A stretch of 49,370 bases of DNA, taken from the IMG/VR virus record IMGVR_UViG_2522572023_000012. The stretch is one strand, 5' to 3'. Position numbers and translations under genes: made by a program. Positions 1 through 49,370 of the stretch are shown here, piece after piece (positions within the stretch are counted from its first letter, which is position 1; every line of letters starts with the position of its first letter). Below the pieces are notes generated by a model. It worked only from the letters and a program-made list of their open reading frames with translations. It did no database searches and was not told the origin of the DNA. This stretch comes from a virus. Lineage: Duplodnaviria; Heunggongvirae; Uroviricota; Caudoviricetes.

Positions 1-385
1 TTGCCTCCCCCCCGTTGATGGGTAAAATAGCCGCAATTTTTCGTTTTCAACAAGCGCGGCGCGATGCCGCTTACTCAAGAAGAAAGAATTATGACGTTGT
101 CTCCTTATTTGCAAGAGGTGGCGAAGCGCCGCACTTTTGCCATTATTTCTCACCCCAATAATTAAGCCCAAATTAAAGCTCTTTTACTCTTTCAAAATCC
201 TTTCAGTTAATTGAGTAATAATCACACAACTCATTTAATAACATCATCTTATGTGGTTTCTTTAATTGAAAATTCTTTCATGTAACTTTAAATCGATCAG
301 GTTACTTTCATCAAAAATCTGTACATGTGCTTGTACATAATGTACAAAACAGCAGAGGTGTTTTGTTATTTGTACAAGGTGAGTA

Positions 386-1603
386 ATGGCGCTGTCTGAT
401 GCGTGGTTGCGTTCAGTCGTTGGAAAGGAACGTGATAAGGTTTTGGTTAAATCCGATCGTGATGGTCTGTCTGTCAGAGTATCACCGAAAGGTCGCGTAG
501 TGTTCCAATATCGTTATCAATGGGCAGGGAAAGGTGAGCGTCTTGATATCGGAACTTACCCGGCAACTGGATTAAAAGAGGCCAGAGAAGAAGTTATCCG
601 TCTCCGTGGTGAACTCGAGTCAAACCGTAATCCACGATTGGTCAAGCAGGCTGAAAAACGAAAAGCTACTGAAGCCATGACGGTAGAGTCTGTGATCCGT
701 GCCTGGTATGAAGCATATTGTGTAAAAAATAAAAAGGGTTCTGAACAGATACTCCGCTCGTTTGAGCTGCACCTGTTCTCTAAAATCGGGAATATCCCTC
801 ACGATGCAGCTACATTGCATGATTGGTTAGAAGTCTTGGAGCCTCTTAGCACTAAGACTCCAGCAATAGCAGACCGATTGCTAATTAACGCAAAGCAGGC
901 CCATGTCTGGGCGTATAAGAGAAAGCTTATTGAAACTCGCCCGCTGTCGGATATCACGGGTAAAGATATGGATATCCGTAAAGGTCAGAAGAAACGGTTT
1001 CTGACACACGATGAAATTAAAATTCTTTATGCTGCGATCGATGGCTCTAGAATGGTTCCCAAATACCGGGCCTTCATTAAACTATTACTGCATTTTGGTT
1101 GCCGTAGTTCGGAGCTAATTACTGCTAGGGTGGATGATTTTGATTTCATAAATAAGGTATGGACTGTACCGCCAGAACGACATAAGACAGGGGATATAAC
1201 AGGCGAACCGCTAAAGCGCCCCATTATTGAACCGGTTGAAGAGCTTATAAAGTACGTTATCTCTATGAACAATGGTTCCGATATGCTTTTTACTAAGGAA
1301 GGAAGCAGGGAGCCCGTTGGACGGACATCATTGCAGTCGCTGCCTTACAATTTAATGCAGTACGCATGGCGGCGTTTGGGGTATCAATTCCCTCATTGGT
1401 CTCTTCATGATTTGAGACGAACAGCACGAACAAACTTTTCTGATCTTACTGCGCCTCATATTGCAGAAATAATGCTCGGTCATAAACTGCCAGGGGTATG
1501 GCAGGTTTATGACAAGAGCGATTATTTAGAAGAACAGCGTAAAGCTTACCAGGCGTGGTGGGAGAGGGTTGAATCGATAGTTACTTGTACTTGTTCAGAC
1601 TAG
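386..1603 (+). CDS. int: Phage integrase, tyrosine recombinase (P4-like, N-terminal arm-binding DUF4102-type domain)
   Basis: 405-aa ORF; N-terminus fits the DUF4102 arm-binding pattern (DGLSVRVSPKGRVVFQYRY...GTYP), C-terminal catalytic region with HxxR and a terminal Tyr region; sits at the prophage edge. Confidence 0.9.
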   Translation: MALSDAWLRSVVGKERDKVLVKSDRDGLSVRVSPKGRVVFQYRYQWAGKGERLDIGTYPATGLKEAREEVIRLRGELESNRNPRLVKQAEKRKATEAMTVESVIRAWYEAYCVKNKKGSEQILRSFELHLFSKIGNIPHDAATLHDWLEVLEPLSTKTPAIADRLLINAKQAHVWAYKRKLIETRPLSDITGKDMDIRKGQKKRFLTHDEIKILYAAIDGSRMVPKYRAFIKLLLHFGCRSSELITARVDDFDFINKVWTVPPERHKTGDITGEPLKRPIIEPVEELIKYVISMNNGSDMLFTKEGSREPVGRTSLQSLPYNLMQYAWRRLGYQFPHWSLHDLRRTARTNFSDLTAPHIAEIMLGHKLPGVWQVYDKSDYLEEQRKAYQAWWERVESIVTCTCSD

Positions 1604-1679
1604 AACTGACATTTTGCATAGGCAGAACGCAATTATGCATATTGCGGTATAATCCCCTTCTTAAAACTGTAAGAATTGC

Positions 1680-3869
1680 TTGCTAATCCTTGCAGTTTTT
1701 GATTATAACATTTTTATTTGTTTATTAGGATTTTTGATGGAACTGTTACAGGAACACGGGGCGATACTTAAAGTTGTAATCATGCCTACTACTGGGGAAC
1801 AAACCATAATCCAAGGTTTCGATACTGGCCTCCTCAACCCAGAGATATCCAACATTCTTTTTTTATTGGCCAAAACACCAAAAGAAATTAGTGAGATTTT
1901 TGTCAATGAAAATGATAACTTTCAGCCTACTCTAAGCGGGCTAAATCCTATTTTTTTAATATCTAAAGAAAATCTTGAAAAAATACCAAATATTTATCAA
2001 ACGCCATTTTGCTTAATTTTTTGTGCTAAAGAAGATTTTTCGTATGTTTGTGCTTTAAAAAAACATTTTGCTATACCACCTATAATTTGTTGCAATTCTA
2101 AACGCGCTGATCTACCACTTAATAAGATTAATAGTATATACTCATTTGATAAGGTGCTCTTCTCTCGGTTGAAATTCATTGAGGATAAAATAAGAAAAAA
2201 TCACAGTGAAAAGAAAATATCAACGAAGTTGAAGCGAAGAGGGGCTTTATTTAATAAATCACCTTGGAGATCGACGCTTAACAATTCAACACTACCCAAT
2301 GAGTTGTTAATTGAATCACTTGGCTATATGCTATCTCCACCAAAAAGAATTAAAGATGGTAGTAGCAAAAGAGAGTTTATAGAAATAATACTTCATAGCG
2401 TTGATGCATACACCGAATGTTTAAAGGAATTAGATATACCACTTCCAACGGAAGTCTTACTTTTTGCTCCGGGTATGCACTCTTTTTTATATGATAAAAA
2501 TAATGACTTTTATGAGTTAATAACGGAAAATTTATCCACAATTGAGAAAAAATTCCTTATTGATGGAGTGTTGAGGAATCCTGGCTATTCTGGAATTAGA
2601 CTTGATATAAATTCAGATAGAAAAGAACTTTTTAAAAGTCCTGCTTTCCGTTACCTCACCTCACTAAGACGCGCTGAAATGCGATTAACAACAGCTGCGA
2701 TTACTTTATTTAGCATAAATAAAAAAATCCCAGCAATAAGATTGCCAAATGCAATAAATCATTACTCCAATTATTTGAAAAATCTTGAAGATCTTGCAAC
2801 TTCTTCTGGGATAAATAGTGAAGCATTCATCACTAAATCTAAAGCATTCAATACTGTTATTCGAAGAGCCCTTGGTTGCAAGTTGAGAACATATATAAGT
2901 AAAAACTATAGCGATTTGTCCTTTGTTTGTGATGTACCATTGGATTGGATTAGGTTTAATAACATACCTATAATGTTCAGTCATGAGATATCAAGAATAA
3001 ATGCTACGCCTGGTAACGTTCTTCTACAGAGCGCCTCTGCTTTTCCGCGCGTTTTAGTAAAAGCATCTGAGTTGAGAAAGGTTTTAGTTATACGTTCTTT
3101 TGAGCCTGATGATCACTTAAAGTTCATATTAGAGAACGCAATTGAGATATTTAAAAAACAGATGCCAGATCTTGATTGCGAGATTATTGATGTTAGATCG
3201 AAAGCTGAGTTTATTGATGCTCTAAATCAATATCAAGGTCATATTCTTGTTATGGATTGTCATGGAAACCATGATGGCAATGGGAGTCATGGATGGTTAA
3301 TAATAGGTGAGGATAAAGTGGACACTTGGAGTTTGAGAAAAATAGCAAGAATTCCTCCTATCGTAATTCTGAGTGCATGTTTAACATCTGCCCTAAGCGG
3401 TTCTCATGCCTCTGTTGCTAATGGCTTCGTTATAAGTGGTGCATTAAGTGTCATCGGAACATTACTGCCAGTAAATGCGATAGACTCTGCTGTGTTTGTA
3501 AGTCGGTTGATCTACCGGTTTTACGAGTTTCCTTCGACGCTATCTACAAATTTTACACATGTTAATGTAAGGCTTTTTCTTTCTGTTTTTCTTAGGATGT
3601 CCTATGCAAGCGATTTAATAAGAGGATTTTTATCTGAAGATTTGATACCGAATAACTCATGGAAGAAAGATGCAGTTGATATTAACATGTATATAAACAT
3701 GCTTCACCATGATTGGTATGATTATGTAATTAACAAATTGACGATGTTAACGGGGCTCACGAAAAAAGATGTACTTGATTTTATCGATAGAAAATTATTC
3801 ATAACCGAAACTATGTGCTATAGCCAAATTGGATTTCCAGATGCAATCACAATTAGTCTTAAAGATTGA
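1680..3869 (+). CDS. Large CHAT-domain (caspase-like protease) protein with uncharacterised N-terminal region; candidate defence/abortive-infection effector. True start may be internal (about 1737 MELLQEHG or 1785 MPTTGEQ)
   Basis: Uninterrupted 729-codon frame in a strongly AT-rich islet. C-terminal region shows a caspase/CHAT-like dyad: beta-strand ILVMDCHGNH (His-Gly), then about 40 aa later IVILSAC (Cys), followed by a Gly-rich hydrophobic stretch. Confidence 0.6.
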   Translation: MLILAVFDYNIFICLLGFLMELLQEHGAILKVVIMPTTGEQTIIQGFDTGLLNPEISNILFLLAKTPKEISEIFVNENDNFQPTLSGLNPIFLISKENLEKIPNIYQTPFCLIFCAKEDFSYVCALKKHFAIPPIICCNSKRADLPLNKINSIYSFDKVLFSRLKFIEDKIRKNHSEKKISTKLKRRGALFNKSPWRSTLNNSTLPNELLIESLGYMLSPPKRIKDGSSKREFIEIILHSVDAYTECLKELDIPLPTEVLLFAPGMHSFLYDKNNDFYELITENLSTIEKKFLIDGVLRNPGYSGIRLDINSDRKELFKSPAFRYLTSLRRAEMRLTTAAITLFSINKKIPAIRLPNAINHYSNYLKNLEDLATSSGINSEAFITKSKAFNTVIRRALGCKLRTYISKNYSDLSFVCDVPLDWIRFNNIPIMFSHEISRINATPGNVLLQSASAFPRVLVKASELRKVLVIRSFEPDDHLKFILENAIEIFKKQMPDLDCEIIDVRSKAEFIDALNQYQGHILVMDCHGNHDGNGSHGWLIIGEDKVDTWSLRKIARIPPIVILSACLTSALSGSHASVANGFVISGALSVIGTLLPVNAIDSAVFVSRLIYRFYEFPSTLSTNFTHVNVRLFLSVFLRMSYASDLIRGFLSEDLIPNNSWKKDAVDINMYINMLHHDWYDYVINKLTMLTGLTKKDVLDFIDRKLFITETMCYSQIGFPDAITISLKD

Positions 3870-3900
3870 CAACTGTATGTAATAAATATGGCATACTTCC

Positions 3901-3941
3901 GGCACAGAGCGAATATAACAGATCAGGTTTAGCTCTGTGCC
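3901..3941. terminator. Hairpin (10-bp stem ggcacagagc / gctctgtgcc) between the convergent CHAT gene and excisionase-like gene; possible bidirectional terminator
   Basis: Perfect 10-bp inverted repeat with about 21-nt loop in the intergenic region; no strong U-tract on either side. Confidence 0.3.
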
Positions 3942-3976
3942 ATAGGTGTACCAACTCTCATCTGAGCTAATGCTCG

Positions 3977-4171
3977 TTACTCAATAACTCCCGCAAATTT
4001 GTAAATCTTGCGTGATGCCCATTTATTTGGGCATGATTTAATATCAGGATCTGGAAAGTCTGGCCTGTATTTCTGGCCAGTTCTCCTGTTTACGCTGTTC
4101 CAGCGAAGAACGGTCGATACTGAAACGCCACAGAAGTCGGCGACTTGTTTAGTTGTCATTAAGTTGTTCAT
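3977..4171 (-). CDS. Excisionase-like / AlpA-family helix-turn-helix DNA-binding protein
   Basis: 64-aa ORF; TTKQVADFCGVSVSTVLRW is an HTH typical of Xis/AlpA-type proteins; first gene of the leftward early operon. Confidence 0.6.
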   Translation of the reverse strand: MNNLMTTKQVADFCGVSVSTVLRWNSVNRRTGQKYRPDFPDPDIKSCPNKWASRKIYKFAGVIE

Positions 4172-4791
4172 TACTTCACCTCCTGCGGTGGCTCCGGTAG
4201 CGGCATCCAGTGGGTTACTTTCGATGCCGGTTCTTCCCCATTGTCAGTAACTGCCCACCATTTGTTTCTCGAACAATCGTAATACCCTTCGAAGGTATCG
4301 CACTCAGTCCAGCCGTAAGACTTACCCCAACACCAAACATACTGTTTATCGTTCGGCATTCGCTCACTACAGCTTATCCAACCATCCGGAGTTACCGGAG
4401 AGTTGCCCGACAGCTTGTTCAACTTGTAAGTCTGGCTTACAGGTTTGGCACTATGAAGCATGGTGGCGCGGCAGGCGTTCCAGCCTTCATCAAAACCGAC
4501 TATGCCATTATTTAAAGACGGACGAGCATCTGGCACCACCAGTACTGGCTTGGCTATATATAGCGGCTGAACATACCAGCCCTTTGATAACCAACTGTCA
4601 GCAATGTTTTTGCTCCTGGTTATTGCCGGAATACCTAAGCCATTGTCTGAATGCAGCCATGCCACCGGCTCCTCTTCCAGCGATGCCAGAGCAATTTCAT
4701 AAGCACGGCGCTCAATATCGTCTCGAACCTCTAGGCTGCTGATTCGTTCTTTGATTTCTTTAATCAGTTCTTTATTGGTAAATGTGGTCAT
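4171..4791 (-). CDS. DUF551-family phage protein
   Basis: C-terminal THWMPLPEPP motif characteristic of DUF551; Cys/Trp-rich C-terminal region. Confidence 0.65.
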   Translation of the reverse strand: MTTFTNKELIKEIKERISSLEVRDDIERRAYEIALASLEEEPVAWLHSDNGLGIPAITRSKNIADSWLSKGWYVQPLYIAKPVLVVPDARPSLNNGIVGFDEGWNACRATMLHSAKPVSQTYKLNKLSGNSPVTPDGWISCSERMPNDKQYVWCWGKSYGWTECDTFEGYYDCSRNKWWAVTDNGEEPASKVTHWMPLPEPPQEVK

Positions 4792-5153
4792 TATGCTCCA
4801 GCCTCCGGCGCTTTGGGTATTACTGCCCAGTGAGTGATATTGAAGTTTTCAAGGTCCCCGACCTGAAATGTCCACTGCCATTCTCCGGTTTCTTTTTGTC
4901 CCCAGGTGTACCAGAGAGAACGCCAGCCAATCAGCCAGCCTTCTCCGTTAGCATCAAATAACAGGACACTTTCATTTGCTGGTGGCAGTTCAGCTGACAC
5001 TGGTATTATTTTGTTTTCCAGTGCCGCACATTTAGCTTCAAGCGCGTCGAATTTACGTACCAGGTACTCAGCATTTGTTTCGTTCACTTTCAGATCTCGC
5101 GGTACACATTTCCCGCGAAGAAACCCTTCCATTTCGAAAACATTCATGCGCAT
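4791..5153 (-). CDS. DUF551-like phage protein
   Basis: C-terminal ITHWAVIPKAPE motif; translationally coupled to its neighbours. Confidence 0.55.
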   Translation of the reverse strand: MRMNVFEMEGFLRGKCVPRDLKVNETNAEYLVRKFDALEAKCAALENKIIPVSAELPPANESVLLFDANGEGWLIGWRSLWYTWGQKETGEWQWTFQVGDLENFNITHWAVIPKAPEAGA

Positions 5154-5707
5154 TTGCGTAACTCCGATAACTCGTTAAAACGTTCCATAAACATCCCGTA
5201 GGCATGGCCAGGTGCCAGTGGAATCACGTTGAACATCTCTGTTGCTGGGATGCCTTCCAGTACAGGCCAGAAAGAGCCATCATCAAGCCCGAGATCGCGG
5301 CGTTCGGTTGCCAGCATGATAAGATCGGCATATTTCACGGGCGTACTCATAACTGGGGGTAACCCGTATTTCTCACGGATTACGGCATCTATTTTTTCTT
5401 CCATCCGTTTATAGTCAGGAAGAAGGCGTTTCAGTGGCGCGGGAATGTCCTGACAATACGCTTCTGTTGCATCATGCATTAACGCTTCAAAAGCAAATTC
5501 CTGCGGTACCAGCTGGCTGCAAAGCACCGCATGTTGGGCGACGCTGTAGAAGTGTGAAAGATGTCCTGCAAAGCGACAGATATTTGAAAGGGAAACCGCG
5601 ATATCGTTAATAACGATGTCATCTTTATTTATCTTGTCATAATAAAAATGCTTCCCGGAAAAAGTTTTAATAAATGACATTTTGTTCTCCACGTATATGC
5701 GCTGCAC
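5144..5707 (-). CDS. HD-domain phosphohydrolase (YfdR-like 5'-deoxynucleotidase)
   Basis: His...HD metal-binding motif (HLSHFYSVAQHAV ... MHDATEAY); about 180 aa as in prophage YfdR-type proteins. Confidence 0.8.
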   Translation of the reverse strand: MQRIYVENKMSFIKTFSGKHFYYDKINKDDIVINDIAVSLSNICRFAGHLSHFYSVAQHAVLCSQLVPQEFAFEALMHDATEAYCQDIPAPLKRLLPDYKRMEEKIDAVIREKYGLPPVMSTPVKYADLIMLATERRDLGLDDGSFWPVLEGIPATEMFNVIPLAPGHAYGMFMERFNELSELRKCA

Positions 5708-5807
5708 CGCGCTGAATTTGGGTAAAAGGAAGCCCTCACCATCCGGTGATTATTGAGTTAATTACGTTTCCATAAATGCCCCCGCAGGGGCATTTGCAGT
5801 AATGAAA

Positions 5808-6632
5808 TCAGGCGGTGAAAGTACCAATAAAGGTTTCTACTTTGCTGTCTTTGAATTTCTCAACAAGCAGATCACGAAATTCGTTAGCCATATCTTCCTG
5901 CACCGCTTCCAGCTGAATAATGCGCAGAACCAGTACAGGACGATCGCCAGTGATAATGCTGAGGCGTAATTTAAACGGACGTTCTTTCAGACCTTCAAAC
6001 GGAACGCATTTAAATTCAAATGCCACTGGCATAATGTCTTTGGTCTTCGCTTCGACAGATTCCATCAGGGAGCGTTTGCCGCTGAAGTCATTATCTTCAA
6101 AATCAGCGGTCTGGTTTGCTTCAATCGTGATTTTACGGATTGCCGCAGCCGCTTTTGTTGCCTGAATGGCGTCACCATTAGCATCAAAGCCCACAAGGTA
6201 ATCGGCCCAGTCTTCAATCCATTCTGCCAGTGACTTCTGGGAGTTACGCTCGCCGTTAACAGACAACAGTGCAGAGAACGGTGCTGTCTTTTTCAGTTTG
6301 AGAGTGGCGGTGTTATCTGCGTGACCTGGTTCATTAATAGTACCCAGGTTAAGCATACTGACGGCACGCATATTATCAGCATCGATAAAGCAGCGGGTGC
6401 CTTCATCTGCAAGATCTTTAGAATAACGGGTAAAGTCATCGATGCTGGCAGTGGAAAGCGCACCACGGAAACGGAAGCGATTTAAATTAAATTTTTCCAG
6501 ATCATGAATGCGGAAATTCTCAGGCAATGCTACAGCATCGGCACCAATCTTACTGATAATTTCATTAACACCCTGAGCAGAAATAAGGGCATGGATTTGA
6601 TTAATTGCGGTTGCGTCTAAGCTCTGAGACAT
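5808..6632 (-). CDS. DUF2303-family protein (YfdQ-like)
   Basis: 274-aa ORF matching the length and recalled character of prophage YfdQ; good coding statistics. Confidence 0.7.
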
Positions 6633-6697
6633 AATAAGTCCTCACTATATTAAGATATTCAGTGATGAGATAAATAATCAGTTAATTAAGAACGATA

Positions 6698-7060
6698 TTA
6701 ATGACCTGCTGCGCGGAGTTTTCCGTCAGGATCACCGGCAAGAGTCAGTAATTGTCCCTGGTCTTCCTGCAGAATAGTCAGGCGACCACCGCGATTGACA
6801 TACATCGGCGTTTCGGTGGTGTCTTCTTCGGAAATTTTCCCGCGGTTAGTCGGGCGAACATATGAGAGTTTGTGTTTGATTTTCACACGGTTCTCATCAA
6901 ACGGTTCGATTTCCAGGTTGAGCGAGACCTTACCTTTGGTTTTCGTGTTCATCACACCGGAAGCGACTTCACTGAGAACTGCGCCGATTTTGGTTTCAAA
7001 TACGCCGCCGTCCAGCTCCCCAATAAATGCCTGCACATCAGTACTGCGTTCGCTAGCCAT
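6698..7060 (-). CDS. Hypothetical early phage protein (about 120 aa); start approximate
   Basis: The ORF track extends to 7378, but the N-terminal 106 aa are Arg/Cys-rich GC-noise; a plausible start is MASERSTDVQAF near 7060. Confidence 0.5.
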   Translation of the reverse strand: MASERSTDVQAFIGELDGGVFETKIGAVLSEVASGVMNTKTKGKVSLNLEIEPFDENRVKIKHKLSYVRPTNRGKISEEDTTETPMYVNRGGRLTILQEDQGQLLTLAGDPDGKLRAAGH

Positions 7061-7528
7061 TTTGCTGCTCCTCATCATATCGACCCTGCAAGGTCGGTTG
7101 GTTTCTCCACAAAACAGAGAAGAACACCTGCGGTGGCAGCCGCCCGGATGGATTGGGTTATGAGCCCGTCGTCCGGTGATGCTCTTCTCTGTTTTGTAAA
7201 AAGGACGGTACCAGCCGGAAGCAAGGGTACAAACTGGTACCGCCAGGACTACACACAGCATAAAGTTGTGGTGCCGGGTGCCTCCCGGTGCCTGGCGAAG
7301 GTTGCACACCAGACGGGTGGGTATACACAGAAGGTCGACTGTCAGCCTCAACCTTAACCCGCGTGCACTGAGCCGCATTCACCACAACGCTAAGAATTCT
7401 CTCTGGTTGAAAATACTTAGCTGTTATGTGCCTGCTTTTAGCCACATCAGGCGAGGTGGACCTGGTTATTCCCCAACAACAAGGATTCGGTTAATCTGGT
7501 TATCCCCAACAACGCAAAAGGAAAAGAA

Positions 7529-7945
7529 ATGTCCGGTAATATCTATACGCTGTACAAATCCCACTGTGAAAATGTTGGAAAGTATCGGGGCATTGAAATC
7601 AGTGGGGTAGTGTCATCAGTCGAAATAAGCAAAGTTGAATCAATGGCAACATTACTTACTCTTCTGGATCTTGTCTTACATGAGCACCGGAAGAAATTCG
7701 GCACTCCCTATAATCAGTTGAATGGGAAAAAGGCTCTGGTTCACCTTATTCTGATGAAGCATCACTGGATGCCAAAACAGATTAATGAGATGAAATTTGA
7801 TGAACTTCTTCTTTCAATTCAGGATGAACTCACGCTTGATAAAATAAGCGTAACCGCCCAGAAATTTTTAGATTATCGAGACTGGAGATCACAAATTCAT
7901 CACTTTGAACCGCCCCGGGTTTCCTGGAGAGTGTTTTATCTGTGA
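7529..7945 (+). pseudogene. Hypothetical low-GC ORF whose 3' end runs into the IS629-like terminal repeat (C-terminally truncated or fused by the IS insertion)
   Basis: 138-aa ORF; its last about 13 codons are encoded by the IS terminal inverted repeat starting at 7906. Confidence 0.4.
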
Positions 7946-7947
7946 AC

Positions 7948-8838
7948 TCAGGCTGCCAGATCATCGTTTCCGATGGAAGCATAATAAGCTTTTTCTGCTT
8001 CTGCCGGAGGAGTATGGCCCAGCCTTTCCAGCAATCGTCGATTGTTATACCAGTCCACCCACGTGAGTGTGGCCAGTTCCACTTCTGCACGGTTTTTCCA
8101 GCTCTTACGGTGTATTACCTCCGCTTTGTAAAGACCATTGATGCTCTCCGCCATCGCGTTGTCATACGAGTCGCCTGTACTTCCTGTTGATGCCAGTAAT
8201 CCGGCTTCCTTAAGCCGCTGTGTGTAGGCCAGCGATACATACTGAGAACCTTTATCACTGTGATGGAGCGTGCCGGACGGTCGACGGGCCCATAACGCCT
8301 GCTCCAGTGCATCCAGCACGAATGTCGTCTCCATGGACGATGAGACCCGCCACCCCACAATGTATCCGGCAAACACATCAATGATGAACGCCACATAGAC
8401 GAAGCCCTGCCATGTGCTGACGTAAGTAAAATCAGCCACCCACAGCTGGTCAGGTCGTTCTGCCACGAACTGACGGTTTACGCGGTCGCCTGCGGCAACG
8501 GCTTTCCGGCTGATGGTCGTACGGACCTTTTTACCCCGGAGAACACCGGCAAGTCCCATAACCGCCATGAGACGTGCCACAGTGCATCTGGCCACTCTGA
8601 TACCTTCCCGTAACAACTGACGCCAGACTTTACGCACACCGTATACCTTGTGATTTTCATCGTATACGCGCTGTATCTCTTTCTTCAGCCAGTCATCGCG
8701 CTGCGCACGGGCACTGCGTTTATCCGGATGATGTCGCTGTTGCTGACAGTGGTAATACGTTGACGGGGCAATATGCAGTTCGCTGCATAGCGGTCCGACC
8801 CCGTACTGCTCACGCAGCTTATCCAGCAGTGGCATCAT
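7948..8838 (-). CDS. IS3-family transposase OrfB (IS629-like)
   Basis: 296 aa with DDE-integrase character (LWVADFTYV...HSDKGSQY...DNAMAES). Confidence 0.9.
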   Translation of the reverse strand: MMPLLDKLREQYGVGPLCSELHIAPSTYYHCQQQRHHPDKRSARAQRDDWLKKEIQRVYDENHKVYGVRKVWRQLLREGIRVARCTVARLMAVMGLAGVLRGKKVRTTISRKAVAAGDRVNRQFVAERPDQLWVADFTYVSTWQGFVYVAFIIDVFAGYIVGWRVSSSMETTFVLDALEQALWARRPSGTLHHSDKGSQYVSLAYTQRLKEAGLLASTGSTGDSYDNAMAESINGLYKAEVIHRKSWKNRAEVELATLTWVDWYNNRRLLERLGHTPPAEAEKAYYASIGNDDLAA

Positions 8839-9076
8839 TTTTTCCAGAGGCGGTCGAACTCCGCCTTCGCAAAATAAGCGGAAGCCTGGCGAAGGATATC
8901 GTTACTGCGGCGCAGTTCACGATTTTCACGCTCCAGCTCTTTCAGACGCTGACGTTCAGCGGTGGTGAGCCCTCCATCACCGCCCCCGGTATCCCGCTCA
9001 TGCTGGCGAACCCAGACACGCAGAGTCTCCGGCGTACAGCCAATCTTTGGAGCAATGGAACAAATTGTCGCCCATT
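8835..9076 (-). pseudogene. IS3-family transposase OrfA, N-terminally truncated remnant
   Basis: Frame reads ...QWATICSIAPKIGCTPETLRVWVRQHERDTGGGDGGLTTAERQRLKELERENRELRRSNDILRQASAYFAKAEFDRLWKK* with no start codon; upstream sequence diverges. Confidence 0.6.
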
Positions 9077-9116
9077 GTGGTTCACTTTGATGATTTTGAC
9101 GAAAATGAATGGGATC

Positions 9117-9338
9117 CTAATTTGTCTGCACAATATCTAAAGTAGCATCCTGTGATAAAACCATGATTTCCTGATCCAGTTTTTTTAAGGAGTCTATTGT
9201 TTCCTGTCGATAAGACAGCAATTCACGAAGCTGGTTTATAGCTGCCAGCTTCTTTGTCATCCACTCGTAAATTTCCTCATCTGTGTAGCCAGGCGCGACG
9301 ATTTTTGGTTCTGTTTTGTGCATTTCACATCTCCTCAA
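9117..9338 (-). CDS. Hypothetical small protein between the IS remnant and cI
   Basis: 73-aa ORF with coiled-coil-like composition; position corresponds to the moron slot left of cI in lambdoid phages. Confidence 0.35.
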   Translation of the reverse strand: MRRCEMHKTEPKIVAPGYTDEEIYEWMTKKLAAINQLRELLSYRQETIDSLKKLDQEIMVLSQDATLDIVQTN

Positions 9339-9384
9339 GTTATCAGTTACTTGTTGATGGGGACCAGATTGTTAAAGAGCTAAG

Positions 9385-9410
9385 CGTCCTGTAGGGCGCT
9401 TTTTTGTTGC
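9385..9410 (+). terminator. Possible rho-independent terminator (hairpin gcgtcctgtagggcgc + T6)
   Basis: 6-bp stem (one G-U pair), 4-nt loop, followed by TTTTTT on the + strand. Confidence 0.3.
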
Positions 9411-9570
9411 TAACGAATCATCCTGGACTTCATATGCCCCTGGCGGCTACTTCGTGGGCGTCCTGCCTGTTCGTTATCTTTGATATAAAATCTAACTTAA
9501 CTTAGTTATTATGGCAAGAGAAAACACCAAACTTTTCTTAGTTCGGTGCCTTAGTTAGAGAAGAGAGGTC

Positions 9571-10197
9571 TTAGAGTTCGTATTGAACTCCTTTGACTAC
9601 ACCAATGATAAGGCAATTACCATTGATAGGGATGTTGGGATACCGAGGATTTAATGGCACTAAAAACTTTTGAGGGCCATCGATGACTAATTTTTTTACT
9701 GTAGCTTCGTTTGTTCCATCAAGTCGAGCGATGACTATTTTTCCATGACGAGGTTCTGCATCTGGATCTACAATCACTGTTGCGCCTTCTGGTATTGTTG
9801 GGAGGCCATTAGGGTTAGTCATGGAGTCACCTTTAACCTCTAATGCAAATGAGTTATCACCAATCTTTAATGATGTATCTACCCACTTGTCCACTTCACT
9901 AAACACTTCTGCTGCCCTGCACTCAGTAAACTGCCCAGCCTGAACCCACGATATTACAGGAACTCTGCGCATGTTTGTGACGAGTTTGCCTTCAAACTCA
10001 GCACCATAAAGAATGTAATCTATTGACGTATTGAAGAACTTCGCTAATTTCGAAAGTGCCTCCCCACCAGGGGTATTGATGTCTTTCTCCCAGTACCCCA
10101 CAGCAACGTCGCTTACTCCACAAAATTTACCCAATTCTTTCTGGGACGTTCCGGTAACTCTTCTCAGAGCTTTTATACGCTGACCAACCGTTTCCAT
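9571..10197 (-). CDS. cI: CI-like prophage repressor (HTH + S24 LexA-like peptidase domain)
   Basis: N-terminal HTH (QKELGKFCGVSDVAVGYWE); C-terminal S24 motifs (GDSM ... KIVIARLDG...TVKKL); divergent from cro. Confidence 0.9.
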   Translation of the reverse strand: METVGQRIKALRRVTGTSQKELGKFCGVSDVAVGYWEKDINTPGGEALSKLAKFFNTSIDYILYGAEFEGKLVTNMRRVPVISWVQAGQFTECRAAEVFSEVDKWVDTSLKIGDNSFALEVKGDSMTNPNGLPTIPEGATVIVDPDAEPRHGKIVIARLDGTNEATVKKLVIDGPQKFLVPLNPRYPNIPINGNCLIIGVVKGVQYEL

Positions 10198-10294
10198 AGG
10201 AGCACCATTTCTTGAATTGCTAAGTAATCTTAGTTTTTATTGACCAAAGATAGATTTGTAATTAGCATCTAATAAAACTTAGTTTGGAGGGCGT
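10198..10294. promoter_or_regulatory. cI-cro divergent promoter/operator region
   Basis: 97-bp AT-rich intergenic region with two related 14-bp imperfect palindromes, CTAAGTAATCTTAG (10220-10233) and CTAATAAAACTTAG (10269-10282). Confidence 0.5.
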
Positions 10295-10495
10295 ATGACA
10301 ACTGACGATATCGAAAGCTACTTCGGCAGTATTGAGAAAGTTGCTGCTTTTTTCGGCATAACAACTGAAGCCGTTTATCAGTGGCGAAACCGTCCGGGCC
10401 AGTTAATTCCAAAAGGACGTGCAGCAGAAGCTGCATATAGAACTTGCGGACGGTTGCCATTTAAACCTGAGCTTTATGAAAAATCTAATGGATAA
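10295..10495 (+). CDS. cro: Cro-like HTH transcriptional regulator
   Basis: 66-aa ORF divergent from cI; HTH VAAFFGITTEAVYQWRN. Confidence 0.7.
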   Translation: MTTDDIESYFGSIEKVAAFFGITTEAVYQWRNRPGQLIPKGRAAEAAYRTCGRLPFKPELYEKSNG

Positions 10496-11084
10496 ATCGA
10501 TTAACAGAAACCACAGAACGATGAGGCTAACCGTGGGTAAGCATCACTGGAAAGTAGAAAAACAGCCTGAGTGGTACGTGAAAGCTGTCAGAAAAACTAT
10601 CGCAGCGTTGCCGGGTGGTTACGCTGAAGCAGCTGACTGGCTGGATGTAACAGAAAACGCATTATTTAACCGCCTTCGTGCCGATGGCGATCAGATTTTC
10701 CCGCTGGGATGGGCAATGATTTTGCAACGTGCTGGTGGAACTCACTTCATTGCTGACGCTGTGGCGCAGTCTGCAAATGGCGTCTTTGTGTCTCTTCCTG
10801 ACGTCGAGGATGTGGACAACGCCGATATTAACCAGCGCCTGCTGGAAGTCATTGAACAGATTGGCAGTTATTCCAGACAGATTCGTTCGGCAATCGAAGA
10901 CGGTGTGGTGGAACCGCATGAGAAGACAGCAATTAACGACGAGCTGTATCTCTCAATTTCGAAGCTGCAGGAGCATGCAGCACTGGTCTACAAAATCTTT
11001 TGCATTTCAGAAAGTAATGACGCCCGCGAGTGTGCAGCTCCGGGCGCCGTGGCGTGTCGTGACTGTGGAGAAACTAACGCATGA
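10488..11084 (+). CDS. Putative CII-like regulatory protein (start uncertain)
   Basis: Positioned immediately after cro; ORF overlaps the cro end so the start is probably internal (MDKSINRN...). Confidence 0.4.
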
Positions 11085-11439
11085 ACAGTTTAACAACACA
11101 CTACCGTCGCTCGCAACTGATTGCGCTTCCTGTACCGGGTGGAAAAGCGAAGGTGGAGTATTGCTATGCAGTTAATGTACCAGGTGACAGGGAAATTGTA
11201 ACCCACAGCTTTGCTGAGTGGGCTGTGGGTGATTTCAACCGGCAGAAGGAGACAGTCCTTTGCGACAAGTTAACCGCTGGTTCAAAGATCACTACGGAGT
11301 GCCCGTCAGAGTCATTCGTTGGGAGTCGGAAACACAACGAGTTATCTACCTCCGCGAAGGCTATGAGCATGAGTGCTTCAGCCCGCTCGAACAGTTTCGT
11401 CGTAAATTCAGGGAAATAGAGGTCGGTCATGAGCACTAA
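11081..11439 (+). pseudogene. Hypothetical protein with an apparent -1 frame change near 11225-11260
   Basis: N-terminal part reads in the listed frame ([10 protein letters not shown]...AEWAVGDF); a second frame continues protein-like (...[63 protein letters not shown]) to a stop overlapping the next gene's start. Confidence 0.4.
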
Positions 11440-12370
11440 ATTAACCGGCTATGTATGGGATGGTTGCGCTGCATCAGGCATGAAATTATCCAGCGTGGCA
11501 ATTATGGCCCGCCTGGCTGATTTCAGTAATGACGAAGGTGTGTGCTGGCCATCAATTGAAACTATTGCCCGTCAGATTGGCGCGGGGATGAGTACCGTCA
11601 GGACGGCTATCGCACGGCTGGAAGCAGAAGGCTGGTTAACGCGTAAGGCGCGTCGCCAGGGTAACCGCAATGCGTCGAATGTTTATCAGCTTAACGTTGC
11701 GAAGCTTCAGGCAGCGGCATTTTCTCAACTGTCAGATTCTGACCCGTCAAAATCTGACGCATCAAAATCTGACCCGTCAAAATTTGATGCGTCGAAATCT
11801 GGCAAAAAAGCGGGTTTTCACCCGTCAGAATCTGGCGGGGATCCGTCAGTAAAATCAAAACATGATCCGTCAGATAAAAAACCTTCTCGTCCGGACGCTT
11901 CGCAACCGGACACGCAGACGGATGAACAGGATTTTTTAACTCGCCATCCTGATGCGGTTGTATTCAGCCCTAAAAAGCGCCAGTGGGGAACGCAGGATGA
12001 TTTGACCTGCGCACAGTGGCTCTGGAAAAAAATCATCGCCCTGTACGAGCAAGCCGCCGAATGTGACGGCGAGGTGGTTCGTCCCAAAGAACCGAACTGG
12101 ACAGCCTGGGCAAACGAAATTCGCCTGATGTGTGTGCAGGATGGTCGTACTCACAAACAAATCTGCGAGATGTACAGCCGCGTCAGCCGCGATCCGTTCT
12201 GGTGCCGTAACGTGCTCAGCCCGTCGAAGTTGCGGGAAAAATGGGATGAGCTTTCCCTGCGCTTATCACCGTCCGTCAGCACGTACACCGAAAAACGCGA
12301 AGACCCGTACTTCAAATCCAGTTACGACAACGTGGACTACAGCCAGATCCCGGCAGGATTCAGGGGGTGA
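11429..12370 (+). CDS. Replication initiation protein: N-terminal winged-HTH, internal iteron/linker region, C-terminal DnaT-like domain
   Basis: N-terminal wHTH (CWPSIETIARQIGAGMSTVRTAIARLEAEGWL); C-terminus ends ...YSQIPAGFRG, resembling the C-terminus of primosomal protein DnaT as I recall it; central low-complexity DPSKSDASKS repeats. Confidence 0.8.
   Translation: MSTKLTGYVWDGCAASGMKLSSVAIMARLADFSNDEGVCWPSIETIARQIGAGMSTVRTAIARLEAEGWLTRKARRQGNRNASNVYQLNVAKLQAAAFSQLSDSDPSKSDASKSDPSKFDASKSGKKAGFHPSESGGDPSVKSKHDPSDKKPSRPDASQPDTQTDEQDFLTRHPDAVVFSPKKRQWGTQDDLTCAQWLWKKIIALYEQAAECDGEVVRPKEPNWTAWANEIRLMCVQDGRTHKQICEMYSRVSRDPFWCRNVLSPSKLREKWDELSLRLSPSVSTYTEKREDPYFKSSYDNVDYSQIPAGFRG
11728..11880. 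repeat. Putative replication origin iterons: about seven 15-bp-periodic repeats of CCGTCA(A/G)AATCTG followed by an A-rich tract, inside the initiator gene
   Basis: Direct repeats ccgtcaaaatctga / gcatcaaaatctga / ccgtcaaaatttga / gcgtcgaaatctgg / ccgtcagaatctgg / ccgtcagtaaaatc / ccgtcagataaaaa. Confidence 0.6.
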
Positions 12371-12852
12371 TCATGAGCCTGATGAGTGAGATTCAAAAAT
12401 TCATTGAAAGCAATCCTGGATGTACGACCGGTGATATTGCGAACGCGTTTGCATACTTTCCACGTCCCCGTGTACTGAATACGACCAGTAAGTTACGCCA
12501 GTGCAGACGTGTCGCTTATCGCAGTGAAGGCAAAACACACCGGCATTTTTCTCGCAAGGCTGTGTTGCCACCTGAGCCGGTGCTGAAGCATATGAGTGTG
12601 GCCAGTAAAAGCTACGTCGGCACTAATGATCAGCGGGTGATTTTGCGCCTGATTCAGCAGGCAGAAGATCTGGAGTCAAGAGGTTTATTTCGTCGTGCTG
12701 CAACGGTGTGGATGGAGGCATTCCGTGAAAGCCACTCCCAGTCAGAACGAAACAATTTTCTGGCGCGCCGTGAGCGGTGTGTACGCAAAAGTAAAAGGTG
12801 CGTGGCATCGGGTGAAGAGTGGTATCTGCCAGGCAATTACGTGGGGGCTTAA
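12367..12852 (+). CDS. Hypothetical regulatory protein (possibly PerC-like)
   Basis: 161-aa basic protein after the replication gene; PerC-like assignment is from recalled family character only. Confidence 0.4.
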   Translation: MIMSLMSEIQKFIESNPGCTTGDIANAFAYFPRPRVLNTTSKLRQCRRVAYRSEGKTHRHFSRKAVLPPEPVLKHMSVASKSYVGTNDQRVILRLIQQAEDLESRGLFRRAATVWMEAFRESHSQSERNNFLARRERCVRKSKRCVASGEEWYLPGNYVGA

Positions 12853-13178
12853 TGACGACGTTAACTCAATGCCAGCAGCAGGTGCTGGATATGCTGATTT
12901 CTTACCAGAAAGAACGTGGCTTCCCGCCAACCAATCAGGAGGTGGCAACCATGCTGGGATACCGTTCAGTGAATGCAGCGGTGGAGCATCTTCGCGCACT
13001 GGAGAAAAAAGGCGTCATCACAATAAAGCGTGGCGTGGCCCGGGGGATAACGCTTCATACCGCAGTGAAGGACGACGACAGCGAGGCGGTCGGGATTATC
13101 CGCGCACTGCTTGCCGGTGAGGAAAACGCCAGGCTGCGTGCAACTCACTGGTTACATGAGAGGGGCTTGAAAGTATGA
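12852..13178 (+). CDS. LexA N-terminal-like winged-helix DNA-binding protein (no peptidase domain)
   Basis: MTTLTQCQQQVLDMLISYQKERGFPPTNQEVATMLGYRSVNAAVEHLRALEKKGVI matches the LexA DNA-binding domain pattern. Confidence 0.55.
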   Translation: MTTLTQCQQQVLDMLISYQKERGFPPTNQEVATMLGYRSVNAAVEHLRALEKKGVITIKRGVARGITLHTAVKDDDSEAVGIIRALLAGEENARLRATHWLHERGLKV

Positions 13179-13564
13179 AGCTTATCCTGCCTTTCCCGCC
13201 CAGCGTGAACACGTACTGGCGACACCCTAACAAAGGGGCGTTTGCAGGTAAGAGCCTGATAAGCGCGGCGGGGCGAAAATTCCAGAGCGCGGCGTGCGCA
13301 GCAATAGTTGAGCAGTTACATCGTCTGCCGAAACCAACGTCGGCACCTGCTTCAGTGGAGATCGTGTTGTTTCCTCCGGATAACCGGATCCGCGATCTGG
13401 ACAACTATAACAAGGCGCTGTTTGATGCCCTGACCCACGCGGGTGTGTGGGAAGACGACAGACAGGTGAAAAGAATGCTGGTGGAGTGGGGACCGGTTAT
13501 CCCGAAAGGGAAGGTCGAGATCACTATCAGTAAGTATGAGAAACCGGCGGGTGCAGCCGCCTGA
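13175..13564 (+). CDS. rusA: Holliday junction resolvase RusA
   Basis: Classic RusA N-terminus LPFPPSVNTYWR and catalytic Asp region (DLDNYNKALFDAL); about 120 aa. Confidence 0.9.
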   Translation: MKLILPFPPSVNTYWRHPNKGAFAGKSLISAAGRKFQSAACAAIVEQLHRLPKPTSAPASVEIVLFPPDNRIRDLDNYNKALFDALTHAGVWEDDRQVKRMLVEWGPVIPKGKVEITISKYEKPAGAAA

Positions 13565-13583
13565 TTAAGAGGAGAAACGAAGT

Positions 13584-14381
13584 ATGAATAATCTGATGGT
13601 TATTGATGGTATTGAAGTTCGTCGTGATGCTTATGGGCGTTACAGCCTGAACGATCTGCACAGGGCTGCCGGTTCTCTGGATAAGCATAAGCCTGCATTC
13701 TGGCTCCGCAATGAGCAAACTGAACGTTTAATAAGCGAGTTGCAGATTTGCAACTCGGTCAATATAGAGCCAGTTAACGTTATTCGTGGCGGAAATAACC
13801 AGGGGACGTATGTCTGCAAAGAACTGGTGTATGCCTATGCAATGTGGATCAGCCCGTCATTCCATCTGAAGGTGATCCGTACTTTCGACATGGTAACCAG
13901 CGCACCGGAAAAATTATCCGGACAGGCTGCTGACAAGATGCAGGCTGGTGTGATTCTGCTGGACTTTATGCGCCGGGAATTAAACCTGTCTAACTCTTCA
14001 GTGCTTGGTGCCTGTCAGAAACTCCAGGAGGCTGTTGGCTTACCGAATCTGGCACCGCGCTATGCCATTGATGCTCCTGCTGACGCGCCTGATGGCTCAA
14101 GCCGCCCCACGCTGTCACTGAGTGCACTGCTGAAGCAGTATGGTATCCGCCTGACAGCTAATCAGGCATATCACCAGATGGTGAAGCTGGGGATCGTCGA
14201 GCAGCGCGAACGATACAGCCGTACCGCGATTAACAACATCAAAAAATTCTGGTCGCTGACAGCGAAAGGCTGCATGTTCGGCAAGAATATCACCAGTCCC
14301 GCAAATCCGCGCGAGACGCAGCCGCATTTATTCGAATCCCGATTCCCTGAGCTGTTAAAGCTGCTCGATACCGTTCATTGA
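13584..14381 (+). CDS. KilA-N domain-containing protein (antirepressor-like)
   Basis: N-terminal KilA-N pattern (IDGIEVRRDAYGRYSLNDLHRA...KPAFWLRNEQT). Confidence 0.7.
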   Translation: MNNLMVIDGIEVRRDAYGRYSLNDLHRAAGSLDKHKPAFWLRNEQTERLISELQICNSVNIEPVNVIRGGNNQGTYVCKELVYAYAMWISPSFHLKVIRTFDMVTSAPEKLSGQAADKMQAGVILLDFMRRELNLSNSSVLGACQKLQEAVGLPNLAPRYAIDAPADAPDGSSRPTLSLSALLKQYGIRLTANQAYHQMVKLGIVEQRERYSRTAINNIKKFWSLTAKGCMFGKNITSPANPRETQPHLFESRFPELLKLLDTVH

Positions 14382-14382
14382 G

Positions 14383-15378
14383 GTGACCGTGAGAGCACTA
14401 CTGACCCCTGAAATTGCCCCGCGTATGGGGATCGTATTGTTCAGGCCAGGTTCAGAGCTGATGCCCCTGTTTATGCAGGGGCGTGTCCTGCTGGAGCCTG
14501 AGCCGGAACGTTATTCATCTTTCGCCAGTGGTGCCGTTCCGGCGGCATCACAACCGCTGGCGGATGATCCTGCCGTTCGGGCCGTGTTCCGCAATGAGGC
14601 AGTGATCCGTCGTGCTGGTGGTGTGGAATGTCTTGAAAGCTGGTTACTTCGTGAAAAGGGCTGTCAGTGGCCTCATTCCGACTGGCACAGCGAGAACATG
14701 ACCACAATGCGGCACGCTCCGGGAGCAATTCGTCTGTGCTGGCACTGCGATAACCAGCTGCGTGACCAGTTCACGGAACGGCTGGAATCAATGGCAACGG
14801 ATAACTGTGCCCGCTGGGTGTTGTCTGTCGTGCGTCGGGATCTCGGTTTTGATGACAGTCACGTTGTGACAATGCCGGAACTGTGCTGGTGGCTGGTTCG
14901 TAATGATTTGGCGGATGCCTTACCGGAAAGTGCAGCCCGTAAGGCACTGAGATTACCGAAGCCTGTTGTGCCATCTGTCACCCGGGAAAGTGACCTTGTG
15001 CCTTCGGTTCCTGCCACCAGCATAATCCAGGATAAAGCGAAAAAGGTGCTGGCGCTGAAAGTGGATCCGGAGTCGCCGGAGTCTTTTATGTTACGCCCCA
15101 AACGTCGCCGCTGGGTTAATGAAAAGTACACGCGCTGGGTTAAGACGCAGCCGTGCGCATGTTGTGGAAAGCCAGCTGATGATCCCCACCACCTGATAGG
15201 CCACGGTCAGGGTGGAATGGGTACAAAAGCGCATGATCTCTTTGTGTTGCCTTTGTGCAGAAAGCATCACGACGAGCTGCATGCGGATACCGTGACATTT
15301 GAAGAGAAGTATGGCTCCCAACTGGAGCTGATATTTCGTTTTATCGATCGTGCGCTGGCAATTGGCGTACTGGCGTAA
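14383..15378 (+). CDS. DUF968-family protein (YdfU-like) with C-terminal Cys/His-rich region
   Basis: 331 aa; C-terminal CACCGKPADDPHHLIGHGQGG...HHDELH metal-binding-like motif, as in lambdoid DUF968 proteins. Confidence 0.65.
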   Translation: MTVRALLTPEIAPRMGIVLFRPGSELMPLFMQGRVLLEPEPERYSSFASGAVPAASQPLADDPAVRAVFRNEAVIRRAGGVECLESWLLREKGCQWPHSDWHSENMTTMRHAPGAIRLCWHCDNQLRDQFTERLESMATDNCARWVLSVVRRDLGFDDSHVVTMPELCWWLVRNDLADALPESAARKALRLPKPVVPSVTRESDLVPSVPATSIIQDKAKKVLALKVDPESPESFMLRPKRRRWVNEKYTRWVKTQPCACCGKPADDPHHLIGHGQGGMGTKAHDLFVLPLCRKHHDELHADTVTFEEKYGSQLELIFRFIDRALAIGVLA

Positions 15379-15391
15379 GTGGAGAACGAGC

Positions 15392-16144
15392 ATGAACCTT
15401 GAAGCCTTACCAAAATATTACTCCCCAAAATCTCCAAAATTGAGTGATGCCGCACCGGCGACAGGCTCAGGTGGTTTAACGATTACGGATGTGATGGCTG
15501 CGCAGGGGATGGTGCAGTCGAAAGCACCGCTTGGGTTTGCCTTATTCCTGGCAAAAGCTGGCGTTCAGGATCCTCAGTTTGCGATTGAAGGTCTGCTCAA
15601 TTACGCGATGGCACTGGATAACCCGACATTGAACAAATTGAGTGAAGAAATCCGGTTACAGATCATCCCTTACCTTGTGAGTTTTGCCTTTGCTGATTAT
15701 TCCAGGTCTGCGGCAAGTAAGGCTCGCTGTGAGCCTTGTGCTGGTACTGGATTTCATAATGTATTGCGCGAAGTGGTGAAATACTCCAGAAGCGGGGAGT
15801 CTGTTATCAAGGAAGAGTGGGTGAAGGAACTATGTCAGCATTGTCATGGTAAGGGAGAAGTCAGCACAGCGTGCAGAGGGTGTAAGGGTAAAGGTATTGT
15901 CCTGGATGAAAAAAGGACCCGGCTTCATGGCGCGCCTGTTTATAAGATTTGTGGGCGTTGCAATGGAAACCGGTTTAGTCGTTTACCAACGACACTGGCG
16001 CGGTGTCATGTCCAGAAGCTGGTACCAGACCTGACTGATTATCAGTGGTACAAAGGATATGCAGATGTCATTGATAAACTGGTTACAAAGTGCTGGCAGG
16101 AAGAAGCATATGCTGAGGTGCAATTAAGAAAAGTGACGAGATAA
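15392..16144 (+). CDS. Late-gene antitermination protein Q
   Basis: Cys-rich zinc-binding segment (CEPCAGTG...CQHCHGKGE...CRGCKGKG...CGRCNG); located just upstream of a terminator and the lysis cassette. Confidence 0.75.
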   Translation: MNLEALPKYYSPKSPKLSDAAPATGSGGLTITDVMAAQGMVQSKAPLGFALFLAKAGVQDPQFAIEGLLNYAMALDNPTLNKLSEEIRLQIIPYLVSFAFADYSRSAASKARCEPCAGTGFHNVLREVVKYSRSGESVIKEEWVKELCQHCHGKGEVSTACRGCKGKGIVLDEKRTRLHGAPVYKICGRCNGNRFSRLPTTLARCHVQKLVPDLTDYQWYKGYADVIDKLVTKCWQEEAYAEVQLRKVTR

Positions 16145-16249
16145 ATGATTTTCGCCGAAGATGGCGACGTAATGCTTGCATTTTTCAAAAAATATGGATA
16201 AAATTTTTTCAACGATGGGCTTTATATACCCGACGTTAAGAAAAAGTAG

Positions 16250-16277
16250 AAAACCCGCTGATGAGCGGGTTTTTGTG
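16250..16277 (+). terminator. Rho-independent terminator downstream of Q (tR'-like)
   Basis: aaaacccgctgatgagcgggtttttgtg: GC stem with U-tract. Confidence 0.6.
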
Positions 16278-16559
16278 CTTTAAATAGGGTAATAGAGATG
16301 TTGAATCTCATTCCGGGATTCATGTTTGTTTACTTATTATTTATCGGGTGACTTTGCCTGATGTTTAAAATGTTTTCTTCCAGTACTATGTCCCTAGATA
16401 CAATGAGTCTGCATATTACATTATTAGCAGAGCTATTACGGTCAAAGTACAGCATAAGCTTTAAAAGCCAATCAACCAGTCATCAAGACAGACGGGGTTA
16501 TTCATGAAAACTCTCCATGTTTGATTCGATGGGGCCTGAAATTAAAGCTTTAATATAGC

Positions 16560-16772
16560 TCATGAAAGGTAAACATTGGCAGCTGAAGGGCCACGCAGAC
16601 CATTTATCCGGCAAAATTCCACGCGTAATCCGGTGGTAATTTCTTCTGCATCGCGGAGATTGAGCGCTGAAACATGAAGCTGGACATCGATACGACCATC
16701 GGATGGGGTGATAAGACCCTTGCCGCTTTTGCCGTCAAAGGTTTTGACAATTCCTGTCATTTTACGGGACAA
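16560..16772 (-). CDS. cspF: Cold-shock protein family member (CspF/CspH-like)
   Basis: [27 protein letters not shown]...[19 protein letters not shown], a cold-shock domain of the CspF/H subgroup. Confidence 0.8.
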
Positions 16773-17072
16773 AAAAATTCCTTAATACTGATAACTGGGC
16801 GCACTATACACACGTTCCTGAAGAAAGCTATAGTTTTTTGATGGGGTTGAAGATGGCTGGATGTCTAAAATAAACATTGCTTCATATGTTCAACTATGCG
16901 TTAATGATTGCGTCGGTTTGAAGAACAGACGATATACGAAGTAGTTTACTAAAGCAGTTCTCATTTCAGGTGTTATTCACTTATTCCTTCTTTGAGTCTC
17001 TCCAATTAAGTACGAAGTCGTTTCTGTTATACAAGCCATTTATGCCGAAAGGCTCAAGTTAAGGAATGTAGA

Positions 17073-17288
17073 ATGTCAAATAAAATGACTGGTTTAGTAA
17101 AATGGTTTAACGCTGATAAAGGTTTTGGCTTTATTTCTCCTGTTGATGGTAGTAAAGATGTGTTTGTGCATTTTTCTGCGATTCAGAATGATAATTTTCG
17201 AACCTTATTTGAAGGTCAAAAGGTTACCTTCTCTGTAGAGAGTGGTGCTAAAGGTCCTGCAGCAGCAAATGTCATAATTACTGATTAA
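17073..17288 (+). CDS. cspB: Cold-shock protein CspB
   Basis: [23 protein letters not shown]...[12 protein letters not shown]; near-identical to CspB as recalled. Confidence 0.9.
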
Positions 17289-17569
17289 AATTCATAGTTT
17301 GTCTGTATACGATAACGAAGAAGGCTGATGCCTGAGTGGAGATACAGACAGAGTGGTGAATATTGGATCTCTTTAATAAATAGTAAGGAGGTCCAATACA
17401 TGAAACAATGGCCAGCATATTTGGCAATAACTTAATCAGGAAAAGTATGCTAACCATTGTGGTGAAGTGCAGGTTTGCTGCATGAATAGTTTTACAGCAG
17501 AAGCTAACTGCTGGCATAGCAAAACAAAGTGCGTAAGTGGATGACTCCCACAAAAAGTACCACAATATT

Positions 17570-17597
17570 AAACCCGCTCAGGCGGGTTTTTTATTAT
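17570..17597. terminator. Rho-independent terminator (aaacccgctcaggcgggttttttatt), possibly bidirectional
   Basis: GC-rich hairpin with T-tract on the + strand, between convergent cspB and the ydfK-like gene. Confidence 0.6.
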
Positions 17598-17651
17598 CTG
17601 CTTTAAATATGTTATTAAAATATAAAAAATACTTGTTACGAATAAAATCAA

Positions 17652-17822
17652 TCAAGCTACAGCTTTAAGATTTGTCTGGAATACTTTGTTGCAATGAGGG
17701 CAGATCAAAAGGGCACCTTTTTGTACTCTTGAAAAACTGTGTTCTGACTCTTGGGTGCAGTTTGGGCAGGAACATTTAACGAGATAATTACGGCGTGATT
17801 TTGAGTCTTTACGTTCTGACAT
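17652..17822 (-). CDS. YdfK/YnaE-like small Cys-rich protein
   Basis: MSERKDSKSRRNYLVKCSCPNCTQESEHSFSRVQKGALLICPHCNKVF with two CxxC pairs; the ORF-track N-terminal extension is probably not translated. Confidence 0.65.
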   Translation of the reverse strand: MSERKDSKSRRNYLVKCSCPNCTQESEHSFSRVQKGALLICPHCNKVFQTNLKAVA

Positions 17823-18040
17823 AGGCTTTTCCTGTATAAATGGCCGTATACAGTACACTAAATATGAAAACATATCTCGTATTATTATTTAATATATGAT
17901 TTTCTTTTAAAATAATCACCCACATTTTTAATGTGTCTGTTTTTTAGCGCCGTTGAGAACAACGTTTGCTATAAAAACTAACCCATAGACTCCGATCTTT
18001 TCAAACATATTGCACCATCTGTGTACATCGGGGTGAGGAT

Positions 18041-18256
18041 ATGAAATCAATGGATAAGTTAACAACAGGTATCGCCTATGGCACATCGGCTGGTAATGCT
18101 GGTTTCTGGGCATTGCAGTTACTCGATAAAGTAACTCCGTCACAGTGGGCTGCAATCGGTGTGCTGGGTAGTCTGGTTTTTGGCCTGCTGACGTATCTGA
18201 CAAACCTTTATTTCAAGATTAAAGAAGACAGGCGTAAGGTTGCGAGAAGAGAGTAA
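18041..18256 (+). CDS. Holin (class II lambdoid S-like)
   Basis: 71 aa with two hydrophobic segments and a charged C-terminus ([13 protein letters not shown]); directly upstream of the lysis genes. Confidence 0.85.
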
Positions 18257-18260
18257 TCCA

Positions 18261-18812
18261 ATGACACAAGACTATGAACTGGTTGTGAAAGGAGTCCGCA
18301 ATTTTGAGAATAAAGTGGCGGTAACTGTAGCCTTACGGGACAAAAAACGCTTTGACGGTGAAATTTTTGACCTGGACATCTCGCTGGACCGTGTTGAAGG
18401 TGCCGCGCTGGAGTTTTATGAGGCAGCAGCCAGAATGAGAATCAGACAGGTATTCCTGGATGTTGCTGCCGGGTTATGTGTAGGGGATGAGCAGTCGCCG
18501 GAAAAGCGCCCCATAATTTTAGAGGCGCAGAATGTGTGGATAACCTACAAAGGAAAGCTACCGGGAAGAATTACTGGTTCTCTGAAGACGCCGCCGACGG
18601 CATTGCGGTCAGAAAAAGATGATATTGAATCGCCCATTGAAAAACTGGAGGGCAGCGTCGCTGATCTGAATAAAAAATTGTCGGTGCTGATCCCTTCTGA
18701 AGATGAAAAAAAACGCCGCGATGAGCAGTTTGCGGCGTTTTACGATTATTGCATTGAAGTTACTCGCAGGAGTTTTGTGAAGATTTTTGAGGAGGGTAAA
18801 TCTCTTCAGTAA
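18261..18812 (+). CDS. Hypothetical protein inserted between holin and endolysin
   Basis: 183-aa ORF from MTQDYELVV; lower GC than its neighbours; no recognised motif. Confidence 0.5.
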   Translation: MTQDYELVVKGVRNFENKVAVTVALRDKKRFDGEIFDLDISLDRVEGAALEFYEAAARMRIRQVFLDVAAGLCVGDEQSPEKRPIILEAQNVWITYKGKLPGRITGSLKTPPTALRSEKDDIESPIEKLEGSVADLNKKLSVLIPSEDEKKRRDEQFAAFYDYCIEVTRRSFVKIFEEGKSLQ

Positions 18813-19026
18813 GCTTAATGGCGGACGCTGCAATTAATTCAGGAAGGTCCGCAAGGTCATCTGTCAGTGGATATGATGAAAAATCGGCGGCAGTTCTGTT
18901 AAGAAGCGCTTTAACTAATTCCTTTTCCTTCTCCGGCAACAAGTTGATTAGAGCTACGACTGCTTGCCTGAGTGCGATTAAATCAGCAAAAGTTTGTTTT
19001 GGTAGATTTGTGTAATCCATAGTCAC
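18760..19026 (-). CDS. Hypothetical small protein, convergent with and overlapping the 3' end of the preceding ORF
   Basis: 88-aa ORF on the opposite strand within the lysis cassette. Confidence 0.3.
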   Translation of the reverse strand: MTMDYTNLPKQTFADLIALRQAVVALINLLPEKEKELVKALLNRTAADFSSYPLTDDLADLPELIAASAIKLTEEIYPPQKSSQNSCE

Positions 19027-19133
19027 CTCTGTGTTTATCAGATTGACATCCTCCTCCCGCCACTGCCCATCACTGGTGAGGTAAGATTTAACATATCCGG
19101 GGATTTGAAGCCGATAAATCCTGATAAATATCC

Positions 19134-20161
<1,028 letters not shown>

Positions 20162-20524
20162 ATTAATATTAAATCGGATTATTTTTAGCGCTGAATGTGA
20201 AATTTAAATAAAAAGGACTCTTCCATGAGTCAAAATCCTTGAAATCTTAAGGGTAAGATAAAAGGTCATTAGACAGAATGACACGTTTTATTAATAAATA
20301 AAGCTATTGTTTCATTCGTGTGTTTTTCTTTACAAAAGTAATCCTTGCTATGGTTGGTTAATCATGCGTTAATGGTGTTCTGGTTTGTTACAAAATTATC
20401 TGAAGCAGTCATTGTTATAATTTTATTATTTGTACCTCTTGAGATTTCCTTGTTGGTTTTTCTCTCTGATATTTTTTTTCGGACCATTCTGCCCAAGGGC
20501 TAACTTCTTCAAAAGGTAATAATG

Positions 20525-20737
20525 ATGTCTAACAAAATGACTGGTTTAGTGAAATGGTTTAACCCTGAAAAAGGTTTTGGTTTCATCACGCCGAAAGATG
20601 GTAGCAAAGATGTGTTTGTCCATTTCTCAGCTATTCAGAGCAACGATTTCAAAACGTTAACTGAGAATCAGGAAGTCGAATTTGGTATTGAGAACGGACC
20701 TAAAGGCCCCGCGGCTGTTCATGTAGTGGCACTTTGA
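20525..20737 (+). CDS. cspI: Cold-shock protein CspI
   Basis: [45 protein letters not shown]...AAVHVVAL. Confidence 0.9.
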
Positions 20738-21008
20738 GGTAGAAAATATTACAAACCATATTCACTTTAGATGCCCGTGTTGCCATGGTTCGCAGTATAG
20801 AATATCATCTTTTGATGTTTCTGACAGGAATCCTTTCGGGGCAAAATGTATCTTTTGTAAATCAATGATGATTACATTTGATAATATTTCACAATACTTA
20901 AATGTTAGCCGTCTGTCGTTAGATTTAAGAAAGTGAAAATGAAGGCTCCTTCGGGAGCTTTTTTGCTTAGTGTCTAGTCGATGGATACTCACATATTACG
21001 GTAACATT

Positions 21009-21239
21009 ATGAAAAAAATAATAGTTTTTTTTAACTCTGAACCAGCAATGGTAGTGCCAGTGATGACCGGAGTTAACACCATCATGCGTGAATATCCAAA
21101 TGGCGAAACAACACACCTCACTGTAATGGCTGCAGGGTTTCCATCTCTGACCGGAGATCATAAAGTCATTTATGTAGCAGCGGATCGACATGTAACTTCA
21201 GAAGAAATTCTGGAAGCAGCAATGAGACTCTTGAATTGA
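21009..21239 (+). CDS. Hypothetical small protein
   Basis: ORF from MKKIIVFF; AT-rich cargo between lysis genes and cos. Confidence 0.35.
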   Translation: MKKIIVFFNSEPAMVVPVMTGVNTIMREYPNGETTHLTVMAAGFPSLTGDHKVIYVAADRHVTSEEILEAAMRLLN

Positions 21240-21408
21240 TTTGATTCTAATGCATTGATAATAAATGATAATCATTTTTATCTGTTTGTGTGAAATTTAG
21301 ACCGTCGTATGTTGATTATTGCGATGTTTCATCTTATCTTTTATACGTTTGCTCCATATAATTGACACTACTGTGTACCAGGAAAGTCATAACAGACTAA
21401 AAGAGGAA

Positions 21409-21585
21409 ATGATGAACATTGAAGAGTTAAAAACAAAAACAGAAGCAGATATTTCTGAATATATAACAAAAAAAATCATTGAGCTTAAGAAAAAGACCGG
21501 GAAAGAAGTTACCAATATCCAGTTTACTGCACGGGAAAAAATGACTGGTCTTGAAAGCTATGATATCAAGATTGATTTAATCTAG
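21409..21585 (+). CDS. GnsA/GnsB-family protein
   Basis: MNIEELKTKTEADISEYITKKIIELKKKTGKEVTNIQFTAREKMTGLESYDIKIDLI, Gns-family pattern. Confidence 0.7.
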   Translation: MMNIEELKTKTEADISEYITKKIIELKKKTGKEVTNIQFTAREKMTGLESYDIKIDLI

Positions 21586-21880
21586 TATGTTTATAGTATT
21601 AGCATCAATTTCTCATCAGATGCTATTCAACAATACAAATTACCCATAAACCTCGTTTTTACGGGGTTTTGTTATATTTAAACATTACCGAATAGATATA
21701 AATCTCGATTGTCGATGGTATTGGTTGTGTGACAATACCTAGTCTTTCCGGTATGCCTGAAGAGAATACAAACGACAGATTATGTAAGGGAAACGCGCTG
21801 AAACTTTCACTCTTTCATGCTGAGTGATTTGACGTTATATCTTTAGCCGCAAGTGAAGAGCAAACGCATGGAGCGACAAA

Positions 21881-22087
21881 ATGCATAAAGATCAATACAC
21901 TGATGCCCCCTCCCAGGAGCAGGTTCGTGTAAAAACTATGCTCACTAGCACCATTTCTATGAGTTATCCGGATGTTGTAATTGCATGTATAGAACATCAA
22001 GTGTCTCTGGAAGCATTCAGGGCAATTGAGGCAGCGTTGGTGAAGCACGATAAGAATTCGAAGGATTATTCCCTGGTGGTTGACTGA
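21881..22087 (+). CDS. Hypothetical small protein
   Basis: 68-aa ORF; overlapped by an antisense ORF, so strand choice is uncertain. Confidence 0.3.
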
Positions 22088-22424
22088 TCACCATAACTGC
22101 TAACCATTCTGACCATTTCACAAGTGACAGAGTCAATATCGTATTCTGTCACTGTCAGGCTAATACAGTACTGCAATTCAACTACAGCAATGCCTCGTAT
22201 TTAGGTGAATTTACAATATCGTCCAGTTCTGATGCCGGCTGCATTTCTAAAGATAAGGCATTTCGGTTCGCGTATTTTCCCCTCATGCTCGTCAGTCCTG
22301 TGCGTAGGAAGAAACAGGACACTCACACTAATTTGTGTGGGCATGCTGTGATGTCCTTCTGAATTATTCCTATGCCATTATGTAAAGCGCTGTATCAGAT
22401 GCTCGTCACGGCTGTCAGGCTGTC

Positions 22425-22470
22425 GGGTCCTCCCGGTGGGGGCCCCTGCCACGGGGCGGGAGCGTCGCGG
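22425..22470. other. Candidate cos site (GC-rich segment upstream of the small terminase subunit)
   Basis: gggtcctcccggtgggggcccctgccacggggcgggagcgtcgcgg about 170 bp upstream of the Nu1-like gene, resembling the lambda cosN context as recalled. Confidence 0.35.
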
Positions 22471-22639
22471 AAAAAGGCTAGTTTTTGCATTTTTATCGGC
22501 CACCATCATCTTTGCATCTTATTGATTATTAATGGTTGTTTGTTTTTTGTATGTCGAATTGAGTGTTTTTTGTTCGACATCGAACGCGTTTTCTTAAAGT
22601 TGTTCGCACGATGCATGTTTAAAGCTCTCCGGAGGAAAT

Positions 22640-23131
22640 ATGGATCATGAGTTGAAAAACCTGGTGCTGAATATTAATCAACTGGCGGCTTTATCTGGTC
22701 TGCACCGCCAGACTGTCGTGGCAAGACTGAAAAACATTCGTCCCGCTGGTGGACATGACAAACTCAAGCTATACCGGTTGACCGATATTCTGACTGAATT
22801 TATGGGGTTACCACCGCCGGTTGCTGAGGGCGAAATGGATCCACATGAACGCAAAGCCTGGTATCAGTCTGAACGTGAGCGTCTTAAGTTCGAACAGGAA
22901 ACGGCACAACTCATTCCGGCCAGTGATGTCAGACGGGAGTTTGCCATCTGGGCAAAAGCGGTCGTGCAGGTGCTGGAGACATTACCGGATATTCTGGAAC
23001 GTGACTGCGGCCTGCAGCCTGCCGCTGTGAGCCGTGTTCAGTCCATTATTGATGATCTGCGCGATCAGATAGCCCTGCGGGTGACCGAAGCAGGTGCGGA
23101 TGATGAGGAGGAATTACAGCAGGAGGAGTAA
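22640..23131 (+). CDS. Terminase small subunit (Nu1-like)
   Basis: N-terminal HTH (LNINQLAALSGLHRQTV), acidic C-terminus, translationally coupled to the large subunit (TAATG overlap). Confidence 0.7.
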   Translation: MDHELKNLVLNINQLAALSGLHRQTVVARLKNIRPAGGHDKLKLYRLTDILTEFMGLPPPVAEGEMDPHERKAWYQSERERLKFEQETAQLIPASDVRREFAIWAKAVVQVLETLPDILERDCGLQPAAVSRVQSIIDDLRDQIALRVTEAGADDEEELQQEE

Positions 23132-25233
23132 TGCTGAATCAGGAAACCGCAAAGGCAGCACGAACCGATTCAGGTTATATCCTTCGCGCACCGAGACGAA
23201 TGCGGGTTGCTGATGCCGTTGCTCAGTATATGCGGGTGCCCATGGGGGCCGGGAACTCAGTCCCGTGGGATCCGCTGGTGGCACCGTATGTTATTGAGCC
23301 GATGAACTGCCTGGCCTCGCGTGAATACGACGCAGTGATATTTGTTGGCCCGGCACGAACTGGCAAGACTATCGGCCTGATTGACGGCTGGGTGATTTAC
23401 AACGTGATTTGCGATCCTGCTGATATGCTGATCATTCAGATGACGGAGGAAAAAGCCCGCGAACACTCCAAAAAACGACTTGCCAGAACGTTTCGCGTCA
23501 GCCCGGAAGTGGTCAGTCGCCTGAGTCCGAACAAAAATGACAACAACGTTTATGACAGAACATTCCTTGCTGGCAACTACCTGAAAATCGGCTGGCCGTC
23601 AGTCAATATCATGTCCTCATCAGATTATAAATGCGTGGCGCTGACGGATTATGACCGTTTTCCGGAAGATATTGATGGCGAGGGGGATGCCTTCTCTCTT
23701 GCCTCAAAACGTACCACCACATTTATGTCCAGTGGTATGACGCTGGTGGAGAGTTCCCCCGGCAGGGATGTGAAGGATGTGAAATGGCGACGGACTTCAC
23801 CGCATGAGGCTCCACCAACCACGGGGATACTGTCGCTCTATAACCGTGGCGATCGCCGTCGCTGGTACTGGCCCTGTCCACACTGTGGTGAGTATTTTCA
23901 GCCCTGCGGCGATGTGGTTGCTGGTTTCCGTGATATTGCCGATCCCGTGCTGGCAAGTGAGGCGGCTTATATTCAGTGTCCTTCCTGTTCAGGACGGATT
24001 ATGCCTGAACAAAAACGTGAGCTGAACGGACGTGGGGTCTGGTTGCGGGATGGTGAATCCATCAATGCGGATGGCAGTCGTTATGGTGATCCCCGACGCT
24101 CACGTATTGCGTCATTCTGGATGGAGGGTCCGGCAGCTGCTTACCAGACACTCTCGCAACTCGTTTACAAACTGCTTGCTGCAGAACAGGAATACGAGAC
24201 AACCGGAAGTGAAGAAACACTCAAGACGGTTATCAATACCGACTGGGGATTACCTTATCTTCCCCGTGCCAGCATGGAGCAACGAAAAAGTGAACTGCTT
24301 GAGCAGCGGGCAGAGCCAGTTCCTTCCCGCAGTGTGCCGGATGGCGTTAATTTCCTGGTGGCGACAGTTGATGTGCAGGCGGGACGTCATCGCCGTTTTG
24401 TGGTTCAGGTAACGGGCTATGGCAGCCGTGGCGAACGCTGGATTATTGATCGTTACAACATCACGCAGTCATTGCGCGGTGACAGCGACGGGGAGAGCCA
24501 GCGAATTGATCCGGCCAGCTATCCGGAAGACTGGGATGTCCTGCTGACGGATGTTTTTCATAAAAGCTGGCCGCTGGCCTCCGATCCTTCTCAACAAATG
24601 CGACTGATGGCAATGGCGGTGGACTCCGGCGGTGAAGACGGAGTCACTGATAATGCCTATAAATTCTGGCGTCGTTGCCGTCGTGATGGCCTTGGTAAAC
24701 GTATTTACCTGTTTAAGGGCGACAGCATCCGGCGCGCAAAACTGATCACCCGTACATTCCCTGATAACACCGGACGAACGGGCCGACGGGCGCAGGCCGC
24801 AGGTGATGTACCGCTCTGGCTTCTTCAGACGGATGCCCTGAAAGACCGGGTGAATAACGCGTTATGGCGTGACTCGCCAGGTCCCGGCTATGTGCATTTC
24901 CCTGACTGGCTGGGGAGCTGGTTTTACGACGAACTGACGTATGAAGAGCGGAGCAGTGACGGGAAATGGAGTAAGCCGGGTCGCGGTGCCAACGAAGCTT
25001 TTGACCTGATGGTGTATGCCGAGGCTCTGGTCATTCTGCATGGATACGAAAAGATCCGCTGGCCGGATGCACCGGAGTGGGCGAGCCGGGAAACCTGGCT
25101 GGAGTGTGTCCCGGACAGTACCGAACCGTCACCCACACCGGAACCGGTATCCACGCCTGTTAAAAAACAAAAACGGAAGAAAACAGTAACTGACGATGTT
25201 AACCCCTGGCTGACTTCCGGAGGATGGTTATGA
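23131..25233 (+). CDS. Terminase large subunit (lambda GpA family)
   Basis: 700 aa; Walker A (VGPARTGKT) and a CPHCGE zinc-finger-like motif comparable to lambda gpA ACPHCGEE. Confidence 0.9.
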   Translation: MLNQETAKAARTDSGYILRAPRRMRVADAVAQYMRVPMGAGNSVPWDPLVAPYVIEPMNCLASREYDAVIFVGPARTGKTIGLIDGWVIYNVICDPADMLIIQMTEEKAREHSKKRLARTFRVSPEVVSRLSPNKNDNNVYDRTFLAGNYLKIGWPSVNIMSSSDYKCVALTDYDRFPEDIDGEGDAFSLASKRTTTFMSSGMTLVESSPGRDVKDVKWRRTSPHEAPPTTGILSLYNRGDRRRWYWPCPHCGEYFQPCGDVVAGFRDIADPVLASEAAYIQCPSCSGRIMPEQKRELNGRGVWLRDGESINADGSRYGDPRRSRIASFWMEGPAAAYQTLSQLVYKLLAAEQEYETTGSEETLKTVINTDWGLPYLPRASMEQRKSELLEQRAEPVPSRSVPDGVNFLVATVDVQAGRHRRFVVQVTGYGSRGERWIIDRYNITQSLRGDSDGESQRIDPASYPEDWDVLLTDVFHKSWPLASDPSQQMRLMAMAVDSGGEDGVTDNAYKFWRRCRRDGLGKRIYLFKGDSIRRAKLITRTFPDNTGRTGRRAQAAGDVPLWLLQTDALKDRVNNALWRDSPGPGYVHFPDWLGSWFYDELTYEERSSDGKWSKPGRGANEAFDLMVYAEALVILHGYEKIRWPDAPEWASRETWLECVPDSTEPSPTPEPVSTPVKKQKRKKTVTDDVNPWLTSGGWL

Positions 25234-25442
25234 ACCAGAATGATATCGAAGCCATGATTCAGCGTTATACGGAAGCTGAAATGGCGGTGCTGGACGGAAA
25301 ATCCGTCACCTTTAATGGTCAGCAGATGACCATGGAAAACTTATCTGAGATCCGGCAGGGACGGCAGGAGTGGGAGCGCCGCCTTGCGGCTCTGATTACA
25401 CGACGACGGGGGCATCCCGGGTACCGGCTTGCGAGGTTCTGA
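25224..25442 (+). CDS. Head-tail joining protein (gpW-like)
   Basis: 72 aa, basic C-terminus (RRRGHPGY) comparable to lambda gpW; between terminase and portal. Confidence 0.65.
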   Translation: MVMNQNDIEAMIQRYTEAEMAVLDGKSVTFNGQQMTMENLSEIRQGRQEWERRLAALITRRRGHPGYRLARF

Positions 25443-26950
25443 TGGCAATTCTTGATGATGTGATTGGCGTTTTTTCACCAGGATGGAAAGCGGCAAGGCT
25501 GCGTTCCCGTGCGGTGATCCAGGCTTATGAGGCCGTAAAAACGACGCGGACACACAAAGCCCGGCGGGAAAACCGAACTGCCGACCAGTTAAGCCAGTAC
25601 GGGGCCGTGTCGTTACGTGAGCAGGCCCGTTACCTTGATAACAACCACGATCTGGTCATTGGTGTATTTGACAAGCTGGAAGAACGGGTGGTGGGGAAAA
25701 ACGGGATTATTGTCGAGCCACATCCGGTATTACGCAATGGGGCCATTGCCCGTGATCTGGCAGCGGAGATACGCACCCGATGGAGTGAATGGTCTGTCAG
25801 TCCGGAAGTCACCGGGCAGTTTACCCGTCCGATGCTGGAACGTCTGATGTTGCGTACCTGGCTGCGCGATGGTGAGGTGTTTGCCCAGATGGTTTCCGGG
25901 CGCATAAACAGCCTGACGCCTTCTGCCGGTGTTCATTTCTGGCTGGAGGCGCTCGAGCCGGACTTTATTCCCATGACCAGTGATGAGAGCAACAGGCTGA
26001 ATCAGGGCGTGTTTGTTGATGACTGGGGGCGTCCCGAAAAATATCTGGTGTATAAAAGCCGTCCCGTATCCGGACGGCAGATGGAAACCAAAGAAGTGGA
26101 TGCAGAGCGAATGCTGCATCTTAAATTTGTTCGCCGTCTGCACCAGATGCGCGGGACGTCTTTGTTGTCCGGTGTGCTGATCCGCCTCAGTGCCCTGAAA
26201 GAGTATGAAGATTCTGAGCTGACTGCAGCAAGGATCGCCGCTGCTCTGGGGATGTACATCCGGAAAGGCGACGGGCAGAGCTATGAACCGGATGGTAATG
26301 GCAGCAAGGATAAGGAACGCGAGCTTACCATTCAGCCAGGCATTATTTACGACGATCTGAAACCCGGCGAAGAAATCGGAATGGTGAAGTCGGATCGCCC
26401 CAATCCTAATCTTGAAACTTTTCGTAATGGTCAGTTGCGTGCCGTGGCGGCGGGCAGTCGTCTGAGTTTTTCCAGTACAGCGCGCAACTATAACGGCACT
26501 TACAGCGCCCAGCGTCAGGAGCTGGTTGAATCCACTGATGGCTACCTGATCCTGCAGGACTGGTTTATTGGTGCCGTCACCCGCCCGATGTATCGTGCCT
26601 GGCTGAAACAGGCTGTGGCATCCGGTGTTATCAGGCTACCCCGCGATCTTGATCGTTCTTCACTGTATACCGCGGTGTATTCCGGACCGGTGATGCCGTG
26701 GATTGACCCTGTTAAGGAGGCTGAGGCCTGGAAAATTCAGATTCGTGGTGGAGCGGCGACAGAATCAGACTGGGTACGTGCAGGTGGTCGTAATCCGGAT
26801 GATGTCAAACGTCGGCGCAAGGCCGAAATTGATGAAAACCGCAAGCTGGATCTGGTATTTGATACCGATCCGGCCAGTGATAAAGGAGGCAGCAGTGCCG
26901 CAACGAAACGACAGGAGCCGCAGCACACCGACGACCAGTCCGAAGAATAA
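25442..26950 (+). CDS. Portal protein (lambda gpB family)
   Basis: About 500 aa following gpW; start ATG overlaps the W stop (TGATG). Confidence 0.85.
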   Translation: MAILDDVIGVFSPGWKAARLRSRAVIQAYEAVKTTRTHKARRENRTADQLSQYGAVSLREQARYLDNNHDLVIGVFDKLEERVVGKNGIIVEPHPVLRNGAIARDLAAEIRTRWSEWSVSPEVTGQFTRPMLERLMLRTWLRDGEVFAQMVSGRINSLTPSAGVHFWLEALEPDFIPMTSDESNRLNQGVFVDDWGRPEKYLVYKSRPVSGRQMETKEVDAERMLHLKFVRRLHQMRGTSLLSGVLIRLSALKEYEDSELTAARIAAALGMYIRKGDGQSYEPDGNGSKDKERELTIQPGIIYDDLKPGEEIGMVKSDRPNPNLETFRNGQLRAVAAGSRLSFSSTARNYNGTYSAQRQELVESTDGYLILQDWFIGAVTRPMYRAWLKQAVASGVIRLPRDLDRSSLYTAVYSGPVMPWIDPVKEAEAWKIQIRGGAATESDWVRAGGRNPDDVKRRRKAEIDENRKLDLVFDTDPASDKGGSSAATKRQEPQHTDDQSEE

Positions 26951-26963
26951 TTCCTGGTTCAGG

Positions 26964-28922
26964 ATGCAGGCAGGTCACCAGAGTGACGCGGATATTTATA
27001 TTTATGACGAGATTGGTTTCTGGGGTGTTACGGCGAAGCAGTTTATCAGTGATCTGAATGCACTGGGCGATATCACCCACATTAATCTCCATATTAATTC
27101 ACCGGGTGGCGATGTCTTTGAAGGCATCGCCATTTTTAATGCACTGAAAACACATGGTGCGTCCATTACCGTTTATGTCGACGGTGTGGCGGCGTCAATG
27201 GCGTCGGTCATTGCGATGGTGGGAAACCCGGTCATTATGCCGGAAAACTCCTTCATGATGATTCATAAACCATTTGGCTTTACGGGCGGTGATGCGGAGG
27301 ACATGCGCACCTATGCCGACCTGCTCGATAAAGTTGAGGCGGTTCTGTTACCCGCTTATGCACAGAAAACCGGGAAAACCACCGATGAAATTGCTGCCAT
27401 GCTGGCGGATGAGACCTGGATGTCCGGTGCCGAATGTCTGGCACAGGGATTTGCTGATCAGGTGACACCAGCCGTTAAGGCAATGGCATGTATTCAGTCA
27501 AAACGTACAGAGGAATTTAAAAAGATGCCGGAATCCATTCGAAATATGATTACTCCGCCACGCAACAGTGCTCCACGCGTACAGGATGATGGACCTGCAG
27601 CCTCCCGGACGCCAGTGCAGGCAGCAGCACCCGTGGTGGATGAAAACAGCATCCGTGCGCAGGTCCTGGCAGAGCAAAAAGCGCGTGTAAACGGTATTAA
27701 TGATCTGTTTGCCATGTTTGGTGGGCGTTATCAGTCGCTGCAGGCTCAGTGTCTTGCCGATCCTGAATGTTCGCTGGAGCAGGCCCGCGAAAAGCTGTTG
27801 AACGAGATGGGGCGCGAGTCCACGCCATCCAATAAAAATACCCCGGCTCATATTTATGCCGGTAACGGTAATTTTGTGGGGGACGGGATCCGCCAGGCGC
27901 TGATGGCGCGCGCCGGGTTTGAAAAAACCGAACGTGATAATGTCTACAACGGGATGACCCTGCGTGAATATGCCCGTATGTCACTGACTGAACGTGGTAT
28001 TGGTGTTTCCAGTTATAACCCGATGCAGATGGTCGGTGCGGCGTTCACACACAGTACGTCTGACTTCGGTAATATTCTGCTGGATGTTGCGAACAAAGCC
28101 ATTCTGCAGGGCTGGGAAGATGCCCCTGAAACCTATGAACAGTGGACGCGGAAAGGTCAGTTGTCTGATTTTAAAATTGCCCATCGTGTGGGTATGGGGG
28201 GCTTCAGTGCTCTGCGTCAGGTGCGTGAAGGGGCAGAATATAAATACGTCACCACCGGAGATAAACAGGCCACTATTGCACTGGCGACCTATGGCGAGCT
28301 GTTCAGTATCACCCGTCAGGCCATTATCAATGATGATCTGAATATGCTGACCGATGTCCCGATGAAGCTGGGCCGTGCGGCGAAATCCACTATTGCCGAT
28401 CTGGTTTATGCCATTCTGACGTCTAACCCGAAAATCTCCACAGATAATGTAAGTCTGTTCGATAAAGCGAAACATGCAAACGTACTGGAGAGCGCGGCAA
28501 TGGACGTGGCATCGCTGGATAAAGCCCGCCAGTTGATGCGCGTTCAGAAAGAGGGTGAGCGTCATCTGAATATTCGTCCTGCGTTCGTACTGGTACCGAC
28601 GGCGATGGAGTCTGTTGCTAACCAGGTCATTCGCTCCTCAAGTGTCAAGGGGGCTGACATTAACGCCGGTATTATTAACCCGGTGAAAGATTTTGCGACC
28701 GTTATTGCAGAGCCTCGTCTTGATGATAACAGCCAGACCACCTTCTACCTGGCTGCGTCCAAAGGCTCCGATACGATTGAAGTGGCTTATCTCAACGGTG
28801 TGGATACGCCATATATTGATCAGATGGAGGGCTTCAGTGTGGATGGCGTGACAACGAAAGTACGTATTGACGCTGGTGTTGCGCCAGTTGATCACCGCGG
28901 CCTAGTGAAATGTACGGCGTAA
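26964..28922 (+). CDS. Fused prohead protease (ClpP/S49-like) and major capsid protein
   Basis: N-terminal ClpP-like domain (INSPGGDVFEGIAIFNALK...MIHKP) joined to a C-terminal capsid-like domain of about 400 aa in one frame. Confidence 0.75.
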   Translation: MQAGHQSDADIYIYDEIGFWGVTAKQFISDLNALGDITHINLHINSPGGDVFEGIAIFNALKTHGASITVYVDGVAASMASVIAMVGNPVIMPENSFMMIHKPFGFTGGDAEDMRTYADLLDKVEAVLLPAYAQKTGKTTDEIAAMLADETWMSGAECLAQGFADQVTPAVKAMACIQSKRTEEFKKMPESIRNMITPPRNSAPRVQDDGPAASRTPVQAAAPVVDENSIRAQVLAEQKARVNGINDLFAMFGGRYQSLQAQCLADPECSLEQAREKLLNEMGRESTPSNKNTPAHIYAGNGNFVGDGIRQALMARAGFEKTERDNVYNGMTLREYARMSLTERGIGVSSYNPMQMVGAAFTHSTSDFGNILLDVANKAILQGWEDAPETYEQWTRKGQLSDFKIAHRVGMGGFSALRQVREGAEYKYVTTGDKQATIALATYGELFSITRQAIINDDLNMLTDVPMKLGRAAKSTIADLVYAILTSNPKISTDNVSLFDKAKHANVLESAAMDVASLDKARQLMRVQKEGERHLNIRPAFVLVPTAMESVANQVIRSSSVKGADINAGIINPVKDFATVIAEPRLDDNSQTTFYLAASKGSDTIEVAYLNGVDTPYIDQMEGFSVDGVTTKVRIDAGVAPVDHRGLVKCTA

Positions 28923-28945
28923 ACGTCGCAGACAACAACTCTGAT

Positions 28946-28966
28946 GGCCCGTAAGGGCTTTTTTTG
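28946..28966 (+). terminator. Possible terminator/attenuator after the capsid gene
   Basis: ggcccgtaagggc hairpin followed by TTTTTTT. Confidence 0.4.
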
Positions 28967-29008
28967 TACCTGAAATCAGCCCCTGAACGGGGCTGTGCGG
29001 AGACAGTT

Positions 29009-29332
29009 ATGGCAAAGAATTTTGTAGAAGAAGGAAAAACGGTGGCGATTGTTGCCAGTGCAGCCATCAGCAGCGGAGATCTGGTGCAGGTGGGTGATGT
29101 TTTTGCGGTGGCGCTGACCGATATTCCACAGGGAGAAACAGGCGACGGCATAACCGAAGGTGTGTTTATGCTGCCTAAGCTGAAAACGGATGACATGAAA
29201 ACGGGTAAGAAGGTTTATATGAAGTCAGGAAAAGTTCAGCTGACTAACAGCGGCTCTGATCCGCTGGTCGGGGTTGTCTGGGCAGATGCCGGAACCAGTG
29301 CAGAAGAAGTGCCGGTAAAACTCAATGTCTGA
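29009..29332 (+). CDS. DUF2190-family head protein (putative decoration/cement protein)
   Basis: About 110-aa Gly-rich protein directly after the capsid gene. Confidence 0.55.
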   Translation: MAKNFVEEGKTVAIVASAAISSGDLVQVGDVFAVALTDIPQGETGDGITEGVFMLPKLKTDDMKTGKKVYMKSGKVQLTNSGSDPLVGVVWADAGTSAEEVPVKLNV

Positions 29333-29600
29333 TCCCTTTTCCCGGCTGGCAGCGCGTATGGATGCGATCACGGTCAGAAAGATGGGAAAGACAGCCTCGA
29401 TTAATGATGTCGATATGACTGTGATCCCGGGAGAAACACTGGCAGAGCTGAATGCTCTGTCCGGACCTGCGGTCTCTCTGGTGGTGTTTTCTTCGGGATA
29501 CCGCCCACGGCGCGGGGATCGCGTTGTTTATGACGGACAACAATGGACGGTCACACGGCATGAACGCTTTAACGGTAAGCCAATGATCTTTATTGAGTAA
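29325..29600 (+). CDS. Head-tail connector/adaptor protein (putative)
   Basis: 91-aa ORF at the head-tail junction. Confidence 0.5.
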   Translation: MSDPFSRLAARMDAITVRKMGKTASINDVDMTVIPGETLAELNALSGPAVSLVVFSSGYRPRRGDRVVYDGQQWTVTRHERFNGKPMIFIE

Positions 29601-29611
29601 AGAGGTGTGGG

Positions 29612-30190
29612 ATGAAGGGGCTTGAGAATGCCATCCGCAATCTGAACAGCCTTGATACCCGTATGGTGCCACAGGCCAGCGCATGGGCGATAAACCGTGT
29701 GGCACAGAAAGCGGTCTCGGTTGCCACCCGGCAGGTTGCCGGGAATACCGTTGCGGGAGATAACCAGGTGAAAGGGATCCCCCTGAAACTGGTACGTCAG
29801 CGTGTCCGGGTGTTTAAAGCCAGTCCGTCAGGAAAAATGACGGCCAGGATCCGCGTTAACCGAGGCAATCTGCCCGCCATTAAGCTGGGGACAGCCCGGG
29901 TCAGACTGGCCCGGCGTGGTGGAAAACTGCAGTACCGTGGCAGTGTGCTGAAGGTGGGTAAATATCTTTTCCGGGATGCGTTTATTCAGCAACTGGCGAA
30001 TGGTCGCTGGCATGTGATGCGACGTATTGATGGCAAAAATCGTTACCCCATTGATGTGGTGAAAATCCCGCTGTCCGGACCGCTGACACAGGCATTTGAA
30101 GATGCCCGCGACCACATCATTGCTGCGGAAATGCCGAAACAGCTGGGGTATGCACTGAAACAACAACTGAGGTTATGGCTGACCCGATGA
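29612..30190 (+). CDS. Tail completion protein (lambda gpZ-like)
   Basis: 192 aa, immediately upstream of U, same length and position as lambda Z. Confidence 0.6.
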   Translation: MKGLENAIRNLNSLDTRMVPQASAWAINRVAQKAVSVATRQVAGNTVAGDNQVKGIPLKLVRQRVRVFKASPSGKMTARIRVNRGNLPAIKLGTARVRLARRGGKLQYRGSVLKVGKYLFRDAFIQQLANGRWHVMRRIDGKNRYPIDVVKIPLSGPLTQAFEDARDHIIAAEMPKQLGYALKQQLRLWLTR

Positions 30191-30588
30191 ACCGACATAC
30201 ACAAATCCGCCAGGCCGTACTGGCACGCCTTCGGGAACAGTGTGGAGACAGCGCCACGTTTTTTGACGGGCTTCCGGCATTTATTGATGCGCAGGAACTG
30301 CCTGCCGTGGCGGTGTGGCTGAGTGATGCTCAGTACACCGGAAAAATGACGGATGAAGATGACTGGCAGGCTGTTCTGCATATTGCCGTCTTCATCCGGG
30401 CACAGGCACCGGATTCAGAGCTGGATATGTGGATGGAGAGCACCATTTTCCCTGCCCTGAATGATGTACCGGCACTTTCCGGACTCATCGACATCCTGAT
30501 CCCACTCGGTTTTAACTATCAACGTGATAATGAGATGGCCACCTGGGCGATGGCGGAAATCACGTACCAGATCACGTACACGAATTAA
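30175..30588 (+). CDS. U: Tail terminator protein U
   Basis: Strong similarity to lambda gpU as recalled (ATFFDG...PAVAVWL...AQYTG...[10 protein letters not shown]...IPALS). Confidence 0.9.
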
Positions 30589-30598
30589 GGAGGTGGTA

Positions 30599-49370: not shown

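Follow-up and report, generated by a model that had tools for sequence, protein, structure and literature searches.

An AT-Rich Gene between the Integrase and Excisionase of an Escherichia coli O145:H28 Prophage Matches the Borvo Defense Gene bovA

A single long, AT-rich gene lies between the integrase and excisionase genes of a Caudoviricetes prophage (IMG/VR record IMGVR_UViG_2522572023_000012; the whole 49,370-nt stretch that was analyzed is the window of this report). Its predicted product joins a large N-terminal region to a caspase-like protease region, and the locus therefore raises the question of whether this gene is antiphage cargo and, if so, whether it belongs to a defense system that already has a name. 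We find that what looks like an unnamed sensor-protease defense system is in fact the type Borvo gene, which standard defense-finder profiles detect. The best explanation of the locus as a whole, which we hold with high confidence, is that bovA is a one-gene Borvo moron of an Escherichia coli O145:H28 prophage, encoding a CHAT protease that would be released by its own sensor region and would act through abortive infection.

Gene Model and Identity with BovA

The window matches E. coli O145:H28 strains RM12761 and RM13516 at 100% identity, and the features on which the following sections draw are located in it as follows.

386..1603, plus strand: tyrosine integrase, the conserved left flank (Pfam Phage_integrase 2.9e-17, Arm-DNA-bind_3 1.9e-16, Phage_int_M 1.3e-07; PGAP)
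1604..1736, plus strand: upstream region, putative native promoter and ribosome-binding site (sequence; extent of the verified clone)
1637..3900, approximate, no strand: swappable cargo cassette (blastn breakpoints; GC 33.9%)
1737..3869, plus strand: bovA coding sequence, 710 aa plus stop (RefSeq/PGAP coordinates)
1737..3056, plus strand: N-terminal ~440 aa, presumed sensor or regulatory region (structure model)
3057..3866, approximate limits, plus strand: C-terminal CHAT (caspase-fold) protease region (Pfam, structural matches)
3261..3263, plus strand: predicted catalytic His509 codon in the DCHG motif (translation; invariant in 32 homologs)
3378..3380, plus strand: predicted catalytic Cys548 codon in the LSAC motif (translation; invariant in 32 homologs)
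3889..3953, no strand: inverted repeat where bovA and xis converge (repeat search; 25-nt arms, 76% complementary)
3977..4171, minus strand: 64-aa excisionase, the conserved right flank (phrog_1553, E=9.4e-36, positions 1–64 against 1–63 of 65)

The interval between integrase and excisionase is filled by one plus-strand reading frame, for which a mechanical call gives a TTG start and a span of 1680..3869 (729 aa); this longer version, also found in the annotation of phage Ayreon and in the PHROG profile, was dropped in favor of the 710-aa ATG start. The ATG at 1737 is almost certainly the true start, given the PGAP call, an AGGA at 1727–1730 that ends 6 nt before it, and the MEL... starts of the homologs (the equivalent N-terminus in all 32 aligned sequences); the published length of BovA is likewise 710 aa. 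GC content is 34.2% in the coding sequence (GC3 27.7%) against 49.6% in the whole window, 45.1% in int and 47.7% in the next 8 kb, and a sliding-window scan, as proposed in the first-pass annotation, finds that GC averaged over 2,264 bp reaches its minimum for the entire 49-kb window in the stretch beginning at 1601. The earlier description of an AT-rich single gene between an integrase and an excisionase is thereby confirmed in its reading frame, its low GC and, through the Pfam and phrog_1553 matches, its flanks; of the quoted "about 30% against roughly 50%", the contrast stands and the first value was set slightly low.

The translated reading frame matches the PADLOC BovA profile (PDLC03831) from end to end (E=2e-241, 801.5 bits; residues 23–728 of 729 against profile positions 3–715 of 720), and PADLOC thus identifies it at once as a known defense gene, a check that had been recommended from the start. 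In the accessible part of the supplementary record, Borvo is system SG178 of E. coli 403116 and is marked as verified (Millman et al. 2022, 10.1101/2022.05.11.491447, supplementary file 11), with a clone of 2,569 bp and a BovA of 710 aa that is annotated "CHAT protease" (IMG 2646127138); the name is given in the supplements only, and "Borvo", "CHAT" and "403116" are absent from the main text of the preprint. The comparison covers the initial 399 aa of the verified protein and the initial 399 nt of its clone, and over this accessible extent the agreement is complete: window positions 1603..2001 are 100% identical to the clone, as are the first 399 residues of the two proteins, both of 710 aa. 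Residues 400–710, which include the catalytic part, are probably the same as well, judging from the equal length and from the finding that the E. coli copies are all at least 99% identical. Over all comparable sequence, then, the gene is the type Borvo gene, the same allele as the verified protein and not a mere relative, and every testable defining feature of Borvo is present in it. The suggestion that its architecture falls outside any named system is accordingly overturned, both by the BovA profile match and by the identity over 399 aa and 399 nt; bovA was already known, since its cloning and functional demonstration date from 2022. The 403116 system shares length, profile match and CHAT annotation with the gene described here and differs from it nowhere in the portion compared; the present copy lies within a prophage of an O145:H28 STEC strain, and this prophage has partly decayed. 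A protein-cluster look-up returned no IMG accession linking the exact sequence to strain 403116, and the RefSeq entry, WP_000421881.1, is named "CHAT domain-containing protein".

The verified clone begins at the equivalent of window position 1603, and the accessible part of its entry lists expression from the "native" promoter. Upstream of bovA there is a perfect TATAAT at 1648–1653, and a plus-strand consensus scan found no full sigma-70 −35/−10 pair, so the promoter assigned here is a putative one. At the other end, the length of the clone places its last nucleotide at 4171 (1603 + 2569 − 1), and the verified fragment therefore probably held the 64-aa xis reading frame besides bovA. For this reason bovA alone is a candidate for a sufficient, single-gene system. 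There is no conserved partner gene: BovA has wholly different neighbors in the prophage, in an island and in each of two conjugative-element contexts.

The CHAT Region, the N-Terminal Region and Their Relatives

The protein had been described as carrying a His/Cys dyad in two motifs about 40 aa apart, and both motifs, GHILVMDCHGNH and IVILSAC, are found in the translation, with 39 residues from His509 to Cys548. The Pfam CHAT family (PF12770, clan CD) matches at 26.4 bits, only just above its gathering threshold of 24. A search of 5.8 billion proteins yielded 34 homologs (31–100% identity), and in a 32-sequence alignment (31–85% identity) D507-C508-H509-G510, H512, G514 and S546-A547-C548 are invariant, and conservation across the family peaks in the DCHG...SAC core and its surroundings. 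When the family profile was searched against the sequences of the PDB, the sole match was Csx29, at a marginal E=0.0094 over 45 residues; Cys548 lines up with the "GAC" in 8d9h_E, a Csx29 chain. Structural matches to the CHAT region are broader and include Csx29, separase, gingipain, caspases and metacaspases, with the following scores.

Csx29 TPR-CHAT: 16.4 (308 residues aligned)
Separases: 12.3–15
Gingipains: 13.5–14.6
SAVED-CHAT: 12.6
DdvA CHAT: 11.7
Caspases and metacaspases: 8–9

The assignment to the CHAT or caspase-like proteases is hence upheld by a Pfam match above the gathering score, by structural matches and by the invariance of His and Cys in 32 homologs. In the structure model, His509 would come after core strand 3 and Cys548 after core strand 4, which is the arrangement seen in caspases.

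The N-terminal ~440 aa are predicted to adopt a confident fold (pLDDT 81.7) with 26 invariant positions, and they include a generic flavodoxin/receiver-like alpha/beta subdomain. Comparison of the N-terminal model with solved structures gave no significant match and no specific relative. Together with the map of invariant residues, a confident model and an N-terminal region that lacks a structural relative offer starting points for the questions of what Borvo cleaves and how it senses infection.

The structural similarity to Csx29 does not extend to membership in Csx29/Craspase (type III-E CRISPR-Cas), which was rejected at 14.7 bits with the NCBIfam Csx29 model against a cutoff of 300. The TPR region, an adjacent gRAMP/Cas7-11 partner and a Csx30 substrate gene are all absent at bovA, which has int, xis and early phage genes around it rather than the gRAMP/Cas7-11 and CRISPR array of type III-E systems; moreover, the trigger of Borvo is a phage protein, whereas that of Csx29 is a target RNA. 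Membership in the SAVED-CHAT proteins, effectors of CBASS and type III CRISPR signaling, was likewise rejected, as Pfam gives no SAVED match at E<=10 and no solved structure significantly resembles the N-terminal model; a cyclase or CRISPR neighbor is also missing. Separase and the gingipains (clan CD) share only 11–14% identity with BovA and have different accessory domains, and their biology, chromosome segregation for the former and a secreted virulence protease for the latter, is unrelated to Borvo. By analogy, BovA may work like other sensor-plus-CHAT defense proteases, yet it falls outside Csx29/Craspase and SAVED-CHAT.

Published Activity and Proposed Mechanism

The Borvo clone of E. 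coli 403116 restricts phages T5, SECphi4 and SECphi18 (Stokar-Avihail et al. 2022/2023, 10.1101/2022.08.27.505566), and all three escape through missense mutation of their DNA polymerases within the proofreading (3'-5' exonuclease) cleft (10.1101/2022.08.27.505566); the polymerase residues affected in escape mutants include T13, E91 and D176 in SECphi4 and I63, F223 and T320 in T5. Wild-type SECphi4 polymerase on its own is toxic only in cells that carry Borvo, and escape alleles relieve this toxicity (10.1101/2022.08.27.505566). At high multiplicity of infection Borvo cultures collapse or stop growing, and at low multiplicity they survive (10.1101/2022.08.27.505566), a behavior that is the signature of abortive infection; the abortive-infection logic read from the architecture in the first-pass annotation has thus been published for Borvo. 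The authors left direct and indirect sensing of the polymerase undistinguished (10.1101/2022.08.27.505566). PMC11348598 repeats both findings, abortive infection and activation by phage DNA polymerase, and a T7-kinase preprint used the Borvo plasmid merely in a screen. We found no mechanistic Borvo paper in the literature up to mid-2026, where reviews list the mechanism as unknown, and no substrate of the BovA protease in published work.

We hypothesize that the N-terminal region of BovA keeps the CHAT protease inactive and that it would sense the phage polymerase, either directly or via a product of polymerase activity. The released protease would then cleave at least one essential host or phage protein, and growth would stop before the phage cycle is completed. 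The benefit to the prophage would lie in the shielding of the host population, and hence of the prophage itself, from competing lytic phages. A more specific version is offered tentatively, and we regard it as possible but rather doubtful: in phage DNA polymerases that are unrelated to one another (T5-like and SECphi4-like), a new type of sensor formed by the N-terminal ~440 aa would directly recognize the proofreading cleft and would then let the CHAT protease loose on an essential target.

In this scheme the CHAT His/Cys pair would be the effector, which we infer from conservation and from analogy with Csx29 and SAVED-CHAT. The gene might instead be BovA of Borvo with killing carried out by the N-terminal region, for example by poisoning of the replisome, and with the CHAT region confined to regulation or self-processing. 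The trigger of Borvo is a replication protein, the N-terminal 440 aa are large and well folded with many invariant positions, and we found no data on catalytic-site mutants of BovA in the accessible literature, all of which would leave room for such an arrangement. However, the strongest conservation of the whole family lies in the DCHG...SAC core, which is hard to explain were catalysis dispensable, and the other defense CHAT proteases, Csx29 and SAVED-CHAT, act by cleaving target proteins; we therefore consider killing by the N-terminal region unlikely and favor the CHAT protease as effector.

In the present strain, bovA could also be a silent passenger of a decaying prophage. The prophage does look defective: its tail tube gene is split by ISEc8, its early region contains an IS3 element and its C40 peptidase gene is frameshifted. 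The bovA gene of the O121 lineage has itself acquired a frameshift and, in one case, an IS600 insertion as well. Against this, the reading frame is intact here and identical to the commonest allele, its 399 comparable residues are those of verified BovA, and its upstream region agrees with the functional clone at every position of the accessible clone sequence. A current loss of function at this locus is thus very unlikely, and a working Borvo gene is the preferred reading.

An Interchangeable Cargo Slot and the Spread of bovA

The integrase on the left of bovA has arm-binding, central and catalytic domains. The excisionase reading frame on the right, which gives weak matches to HTH_17, MerR and Xis_Gifsy_1, carries no annotation in the RefSeq record and corresponds to orf34 of phage cdtI. 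Four related prophages have int and xis/DUF551 flanks that are 92–96% identical to those of the window and differ in the middle, with homology ceasing at 1616–1636 and returning at 3901–3926 (blastn of window 900–4800 against L003–L006). In L003 the slot holds a 566-aa AIPR/AbiU protein (PADLOC AbiU, E=2.6e-111), and the alternative occupants in L004 (1286..2314), L005 (1111..2087) and L006 (1377..2372) are, in that order, a 342-aa phrog_7779 protein, a pair of 150 aa and 160 aa, and a 331-aa minus-strand phrog_5157 protein, all uncharacterized. That the same int and xis flanks enclose different genes marks the slot as a swappable defense-cargo site, and the earlier inference that bovA is separately acquired cargo is substantiated by these four prophages. 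AbiU is, like BovA, a single-gene abortive-infection determinant in the same int–xis position; it belongs to an unrelated protein family (AIPR) and has no protease domain. The int–xis slot is therefore a small defense hotspot whose other occupants are mostly uncharacterized, and the 342-aa protein, the 331-aa protein and the 150-aa and 160-aa pair may be undescribed defense genes.

The position of bovA inside the integration module, convergent with xis, could also be taken to mean that it serves the life cycle of the prophage, for example by processing a repressor or an integration or excision factor, but we reject such a role as scarcely credible: the same int and xis occur with unrelated slot genes, AbiU among them, which shows that no particular cargo is required for integration or excision, BovA homologs occur in conjugative elements that lack a matching int/xis pair, and the cloned Borvo fragment protects a prophage-free K-12 host. 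Defense cargo is thus the reading that we carry forward.

The right-hand breakpoints of the cargo fall within the inverted repeat at 3889..3953, which is predicted to fold at −33.8 kcal/mol (z=−4.1), a stability equaled in 0 of 200 shuffles. A terminator scan 3' of bovA found no T-run, so the hairpin is not a textbook intrinsic terminator; judging from its sequence, it may act as a transcription barrier between the two convergent genes.

Among 5,426 complete RefSeq E. coli genomes, 32 carry bovA, always on the chromosome and with at least 99% DNA identity, and within its protein cluster this exact sequence is the most frequent allele, present on 507 contigs. The gene is also carried by phages cdtI and Ayreon, where it is labeled "hypothetical protein". 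It travels as int–xis cargo of a lambdoid prophage family that includes the inducible cdtI and Ayreon, which shows a route of spread. Distant homologs occur among conjugative-element transfer genes and integrases in Pantoea and in one metagenome contig, and homologs in general are found in phages, in conjugative elements and near integrases rather than mainly in the conserved, non-mobile contexts that would have spoken against mobile cargo. Another distant homolog adjoins an 881-aa SMC/AAA_23 protein.

Cargo Exchange between Integrase and Excisionase

In this prophage family, the interval between int and xis (window approximately 1637-3900) is a swappable cargo site, which is occupied here by bovA and in related prophages with similar flanks (L003-L006) by other genes:

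L003 1267-2967: AbiU/AIPR cargo
L004 1286-2314: 342-aa phrog_7779 protein
L005 1111-2087: pair of proteins of 150 and 160 aa
L006 1377-2372, minus strand: 331-aa phrog_5157 protein

Searches of Pfam, NCBIfam, and PADLOC returned no assignment for the 342-aa protein, the L005 pair, or the 331-aa protein, and the slot cargos of L004, L005, and L006 are therefore candidate undescribed defence genes. The right-hand breakpoints of these cargo swaps (window 3901-3926) fall inside an inverted repeat next to the excisionase gene:

3889-3953: unusually stable inverted repeat between the convergent bovA and xis (-33.8 kcal/mol, z=-4.1)
3977-4171, minus strand: 64-aa excisionase (phrog_1553, E=9.4e-36)

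This repeat could act as a transcription barrier or as a recombination landmark. The RefSeq annotation of E. coli RM12761 omits the excisionase ORF; the same ORF is annotated in cdtI and Ayreon (inducible phages that carry bovA), and the length of the published Borvo clone (2,569 bp) implies that it was also contained in that construct. In the region just upstream of int (window 1-385), a short CDS fragment annotated as "incomplete, missing C-terminus" (window 91-159) directly follows yjjG in the chromosome. It is probably what is left of the gene into which the prophage integrated, which on the K-12 map would be prfC.

Integrity of bovA and Its Host Prophage

The prophage that carries bovA looks defective, with three lesions in its early and tail regions:

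7948-9110: IS3-family element in the early region
30599-33792: ISEc8 (IS66 family), interrupting the tail tube gene
38656-39407: frameshifted C40 peptidase tail gene

Despite these insertions and this frameshift elsewhere, bovA is intact, consistent with a decaying prophage that has kept a useful cargo gene. Loss of 1 nt from an A-run at codon 254 (window-equivalent 2496) disrupts bovA in the O121 STEC lineage (NZ_CP028110.1, E. coli O121 RM8352; NZ_CP176678.1) and splits it into CDSs of 260 and 396 aa; one strain of the lineage also has IS600 inserted within the gene. Split annotations of bovA occur in at least 9 of the 20 RefSeq carriers listed.

Start Codon and Distant Homologues of BovA

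An upstream TTG start, which yields a 729-aa protein with an additional stretch at window 1680-1736, appears in the annotation of phage Ayreon and in PHROG family 34827. The 19 extra codons are probably an annotation artefact; PGAP and phage cdtI place the start at the ATG at 1737 (710 aa), as do the published BovA and all of the homologues. Distant homologues sharing 33-68% identity with BovA were found at three loci:

L010 8001-10136: Pantoea agglomerans CP134724.1
L011 8001-10139
L012 8001-10127

These homologues are cargo amid conjugative-element genes (TraU, TraC, TraG, TraI, and integrases) or, in one case, adjoin an 881-aa SMC_N/AAA_23 protein, itself possibly a further defence gene.

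Follow-up and report, generated by a model that had tools for sequence, protein, structure and literature searches.

The rightward open reading frame (ORF) at 7529-7945 of the DNA analysed here (49,370 nucleotides, the window) probably marks the 'sieB slot' of a lambdoid, SfIV/CPS-53-like prophage, in which a sieB-type promoter/sas antisense module precedes an ECs1072-family cargo gene that has been broken by an insertion sequence (IS). The gene points against PL and has the first early-left gene, in the N position, on one side and the early genes of the yfdP side on the other. The direct repeats ahead of it, which the initial annotation proposed as regulator binding sites, are best read as two tandem units of a sieB-type promoter/leader whose reverse complement is a sas-type antisense RNA, each repeat forming a sas-type hairpin on the minus strand.

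The prophage locus and its interrupted ECs1072-family gene

A prophage of E. coli O145:H28 RM12761 / RM13516 matches the window at 100% identity. It is collinear both with CPS-53-like prophages, which are integrated at tRNA-Thr, and with Shigella phage SfIV. As first annotated, the ORF runs against its surroundings: yfdR, yfdQ and yfdP on one side and the 68-aa gene and the LexA-type cI on the other are all encoded on the minus strand (Table 1). Its low GC content was likewise confirmed, at 39.0% in the native part (7529-7905) versus 49.6% in the window (68-aa gene, 40.1%; cI, 43%; yfdP/Q/R, 45-50%). An ECs1072-family gene is present in some related phages, and other ORFs replace it in PhiR29_1, SfV and mEp460. 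Presence and absence among related phages together with a deviant base composition (39% versus ~50% GC) are the marks of a moron in the Hendrix/Juhala sense, and the ORF is confirmed as a genuine accessory gene, conserved and low in GC, that reads rightward within an early operon reading leftward. The proposal of a moron with its own promoter thus stands in its first part, and the second is probable from homology to P22, as described below.

Table 1. Features of the sieB-slot locus, in window coordinates
Feature	Position	Strand	Basis or remarks
yfdP	6698-7060	-	
STnc100-like sRNA region	7196-7418	-	directly follows the module on the minus strand; below Rfam gathering score
sas-like antisense RNA module, ~105 bp (predicted)	7422-7533	-	ends approximate, by alignment to P22 sas reads
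Conserved 'left part'	7429-7459	-	terminal hairpin GCCUG/CAGGC; possible CCAC/GUGG pseudoknot arm
34-bp tandem duplication	7455-7488 + 7489-7522		contains both repeats; repeat search; period 33-34 bp in all related lineages
Predicted cargo promoter	7466-7503	+	by alignment to annotated P22 sieB promoter and RNA start
Predicted -35, TTATTC	7466-7471	+	inside copy 1
Predicted -10, GTTAAT	7490-7495	+	spacer between copies
Predicted RNA start	~7503	+	start of CCCCAACAAC in copy 2
ECs1072-family ORF, 138 aa, IS-fused	7529-7945	+	ATG start; native codons to 7905; NF033230, phrog_5286
Target-site duplication CTT, 3 bp	7903-7905 (left), 9085-9087 (right)		
IS629 derivative, 1179 bp	7906-9084	-	ALIL pseudoknot 120 bits
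Orphaned native 3' end, 18 codons + stop, DDFDENEWDPNLSAQYLK	9088-9145	+	contains Trp134
68-aa gene (phrog_1744)	9117-9323	-	first gene after inferred PL and boxA
Early-left control region (inferred)	9369-9517	-	PL, operators, hairpin and boxA read from sequence
rrn-like boxA, GCTCTTTAACAA	9380->9369	-	ahead of 68-aa gene
Hairpin in early-left control region	9400->9383	-	
PL, TTGCCA-17-TAGATT (inferred)	9517->9489	-	among CTAAG..CTTAG operators
cI (LexA-type repressor)	9571-10197	-	

We place the 68-aa gene in the position of lambda N and P22 gene 24 because it is the first gene after the inferred PL and boxA. A possible terminator, a plus-strand hairpin with a T-run after it (~9383-9406), is at the same time part of the PL leader. 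On the other side of the slot, the Rfam STnc100 model is matched over its full length at 39.2 bits (E 5e-7; gathering score 47 not reached). Beyond this STnc100-like region lies a long hairpin, ahead of yfdP.

The product of the ORF, which PGAP names 'ECs1072 family phage-associated protein', scores 129.1 bits on NCBIfam NF033230 over residues 4-128 (curated cutoff 70), and the profile match ends at position 126 of 142. The intact homologues that the initial annotation advised seeking in related prophages were found and their slot neighbours compared. They are 144 aa long; the 144-aa form has 99% identity with proteins that are widespread in E. coli, Shigella and Salmonella, scores 157.8 bits on NF033230 and is matched end to end by phrog_5286. 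Alignment with IS-free loci (strain MSI001, phage SfIV) places an exact junction, with native DNA up to 7905 and the IS629 right end, TGAACCGCCCCGGG, from 7906. The earlier reading that the last codons come from an IS and that the C-terminus is lost therefore proved right: the IS629 right end supplies the last 12 codons and the stop, and native residues 127-144 (18 residues) are replaced.

Among 57 aligned family members, Trp134, in the motif EW[D/N]P, is the sole invariant residue besides the initiator Met. Trp134 and the conserved C-terminal EW(D/N)P motif are absent from the window copy, which is therefore not a full-length member of NF033230, and an Arg conserved in close homologues is changed in it (R39M, 7643-7645). 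The copy is probably non-functional, since deletion of the Trp134 tail and R39M together make inactivity the most likely outcome.

The inserted element resembles IS629, of the IS3 family, in its orfA/orfB programmed frameshift, ALIL pseudoknot, intact right inverted repeat and 3-bp target duplication. It differs from a full copy (~1310 bp) by a 131-bp internal deletion in which all but 5 nt of the left inverted repeat (IRL) has been lost, together with the promoter and the opening ~25 codons of orfA, so that neither the paired terminal inverted repeats nor the complete orfA expected of the IS3 family is present. Because the deletion removes the IRL, the promoter and the orfA start, the element is probably immobile. 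In this window 1.18 kb of IS DNA separates PL from the module. In strain P0002, another IS629 lies 39 bp further 3' in the same gene.

The repeats and their homology to the sieB leader

The two near-identical repeats are present where they had been annotated (CTGGTTATTCCCCAACAAC at 7462-7480 and CTGGTTATCCCCAACAAC at 7496-7513), and each is part of a longer unit of 34 bp, present twice in tandem. With up to 3 mismatches allowed, 0.02 chance matches to the repeat pattern are expected per window.

In lambda, a module at 34,394-34,481 lies directly before sieB. The window module aligns to lambda 34,394-34,464 with 76% identity over 71 nt (blastn, E 2e-3), and homology is also found through an alignment of 19 diverse modules that includes intermediates. 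The same architecture was read directly in lambda, P22 and Rac. Map position and orientation agree as well. Gene maps show, in the window as in lambda, P22 and Rac, a rightward gene that stands against the PL operon and adjoins the first PL gene. Like the window gene, sieB of lambda, P22 (there with esc and sas) and Rac has the N-position gene to one side and the early-left genes of the ral/kil side to the other. In the Rac prophage of E. coli K-12 the order is kilR(-), sRNA KilS(-), sieB(+), ydaF(-), ydaG(-), racR(-), ydaS(+), and the DNA upstream of sieB is a module of the window's type (type B, below) with compensatory changes in its terminal stem (CCCGG/CCGGG).

For P22, the RefSeq record carries annotations for the sieB promoter (29690-29720) and for a 'sieB RNA start site' at 29727, which is the first base of the second repeat word. 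Like the window module, the sieB modules of P22, lambda and Rac have a repeated word in two copies that flank the -10, with the RNA start at the second copy. The resemblance ends at the cargo: the window ORF has no PF14163 match (lambda SieB, as a control, scores 103.5 bits), the repeated word is CCCCAACAAC in the window and ACCCCTACAG in the sieB system, and the window cargo copy, unlike those of the sieB system, is disrupted by an IS.

A small-RNA sequencing study of P22 infection (2026) reports 'P22A-sas', a 127-nt RNA of the minus strand (Table 2 in PMC13397905). This RNA matches the module over its full extent, in reverse complement: start codon, Shine-Dalgarno (SD) sequence, each of the two repeats (as CUGUAGGGGU) and left part all appear in it as complements. 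The sas RNA of P22 is a cis-antisense RNA that switches translation of sieB from SieB to Esc and so lets P22 escape its own exclusion (PMC12197685, PMC7067206, both citing Ranade & Poteete 1993). Read 5' to 3' on the minus strand, the window module has the complement of the start codon and SD, hairpin P1 (the complement of copy 2), the complement of the -10, hairpin P2 (the complement of copy 1) and a terminal hairpin.

The ORF probably has its own promoter, a prediction that follows from the homology of the upstream DNA to the mapped sieB promoter and RNA start of P22. Promoter prediction across the repeats, which the initial annotation recommended, was unproductive, in that a sigma-70 consensus scan of the window returned nothing on the plus strand; the candidate comes from the P22 alignment. 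Its hexamers, TTATTC and GTTAAT, are weak, and were unclear by eye until perfect TATAAT elements in other lineages and the P22 annotation emerged. From the predicted RNA start, a leader of ~25 nt with the SD sequence AAGGA leads to the ATG at 7529.

Every slot cargo sampled has the left part upstream, and in the sas-like RNA this part corresponds to the terminal hairpin. Readings of it as a leftward promoter, a DnaA box, a nut/put site or the spacer of a plus-strand promoter found no support.

Module architectures and RNA structure across phages

Many phage relatives found by megablast share DNA with the window only to 7459 or to 7513, which places mosaic junctions at the edges of the repeats. 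In a scan of IMG/VR for copy 1 plus the spacer, no fewer than 8 unrelated ORFs were found to begin at a constant distance (32-39 nt) beyond this sequence. They encode ECs1072, a 171-aa coiled-coil and zinc-ribbon protein (as in PhiR29_1), a Pro-rich peptide of 25-28 aa, and proteins of 78, 167, 176, 104 and 75 aa. We found no known function for any of these cargo ORFs, and PADLOC gave only weak matches for other slot cargo (E >= 0.002).

A second scan, for the left part alone (TGCCTG-N7-11-CCACNTCAGGC; window 7429-7459), found this element to be widespread and followed by one of two architectures. In type A, a TGGTATCCT-like sequence is succeeded by one covarying hairpin, which has the SD as its 3' arm, and the ATG follows. 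In type B, the architecture of the window, the hairpin containing copy 1 is followed by a -10-like element, copy 2, the SD and the ATG. The repeated word of type B varies by lineage, the two copies match each other, and the period of 33-34 bp is constant. At least 8 different words occur, each twice (CCCCAACAAC, ACCCCTACAG, CCCCAATGCAA, TTCCACAGTCAA, CCCCAACGT, CCCCCACAA, CCCCAACGAC, CCCCAACAGT). In most type-B lineages the best -10 lies between the copies, and in several it is a perfect TATAAT or TGnTATAAT. We counted ~33 cargo clusters among 281 modules sampled, in a sample biased by the search patterns and with a few heuristic ORF calls; SieB of lambda, P22 and Rac makes up one cluster. The module has no match in Rfam and lacks annotation in nearly all phage records examined, only the P22 RefSeq entry marking the sieB promoter and RNA start.

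Alternatively, the repeats might have no function of their own and represent either a neutral tandem duplication or a scar left by recombination where mosaic segments meet. The window does carry a plain 34-bp tandem unit, the mosaic junctions fall exactly at the duplication edges, and type A modules precede cargo ORFs without any duplication. At least 8 lineages nevertheless keep the two-copy form at an unchanged period, and their words differ from one lineage to the next but match within each. Such persistence requires selection or repeated conversion, and we regard a functionless duplication as quite improbable.

The promoter/leader and sas reading draws further support from the predicted structure of the minus-strand RNA. 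For the 19 diverse type-B modules aligned in the sas orientation, RNAalifold predicted hairpin P2 and the terminal hairpin, and we counted pairing over four helices (P1, P2, the terminal stem and the possible pseudoknot arm). In this alignment 86% of cells are paired, compared with 30-44% when the partners are slid by 1-3 columns, and compensatory changes occur in 41 cells, a number reached by none of 500 shuffles. Both sides have changed in 6 of the 9 pairs of P2, and 12 pairs across the structure carry double changes. P1 is just 66% paired, and the terminal stem is nearly invariant and so gives little covariation evidence. G.U pairs in the sas sense occur in 10 sequences at pair 75-84, in 10 at pair 38-46 and in 4-6 at pairs 69-91 and 70-90. 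The plus strand would have C.A mismatches at these places, which assigns the structure to the minus-strand RNA.

Each repeat corresponds to a small hairpin with a GGGG loop (GUUGU[UGGGG]AUAAC in the window; UGUA[GGGG]UACA for the P2 hairpin of P22, from copy 1). The sas-like RNA of the window folds no better than shuffles (z = +0.81; P22 sas, z = -1.79) and its P2 stem carries a mismatch, so the structural support comes from comparison and not from the window sequence by itself. Two broader measures bear on the strand of P2. In a broader set, the wobble pairs beside Watson-Crick cores of P2 show no strand bias (8 versus 10), and single-sequence energies favour the minus strand in 75 of 103 cases, a preference that may reflect G/U richness only. 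The strand of P2 is settled only by the counts in the 19-module alignment and by the P22 RNA reads.

This structure also bears on the earlier suggestion that the repeats are DNA sites, that is, operators or activator sites for a phage or host regulator of the rightward promoter. Direct repeats 33-34 bp apart that overlap the -35 and +1 of the inferred promoter would suit such sites, and the copies change together between lineages as sites for a co-evolving protein would. Each repeat is, however, a hairpin with compensatory changes and with G.U pairs on the minus strand only, the corresponding P22 region has been sequenced as a stable antisense RNA, and 15 lineages yielded neither a third site nor a co-varying candidate protein. 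Binding sites for a regulator are therefore an improbable account of the repeats. Prophage cI operators in particular are ruled out, since they have the form CTAAG-N4-CTTAG, unlike the repeats. A degenerate third copy on the minus strand (9353-9362), considered as a shared regulator site, has no equivalent in 15 other lineages and is for that reason probably a chance match.

Predicted control of the cargo and the convergent small gene

Homology to P22 suggests how a type-B module would act. In a lysogen the cargo would be transcribed from a weak sigma-70 promoter within the module, with its -35 in copy 1 and its -10 in the spacer, and the mRNA would start at repeat copy 2, ~25 nt before the ATG. 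In P22, sas may derive from processing of the PL transcript or from a promoter of its own. When PL fires, in lytic growth or from a superinfecting relative, leftward transcription across the window module would yield a sas-like antisense RNA, running from ~7533 to ~7422 on the minus strand. Its two G-loop hairpins (the repeat complements) and its 5' tail would pair with the C-rich 5' end and the SD of the cargo mRNA, and this pairing would shut off translation of the cargo. Given such shut-off whenever PL fires, the cargo would be made only in lysogeny.

Antisense recognition from a loop to an mRNA 5' end is found in the RNA-OUT/RNA-IN pair of IS10. By analogy, the antisense hairpin loop of the module (GGGG and its flanks) may be seen as complementary to the 5' end of its target mRNA (CCCC...), with the difference from IS10 that the complementarity here arises from a tandem duplication. 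The duplicated loop would allow the mRNA 5' end to pair with either the cis-complementary tail or the second hairpin loop. We put forward tentatively, as a rather doubtful extension, that the sieB/sas module is a portable 'lysogeny-only' expression head for a lambdoid-prophage hotspot whose small, mutually unrelated genes number in the dozens, in which the duplicated loop lets the antisense RNA grip the 5' end of any cargo mRNA a second time and ECs1072 is a new exclusion or abortive-infection effector. If this were true, the phage must silence the ECs1072 effector during its own lytic growth.

For the window, the result is mostly one of annotation, with an accessory gene that is probably inactive, an IS that is probably immobile, and repeats for which an antisense system of the 1993 era accounts. 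More widely, in many enterobacterial prophages the module marks a defined cargo slot adjoining the immunity region. Its recognition would put gene calls right (an 81-aa ORF missed in SfV, yfdP over-extended in SfIV and a 'frameshifted hypothetical' in this window) and would flag lysogeny-expressed genes, which are good exclusion or defence candidates. The module also offers a natural system in which to study antisense control independently of cargo identity. In the sources consulted, the 1993 primary papers aside, one module serving many unrelated cargo genes seems to be undescribed, as do a duplicated hairpin co-evolving with the mRNA 5' end and the ECs1072 family as module cargo, with its orphan fold.

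A profile search of 1.84 billion representative proteins returned only 76 relatives of ECs1072, all single-domain and ~145-155 aa long. AlphaFold2, using the 57-sequence alignment, gave a confident all-alpha model (pLDDT 93, pTM 0.87). The remote homology search that had been advised gave no lead: Foldseek found no match in PDB (both models) or BFVD (second model; best E ~1, TM ~0.2-0.3), a sequence profile search of PDB found none, and none of the 57 members matched Pfam. PADLOC 2.0 matched no defence model to ECs1072, the small gene or yfdP, and PHROGs names gave no function for ECs1072. The sole mention of ECs1072 that we found in the literature is one microarray table, in which its signal in a Sakai lysogen is 2.13-fold down at a growth transition (PMC2241611), indicating transcription in a lysogen. 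We infer, more weakly than the reading of the locus itself, a lysogeny-expressed exclusion or defence-type function for the ECs1072 protein.

The 68-aa gene converges on the intact ORF with a 29-nt overlap, and ECs1072 and this gene (9117-9323) might make up a dedicated system of two genes, such as an effector with an antidote for the lytic phase. In 4 of 5 distant contexts, a homologue of the small gene (17-37% identity) overlaps the ECs1072 relative at its 3' end, and 128 of the 130 co-occurrences in the fetched loci are convergent overlaps, most of these 130 loci being near-identical E. coli copies. Against an obligate pairing, 11 loci have the small gene beside other cargo or on the left side of the module and it is missing from 3 that carry an ECs1072 relative, and these occurrences of one partner alone weaken the idea of an obligate system. 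The small gene also holds the N / gene 24 position, so that adjacency may reflect the geometry of the slot. A dedicated pairing of the two genes is thus possible, and a two-gene system is on balance unlikely. The distant ECs1072 relatives are always in prophages, usually adjoining cI/cro and pointing against their neighbours. A related-locus search with a narrow ECs1072 alignment found one distant genome locus.

Small-RNA candidates and cargo genes at the sieB position

Directly after the sas-like module, the predicted antisense RNA upstream of the ORF, we find a region that resembles the STnc100 RNA along its full length (39.2 bits against a gathering score of 47, E 5e-7, Rfam). Rfam matches elsewhere in the window, to IS009 and to two cspA thermoregulator leaders, are at gathering level. 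A stem of ~25 bp at 7065-7195 lies between the STnc100-like region and yfdP. The "frameshifted hypothetical protein" is a PGAP call on this non-coding stretch, and yfdP in the SfIV record is stretched across the same non-coding region to 226 aa. The annotated KilS sRNA of the K-12 Rac prophage (locus L313, 5406-5503, minus strand) occupies the same relative place as the STnc100-like region, just leftward of the sieB/sas module. The slot, the sieB position of lambdoid prophages, may be regularly accompanied by processed early-left sRNAs.

Among the rightward genes that follow the module at this position, the only family besides SieB given a confident Pfam name is BssS (PF13991, E 6.5e-17), found in an IMG/VR contig (L271). 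The SfV record carries no annotation for its 81-aa rightward ORF, and what it labels a "putative rho-independent terminator" (25034-25066) is the same stretch as hairpin P2 of the sas-like module.

Features of the window and of the SfV locus
Feature	Position	Strand	Remark
81-aa ORF, phage SfV (U82619)	3119-3364 (locus L006)	+	after type-A module
STnc100-like RNA region	7196-7418	-	Rfam, full-length match below gathering score
IS629 copy, internally deleted	7906-9084	-	131 bp missing
Degenerate third copy of repeat word, CCCCATCAAC	9353-9362	-	in leader of 68-aa gene
boxA, rrn-type, GCTCTTTAACAA	9380->9369	-	hairpin precedes
Candidate PL, TTGCCA-17-TAGATT	9517->9489	-	among CTAAG..CTTAG operators
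cspA thermoregulator leader	16912-17351	+	Rfam, 156 bits
cspA thermoregulator leader	20367-20783	+	Rfam, 112 bits
IS009	47838-48036	+	Rfam, 221 bits

IS629 and sequence change in the ORF

The deletion in IS629 has taken away all but 5 nt of the left inverted repeat, together with the promoter and roughly the first 25 codons of orfA; a transposase is still annotated by PGAP, with its start, 9110, in flanking phage DNA. In another E. coli genome (protein P0002), an IS629 copy interrupts this gene 39 bp closer to its 3' end (…PNLSA|LNRPGFPGE…), and IS629 may target the 3' end of the ECs1072-family gene repeatedly. Within the ORF, AGG is changed to ATG at 7643-7645 (R39M). The arginine is conserved in close homologues, and its loss is consistent with decay after inactivation of the ORF, or may be a simple strain polymorphism.

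The candidate early-left control region

The third repeat copy in the leader of the 68-aa gene, degenerate in sequence and with AATCTGGT just upstream on the minus strand, is probably a chance occurrence, because no equivalent was found in 15 other lineages. CTAAG..CTTAG operators surround the candidate PL (region 9369-9560) and are also present between cI and cro. In this phage, which has no recognisable N, the boxA and its hairpin suggest an antitermination leader resembling that of nut or rrn.

Follow-up and report, generated by a model that had tools for sequence, protein, structure and literature searches.

What is encoded by the stretch of about 400 nucleotides (7061-7460) that lies between yfdP and the neighboring ORF of this prophage, and why does it contain a long inverted repeat? 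An earlier note, made from the sequence alone, had seen in it a GC-rich, non-coding region carrying the repeat and a second hairpin, and had suggested a structured RNA or a protein-binding site. The window analyzed here, i.e., the whole stretch of 49,370 nucleotides, matches E. coli O145:H28 RM12761 with 100% identity, and the gene order around the region is yfdP, the 7061-7460 region, an ORF of the ECs1072 family, IS3, a cI-like gene, and a cro-like gene. We propose that 7061-7460 is a composite non-coding RNA segment, read from the minus strand, which lies within the early-left operon leader of a prophage of the SfV/SfIV/e14 kind and comprises an sRNA gene followed by a junction transcribed by read-through. 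Taken as a whole, we consider this explanation probable.

Genomic context and strand of the leader

Conserved counterparts of 7061-7460 are present in 2,781 of the 5,426 complete E. coli genomes and also in many phages, the carriers including SfV, SfII, SfIV, mEp460, cdtI, and Stx2-converting phages. The description of the region as GC-rich is an overstatement, since its GC content is 54% against 49.6% for the window and one third of the 400-nt windows are equally GC-rich or richer. Folding of both strands, one of the checks suggested in the earlier note, gave -165.8 kcal/mol and z = -5.8 for the minus strand and z = -3.5 for the plus strand. Every structural signal of the region is on the minus strand, which is the strand of the early-left genes, and the structures described below are read from it.

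The upstream edge of the conserved block is occupied by a small hairpin, CCAC-N10-GUGG (7442-7459), and the homology to SfV, e14, and SfII-type prophages ends at 7459. A 13-bp hairpin, GCUAAG...CUUAGC (7389-7421), lies directly 5' of the sRNA cassette, and both elements together constitute an indel of about 165 nt with respect to locus L425. At the other end, the proximal 5' UTR of yfdP (7061-7098) contains the hairpin CGACCUUGCAGGGUCG (7081-7096) and the Shine-Dalgarno sequence GAGGAG (7068-7073), and the start codon of yfdP is at 7060-7058.

The same leader extends without a break in ST64B and mEp460, from PL-like promoters next to cI, which are flanked by operators, as far as yfdP; in the window, IS3 and a convergent ORF are placed between PL and the 7061-7460 region. 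We infer that this copy of the region is also transcribed from the minus strand. A perfect boxA, GCUCUUUAACAA, is found at 9369-9380, downstream of a promoter-like site (9517-9489), and this location just downstream of a PL-like promoter suggests a Nus-dependent antitermination after induction.

The probable sRNA gene upstream of the inverted repeat

The minus-strand sequence 7196-7388 belongs, with a sub-threshold score, to the prophage sRNA family STnc100/PasD. Its parts are a 5' domain in the shape of a cloverleaf, a conserved stretch that is single-stranded (UGCUGUGUGUAGUC), and the GGTACC hairpin followed by a U-tract. When the covariance-model search suggested in the earlier note was run on 801 nt, the Rfam model STnc100 (RF02076) matched over its full length (positions 1-206 of 206) with 39.2 bits and an E-value of 6.4e-7, which is below the gathering threshold of 47, and the whole-window search at that threshold returned no STnc100 match. 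The model also matches the e14 and ST64B copies. The hallmarks of the family are exactly conserved, namely the UGGUG/CACCA helix with the GAAU junction (7380-7388/7265-7273) and the 3' hairpin CCGGG-AGGCA-CCCGG (7274-7288).

The 5' domain is an STnc100-type (type II) cloverleaf cassette (7265-7388), identified by the Rfam match and by helix covariation. Its closing helix pairs GUUGUGGUG (7388-7380) with CACCACAAC (7273-7265) and is followed by the junction nucleotides AAU (7379-7377), hairpin A (7376-7358), a variable middle part, and the 3' hairpin mentioned above, here called hairpin B (7288-7274). This architecture recurs in 106 distinct type II elements, whose closing helix covaries in the same way as that of 88 type I elements. 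In the latter, each of the seven innermost pairs shows two to six pair types with at most six unpaired rows, and the nine innermost pairs are 88.6% paired, versus 34-59% when slid. Hairpin B also covaries, its stem changing from CCGGG/CCCGG to GGUGG/CCACC with the loop unchanged.

This 5' domain is one representative of a very large superfamily of phage cassettes, which are built from a closing stem of 7 bp, a hairpin of 4 bp, a hypervariable arm, and a further hairpin of 5 bp. The cassettes are often found within tRNA arrays, interleaved with tRNA genes, and in one locus (L186) a true tRNA stands in place of the cassette; others form tandem arrays with a period of about 253 nt. Type I cassettes display a 6-bp loop-loop complementarity, and in eight loci they gave no Rfam match at E-values up to 1. 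No second copy of hairpin B, of the type I hairpin, or of the anticodon-like arm described below was found in the window. Hammerhead, twister, and HDV-like ribozyme readings of the cassette, prompted by the order in which its conserved elements occur, were discarded, because the required cores are absent from the junction strands and no Rfam match to them was obtained. No convincing sigma-70 promoter of its own stands directly upstream of the cassette: a consensus scan found none near 7420-7460, where inspection by eye gives matches to three or four of the six hexamer positions.

MALAT1 mascRNA and the tRNA-miRNA (TMER) genes of murine gammaherpesvirus 68 are examples of a tRNA-shaped module fused to a functional RNA. 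The arrangement found here, a cassette followed by an sRNA tail with a true tRNA as substitute in L186, is similar, and cuts at the borders by tRNA-processing enzymes would be expected. Those systems are eukaryotic or belong to a eukaryotic virus, whereas cleavage of the phage cassettes is a prediction; moreover, the loop-loop complementarity of the type I cassette replaces the D-loop/T-loop contact. For the tRNA-like domain, the most likely role is that of a handle for folding, stability, or processing; in one relative, a real tRNA takes its place.

Downstream of the cassette, the single-stranded tail (7243-7264) contains UGCUGUGUGUAGUC (7247-7260), a candidate sRNA seed that is kept beside differing cassettes and terminator stems in loci of E. 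coli, Salmonella, Citrobacter, Enterobacter, Buttiauxella, and Mixta. A search for targets of the tail within the window returned a single weak match (12/14), located inside IS3. The GGTACC hairpin, correctly recognized in the earlier note, has a perfect 9-bp stem (7206-7214 with 7234-7242) and is the intrinsic terminator of this STnc100/DicF-type sRNA (7196-7244), placed upstream of the inverted repeat. The G+C-rich stem (7206-7242) is followed by UCCUUUUU, with the U-tract at 7198-7202.

Apart from the full-length model match and the structural hallmarks, the sRNA gene shares with STnc100/PasD the 3' terminator and the prophage location. It differs in three respects: hairpin A is GCGGCUCAGUGCACGC instead of CCCC-N9-GGGG; the copy is placed in an early-left leader, whereas the described copies are downstream of Q/stx, in late regions; and the tail and terminator are DicF-like and do not follow the STnc100 consensus. 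DicF is an sRNA of the dicB operon of the Qin prophage. The resemblance to DicF lies in a short single-stranded 5' part plus a terminator, with a 5' arm (UGGCGGUACCAG in the window) of the form UGGCGGUA(Y)CAG and a CCGCCCUUUUU-like end, and in the location inside a repressor-controlled early operon; in phage P1, an annotated "dicF-like region" shares its operon with a cassette. Nevertheless, the candidate seed in the window is a different one, UGCUGUGUGUAGUC, and the DicF model (RF00039) reaches 15.7 bits on the terminator (7203-7257; E-value 1.5) against a threshold of 48, with 27.1 bits for a relative in L181. A module boundary lies at 7245.

STnc100 copies are transcribed in EDL933, where one was seen on a Northern blot (PMC5331693), and PasD, a relative, was found by Hfq RIL-seq (bioRxiv 10.64898/2026.05.13.724894). 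By analogy, the copy in the window may produce a discrete, Hfq-associated sRNA.

The three-way junction closed by the inverted repeat

The two arms reported in the earlier note, AAAACAGAGAAGAACA (7111-7126) and TGCTCTTCTCTGTTTT (7180-7195), are present with 53 nt between them, and a repeat search extends them to 25-nt arms (7109-7133 and 7173-7197) that are 84% complementary. The one mismatch ascribed to this stem is real on the plus strand, where it is A.C, but on the minus strand it becomes a G.U wobble. The longest Watson-Crick repeat with at most one mismatch in 7061-7460 measures 18, while 300 dinucleotide shuffles gave a mean of 9.6 and a maximum of 13, none of them reaching 18.

The 53 nt enclosed by the repeat fold into two more helices, one of which is a copy of the initiator-tRNA anticodon arm, so that on the minus strand the whole element is a three-way junction (7109-7197). 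It is defined by its fold, its covariation, the identity of one arm to that of tRNA-fMet, and a model (R1) that scores 88.8 bits at 7122-7184; the junction alone (7100-7205) folds at -51.2 kcal/mol, with z = -8.2. Helix P1 is the inverted repeat itself, pairing 7197-7178 with 7128-7109 over 20 bp (18 Watson-Crick and two G.U pairs). Helix P2 pairs 7176-7170 with 7150-7144 and, by GGG/CCC, 7167-7165 with 7157-7155, and carries the loop CUCAUAA (7164-7158); P3 is the hairpin GCGG-CUGCCA-CCGC (7143-7130). A tail, GGAGAAAC (7101-7108), is kept across species and, according to the minimum-free-energy fold, can pair with the terminator U-tract, which lengthens P1 to about 25 bp in a read-through RNA.

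The tip of the main arm, GGGCUCAUAACCC (7155-7167), is identical to a tRNA-Met gene present in about four copies per E. coli genome, which we take to be the initiator tRNA. The 13-nt identity covers the anticodon stem-loop, with a seven-nucleotide loop on a stem as in the initiator tRNA, and includes the three G-C pairs that are a hallmark of initiator tRNAs. The resemblance is restricted to this arm. The junction has no D arm or T-loop consensus, its arm consists of 7 bp, an internal loop, and 3 bp, and in place of an acceptor of 7 bp plus discriminator and CCA it has the long P1 stem without CCA. ARAGORN detected no tRNA or tmRNA in the window and the Rfam tRNA model (RF00005) gave no hit at E-values up to 10 on the window element or on its short-stem form, so that no tRNA cloverleaf with D and T arms was recognized. 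The search of Rfam 15 gave no family for the junction at E-values up to 10, either in the window or in the short-stem form, and the literature on prophage initiator-tRNA mimics and tRNA-like RNAs yielded no description of the junction or of the cassette architecture.

Homologues of the junction were found in 26 species representatives, nearly all of them Enterobacterales. The paired arms show the compensatory changes whose presence the earlier note had proposed to check, since both the long stem and the inner arm keep their pairing across relatives, with such changes in P1, P2, and P3; in P1 they are found at positions 4, 9, 12, and 15, and position 19 is U.G in 24 of 26 variants. In the junction alignment, 95.8% of the cells are paired versus at most 48% when slid, a figure inflated for P1 because its partners in A1 were picked by best complementarity. 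Six pairs change on both sides, and many of the double changes separate just two or three lineages. The anticodon core is invariant in part by ascertainment, as the homologues were gathered by exact conserved motifs; relaxed and model searches recovered the loop variants CUCAUUA, CCCAUAA, and UUCAUAU, and also UUAAUAA in the defective prophage e14.

The same core also exists outside leaders. In Klebsiella-type phages it has a 6-7-bp acceptor-like stem (GGCCUG/CAGGCC) plus an (A/G)CCA end and forms the last unit of tRNA arrays, following the last tRNA in 15 of 17 short-stem loci. The spacer after the tRNA is 6 nt in L007 and, by coordinate arithmetic, about 6 nt in L020, a tRNA-like spacing, and the join CCA-GAUAAU-GGCCUG is found in every class 2 sequence. 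Two loci in odd contexts (L426 and L427) combine the core with completely different outer stems.

Cassette and junction abut in phage P1 and in L151. A fixed pairing of both elements was rejected, because model R1 finds the junction in three of 94 type I cassette loci and in none of 100 type II loci, which makes them independent modules; as the junction accompanies the cassette in few lineages, both need not act together.

P1 is also long enough (about 20 bp or more) for an RNase III site, cleavage itself being predicted. RNase III sites are known in phage early transcripts, such as the lambda N leader, lambda sib, and the T7 R sites. The stem in the window resembles them in its length of about two helical turns and in its location in an early leader or intercistronic region, directly upstream of the first gene; it differs in that the junction it closes is three-way and bears a conserved arm of tRNA-like form, absent from those sites.

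Proposed read-through mechanism, competing explanations, and implications

In the mechanism that we propose, RNA polymerase stopping at the terminator would yield the discrete sRNA (7196-7388), which would bind Hfq and pair with its targets through UGCUGUGUGUAGUC, by analogy with its relatives. Polymerase reading through the terminator would transcribe the junction (7109-7197), probably a tRNA-derived element whose closing stem has grown to 20-25 bp. This long double-stranded stem would be a processing site, RNase III being the obvious candidate, and a cut there would detach the yfdP message from the RNA that precedes it and also free a small initiator-tRNA-like RNA. In the Klebsiella-type phages, tRNA-processing enzymes would free the same core from the tRNA arrays.

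A bolder version of this mechanism, which we regard as rather unlikely, holds that the inverted repeat closes an undescribed tRNA-derived RNA that is cut out, through the 20-25-bp stem in early-left transcripts and by tRNA-processing enzymes in the tRNA arrays of other phages, and acts in trans as a decoy or inhibitor of a host factor recognizing tRNA-fMet, with STnc100/PasD being one branch of a vast family of tRNA-shaped phage cassettes with a hypervariable arm. Candidates for this factor would be anticodon nucleases of the VapC/MvpT type, as found in Shigella, Salmonella, and E. coli (PMC7180214), the P site of the ribosome together with IF3, or MetRS.

We give a similarly low probability to an antitermination role, in which the cassette (like HK022 put or the Bacillus EAR) or the junction (as a boxB/boxA-like nut site) would modify RNA polymerase to ignore the terminator at 7206-7242 and later ones. 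Cassettes stand at the start of long terminator-containing operons, as seen in the PL leader here, downstream of Q, and in the ban operon of phage P1; an intrinsic terminator typically follows within 20-100 nt, and some cassettes have a terminator directly upstream that leaves no room for a promoter of their own. The 3' strand of helix P1 is also boxA-like, reading UGCUCUU in most Enterobacterales other than E. coli and UGCUCUUU in phage P1. However, this stretch is base-paired in helix P1 and reads UGUUCUU in the window, a perfect boxA already lies beside PL, 2 kb upstream, and the junction is downstream of the very terminator that it should suppress. Like the RNA described here, HK022 put is structured and precedes terminators in the PL leader of a lambdoid phage that lacks N, but it is an element of about 70 nt with two stems directly after PL (PMC9378689), the PL-proximal position that is occupied by a canonical boxA here. 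The HK022 PL-putL region shows no similarity in sequence to ours, and a put-like antiterminator was discarded after a blastn-short comparison of our region and three PL leaders with the HK022 nun-cI region gave words at chance level. The hypervariable arm, the tandem arrays, and the tRNA-array locations of the cassettes also argue against this role, as does the accumulation of STnc100 copies as discrete RNAs in lysogens (PMC5331693).

Somewhat less likely still is that the junction is a decaying tRNA pseudogene, the repeat a functionless by-product, and the conservation a consequence of the recent spread of a prophage module. In favor of this, the E. coli copies are 95-100% identical, so that much of the "conservation" reflects recent common descent; the short-stem form resembles a degenerate tRNA at the end of a tRNA array, both tRNA detection methods reject the junction, and its loop is mutated in e14. 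On the other hand, pairing is maintained by compensatory changes in all three helices across genera, P1 stays at 20 bp while its sequence changes, and the core is kept with wholly different outer stems. The sole clearly degraded junction is that of e14, a defective prophage, as expected from lost constraint.

The suggestion of a protein-binding site did not fare as well as that of a structured RNA. The repeat is long and nearly perfect, it lies in an intergenic region of regulatory character, and direct repeats at 7461-7513 are possible protein sites nearby; it could thus act as DNA, i.e., as an operator, recombination, or origin-like site for a dimeric protein. We consider this very improbable, since the G.U pairs, invariant on one strand, are A.C mismatches on the other. 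Furthermore, the arms are 39-53 bp apart with further conserved helices between them, their sequences compensate rather than keep a binding motif, and the same core is found with a 6-7-bp stem in tRNA arrays.

Finally, a small protein (similar to YmfH, or a YfdP with an N-terminal extension) with incidental structures, as might be supposed from the RefSeq annotation of ymfH in K-12 e14 and of hypothetical proteins in several phages and from open ORFs of 95 and 226 codons, can be practically dismissed, because substitutions with respect to e14, ST64B, and mEp460 are spread evenly over the codon positions of both long ORFs with no third-position excess, the window differs from e14 and from ST64B by 1-nt indels that break the frame, the ORF is a frameshifted pseudogene in the RefSeq annotation of the source genome, and the phage annotations differ in strand and frame. 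This agrees with the lack of a convincing coding frame observed in the earlier note. What that note had named as speaking against a structured RNA, namely a lack of conservation or covariation or the remnant of a degraded gene, was not obtained, and the structured-RNA reading holds on the basis of conservation, compensatory pairing, and the absence of a coding signal.

These results correct the annotation of a sequence that is present in about half of the complete E. coli genomes and is now either left without annotation or labeled as hypothetical proteins or "YmfH". They place a divergent sRNA of the STnc100/DicF type where the early-left operon is entered, and they identify the 5' domain of the STnc100 family as a tRNA-shaped cassette common to hundreds of phage loci. 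They also reveal a junction in which the anticodon arm of the initiator tRNA is copied exactly and which either follows a terminator or ends a phage tRNA array as its last "gene". Defenses that target tRNAs are known to be countered by tRNAs and tRNA-like RNAs of phages, and the initiator tRNA is a target of the VapC and AtaT toxins; thus, a phage-borne mimic of the initiator arm is a testable candidate for a decoy or translation-control RNA.

Locus, leader and strand of the region

The anatomy, strand, conservation and contexts of two RNA elements could be established in the non-coding region 7061-7460, both on the minus strand: an STnc100/PasD-type sRNA gene (7196-7388), whose 5' domain is a cloverleaf-shaped cassette (7265-7388), and a three-way junction (7109-7197). 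The suspicion of a structured RNA voiced in the earlier note was right, and the observation behind it is real.

The window sequence is identical to E. coli O145:H28 RM12761, whose RefSeq annotation places, from left to right, the leftward genes yfdR, yfdQ and yfdP (6698-7060), the region, a rightward ECs1072-family ORF (7529-7945), an IS3 element (7948-9200), a small ORF, a LexA-family cI-like repressor gene on the minus strand (9571-10197) and a cro-like gene. The region was found in 2,781 of 5,426 complete E. coli genomes and in phages SfV, SfII, SfIV, mEp460, cdtI and Stx2/Stx2c, and Salmonella ST64B carries a copy with 77% identity. In ST64B and mEp460 the leader is uninterrupted, running from cI through a terminator, operator-like palindromes over a good -35/-10 pair and a non-coding stretch of 600-650 nt to the yfdP homologue. 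Thus, the region forms the distal part of the early-left operon's leader and should be read on the minus strand. Adjacent isrK and C4 antisense RNA genes are found in both of these phages (ST64B, 5732-5920; mEp460, 5675-5863), in or beside a "transcriptional regulator / antirepressor" gene, i.e., a P1-type immI-like module.

A PL-like promoter lies beside the cI-like gene (9517-9489), and the first ~70 nt of the leader starting from it are common to the window and ST64B. About 110 nt downstream, a hairpin AAGCGCCCUACAGGACGCUU precedes a perfect boxA GCUCUUUAACAA (9369-9380, minus strand; 9369-9402 with the hairpin), a sequence arrangement that suggests Nus-factor-dependent antitermination in a phage without an obvious N protein. 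In the window, IS3 and a convergent ORF separate PL from the region, and in this strain the IS3 insertion may cut the early-left genes off from PL.

The region might itself be a put- or nut-like antitermination element. Such a role would suit both its place where a long operon begins and the boxA-like UGCUCUU on the 3' side of the junction stem P1. However, this reading is weakened by sequence comparison, which revealed no put similarity, by the true boxA being at 9369-9380, by the junction sitting behind a terminator, and by the finding of cassettes in arrays and among tRNAs.

Several other elements were observed nearby or elsewhere in the window. The IS3-family element carries an ALIL frameshift pseudoknot (8764-8880). 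Two direct repeats, CTGGTTATTCCCCAACAAC (7461-7480) and CTGGTTATCCCCAACAAC (7495-7513), which differ by 1 nt in length and are 34 bp apart, lie just upstream of the moron-like ECs1072-family gene and may serve it as a promoter element or as the site where a regulator binds. At the Rfam gathering threshold, two cspA-thermoregulator matches, corresponding to phage-borne cold-shock-protein leaders, and one IS009 RNA match were obtained (16912-17351, 20367-20783 and 47838-48036).

The three-way junction

The inverted-repeat arms reported at 7111-7126 and 7180-7195, with 53 nt between them, are present, and a repeat search lengthened them to 25 nt (7109-7133 with 7173-7197); the GGTACC hairpin is a perfect 9-bp stem (7206-7214 with 7234-7242). 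The single mismatch assigned to the arms exists on the plus strand (A.C) but not on the minus strand, where the pair is G.U. Allowing no more than one mismatch, the longest Watson-Crick repeat in 7061-7460 measures 18, versus a mean of 9.6 and a maximum of 13 in 300 dinucleotide-preserving shuffles. Folding of both strands gave the more stable structure on the minus strand (z = -5.8, against -3.5 for the plus strand). The region, described as GC-rich, is only mildly so (54% vs 49.6% for the window).

The inverted repeat is the closing stem of the three-way junction 7109-7197 (minus strand), which folded alone reaches -51.2 kcal/mol (z = -8.2). In this fold P1 has 20 bp, which pairing of the conserved tail GGAGAA with the terminator U-tract would extend to 25 bp; P2 comprises CCGGACG/CAUCCGG, an asymmetric internal loop, GGG/CCC and the loop CUCAUAA; and P3 is GCGG-CUGCCA-CCGC. 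The P2 tip GGGCUCAUAACCC is the anticodon stem-loop of a tRNA-Met gene with about four copies in every E. coli genome, which is the initiator; three consecutive G-C pairs mark initiator tRNAs. In this half of the region, the inverted repeat forms the stem of a conserved junction that derives from tRNA and mimics the initiator anticodon arm. Covariance-model and tRNA searches with Rfam and ARAGORN recognised none of its forms, and no description was found in Rfam 15 or the searchable literature.

Scans covering viral contigs and one genome for each species, with exact motifs and up to 120 loci per scan, supplied the junction homologues; the counts are lower bounds, and the invariance of a motif used in this way proves little. 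Three forms were distinguished. Form (a) is that of E. coli. Form (b), present in Citrobacter, Enterobacter, Kosakonia, Leclercia, Mixta, Erwinia, Klebsiella and others, has the same layout, i.e., terminator, UUUUUAC, 20-bp P1, P2, P3 and the tail (U)GGAGAA, with a P3 of 12 to 45 nt. Form (c), from Klebsiella-type lambdoid phages, has a short stem, GGCCUG/CAGGCC followed by (A/G)CCA; in 15 of 17 loci it stands behind the final tRNA of an array that lies downstream of Q. The spacer between tRNA and short stem is 6 nt in one locus (L007) and, by coordinate arithmetic, about 6 nt in another (L020), and the join CCA-GAUAAU-GGCCUG is common to all class 2 sequences.

In an alignment of 39 distinct sequences, with P1 partners chosen by complementarity, 95.8% of cells were paired, versus at most 48% with the partner slid. 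Six pairs showed double-sided changes among these 39 sequences, many dividing only few lineages, e.g., G-C to U-A in P2 and A-U to G-C or C-G in P1. Among 26 distinct variants of the 20-bp P1, compensatory changes occur at positions 4, 9, 12 and 15, and the short-stem P3 also compensates (GCGUUG/CAACGC, GCGCUG/CAGCGC, GUGUUG/CAGCAC). The junction helices hence covary across genera, as the check proposed in the earlier note envisaged, and this contradicts the reading of the junction as a dead tRNA pseudogene. At position 19 of P1, 24 of the 26 variants have a U.G pair that would be mismatched on the opposite strand; such strand-specific G.U pairs contradict the alternative that the inverted repeat is a protein-binding DNA site. 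Nor is the region a protein gene, as previously noted, because comparison with e14, ST64B, mEp460 and SfV revealed substitutions spread evenly over the three codon positions and single-nucleotide indels in both long ORFs. RefSeq labels an ORF here as a frameshifted pseudogene, the homologous stretch of K-12 e14 is annotated ymfH, and phage records place its ORFs on differing strands.

The covariance model R1, built from this alignment, recovers the window junction at 88.8 bits and finds further members, with rough E-values, including the loop variants CUCAUUA, CCCAUAA and UUCAUAU. The last belongs to phage P1 (L414, AF234172, 2447-2636), where the initiator-arm-like hairpin abuts a type II cassette in the ban operon leader, overlapping the annotated minus-strand gene upl. 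In the defective prophage e14, the loop is degraded to UUAAUAA. Two junction-core matches, in records labelled Chryseobacterium sp. (L422) and Acidobacteriaceae MAG (L426), may be contamination, and this is likely for the former because it looks like a typical enterobacterial module; L426 keeps the core alone, with a fully different outer stem. It was also observed that a stretch of the P1 3' strand (window 7109-7128; phage P1 ~2490-2500; L416-L440) resembles boxA, followed by GU-rich sequence, reading UGUUCUU in the window and UGCUCUU(U) in most non-E. coli Enterobacterales and phage P1.

The cassette and its terminator

A permissive Rfam search matched 7196-7388 (minus strand) to STnc100 over its full length (39.2 bits, E 6.4e-7; gathering score 47), as it did the e14 and ST64B copies. 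This part of the region belongs, as a divergent member, to a known family of prophage sRNAs. STnc100 is multi-copy, EDL933 having eleven transcribed copies, one Northern-confirmed (PMC5331693), and Storz and colleagues link it to PasD, discovered by Hfq RIL-seq (bioRxiv 10.64898/2026.05.13.724894).

Scanning viral contigs with three short conserved motifs, again exact and with up to 120 loci per scan, revealed that the cassette architecture is very common: closing helix, GAAU junction, hairpin A (4 bp, loop of 8-10 nt), a hypervariable arm of 16 to 170 nt, hairpin B (5 bp) and, abutting it, the closing-helix 3' strand. In type I cassettes (L214-L307), which no Rfam family matches, the loops AGGCUGAU and AGAUCAGCA are complementary over 6 nt; both are shortened, to GGCGAU and AUCGC, in the variant L192. 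Type II cassettes (L308-L413, e.g., L324, L338, L377) are of the STnc100 type, with the hairpin B CCGGG-AGGCA-CCCGG. The window's cassette belongs to type II; its unusual hairpin A accounts for the low STnc100 score. mEp460 has a type I cassette at the equivalent position.

In 88 distinct type I sequences, each of the seven innermost closing-helix pairs comes in 2 to 6 pair types, with no more than six unpaired rows; the nine innermost are 88.6% paired versus 34-59% when slid, pairing falling sharply past the seventh. Type II behaves alike (n = 106, pre-selected for at least 6 of 7 pairs), and hairpin B swaps CCGGG/CCCGG for GGUGG/CCACC, its loop unchanged. The 7-bp stem, 4-bp hairpin, variable arm and abutting 5-bp hairpin resemble a tRNA cloverleaf in their proportions, and the contexts fit. 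tRNA genes occur in 13 of 60 type I loci, about eight of these having the cassette within ~100 nt of a same-strand tRNA; type II cassettes also stand in tandem arrays, repeating every ~253 nt; and the ban operon leader of phage P1, controlled by C1, combines its cassette with a "dicF-like region" and three tRNA genes. One locus (L186) has a genuine tRNA 3' end in the cassette's place, directly upstream of the UGCUGUGUGUAGU tail, and another (L425) joins the window's flanks without cassette or small hairpin, so that the cassette behaves as an indel of ~165 nt.

Downstream of the cassette, the tail UGCUGUGUGUAGUC (7247-7260) is conserved in several genera, although the adjoining terminator stems differ. 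It is followed by the GGTACC hairpin with UCCUUUUU. The terminator's 5' arm UGGCGGUACCAG and its end are DicF-like, and the DicF model scores weakly on it (15.7 bits; 27.1 bits in one relative). The homology block common to mEp460, cdtI and Stx2c phages stops at 7245, the foot of the terminator.

Proposed processing and role

For this region, we infer transcription, sRNA release, read-through and processing in the following way. Transcripts from PL or some nearer promoter would fold the cassette. Some would end at 7198-7205 as an STnc100/DicF-like sRNA, and others would be extended beyond this point. Upon induction, polymerase would be modified at the PL-proximal boxA and pass the terminator, and the RNA would form the three-way junction. 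RNase III might cut the P1 stem, since its two helical turns are what this enzyme needs; such a cut would separate the yfdP message from the RNA ahead of it and also release a small RNA with the initiator-like arm. From the short-stem form, ordinary tRNA processing would give the same core, and we take this convergence of two routes as the strongest hint that the core works as a small RNA in its own right.

VapC of Shigella and Salmonella cuts the anticodon stem-loop of the initiator tRNA, and AtaT of O157:H7 acetylates Met-tRNA-fMet (PMC7180214). The released core could act as a decoy for tRNA-fMet-directed enzymes, interfere with the P site, or be just a structural or processing element.

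Follow-up and report, generated by a model that had tools for sequence, protein, structure and literature searches.

A lambda-O-type replication initiator with a candidate origin inside its gene and a DnaT-type C-terminal tail in a SfII/SfIV/CPS-53-type lambdoid prophage

The DNA analysed here (49,370 nucleotides, hereafter the window) carries a lambdoid replication initiator gene that is followed by no helicase-loader gene, which raises the question of where replication begins and how the replicative helicase is brought to that place. The answer considered here as fairly probable, from sequence comparison, is that a lambda-O-type initiator acts at an origin within its own gene and recruits the host DnaB-DnaC complex, via DnaC, by means of its C-terminal tail. 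As the phage encodes neither P nor DnaC, the DnaB-DnaC complex would have to be that of the host.

The initiator gene and its setting

The ORF at 11429-12370 was assigned as the replication initiator of a SfII/SfIV/CPS-53-type lambdoid prophage (yfdO-type) because of the surrounding gene order (cI-cro-cII-rep-Q, in a complete lambdoid prophage), its match to phrog_391 (PHROG 391, «replication initiation O-like», E=1e-135), its HTH_36 domain and the homology of its C-terminal domain to lambda O. A preliminary description made from the sequence had also called it a replication initiator, and had rightly stated that no helicase-loader gene follows it. The gene is already known and ordinary, with existing annotations such as «replication protein O» or «primosomal protein». 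Genes 98-100% identical to it are found in phages SfII, SfIV and Kati, and of 5426 complete E. coli genomes 2724 (about half) contain it. Among the prophage replication genes of E. coli and Shigella it ranks with the most frequent. The features of the locus and of the protein are the following:

9571-10197, minus strand: cI-like repressor, divergent from cro
10240..10268, plus strand: candidate pR-like promoter TTGACC-17-TAGCAT, upstream of cro (consensus scan)
10295-10495, plus strand: cro, downstream of the pR-like candidate
11260..11439, plus strand: small DUF4222 gene (Pfam DUF4222, E=7e-19), whose stop overlaps the initiator start (ATGA)
11429..12370, plus strand: initiator gene, 313 aa, ATG start with an upstream GAGG Shine-Dalgarno (ORF list)
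11429..11725, plus strand: N-terminal winged-helix DNA-binding domain, residues 1-99 (HTH_36), presumed iteron reader
11886..11915, unstranded: conserved junction TCTCGTCCGGACGCTTCGCAACCGGACACG, recombination boundary between the N-domain plus origin «specificity» module and the C-terminal module
11921..12268, plus strand: lambda-O-C-terminal-like helical domain, residues 165-280 (homology to lambda O)
12367..12852, plus strand: PerC-family regulator, yfdN-like (Pfam PerC, E=3e-8; RefSeq annotation yfdN)

Matches to the pR-like consensus were no more frequent in the scan than in shuffles; the candidate at 10240..10268 is considered plausible because it is placed between the divergent cI-like repressor and cro, and transcription from it would run through the initiator gene and the origin. 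The DUF4222 gene is the usual upstream neighbour of this initiator family; loci L005, L006 and L011, from Klebsiella and Pantoea, have it at the equivalent position, and L010 has it close by. Downstream of the initiator lie genes for the PerC-like protein, a LexA-DNA-binding-domain protein, RusA, KilA-N, DUF968/HNH and Q. The PerC-like gene occupies the place of lambda P and has no similarity to lambda P or DnaC; no homologue of lambda P, phi80 gp14 or E. coli DnaC was found across the 49-kb window using tblastn searches, and no helicase, primase or loader was found among the early-region ORFs using Pfam.

The initiator consists of four parts: a winged-helix HTH_36 N-domain, a disordered linker, a lambda-O-like C-domain and the tail DYSQIPAGFRG. 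The HMM search of the N-terminal domain returned HTH_36 (PF13730) on residues 23-70 (E=4e-11, 42.9 bits against a gathering cut-off of 25). PF04492 (Phage_rep_O), which matches lambda O at E=6e-36, gave no match in the window initiator at E<=0.1. The N-domain is modelled by AF2 with a pLDDT of about 80-89, and Foldseek matches to the full-length model were MarR/ArsR-type winged-helix proteins, on the N-domain only; comparison of the whole-family profile with PDB sequences gave weak winged-helix matches only, and no DnaT. The linker is rich in S/D/K/P and predicted disordered (AF2 pLDDT below 40). By BLASTP, residues 70-277 align to lambda O 78-270 (E=7e-26, 31% identity over 216 aa), and tblastn gave 39% identity with lambda O and 35% with phi80 gp15. 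The protein is built as a mosaic, its exchangeable modules being the N-domain with iterons and unwinding block, the O-like C-domain and the tail. A 330-aa relative (L067 type) has another N-domain with repeats of its own, and passes into the window sequence exactly at 11886..11915.

The C-terminal tail and the helicase-loader gene

12317..12367, plus strand: DnaT-type tail SSYDNVDYSQIPAGFRG, residues 297-313 (BLASTP, hhalign), proposed DnaC-DnaB docking peptide

The initiator ends with ...DNVDYSQIPAGFRG before its stop codon, and DnaT of E. coli K-12 (NC_000913) with ...SEPDSQIPPGFRG. The resemblance to DnaT, which the preliminary description had pointed out, was confirmed in a pairwise BLASTP check (8/9 identities, E=0.009 for the pair, the match lying at the very C-terminal end of each protein) and in a family profile-profile comparison using hhalign (E=9.4e-6 over 33 columns). 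Family members ending in VNHISEPDTEIPPGFRG match DnaT VNTVSEPDSQIPPGFRG at 13 of 17 positions, and the tail is invariant across 27 DnaT orthologues. Judged by these alignments, the resemblance is real and confined to the tail: BLASTP and hhalign detected no similarity outside it, and neither the N-terminal oligomerisation domain nor the acidic PriB-binding linker of DnaT, while Pfam found no three-helix DNA-binding domain (PF17948) in the window initiator. The tail is modelled by AF2 with low confidence, as flexible or disordered. Its codons vary synonymously, so that selection acts on the peptide. Codons AGG-GGG end 24 of 32 distinct tail DNAs, and these favoured terminal codons could double as a Shine-Dalgarno for the next gene. 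Literature searches on the tail motif and on DnaT tail function returned nothing specific.

Correspondences between tail class and loader gene were established on related loci. A search with the C-domain retrieved near-identical loci only, informative on copy number and not on diversity; diversity was sampled by a body-agnostic DNA pattern for the tail, plus a DnaC-first search. In those relatives whose tail is NTDW[IA]YG (lambda, phi80, Erwinia phage 59, and two prophages of Pantoea which share the N-domain of the window initiator), a homologue of lambda P comes next in every case. Among 91 loci whose tail is of the GFR type (DYSQIPAGFRG in nearly all of them), not one carries P, DnaC or DnaB within 3.5 kb. 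Among about 97 IMG/VR loci ending in EPDxxIPPGFRG, 38 have a DnaC homologue 7 nt past the stop and none has P. In the reverse test, all of the 80 sampled phage DnaC homologues have a tail-ending ORF 3-7 nt upstream (42 distinct proteins with at least six unrelated bodies, ending in xPDxxIP[PAE]GF[RKT]G). The IMG/VR samples consist mostly of prophages of the E. coli group, and most of the DnaC homologues in them have about 50% identity to that of E. coli. The dnaT-dnaC pair of the host and the ydaU-ydaV pair of Rac are arranged in the same way. One locus on a cut contig, L003 (P0113), was rejected as a loader-less case, its next ORF being a DnaC-like N-terminus. The association is one of gene neighbourhood, part of which could reflect shared ancestry of a rep-dnaC cassette.

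What is new here is this comparative pattern coupling tail type to loader gene. Tails are swapped between homologous initiators in step with the loader (P versus DnaC or none), which points to the peptide of about 17 residues as a loader-specifying element. The motif ...(V/I)N..S.PD..IPxGFRG-COOH, common to host DnaT, Rac YdaU and at least six unrelated enterobacterial phage initiator bodies, may tentatively be read, with somewhat less than even confidence, as a portable docking motif for DnaC (DnaB-DnaC), the functional counterpart of the P-associated tail of lambda O. The exact variant of the window, DYSQIPAGFRG, was never seen beside a phage DnaC gene in the loci sampled, and its link to DnaC is thus an extension from the IPPGFRG variants; in the literature found, no contact between tail and DnaC was shown for this initiator family.

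The preliminary description had deduced primosome-dependent host helicase loading from the tail. In such a scheme the origin would still lie in the gene, and the tail would dock on PriA/PriB so that the host PriA-PriB-DnaT primosome assembles there and loads DnaB. We regard this as unlikely, even though several observations speak for it. The initiator has its tail in common with DnaT, and in the cryo-EM preprimosome the C-terminal domain of DnaT touches PriA HD2/CTD by way of a hydrophobic surface that is conserved (PMC13377028). The tail is itself hydrophobic (IPxGF), and ColE1-type plasmids and phiX174 make use of PriA-dependent primosomes (PMC4129139). Ducos et al. (2026) show the C-terminal domain of DnaT docked on PriA and propose, by analogy with DnaA, that its N-terminal domain recruits DnaB/DnaC (PMC13377028); the extreme tail is not discussed there, so that the tail could contact PriA. 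However, docking on PriA leaves unexplained why all sampled phage DnaC genes directly follow a tail-bearing gene, on at least six unrelated bodies, and why the tail replaces the P-associated tail in otherwise homologous initiators; the initiator also lacks the ssDNA-binding domain and the acidic PriB-binding linker of DnaT. The comparative data point elsewhere than the primosome: with a tail-bearing gene immediately upstream of 80/80 sampled phage DnaC genes, direct DnaC-DnaB recruitment is better supported than PriA-PriB-DnaT loading.

It is improbable that the tail plays no part in recruitment and instead governs protein stability or turnover, contacts ssDNA, mediates self-association, or is largely a by-product of the translation-initiation signal of the next gene, with loading carried out via contacts of the O-like C-domain with host proteins. 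Removal of residues 154-179 of DnaT roughly doubles its Kd for ssDNA and lowers cooperativity (PMC4132743), and both the predicted disorder of the tail and the Shine-Dalgarno-like AGG-GGG ends would agree with a function of this kind. Yet the peptide keeps its sequence over about 17 residues while its synonymous sites vary freely, is retained on bodies that have no other domain in common, and is mutually exclusive with the P-associated tail, which would not be expected of a degron or a ribosome-binding-site artefact.

A candidate origin within the initiator gene

The linker-coding part of the gene contains the following elements:

11729..11803, unstranded: five tandem 15-bp iterons, consensus nCGTCAAAATCTGAC, in strict 15-bp register
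11822..11836, unstranded: sixth iteron CCGTCAGAATCTGGC, 33 bp after the fifth
11837..11885, unstranded: A-rich strand-asymmetric block, candidate DNA-unwinding element (from sequence and conservation)

Each iteron unit is near-palindromic, with the dyad-symmetric core GTCAnAATCTGAC. Tandem Repeats Finder reported a period of 15 with 4.3 copies at 11738-11801, and a repeat search six copies with spacings of 15, 15, 15, 15 and 33; the sixth is kept in Klebsiella, Pantoea and Citrobacter relatives. With up to 2 mismatches allowed, the 12-mer CGTCARAATCTG matches the window at 28 places, nine of them in 11730-11837, whereas shuffles give 8.1 +/- 3.0 matches. The 15-bp period given in the preliminary description was therefore correct and its count of about seven repeats was not, the gene having six full units plus two half-sites GATCCGTCAG at 11840 and 11864, the latter two in the A-rich block. 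The same description had placed an A-rich tract beside the repeats and a DPSKSDASKS linker in their translation, and had likened the whole to the lambda origin inside gene O. All three points were retrieved: the tract lies at 11849-11883, 3' of the repeats (about 31% G+C), the repeat region encodes the linker ...SDPSKSDASKSDPSKFDASKS..., and iterons and tract are located in the linker-coding part of the gene. The A-rich block carries GATC at 11840 and 11864; its DNA is conserved among relatives with differing iterons, and it has the highest synonymous-site conservation of the gene (same-codon fraction 0.91-0.93). The A+T content of the block is moderate (about 69%), which counts against an unwinding element. 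No DnaA box was found between 10.5 and 13 kb. One further iteron-like palindrome, a perfect one at 33173-33185, falls within the end of an insertion of the IS66 family and was set aside as probably coincidental.

Comparison of related genes bears on the function of the repeats as DNA. Genes 97-100% identical encode 308, 313, 318 or 323 aa, the iteron copy number varying in 15-bp steps, and three relatives with differing N-domains have other 15-bp dyad iterons at the equivalent place (TCAAAATCTGA, TTGACCCGTCAA and TCCAGAAWCTGGA), so that iteron sequence co-varies with the type of N-terminal domain. When seven divergent genes are compared, identical residues have a same-codon fraction of 0.8-0.93 over residues 101-164 and of 0.35-0.6 in the folded domains, even though residues 101-164 are the less conserved of the two in amino-acid sequence. 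In the repeat codons, the serine of the second codon is always TCR and the fourth codon is TCT in 95 of 97 cases, the first being free among P, A and T. Synonymous-site constraint, co-variation with the N-domain and 15-bp copy steps argue for a function at the DNA level, and an origin within the initiator gene is well supported by these sequence comparisons. That the repeats have arisen simply by low-complexity expansion of the sequence coding for a flexible linker, with the true origin elsewhere, is very improbable: they do encode a disordered S/D/K/P-rich segment (pLDDT below 40), but conservation there is much higher at synonymous sites, and lower in amino acids, than it is in the folded domains, codon choice is fixed within repeat units, the units are dyad-symmetric and change along with the N-domain, position and layout are as in ori-lambda, and N-domain and repeats travel as a single recombination module. 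The searchable literature held no demonstrated origin activity or iteron binding for this initiator family, and nothing specific on SfIV/SfV origin analysis; the Stx-phage «Eru» replication types (PMC8044961) were considered and showed no correspondence to this module.

Under recruitment via DnaC, N-terminal winged-helix dimers would bind the six dyad-symmetric 15-bp iterons (11729-11836), the nucleoprotein complex would open the adjacent A-rich GATC block (11837-11885), probably with the help of rightward transcription from pR, and the flexible tail DYSQIPAGFRG would recruit the DnaB-DnaC helicase/loader complex by contact with DnaC.

For SfII/SfIV/CPS-53-type lambdoid phages, a family which includes serotype-converting Shigella phages, the iterons, unwinding block and module boundary make up a sequence-defined candidate origin that is useful for annotation and replicon building; some Stx phages have a replication protein with the same tail. 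The link between tail and loader is an interesting and testable lead, and offers a hypothesis for a long-standing gap in replication restart, namely how DnaT hands over to DnaB-DnaC in E. coli; the recruitment of DnaB/DnaC by the preprimosome was called «unknown» as late as 2026 (PMC13377028). The comparisons support a phage origin of the dnaT-dnaC operon. Should the docking-motif reading be true, dnaT-dnaC would be a domesticated phage initiator-loader cassette, the motif would be the element by which the PriA-PriB-DnaT preprimosome recruits DnaB/DnaC, and phages like this one would do without their own loader by mimicking the DnaT tail.

Comparison with known systems

Lambda O with ori-lambda and phi80 gene 15 share with the window initiator a place in the early-right operon after cII, a homologous C-terminal domain and a modular N-domain/origin specificity. 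In ori-lambda, as annotated, dyad-symmetric iterons are likewise followed by an A-rich strand-asymmetric tract inside the linker-coding segment. The N-domain of lambda O is Phage_rep_O versus HTH_36 in the window, and its iterons are of about 19 bp spaced 20-24 bp, versus direct tandem units of 15 bp. The P gene lies downstream of O in lambda, whereas the window initiator has none, and the last 30 or so residues differ (...NTDW[IA]YGV.. in lambda and phi80, ...DYSQIPAGFRG here).

DnaT shares the C-terminal peptide (SQIPPGFRG, versus SQIPAGFRG in the window), and the order dnaT-dnaC recurs in the sister phage initiators, which have a DnaC homologue after them; DnaT acts at PriA-bound forks, whereas the window initiator would bind a specific double-stranded origin. 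In the Rac prophage of E. coli K-12, YdaU ends with ...VNTVSLPDSAIPPGFRG and its gene is followed, 7 nt downstream, by that of the DnaC paralogue YdaV, so that ydaU-ydaV is a phage replication module built on the DnaT-type tail. The YdaU body (DUF1376) is unrelated to the HTH_36 and O-like C-domain of the window initiator, and the window phage, unlike Rac, has no ydaV-like gene; a search of the literature on YdaU/YdaV function returned nothing specific.

In Cellvibrionales and Oceanospirillales, DopC has been described as HTH_36 plus a «DnaT C-terminal motif», with a lambda-O-like phage gene as its source (Brezellec et al. 2017, PMC5509034); in it, the joining of an O-like initiator to DnaT-like sequence has a precedent in print. 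Unlike the window initiator, DopC is chromosomal and has neither iterons nor the O C-domain, is reported with the DnaT C-terminal domain (PDB 2ru8) where the window initiator has the tail only, and is paired with a lambda-P-like DopE where the window initiator has no P-type partner (PMC5509034).

The tail also ends the replication proteins of SfV, mEp460, Stx2a_WGPS2 and Citrobacter phage phiNP, where it is identical or near-identical to that of the window initiator (last 76 nt 97% identical) and where, as in the window, no loader gene follows. Their central and C-terminal bodies differ from the window initiator, with an unrelated C-domain in mEp460 and Phg_2220_C in phiNP versus the O-like C-domain here; phiNP nevertheless shares with the window its N-domain, iterons and A-rich block.

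Prophage context of the initiator gene

The window is a complete lambdoid prophage that runs from the integrase (386-1603) through early genes, Q, lysis, and head and tail genes, with tail fibres near 48 kb. The initiator ORF (11429-12370, plus strand, 313 aa) lies in the early-right operon. Its counterparts in Shigella phages SfII and SfIV and in several E. coli phages, 98-100% identical, are labelled 'replication protein O', 'O protein family protein' or 'primosomal protein'. Given these matches and its presence in 2724/5426 complete E. coli genomes (RefSeq name 'helix-turn-helix domain-containing protein', next gene yfdN), the gene is common and already catalogued. The features considered here are:

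9571-10197, minus strand: cI-like repressor, upstream of the initiator
Upstream of the initiator: cro, a CII/YmfL-like regulator and a small DUF4222 gene
11081-11419: 112-aa ORF (phrog_1170; gp40 in the SfIV annotation)
11260-11439: 59-aa DUF4222 ORF, annotated by RefSeq, its stop overlapping the initiator ATG
Downstream of the initiator: PerC-like gene, LexA-DNA-binding-domain protein, RusA, KilA-N, DUF968/HNH and Q
30806-33210, minus strand: IS66-family insertion among the tail genes (tnpC 30806-32344, tnpB 32394-32741, tnpA 32738-33139)

The 112-aa and DUF4222 ORFs are overlapping candidate genes in different frames (11081-11439). The DUF4222 gene is the usual immediate upstream neighbour of the initiator family, in Klebsiella and Pantoea too, a recurrence which suggests that its product assists replication or the control of replication. 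The 119-aa protein encoded at 12819-13178 is little more than a LexA DNA-binding domain (E=4e-19) and has no S24 peptidase domain; it is conserved a short way past the replication gene in phages SfIV and mEp460 and in Stx phages, and could compete with LexA at SOS boxes. In the Q-type antiterminator (15350-16144), a stretch added at the N-terminus matches a DnaJ-like CXXCXGXG zinc finger (E=1e-7). An IS3-family element (7948-9200; orfB 7948-8838, minus strand) lies between the early-left genes and the cI-like repressor, a position from which it may have disrupted the early-left operon. Directly after the integrase, a 729-aa protein (1680-3869) carries a caspase-like CHAT domain; its gene, at the end of the prophage, may serve in defence or be cargo.

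A candidate origin inside the initiator gene

A winged-helix domain (Pfam HTH_36; AF2 pLDDT ~80-89) occupies residues 1-99 and has Foldseek matches to MarR/ArsR-type proteins, and the last ~30 residues are flexible. Residues 103-164, predicted to be disordered, are the segment encoded by the repeats, in keeping with the linker proposed in the preliminary description. That description had counted about seven repeats; the repeats are real and number six, five in strict 15-bp register at 11729-11803 and one at 11822-11836. Each unit is a near-palindrome, GTCAnAATCTGAC, and beyond the array come two GATCCGTCAG half-sites and a strand-asymmetric, A-rich stretch. As had been proposed, the arrangement matches the annotated ori-lambda; no DnaA boxes were found between 10.5 and 13 kb.

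Comparison yields four independent signals in favour of a cis-acting DNA element. Firstly, where the N-domain differs among relatives, the iterons at the same place differ as well, all retaining the 15-bp period and dyad symmetry (nCGTCAAAATCTGAC in the window, Klebsiella and Pantoea; GTTGACCCGTCAAnn and CGTCCAGAAWCTGRA with the relatives' proteins of P0113 and P0093 type, respectively). Secondly, among genes 97-100% identical, copy number changes in 15-bp steps, giving proteins of 308, 313, 318 and 323 aa. Thirdly, in seven divergent genes aligned by codon, identical residues share the same codon in a fraction of 0.8-0.93 over residues 101-164, with the maximum over the A-rich block, against 0.35-0.6 in the folded domains, whose amino acid identity exceeds that of the linker. 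Within the repeat units (phylogenetically non-independent) TCR invariably encodes the first serine and TCT the second in 95/97 cases, whereas the first codon is free (P, A or T). Fourthly, in a mosaic relative with a third N-domain and its own repeats, the junction to the window sequence falls exactly after the A-rich tract; N-domain, iterons and putative unwinding block thus move as one module.

The core of the first iteron recurs without mismatch (GTCAGATTCTGAC) at 33173-33185, inside the IS66-family end region. This exact look-alike of the initiator site, 21 kb from the candidate origin, is probably coincidental (shuffles expect 0.06 matches with <=1 mismatch).

The C-terminal tail and the neighbouring loader gene

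The initiator ends in ...DNVDYSQIPAGFRG and DnaT, taken from the K-12 chromosome, in ...SEPDSQIPPGFRG; pairwise BLASTP aligned the last nine residues at both C-termini with 8/9 identities, which bears out the resemblance given in the preliminary description. Sister initiators end in RCVNHISEPDTEIPPGFRG, compared with RDVNTVSEPDSQIPPGFRG in DnaT, where S167, D170, I173, P174, G176, F177, R178 and G179 are invariant across Enterobacteriaceae. Judged from these alignments, homology between the initiator family and DnaT is convincing within the tail. The many synonymous codons among 32 distinct tail DNAs point to selection on the peptide rather than on the DNA; the terminal AGG-GGG codons may also act as ribosome-binding site of the gene that follows. 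The tail also occurs on bodies (proteins minus tail) unrelated to one another:

mEp460/SfV type, with a different C-domain
phiNP, with a Phg_2220_C domain
DUF1376/YdaU type
A phage protein with a true DnaT domain
A protein whose N-terminus is of lambda-O type

The fourth type, found at IMG/VR locus UViG_2636415435_000005 and five similar loci, comprises 271-aa proteins that combine a genuine DnaT DNA-binding domain (PF17948, E=4e-18) and the tail (...WQQKLARSVQLSR...EPDSEIPPGFRG) with an N-terminal half that is unrelated. No DnaC gene follows them, and they bear on the question of whether host dnaT derives from phage initiators. The fifth (UViG_2839873421_000002) begins MSNTAKVIKFP...MADLENGY..., ends ...VNHISQPDTEIPAGFRG and is followed after 3 nt by a DnaC homologue; it is a natural chimera of O body with DnaT tail plus DnaC, complementing the Pantoea chimeras (L010 and L011) of window body with lambda tail plus P.

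In these two Pantoea members, an N-domain and iterons of window type are combined with the end ...NTDWIYGIEE..., which resembles those of lambda O (...NTDWIYGVDL) and phi80 gp15; a lambda P homologue follows immediately in both, as in lambda, phi80 and Erwinia phage 59. In a Hafnia phage, an O-like protein has yet another end, and a P homologue is next. No P follows the gene in any GFR(G)-tail member compared (window, SfIV, Klebsiella, Pantoea, another E. coli type, mEp460, Stx2a phage, phiNP) or in 80 IMG/VR loci. The preliminary description had reported no helicase-loader gene after the initiator, and P, DnaC and other loaders proved absent from the entire window.

A body-agnostic IMG/VR scan for ...EPDxxIPPGFRG-stop gave 120 loci, ~97 with sufficient downstream DNA; P was absent from all ~97, and 38 had a DnaC homologue 7 nt past the stop, ~50% identical to E. 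coli DnaC. Conversely, 80/80 DnaC homologues retrieved from IMG/VR (including 2 host dnaT-dnaC) have an upstream ORF ending xPDxxIP[PAE]GF[RKT]G at 3-7 nt (one overlaps), representing 42 distinct proteins in >=6 body clusters. K-12 has the pattern twice, in dnaT-dnaC and in Rac ydaU-ydaV (YdaU end ...VNTVSLPDSAIPPGFRG). In this second dnaT-dnaC-like pair (L299:1620-3230, K-12 Rac prophage), the YdaU (DUF1376) end ...QVNTVSLPDSAIPPGFRG is 15/17 identical to the DnaT tail, and the DnaC paralogue YdaV starts 7 nt after ydaU. The samples cover enterobacterial prophages and a narrow band of DnaC homologues, and part of the signal comes from common ancestry of rep-dnaC cassettes; the window's own variant, DYSQIPAGFRG, was never beside a phage DnaC gene in the neighbourhoods sampled.

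Proposed loading route and comparison with known systems

The analysis shows the domain homologies, the anatomy of the repeats, the constraint on the DNA and the neighbourhood associations. We infer that initiator dimers would bind the iterons and open the adjacent A-rich block, and that the DnaT-type tail, as counterpart of the P-associated lambda-type tail, would recruit DnaB-DnaC via DnaC, both host-encoded in the window phage. In the main rival reading, docking of the tail on PriA or PriB would seed assembly of a restart-type primosome, a route compatible with the cryo-EM position of the DnaT C-terminal domain on PriA (PMC13377028). This reading leaves unexplained both the DnaC neighbourhood and the exchange with the P-associated tail; of the loading route in the preliminary description, the exclusion of a P-type loader stands, and primosome-dependent loading is retained only as this rival.

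The way in which DnaT recruits DnaB/DnaC is called unknown in reviews and in the 2026 structure paper, which favours the DnaT N-terminal domain as recruiter by analogy with DnaA (PMC13377028); recruitment of DnaC by the tail is therefore a competing hypothesis. No paper on the tail motif, on where it occurs among phage initiators or on its DnaC link was found in the literature search. The tail-loader correlation goes beyond the preliminary description, and adds to a modest gene because it makes an open replication-restart question directly testable.

The initiator would work in the same way as lambda O at ori-lambda and shares its C-domain, but differs from the O family in having neither the Phage_rep_O N-domain nor a cognate P. 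It has the terminal peptide in common with DnaT, and is not a DnaT family member since the defining DnaT domain is absent. The published precedent is DopC (PMC5509034), an O-like HTH_36 protein with a DnaT C-terminal sequence which, unlike the initiator, is chromosomal, has no iterons and is partnered with a P-like protein.

Follow-up and report, generated by a model that had tools for sequence, protein, structure and literature searches.

What are two convergent ORFs doing between the holin and endolysin genes of a lambdoid prophage? The question is raised by a stretch of 49,370 nucleotides (the window; IMG/VR record IMGVR_UViG_2522572023_000012), for which a sequence-only reading had described a rightward and a leftward ORF, overlapping at their 3' ends, as insertions in the lysis cassette. 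Neither was seen to have a recognizable motif, and accessory genes, antisense regulation and one spurious call were all considered. The geometry of that description holds: the ORF list has the 183-aa ORF on the + strand (ATG at 18261, stop codon ending at 18812), its coordinates bear out the convergent arrangement with overlapping 3' ends, and the overlap, estimated at about 50 bp, is 53 bp (Table 1). The leftward ORF, given as 88 aa, is also present (GTG 19026 to 18760), but its length is most likely 86 aa, from ATG 19020. In what follows, the reverse gene is referred to as Rv and the C-terminal extension of the forward ORF, which faces it, as F.

The lysis cassette and its forward late gene

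The window is a Qin-like lambdoid prophage of E. coli: identity is 100% with O145:H28 RM12761 and 99.7% with CFT073, APEC O1, S88 and others. PGAP names the genes of this region, in series, ydfT (the Q antiterminator), cspF, cspB, ynfU, essQ, ydfR, a hypothetical protein, rrrQ, rzpQ and cspI. The features that matter for the argument are collected in Table 1. The lysozyme encoded by rrrQ has a hydrophobic N-terminus and is, by its sequence, predicted to be of the SAR type.

Table 1. Features of the lysis cassette and of the F/Rv module, in window coordinates
Feature	Position	Strand	Remarks
essQ-type class II (P21 S-like) holin, 71 aa	18041-18256	+	PF04971, E 7.3e-34; PGAP name essQ; M1/M4 dual start
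YdfR/DUF1327 core, codons 1-112 of the 183-aa ORF	18261-18596	+	PF07041
F module, 71-aa C-terminal extension in frame with ydfR, residues 113-183	18597-18812	+	absent from 103- and 116-aa YdfR
Terminator-like hairpin of Rv: AAAACGCCGC, 12-nt loop, GCGGCGUUUU, UUUU	18741-18706	-	read from sequence
F/Rv convergent 3' overlap	18760-18812	both	53 bp; last 17 F codons
Rv, 86-aa gene, small acidic three-helix protein (predicted)	18760-19020	-	phrog_2572; PGAP WP_001306174.1
Rv Shine-Dalgarno sequence, AGAGGTGA	19023-19030	-	GAGG core 5 nt before ATG 19020
Right flank common to all variants with any reverse cargo gene in the slot	19056-19133		
Rv 5' leader hairpin: CCAGTG, 5-nt loop, CACTGG	19060-19076	-	
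Promoter-like element of Rv: TTTATC (19118-19113), 17 nt, TATGTT (19095-19090)	19090-19118	-	
rrrQ phage lysozyme	19134-19667	+	PF00959, E 6.9e-24; PGAP name rrrQ
rzpQ, DUF2514 Rz-like spanin	19664-20161	+	PF10721, E 1.9e-38

Some observations on the surroundings can be set down here. Embedded within rzpQ in another frame is a lipoprotein-like ORF (19815-20111, + strand), which corresponds to rzoQ, the outer-membrane spanin of K-12, and has no PGAP annotation in RM12761 or CFT073. Three cold-shock-protein paralogues bracket the lysis cassette, cspF on the - strand and cspB and cspI on the + strand (16560-17288 and 20522-20737), as does the zinc-ribbon gene ynfU (17652-17873, - strand); the bracketing DNA is AT-rich (29-40% GC).

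That lysis cassettes run from holin directly to endolysin, as had been assumed, does not hold as a rule for cassettes of this kind: the order S-ydfR-R is found in K-12 Qin and in many phages. In K-12 Qin a 103-aa ydfR (b1555) lies directly between essQ and rrrQ and abuts the latter; in phage PhiR40_1 a 116-aa form of YdfR occupies the same slot, and the order holin, YdfR, lysozyme is common to many phage records. YdfR/DUF1327 is the usual occupant of the interval between P21-type holin and endolysin in Qin-like and Stx-like prophages. The window resembles K-12 Qin in having YdfR in this slot, after an essQ-type holin and before rrrQ, and differs from it by the 71-aa fused module and the reverse gene.

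The verdict of "no motif" fails for the forward ORF, of which residues 1-112 are DUF1327/YdfR (E 1.6e-41; the Pfam HMM PF07041 scores 140.8 bits against a cut-off of 25), and the whole of which matches phrog_2091 end to end (E 2.1e-111). (An in-frame TTG at 18240 would extend the ORF to 190 aa.) The ydfR DNA of the window is 91.7% identical to that of PhiR40_1 up to 18596, and homology resumes at 19107, leaving about 510 bp extra in the window. This stretch, 18597-19106, is additional to the 116-aa YdfR forms, and the proposal of accessory DNA within the lysis operon is supported. PGAP annotates only 18261-18596 as ydfR. In the window as in CFT073 it calls the gene a pseudogene ("incomplete, missing C-terminus"). 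Forms of 183 and 176 aa are abundant and carry, elsewhere, the annotation of intact YdfR family proteins.

In AF2 models, residues 1-74 of YdfR form three strands and a helix (pLDDT 68-86), followed by a disordered linker. Residues 1-72 of K-12 YdfR are reported to bind the N-terminal, catalytic half of RNase E and to co-purify RNA (PMC13232886), and the same residues of the window protein are ~83% identical to this RNase E-binding segment (as counted from alignment A1). By analogy with the K-12 protein, and because of that binding, the YdfR domain probably acts on RNA metabolism. The adjoining segment EKRPIILEAQNVWITYKGKLPGRITGSLKTPP (residues 75-112 of the 183-aa ORF, 18483-18596) is nearly invariant among DUF1327 proteins and disordered in AF2 (pLDDT 27-43); it may be a binding motif.

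What of F? The module has no NCBIfam, PADLOC or Pfam match, and AF2 renders it as a helical hairpin at low confidence (pLDDT 41-51). It nevertheless behaves as coding sequence. Variation in its length leaves the frame intact: related loci show a 7-codon deletion and a 28-codon insertion, and about 12 codons are missing from the 171-aa protein P0089; in 297-aa relatives the F-homologous segment runs in frame into a further domain. In a Salmonella-type module, a homologue of F exists as a separate 73-aa protein (43% identity in the 35 C-terminal residues, E 5e-6). Its gene starts right against the stop codon of the spanin gene, and between two Salmonella-type variants it has a pN/pS of 0.35-0.38 (0.35-0.41 upstream of the hairpin), in both instances the lowest of six frames. 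Given this stand-alone homologue of nearly equal length, set directly against the spanin stop, the 183-aa ORF is most readily understood as ydfR(1-112) with a formerly separate small gene joined to it.

The reverse gene and its signals

Is the leftward ORF a gene at all? The suspicion of one spurious call is not borne out, both frames behaving as coding. Purifying selection is moderate (pN/pS ~0.35-0.6). Among close relatives the ratio is ~0.4-0.6 for both genes, in a comparison of low power that fails to separate the Rv frame from its + strand mirror frame (18818-19015). The mirror frame shares the wobble positions of Rv, and it is the diverged homologues that settle the matter: the Rv frame alone of the six is without stops across them, and it has the highest identity and BLOSUM score of the six frames in every comparison with them. 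By these comparisons, Rv is a real gene. Its full length matches phrog_2572 (E 1.3e-53); the diverged relatives, gathered by exhaustive phmmer and profile search, are 89-108 aa long and 38-50% identical, with indels, and some come from Salmonella enterica. Prophages that carry such relatives are of Salmonella or, apart from the window, of E. coli type, and the late region offers three different positions for them.

The choice of start codon is decided by two observations: GTG 19026 is GCG in 12 of 32 aligned haplotypes, and a Shine-Dalgarno sequence is placed at ATG 19020 (Table 1). The start is therefore most likely ATG 19020, not GTG 19026, and Rv has 86 aa, as in PGAP. Diverged modules have the Shine-Dalgarno sequence TAAGGA, 6-7 nt from the start codon.

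Remote-homology search and structure prediction, which the sequence-only reading had proposed for both ORFs, disclosed DUF1327 in the forward ORF and yielded no function for Rv or F. The AF2 model of Rv is a three-helix bundle (pLDDT 73), and its net charge, counted from the sequence, is about -5; from its appearance, Rv would be a binding or inhibitor protein, small, acidic and helical. Rv has no match in NCBIfam, the PADLOC models or Pfam; the PADLOC models (E up to 0.1) likewise match neither F, the 183-aa ORF nor the alternative cargo genes described below. A Foldseek search of the Rv model against PDB and BFVD returned nothing significant, and an Rfam search found no family. (Two technical notes: AcrIIC4 was the top match in two Rv searches, not significantly so, and was rejected as a homologue [E 0.7 for profile against PDB, E 4.2 with Foldseek, hhalign probability 10%]; and the DUF1823 label of the PhiR phage records was not reproduced, the only Pfam family that Rv hit up to E 0.1 being ABATE, at 0.074.) Both phrog_2572 and phrog_2091 carry the label "unknown function", so that membership in them is silent on mechanism. 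In the literature on DUF1327, the WP accessions and the PhiR phages, no functional study of the F/Rv module was found, and the titles and abstracts of papers on lysis-cassette morons and antisense transcription offered nothing relevant.

Rv comes with signals of its own. The hairpin with a 10-bp stem and U8 that begins 18 nt past its stop codon (RNA fold, -14.6 kcal/mol) is of canonical intrinsic-terminator shape and is a candidate terminator; a terminator scan missed it because the scan's loop limit is 8 nt. It falls within the F codons for EKKRRDEQFAAF. The same hairpin lies 3' of the Rv stop codon in the diverged module types 2 and 3, and so in all three types, the U-tract being poor in types 2 and 3. 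Six of the 10 pairs are invariant. One is compensatory, G-C being replaced by A-U where the F residues encoded are different. The covariation falls short of statistical significance.

Upstream of Rv a strict σ70 consensus scan found no promoter. The promoter-like element of Table 1 matches 7 of the 12 consensus positions, a weak match, and a promoter function for it is on that account something that we infer. In alignment A4, which includes the diverged modules, the invariant columns are TTTATC and the T, A, T and final T of the -10 element, at the same spacing; the element accompanies Rv even where no endolysin gene is adjacent. (A side observation concerns the conserved leader hairpin: at 19063 the + strand has C in the window and G in all 31 other haplotypes, a difference that breaks one of its pairs.)

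A convergent pair in an exchangeable slot

Wherever the ORF opposite Rv was examined, it proved to be of F type, to run in the late direction and to overlap Rv by 53-59 nt at the 3' ends; among the loci for which partner coordinates were obtained, the overlap is 59 nt in two diverged module types. Three diverged module types and five genomic contexts can be told apart by what Rv is paired with: 1) in the window and its close relatives, YdfR::F of 183 or 176 aa; 2) in the PhiR12 and PhiR5 phages, a Stx-type DUF1327::F of 169 or 211 aa; 3) in the type 2 module, a DUF1327 of K-12 type with a longer F joined to it (174 or 243 aa); 4) in a type 2 module downstream of the Q antiterminator, a stand-alone 144-aa ORF; and 5) in the type 3 module, the stand-alone 73-aa F directly after the DUF2514 spanin, in Salmonella-type prophages, which have different holins and whose endolysin is of the GH19 family. 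On this comparison of loci, F and Rv are a conserved convergent pair, and antisense interplay between them, overlapping as they do, is physically unavoidable. The sequence-only reading would have been refuted by a conserved lysis-cassette component opposed by an antisense ORF that shows no conservation. The first half of that is what was found, the forward protein being a conserved resident of the cassette, but the antisense ORF is conserved too, and the accessory-gene idea consequently survives for the reverse gene.

How widespread is the module, and how well is it kept? In full form it is found in 294 of 5,426 complete E. coli genomes (about 5%), CFT073, APEC O1, S88, HS and O145:H28 among them, and in 8 of 50,697 phage records; for most of these, including 2H10, PhiR63_1, PhiR5_1 and PhiR12, the propagation host is named. 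A search of plasmid records gave no match to the module. A scan of GTDB species representatives with exact-peptide patterns, which reach close relatives only, found it in E. coli only. Both ORFs are intact in 66 of 86 related loci, and a few haplotypes have frameshifts or a nonsense codon. In 7 of the 86 (L078 and six other IMG/VR loci, with the 176-aa form) the Rv start codon has changed from ATG to ACG, F being intact apart from a 21-bp in-frame deletion. With its start codon lost, Rv may be inactive in this common lineage and would be dispensable there.

The site itself has a larger history. Long DUF1327 forms that lack Rv are homologous to the window until about 18752, and the common right flank begins at 19056, which defines a variable core of 18753-19055. 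Rv is lacking at this site in K-12 Qin, in PhiR40_1 and in the 297-aa form, for which the breakpoints have been mapped. Elsewhere the slot holds other reverse genes. A prophage of E. coli O121 WL1277 has, between the same flanks (locus L011, 1274-1587), an unrelated 87-aa reverse gene (phrog_18136) with its own hairpin and T-run terminator, embedded in the forward DUF1327 ORF at KKSTPTKNEVL. Stx2 phage 86 has a 104-aa reverse gene (phrog_1853). In the holin-lysozyme gap of a prophage of E. coli O26 RM10386 (L013) there is a 233-aa reverse ORF, which has no Pfam, PHROG or PADLOC match and overlaps the last ~252 nt of a 263-aa DUF1327 ORF; neither of the two is annotated by PGAP. On either side of the cargo, PhiR5_1 is homologous to the O121 locus, and the 211-aa DUF1327 ORF of PhiR5_1 (L003, 1378-2013) contains an O121-type and then a window-type terminator segment, both in frame, which looks like the trace of successive cargo replacement. 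Comparison of these loci shows that, at the level of sequence, reverse cargo has been exchanged between fixed flanks.

Explanations, precedents and meaning

How is this arrangement to be explained? It is fairly probable, in our estimate, that a P21-type lysis cassette has acquired a small mobile two-gene module composed of a moron-like Rv and of F, the latter fused onto ydfR. Sequence and comparison show the parts: the Rv unit runs from the promoter-like element through the leader hairpin to a strong Shine-Dalgarno sequence and the ORF, and closes with the hairpin and its U8 terminator; F, a forward ORF of ~72 aa, has been joined in frame after codon 112 of ydfR to make the 183-aa ORF. Rv would be transcribed separately from its own weak promoter, probably in the lysogen, and the terminator within F would bring its transcript to an end. 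Late transcription, antiterminated once the prophage is induced, would cross the module in the opposite direction, making YdfR::F and at the same time opposing Rv, through collision of polymerases and through pairing with the whole of the Rv mRNA.

Alternatively, Rv alone might be functional, F being nothing but passive read-in after an upstream late ORF lost its stop codon; the apparent conservation of F would then reflect constraint on Rv and on the hairpin. The conserved ~35 C-terminal residues of F do map onto the Rv terminator and the overlap, so that the conservation of F could be partly second-hand; the low confidence of its AF2 model and the treatment of ydfR by PGAP as truncated after codon 112 also fit. 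Passive read-in does not readily account for an F that is open in all five contexts, for a stand-alone 73-aa gene with its start against the spanin stop, for length changes every one of which keeps the frame, or for the low pN/pS upstream of the hairpin. We consider it rather unlikely.

Another proposal has F and Rv interact as cognate partners, for instance as effector and antagonist (or immunity protein), or as a regulator of lysis timing or RNA decay. In the lysogen, F or YdfR::F would be neutralized by Rv, which convergent late transcription would switch off. In its favour, co-inheritance is strict across three diverged types and five contexts at a fixed overlap, F is fused to an RNase E-binding domain, and Rv is, in its AF2 model, a small acidic helical bundle. 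Physical overlap, however, by itself forces co-inheritance, defence and toxin-antitoxin models yield no match, and the convergent layout is unlike that of classical toxin-antitoxin operons; the lineage that has lost the Rv start codon and keeps F intact is awkward if F needs an antidote. All told, a cognate pair of this kind seems improbable.

There is a further reading, to which we give the same low credence as to a cognate pair: the ydfR-endolysin junction of P21-type lysis cassettes would be a promoter-equipped slot in which a shared leftward promoter and leader (19056-19133) drive swappable reverse genes, and F/Rv would be a state switch. The terminators of the cargo would then be encoded in the C-terminal extension, itself variable, of a late protein that binds RNase E. 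If this were true, Rv protein and RNA would be present in the lysogen, convergent late transcription would remove both, and YdfR::F would be freed to act on host RNA decay at lysis.

That the locus is decay debris, a ydfR pseudogene disrupted by junk DNA with a chance or shadow ORF on the reverse strand, has in its favour the PGAP label for ydfR here and in CFT073 and the few haplotypes with frameshifts or a nonsense codon, and is very improbable, being already largely refuted by the abundance of 183- and 176-aa forms annotated as intact elsewhere, by the 66 of 86 loci in which both ORFs are intact, by the module's presence in genome records of phages with propagation hosts, and by Rv homologues that at 38-50% identity keep ORF, Shine-Dalgarno sequence and hairpin.

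The preferred reading, a mobile module with a moron-like Rv, has its precedents in lambda. The bor gene of lambda is a moron: a reverse-oriented gene, expressed in the lysogen, that lies just downstream of Rz, after the spanin and before the terminase genes. Like lambdoid morons, Rv is an addition that some of the related phages carry and others lack, set opposite to the late operon with its own candidate terminator and promoter-like element, and the module of the Salmonella prophages lies, like bor, between spanin and terminase genes. The differences are that Rv has no sequence relation to Bor and no lipoprotein signal, that its terminator lies inside a forward ORF predicted to be translated, and that it is always accompanied, in the loci examined, by a convergent overlapping partner gene. 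The second precedent is OOP RNA, whose overlap of about 50 nt with the 3' end of cII leads to cleavage by RNase III. Here, too, convergent units overlap at their 3' ends, by ~53-59 nt, at a place where lysogenic and lytic programmes meet; the antisense partner in this instance, Rv, encodes a conserved protein. One can say that the insertion is of a known kind, an accessory or moron-type gene in a late operon, and that its obligatory overlapping partner with an embedded terminator is an unusual feature, apparently undescribed.

For annotation, the consequence is that two "hypothetical" calls, one of them labelled a pseudogene, become a defined unit, a ydfR fusion and a self-contained reverse gene; the 183- and 176-aa forms of YdfR should not be labelled pseudogenes. 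For the biology of these prophages, it is that their holin-endolysin junction is a recombination hot spot, at which different reverse genes are swapped between fixed flanks. Genes for lysogenic conversion, exclusion or defence are what is usually found at such swap sites, and the link to the RNase E-binding YdfR provides a concrete experimental handle.
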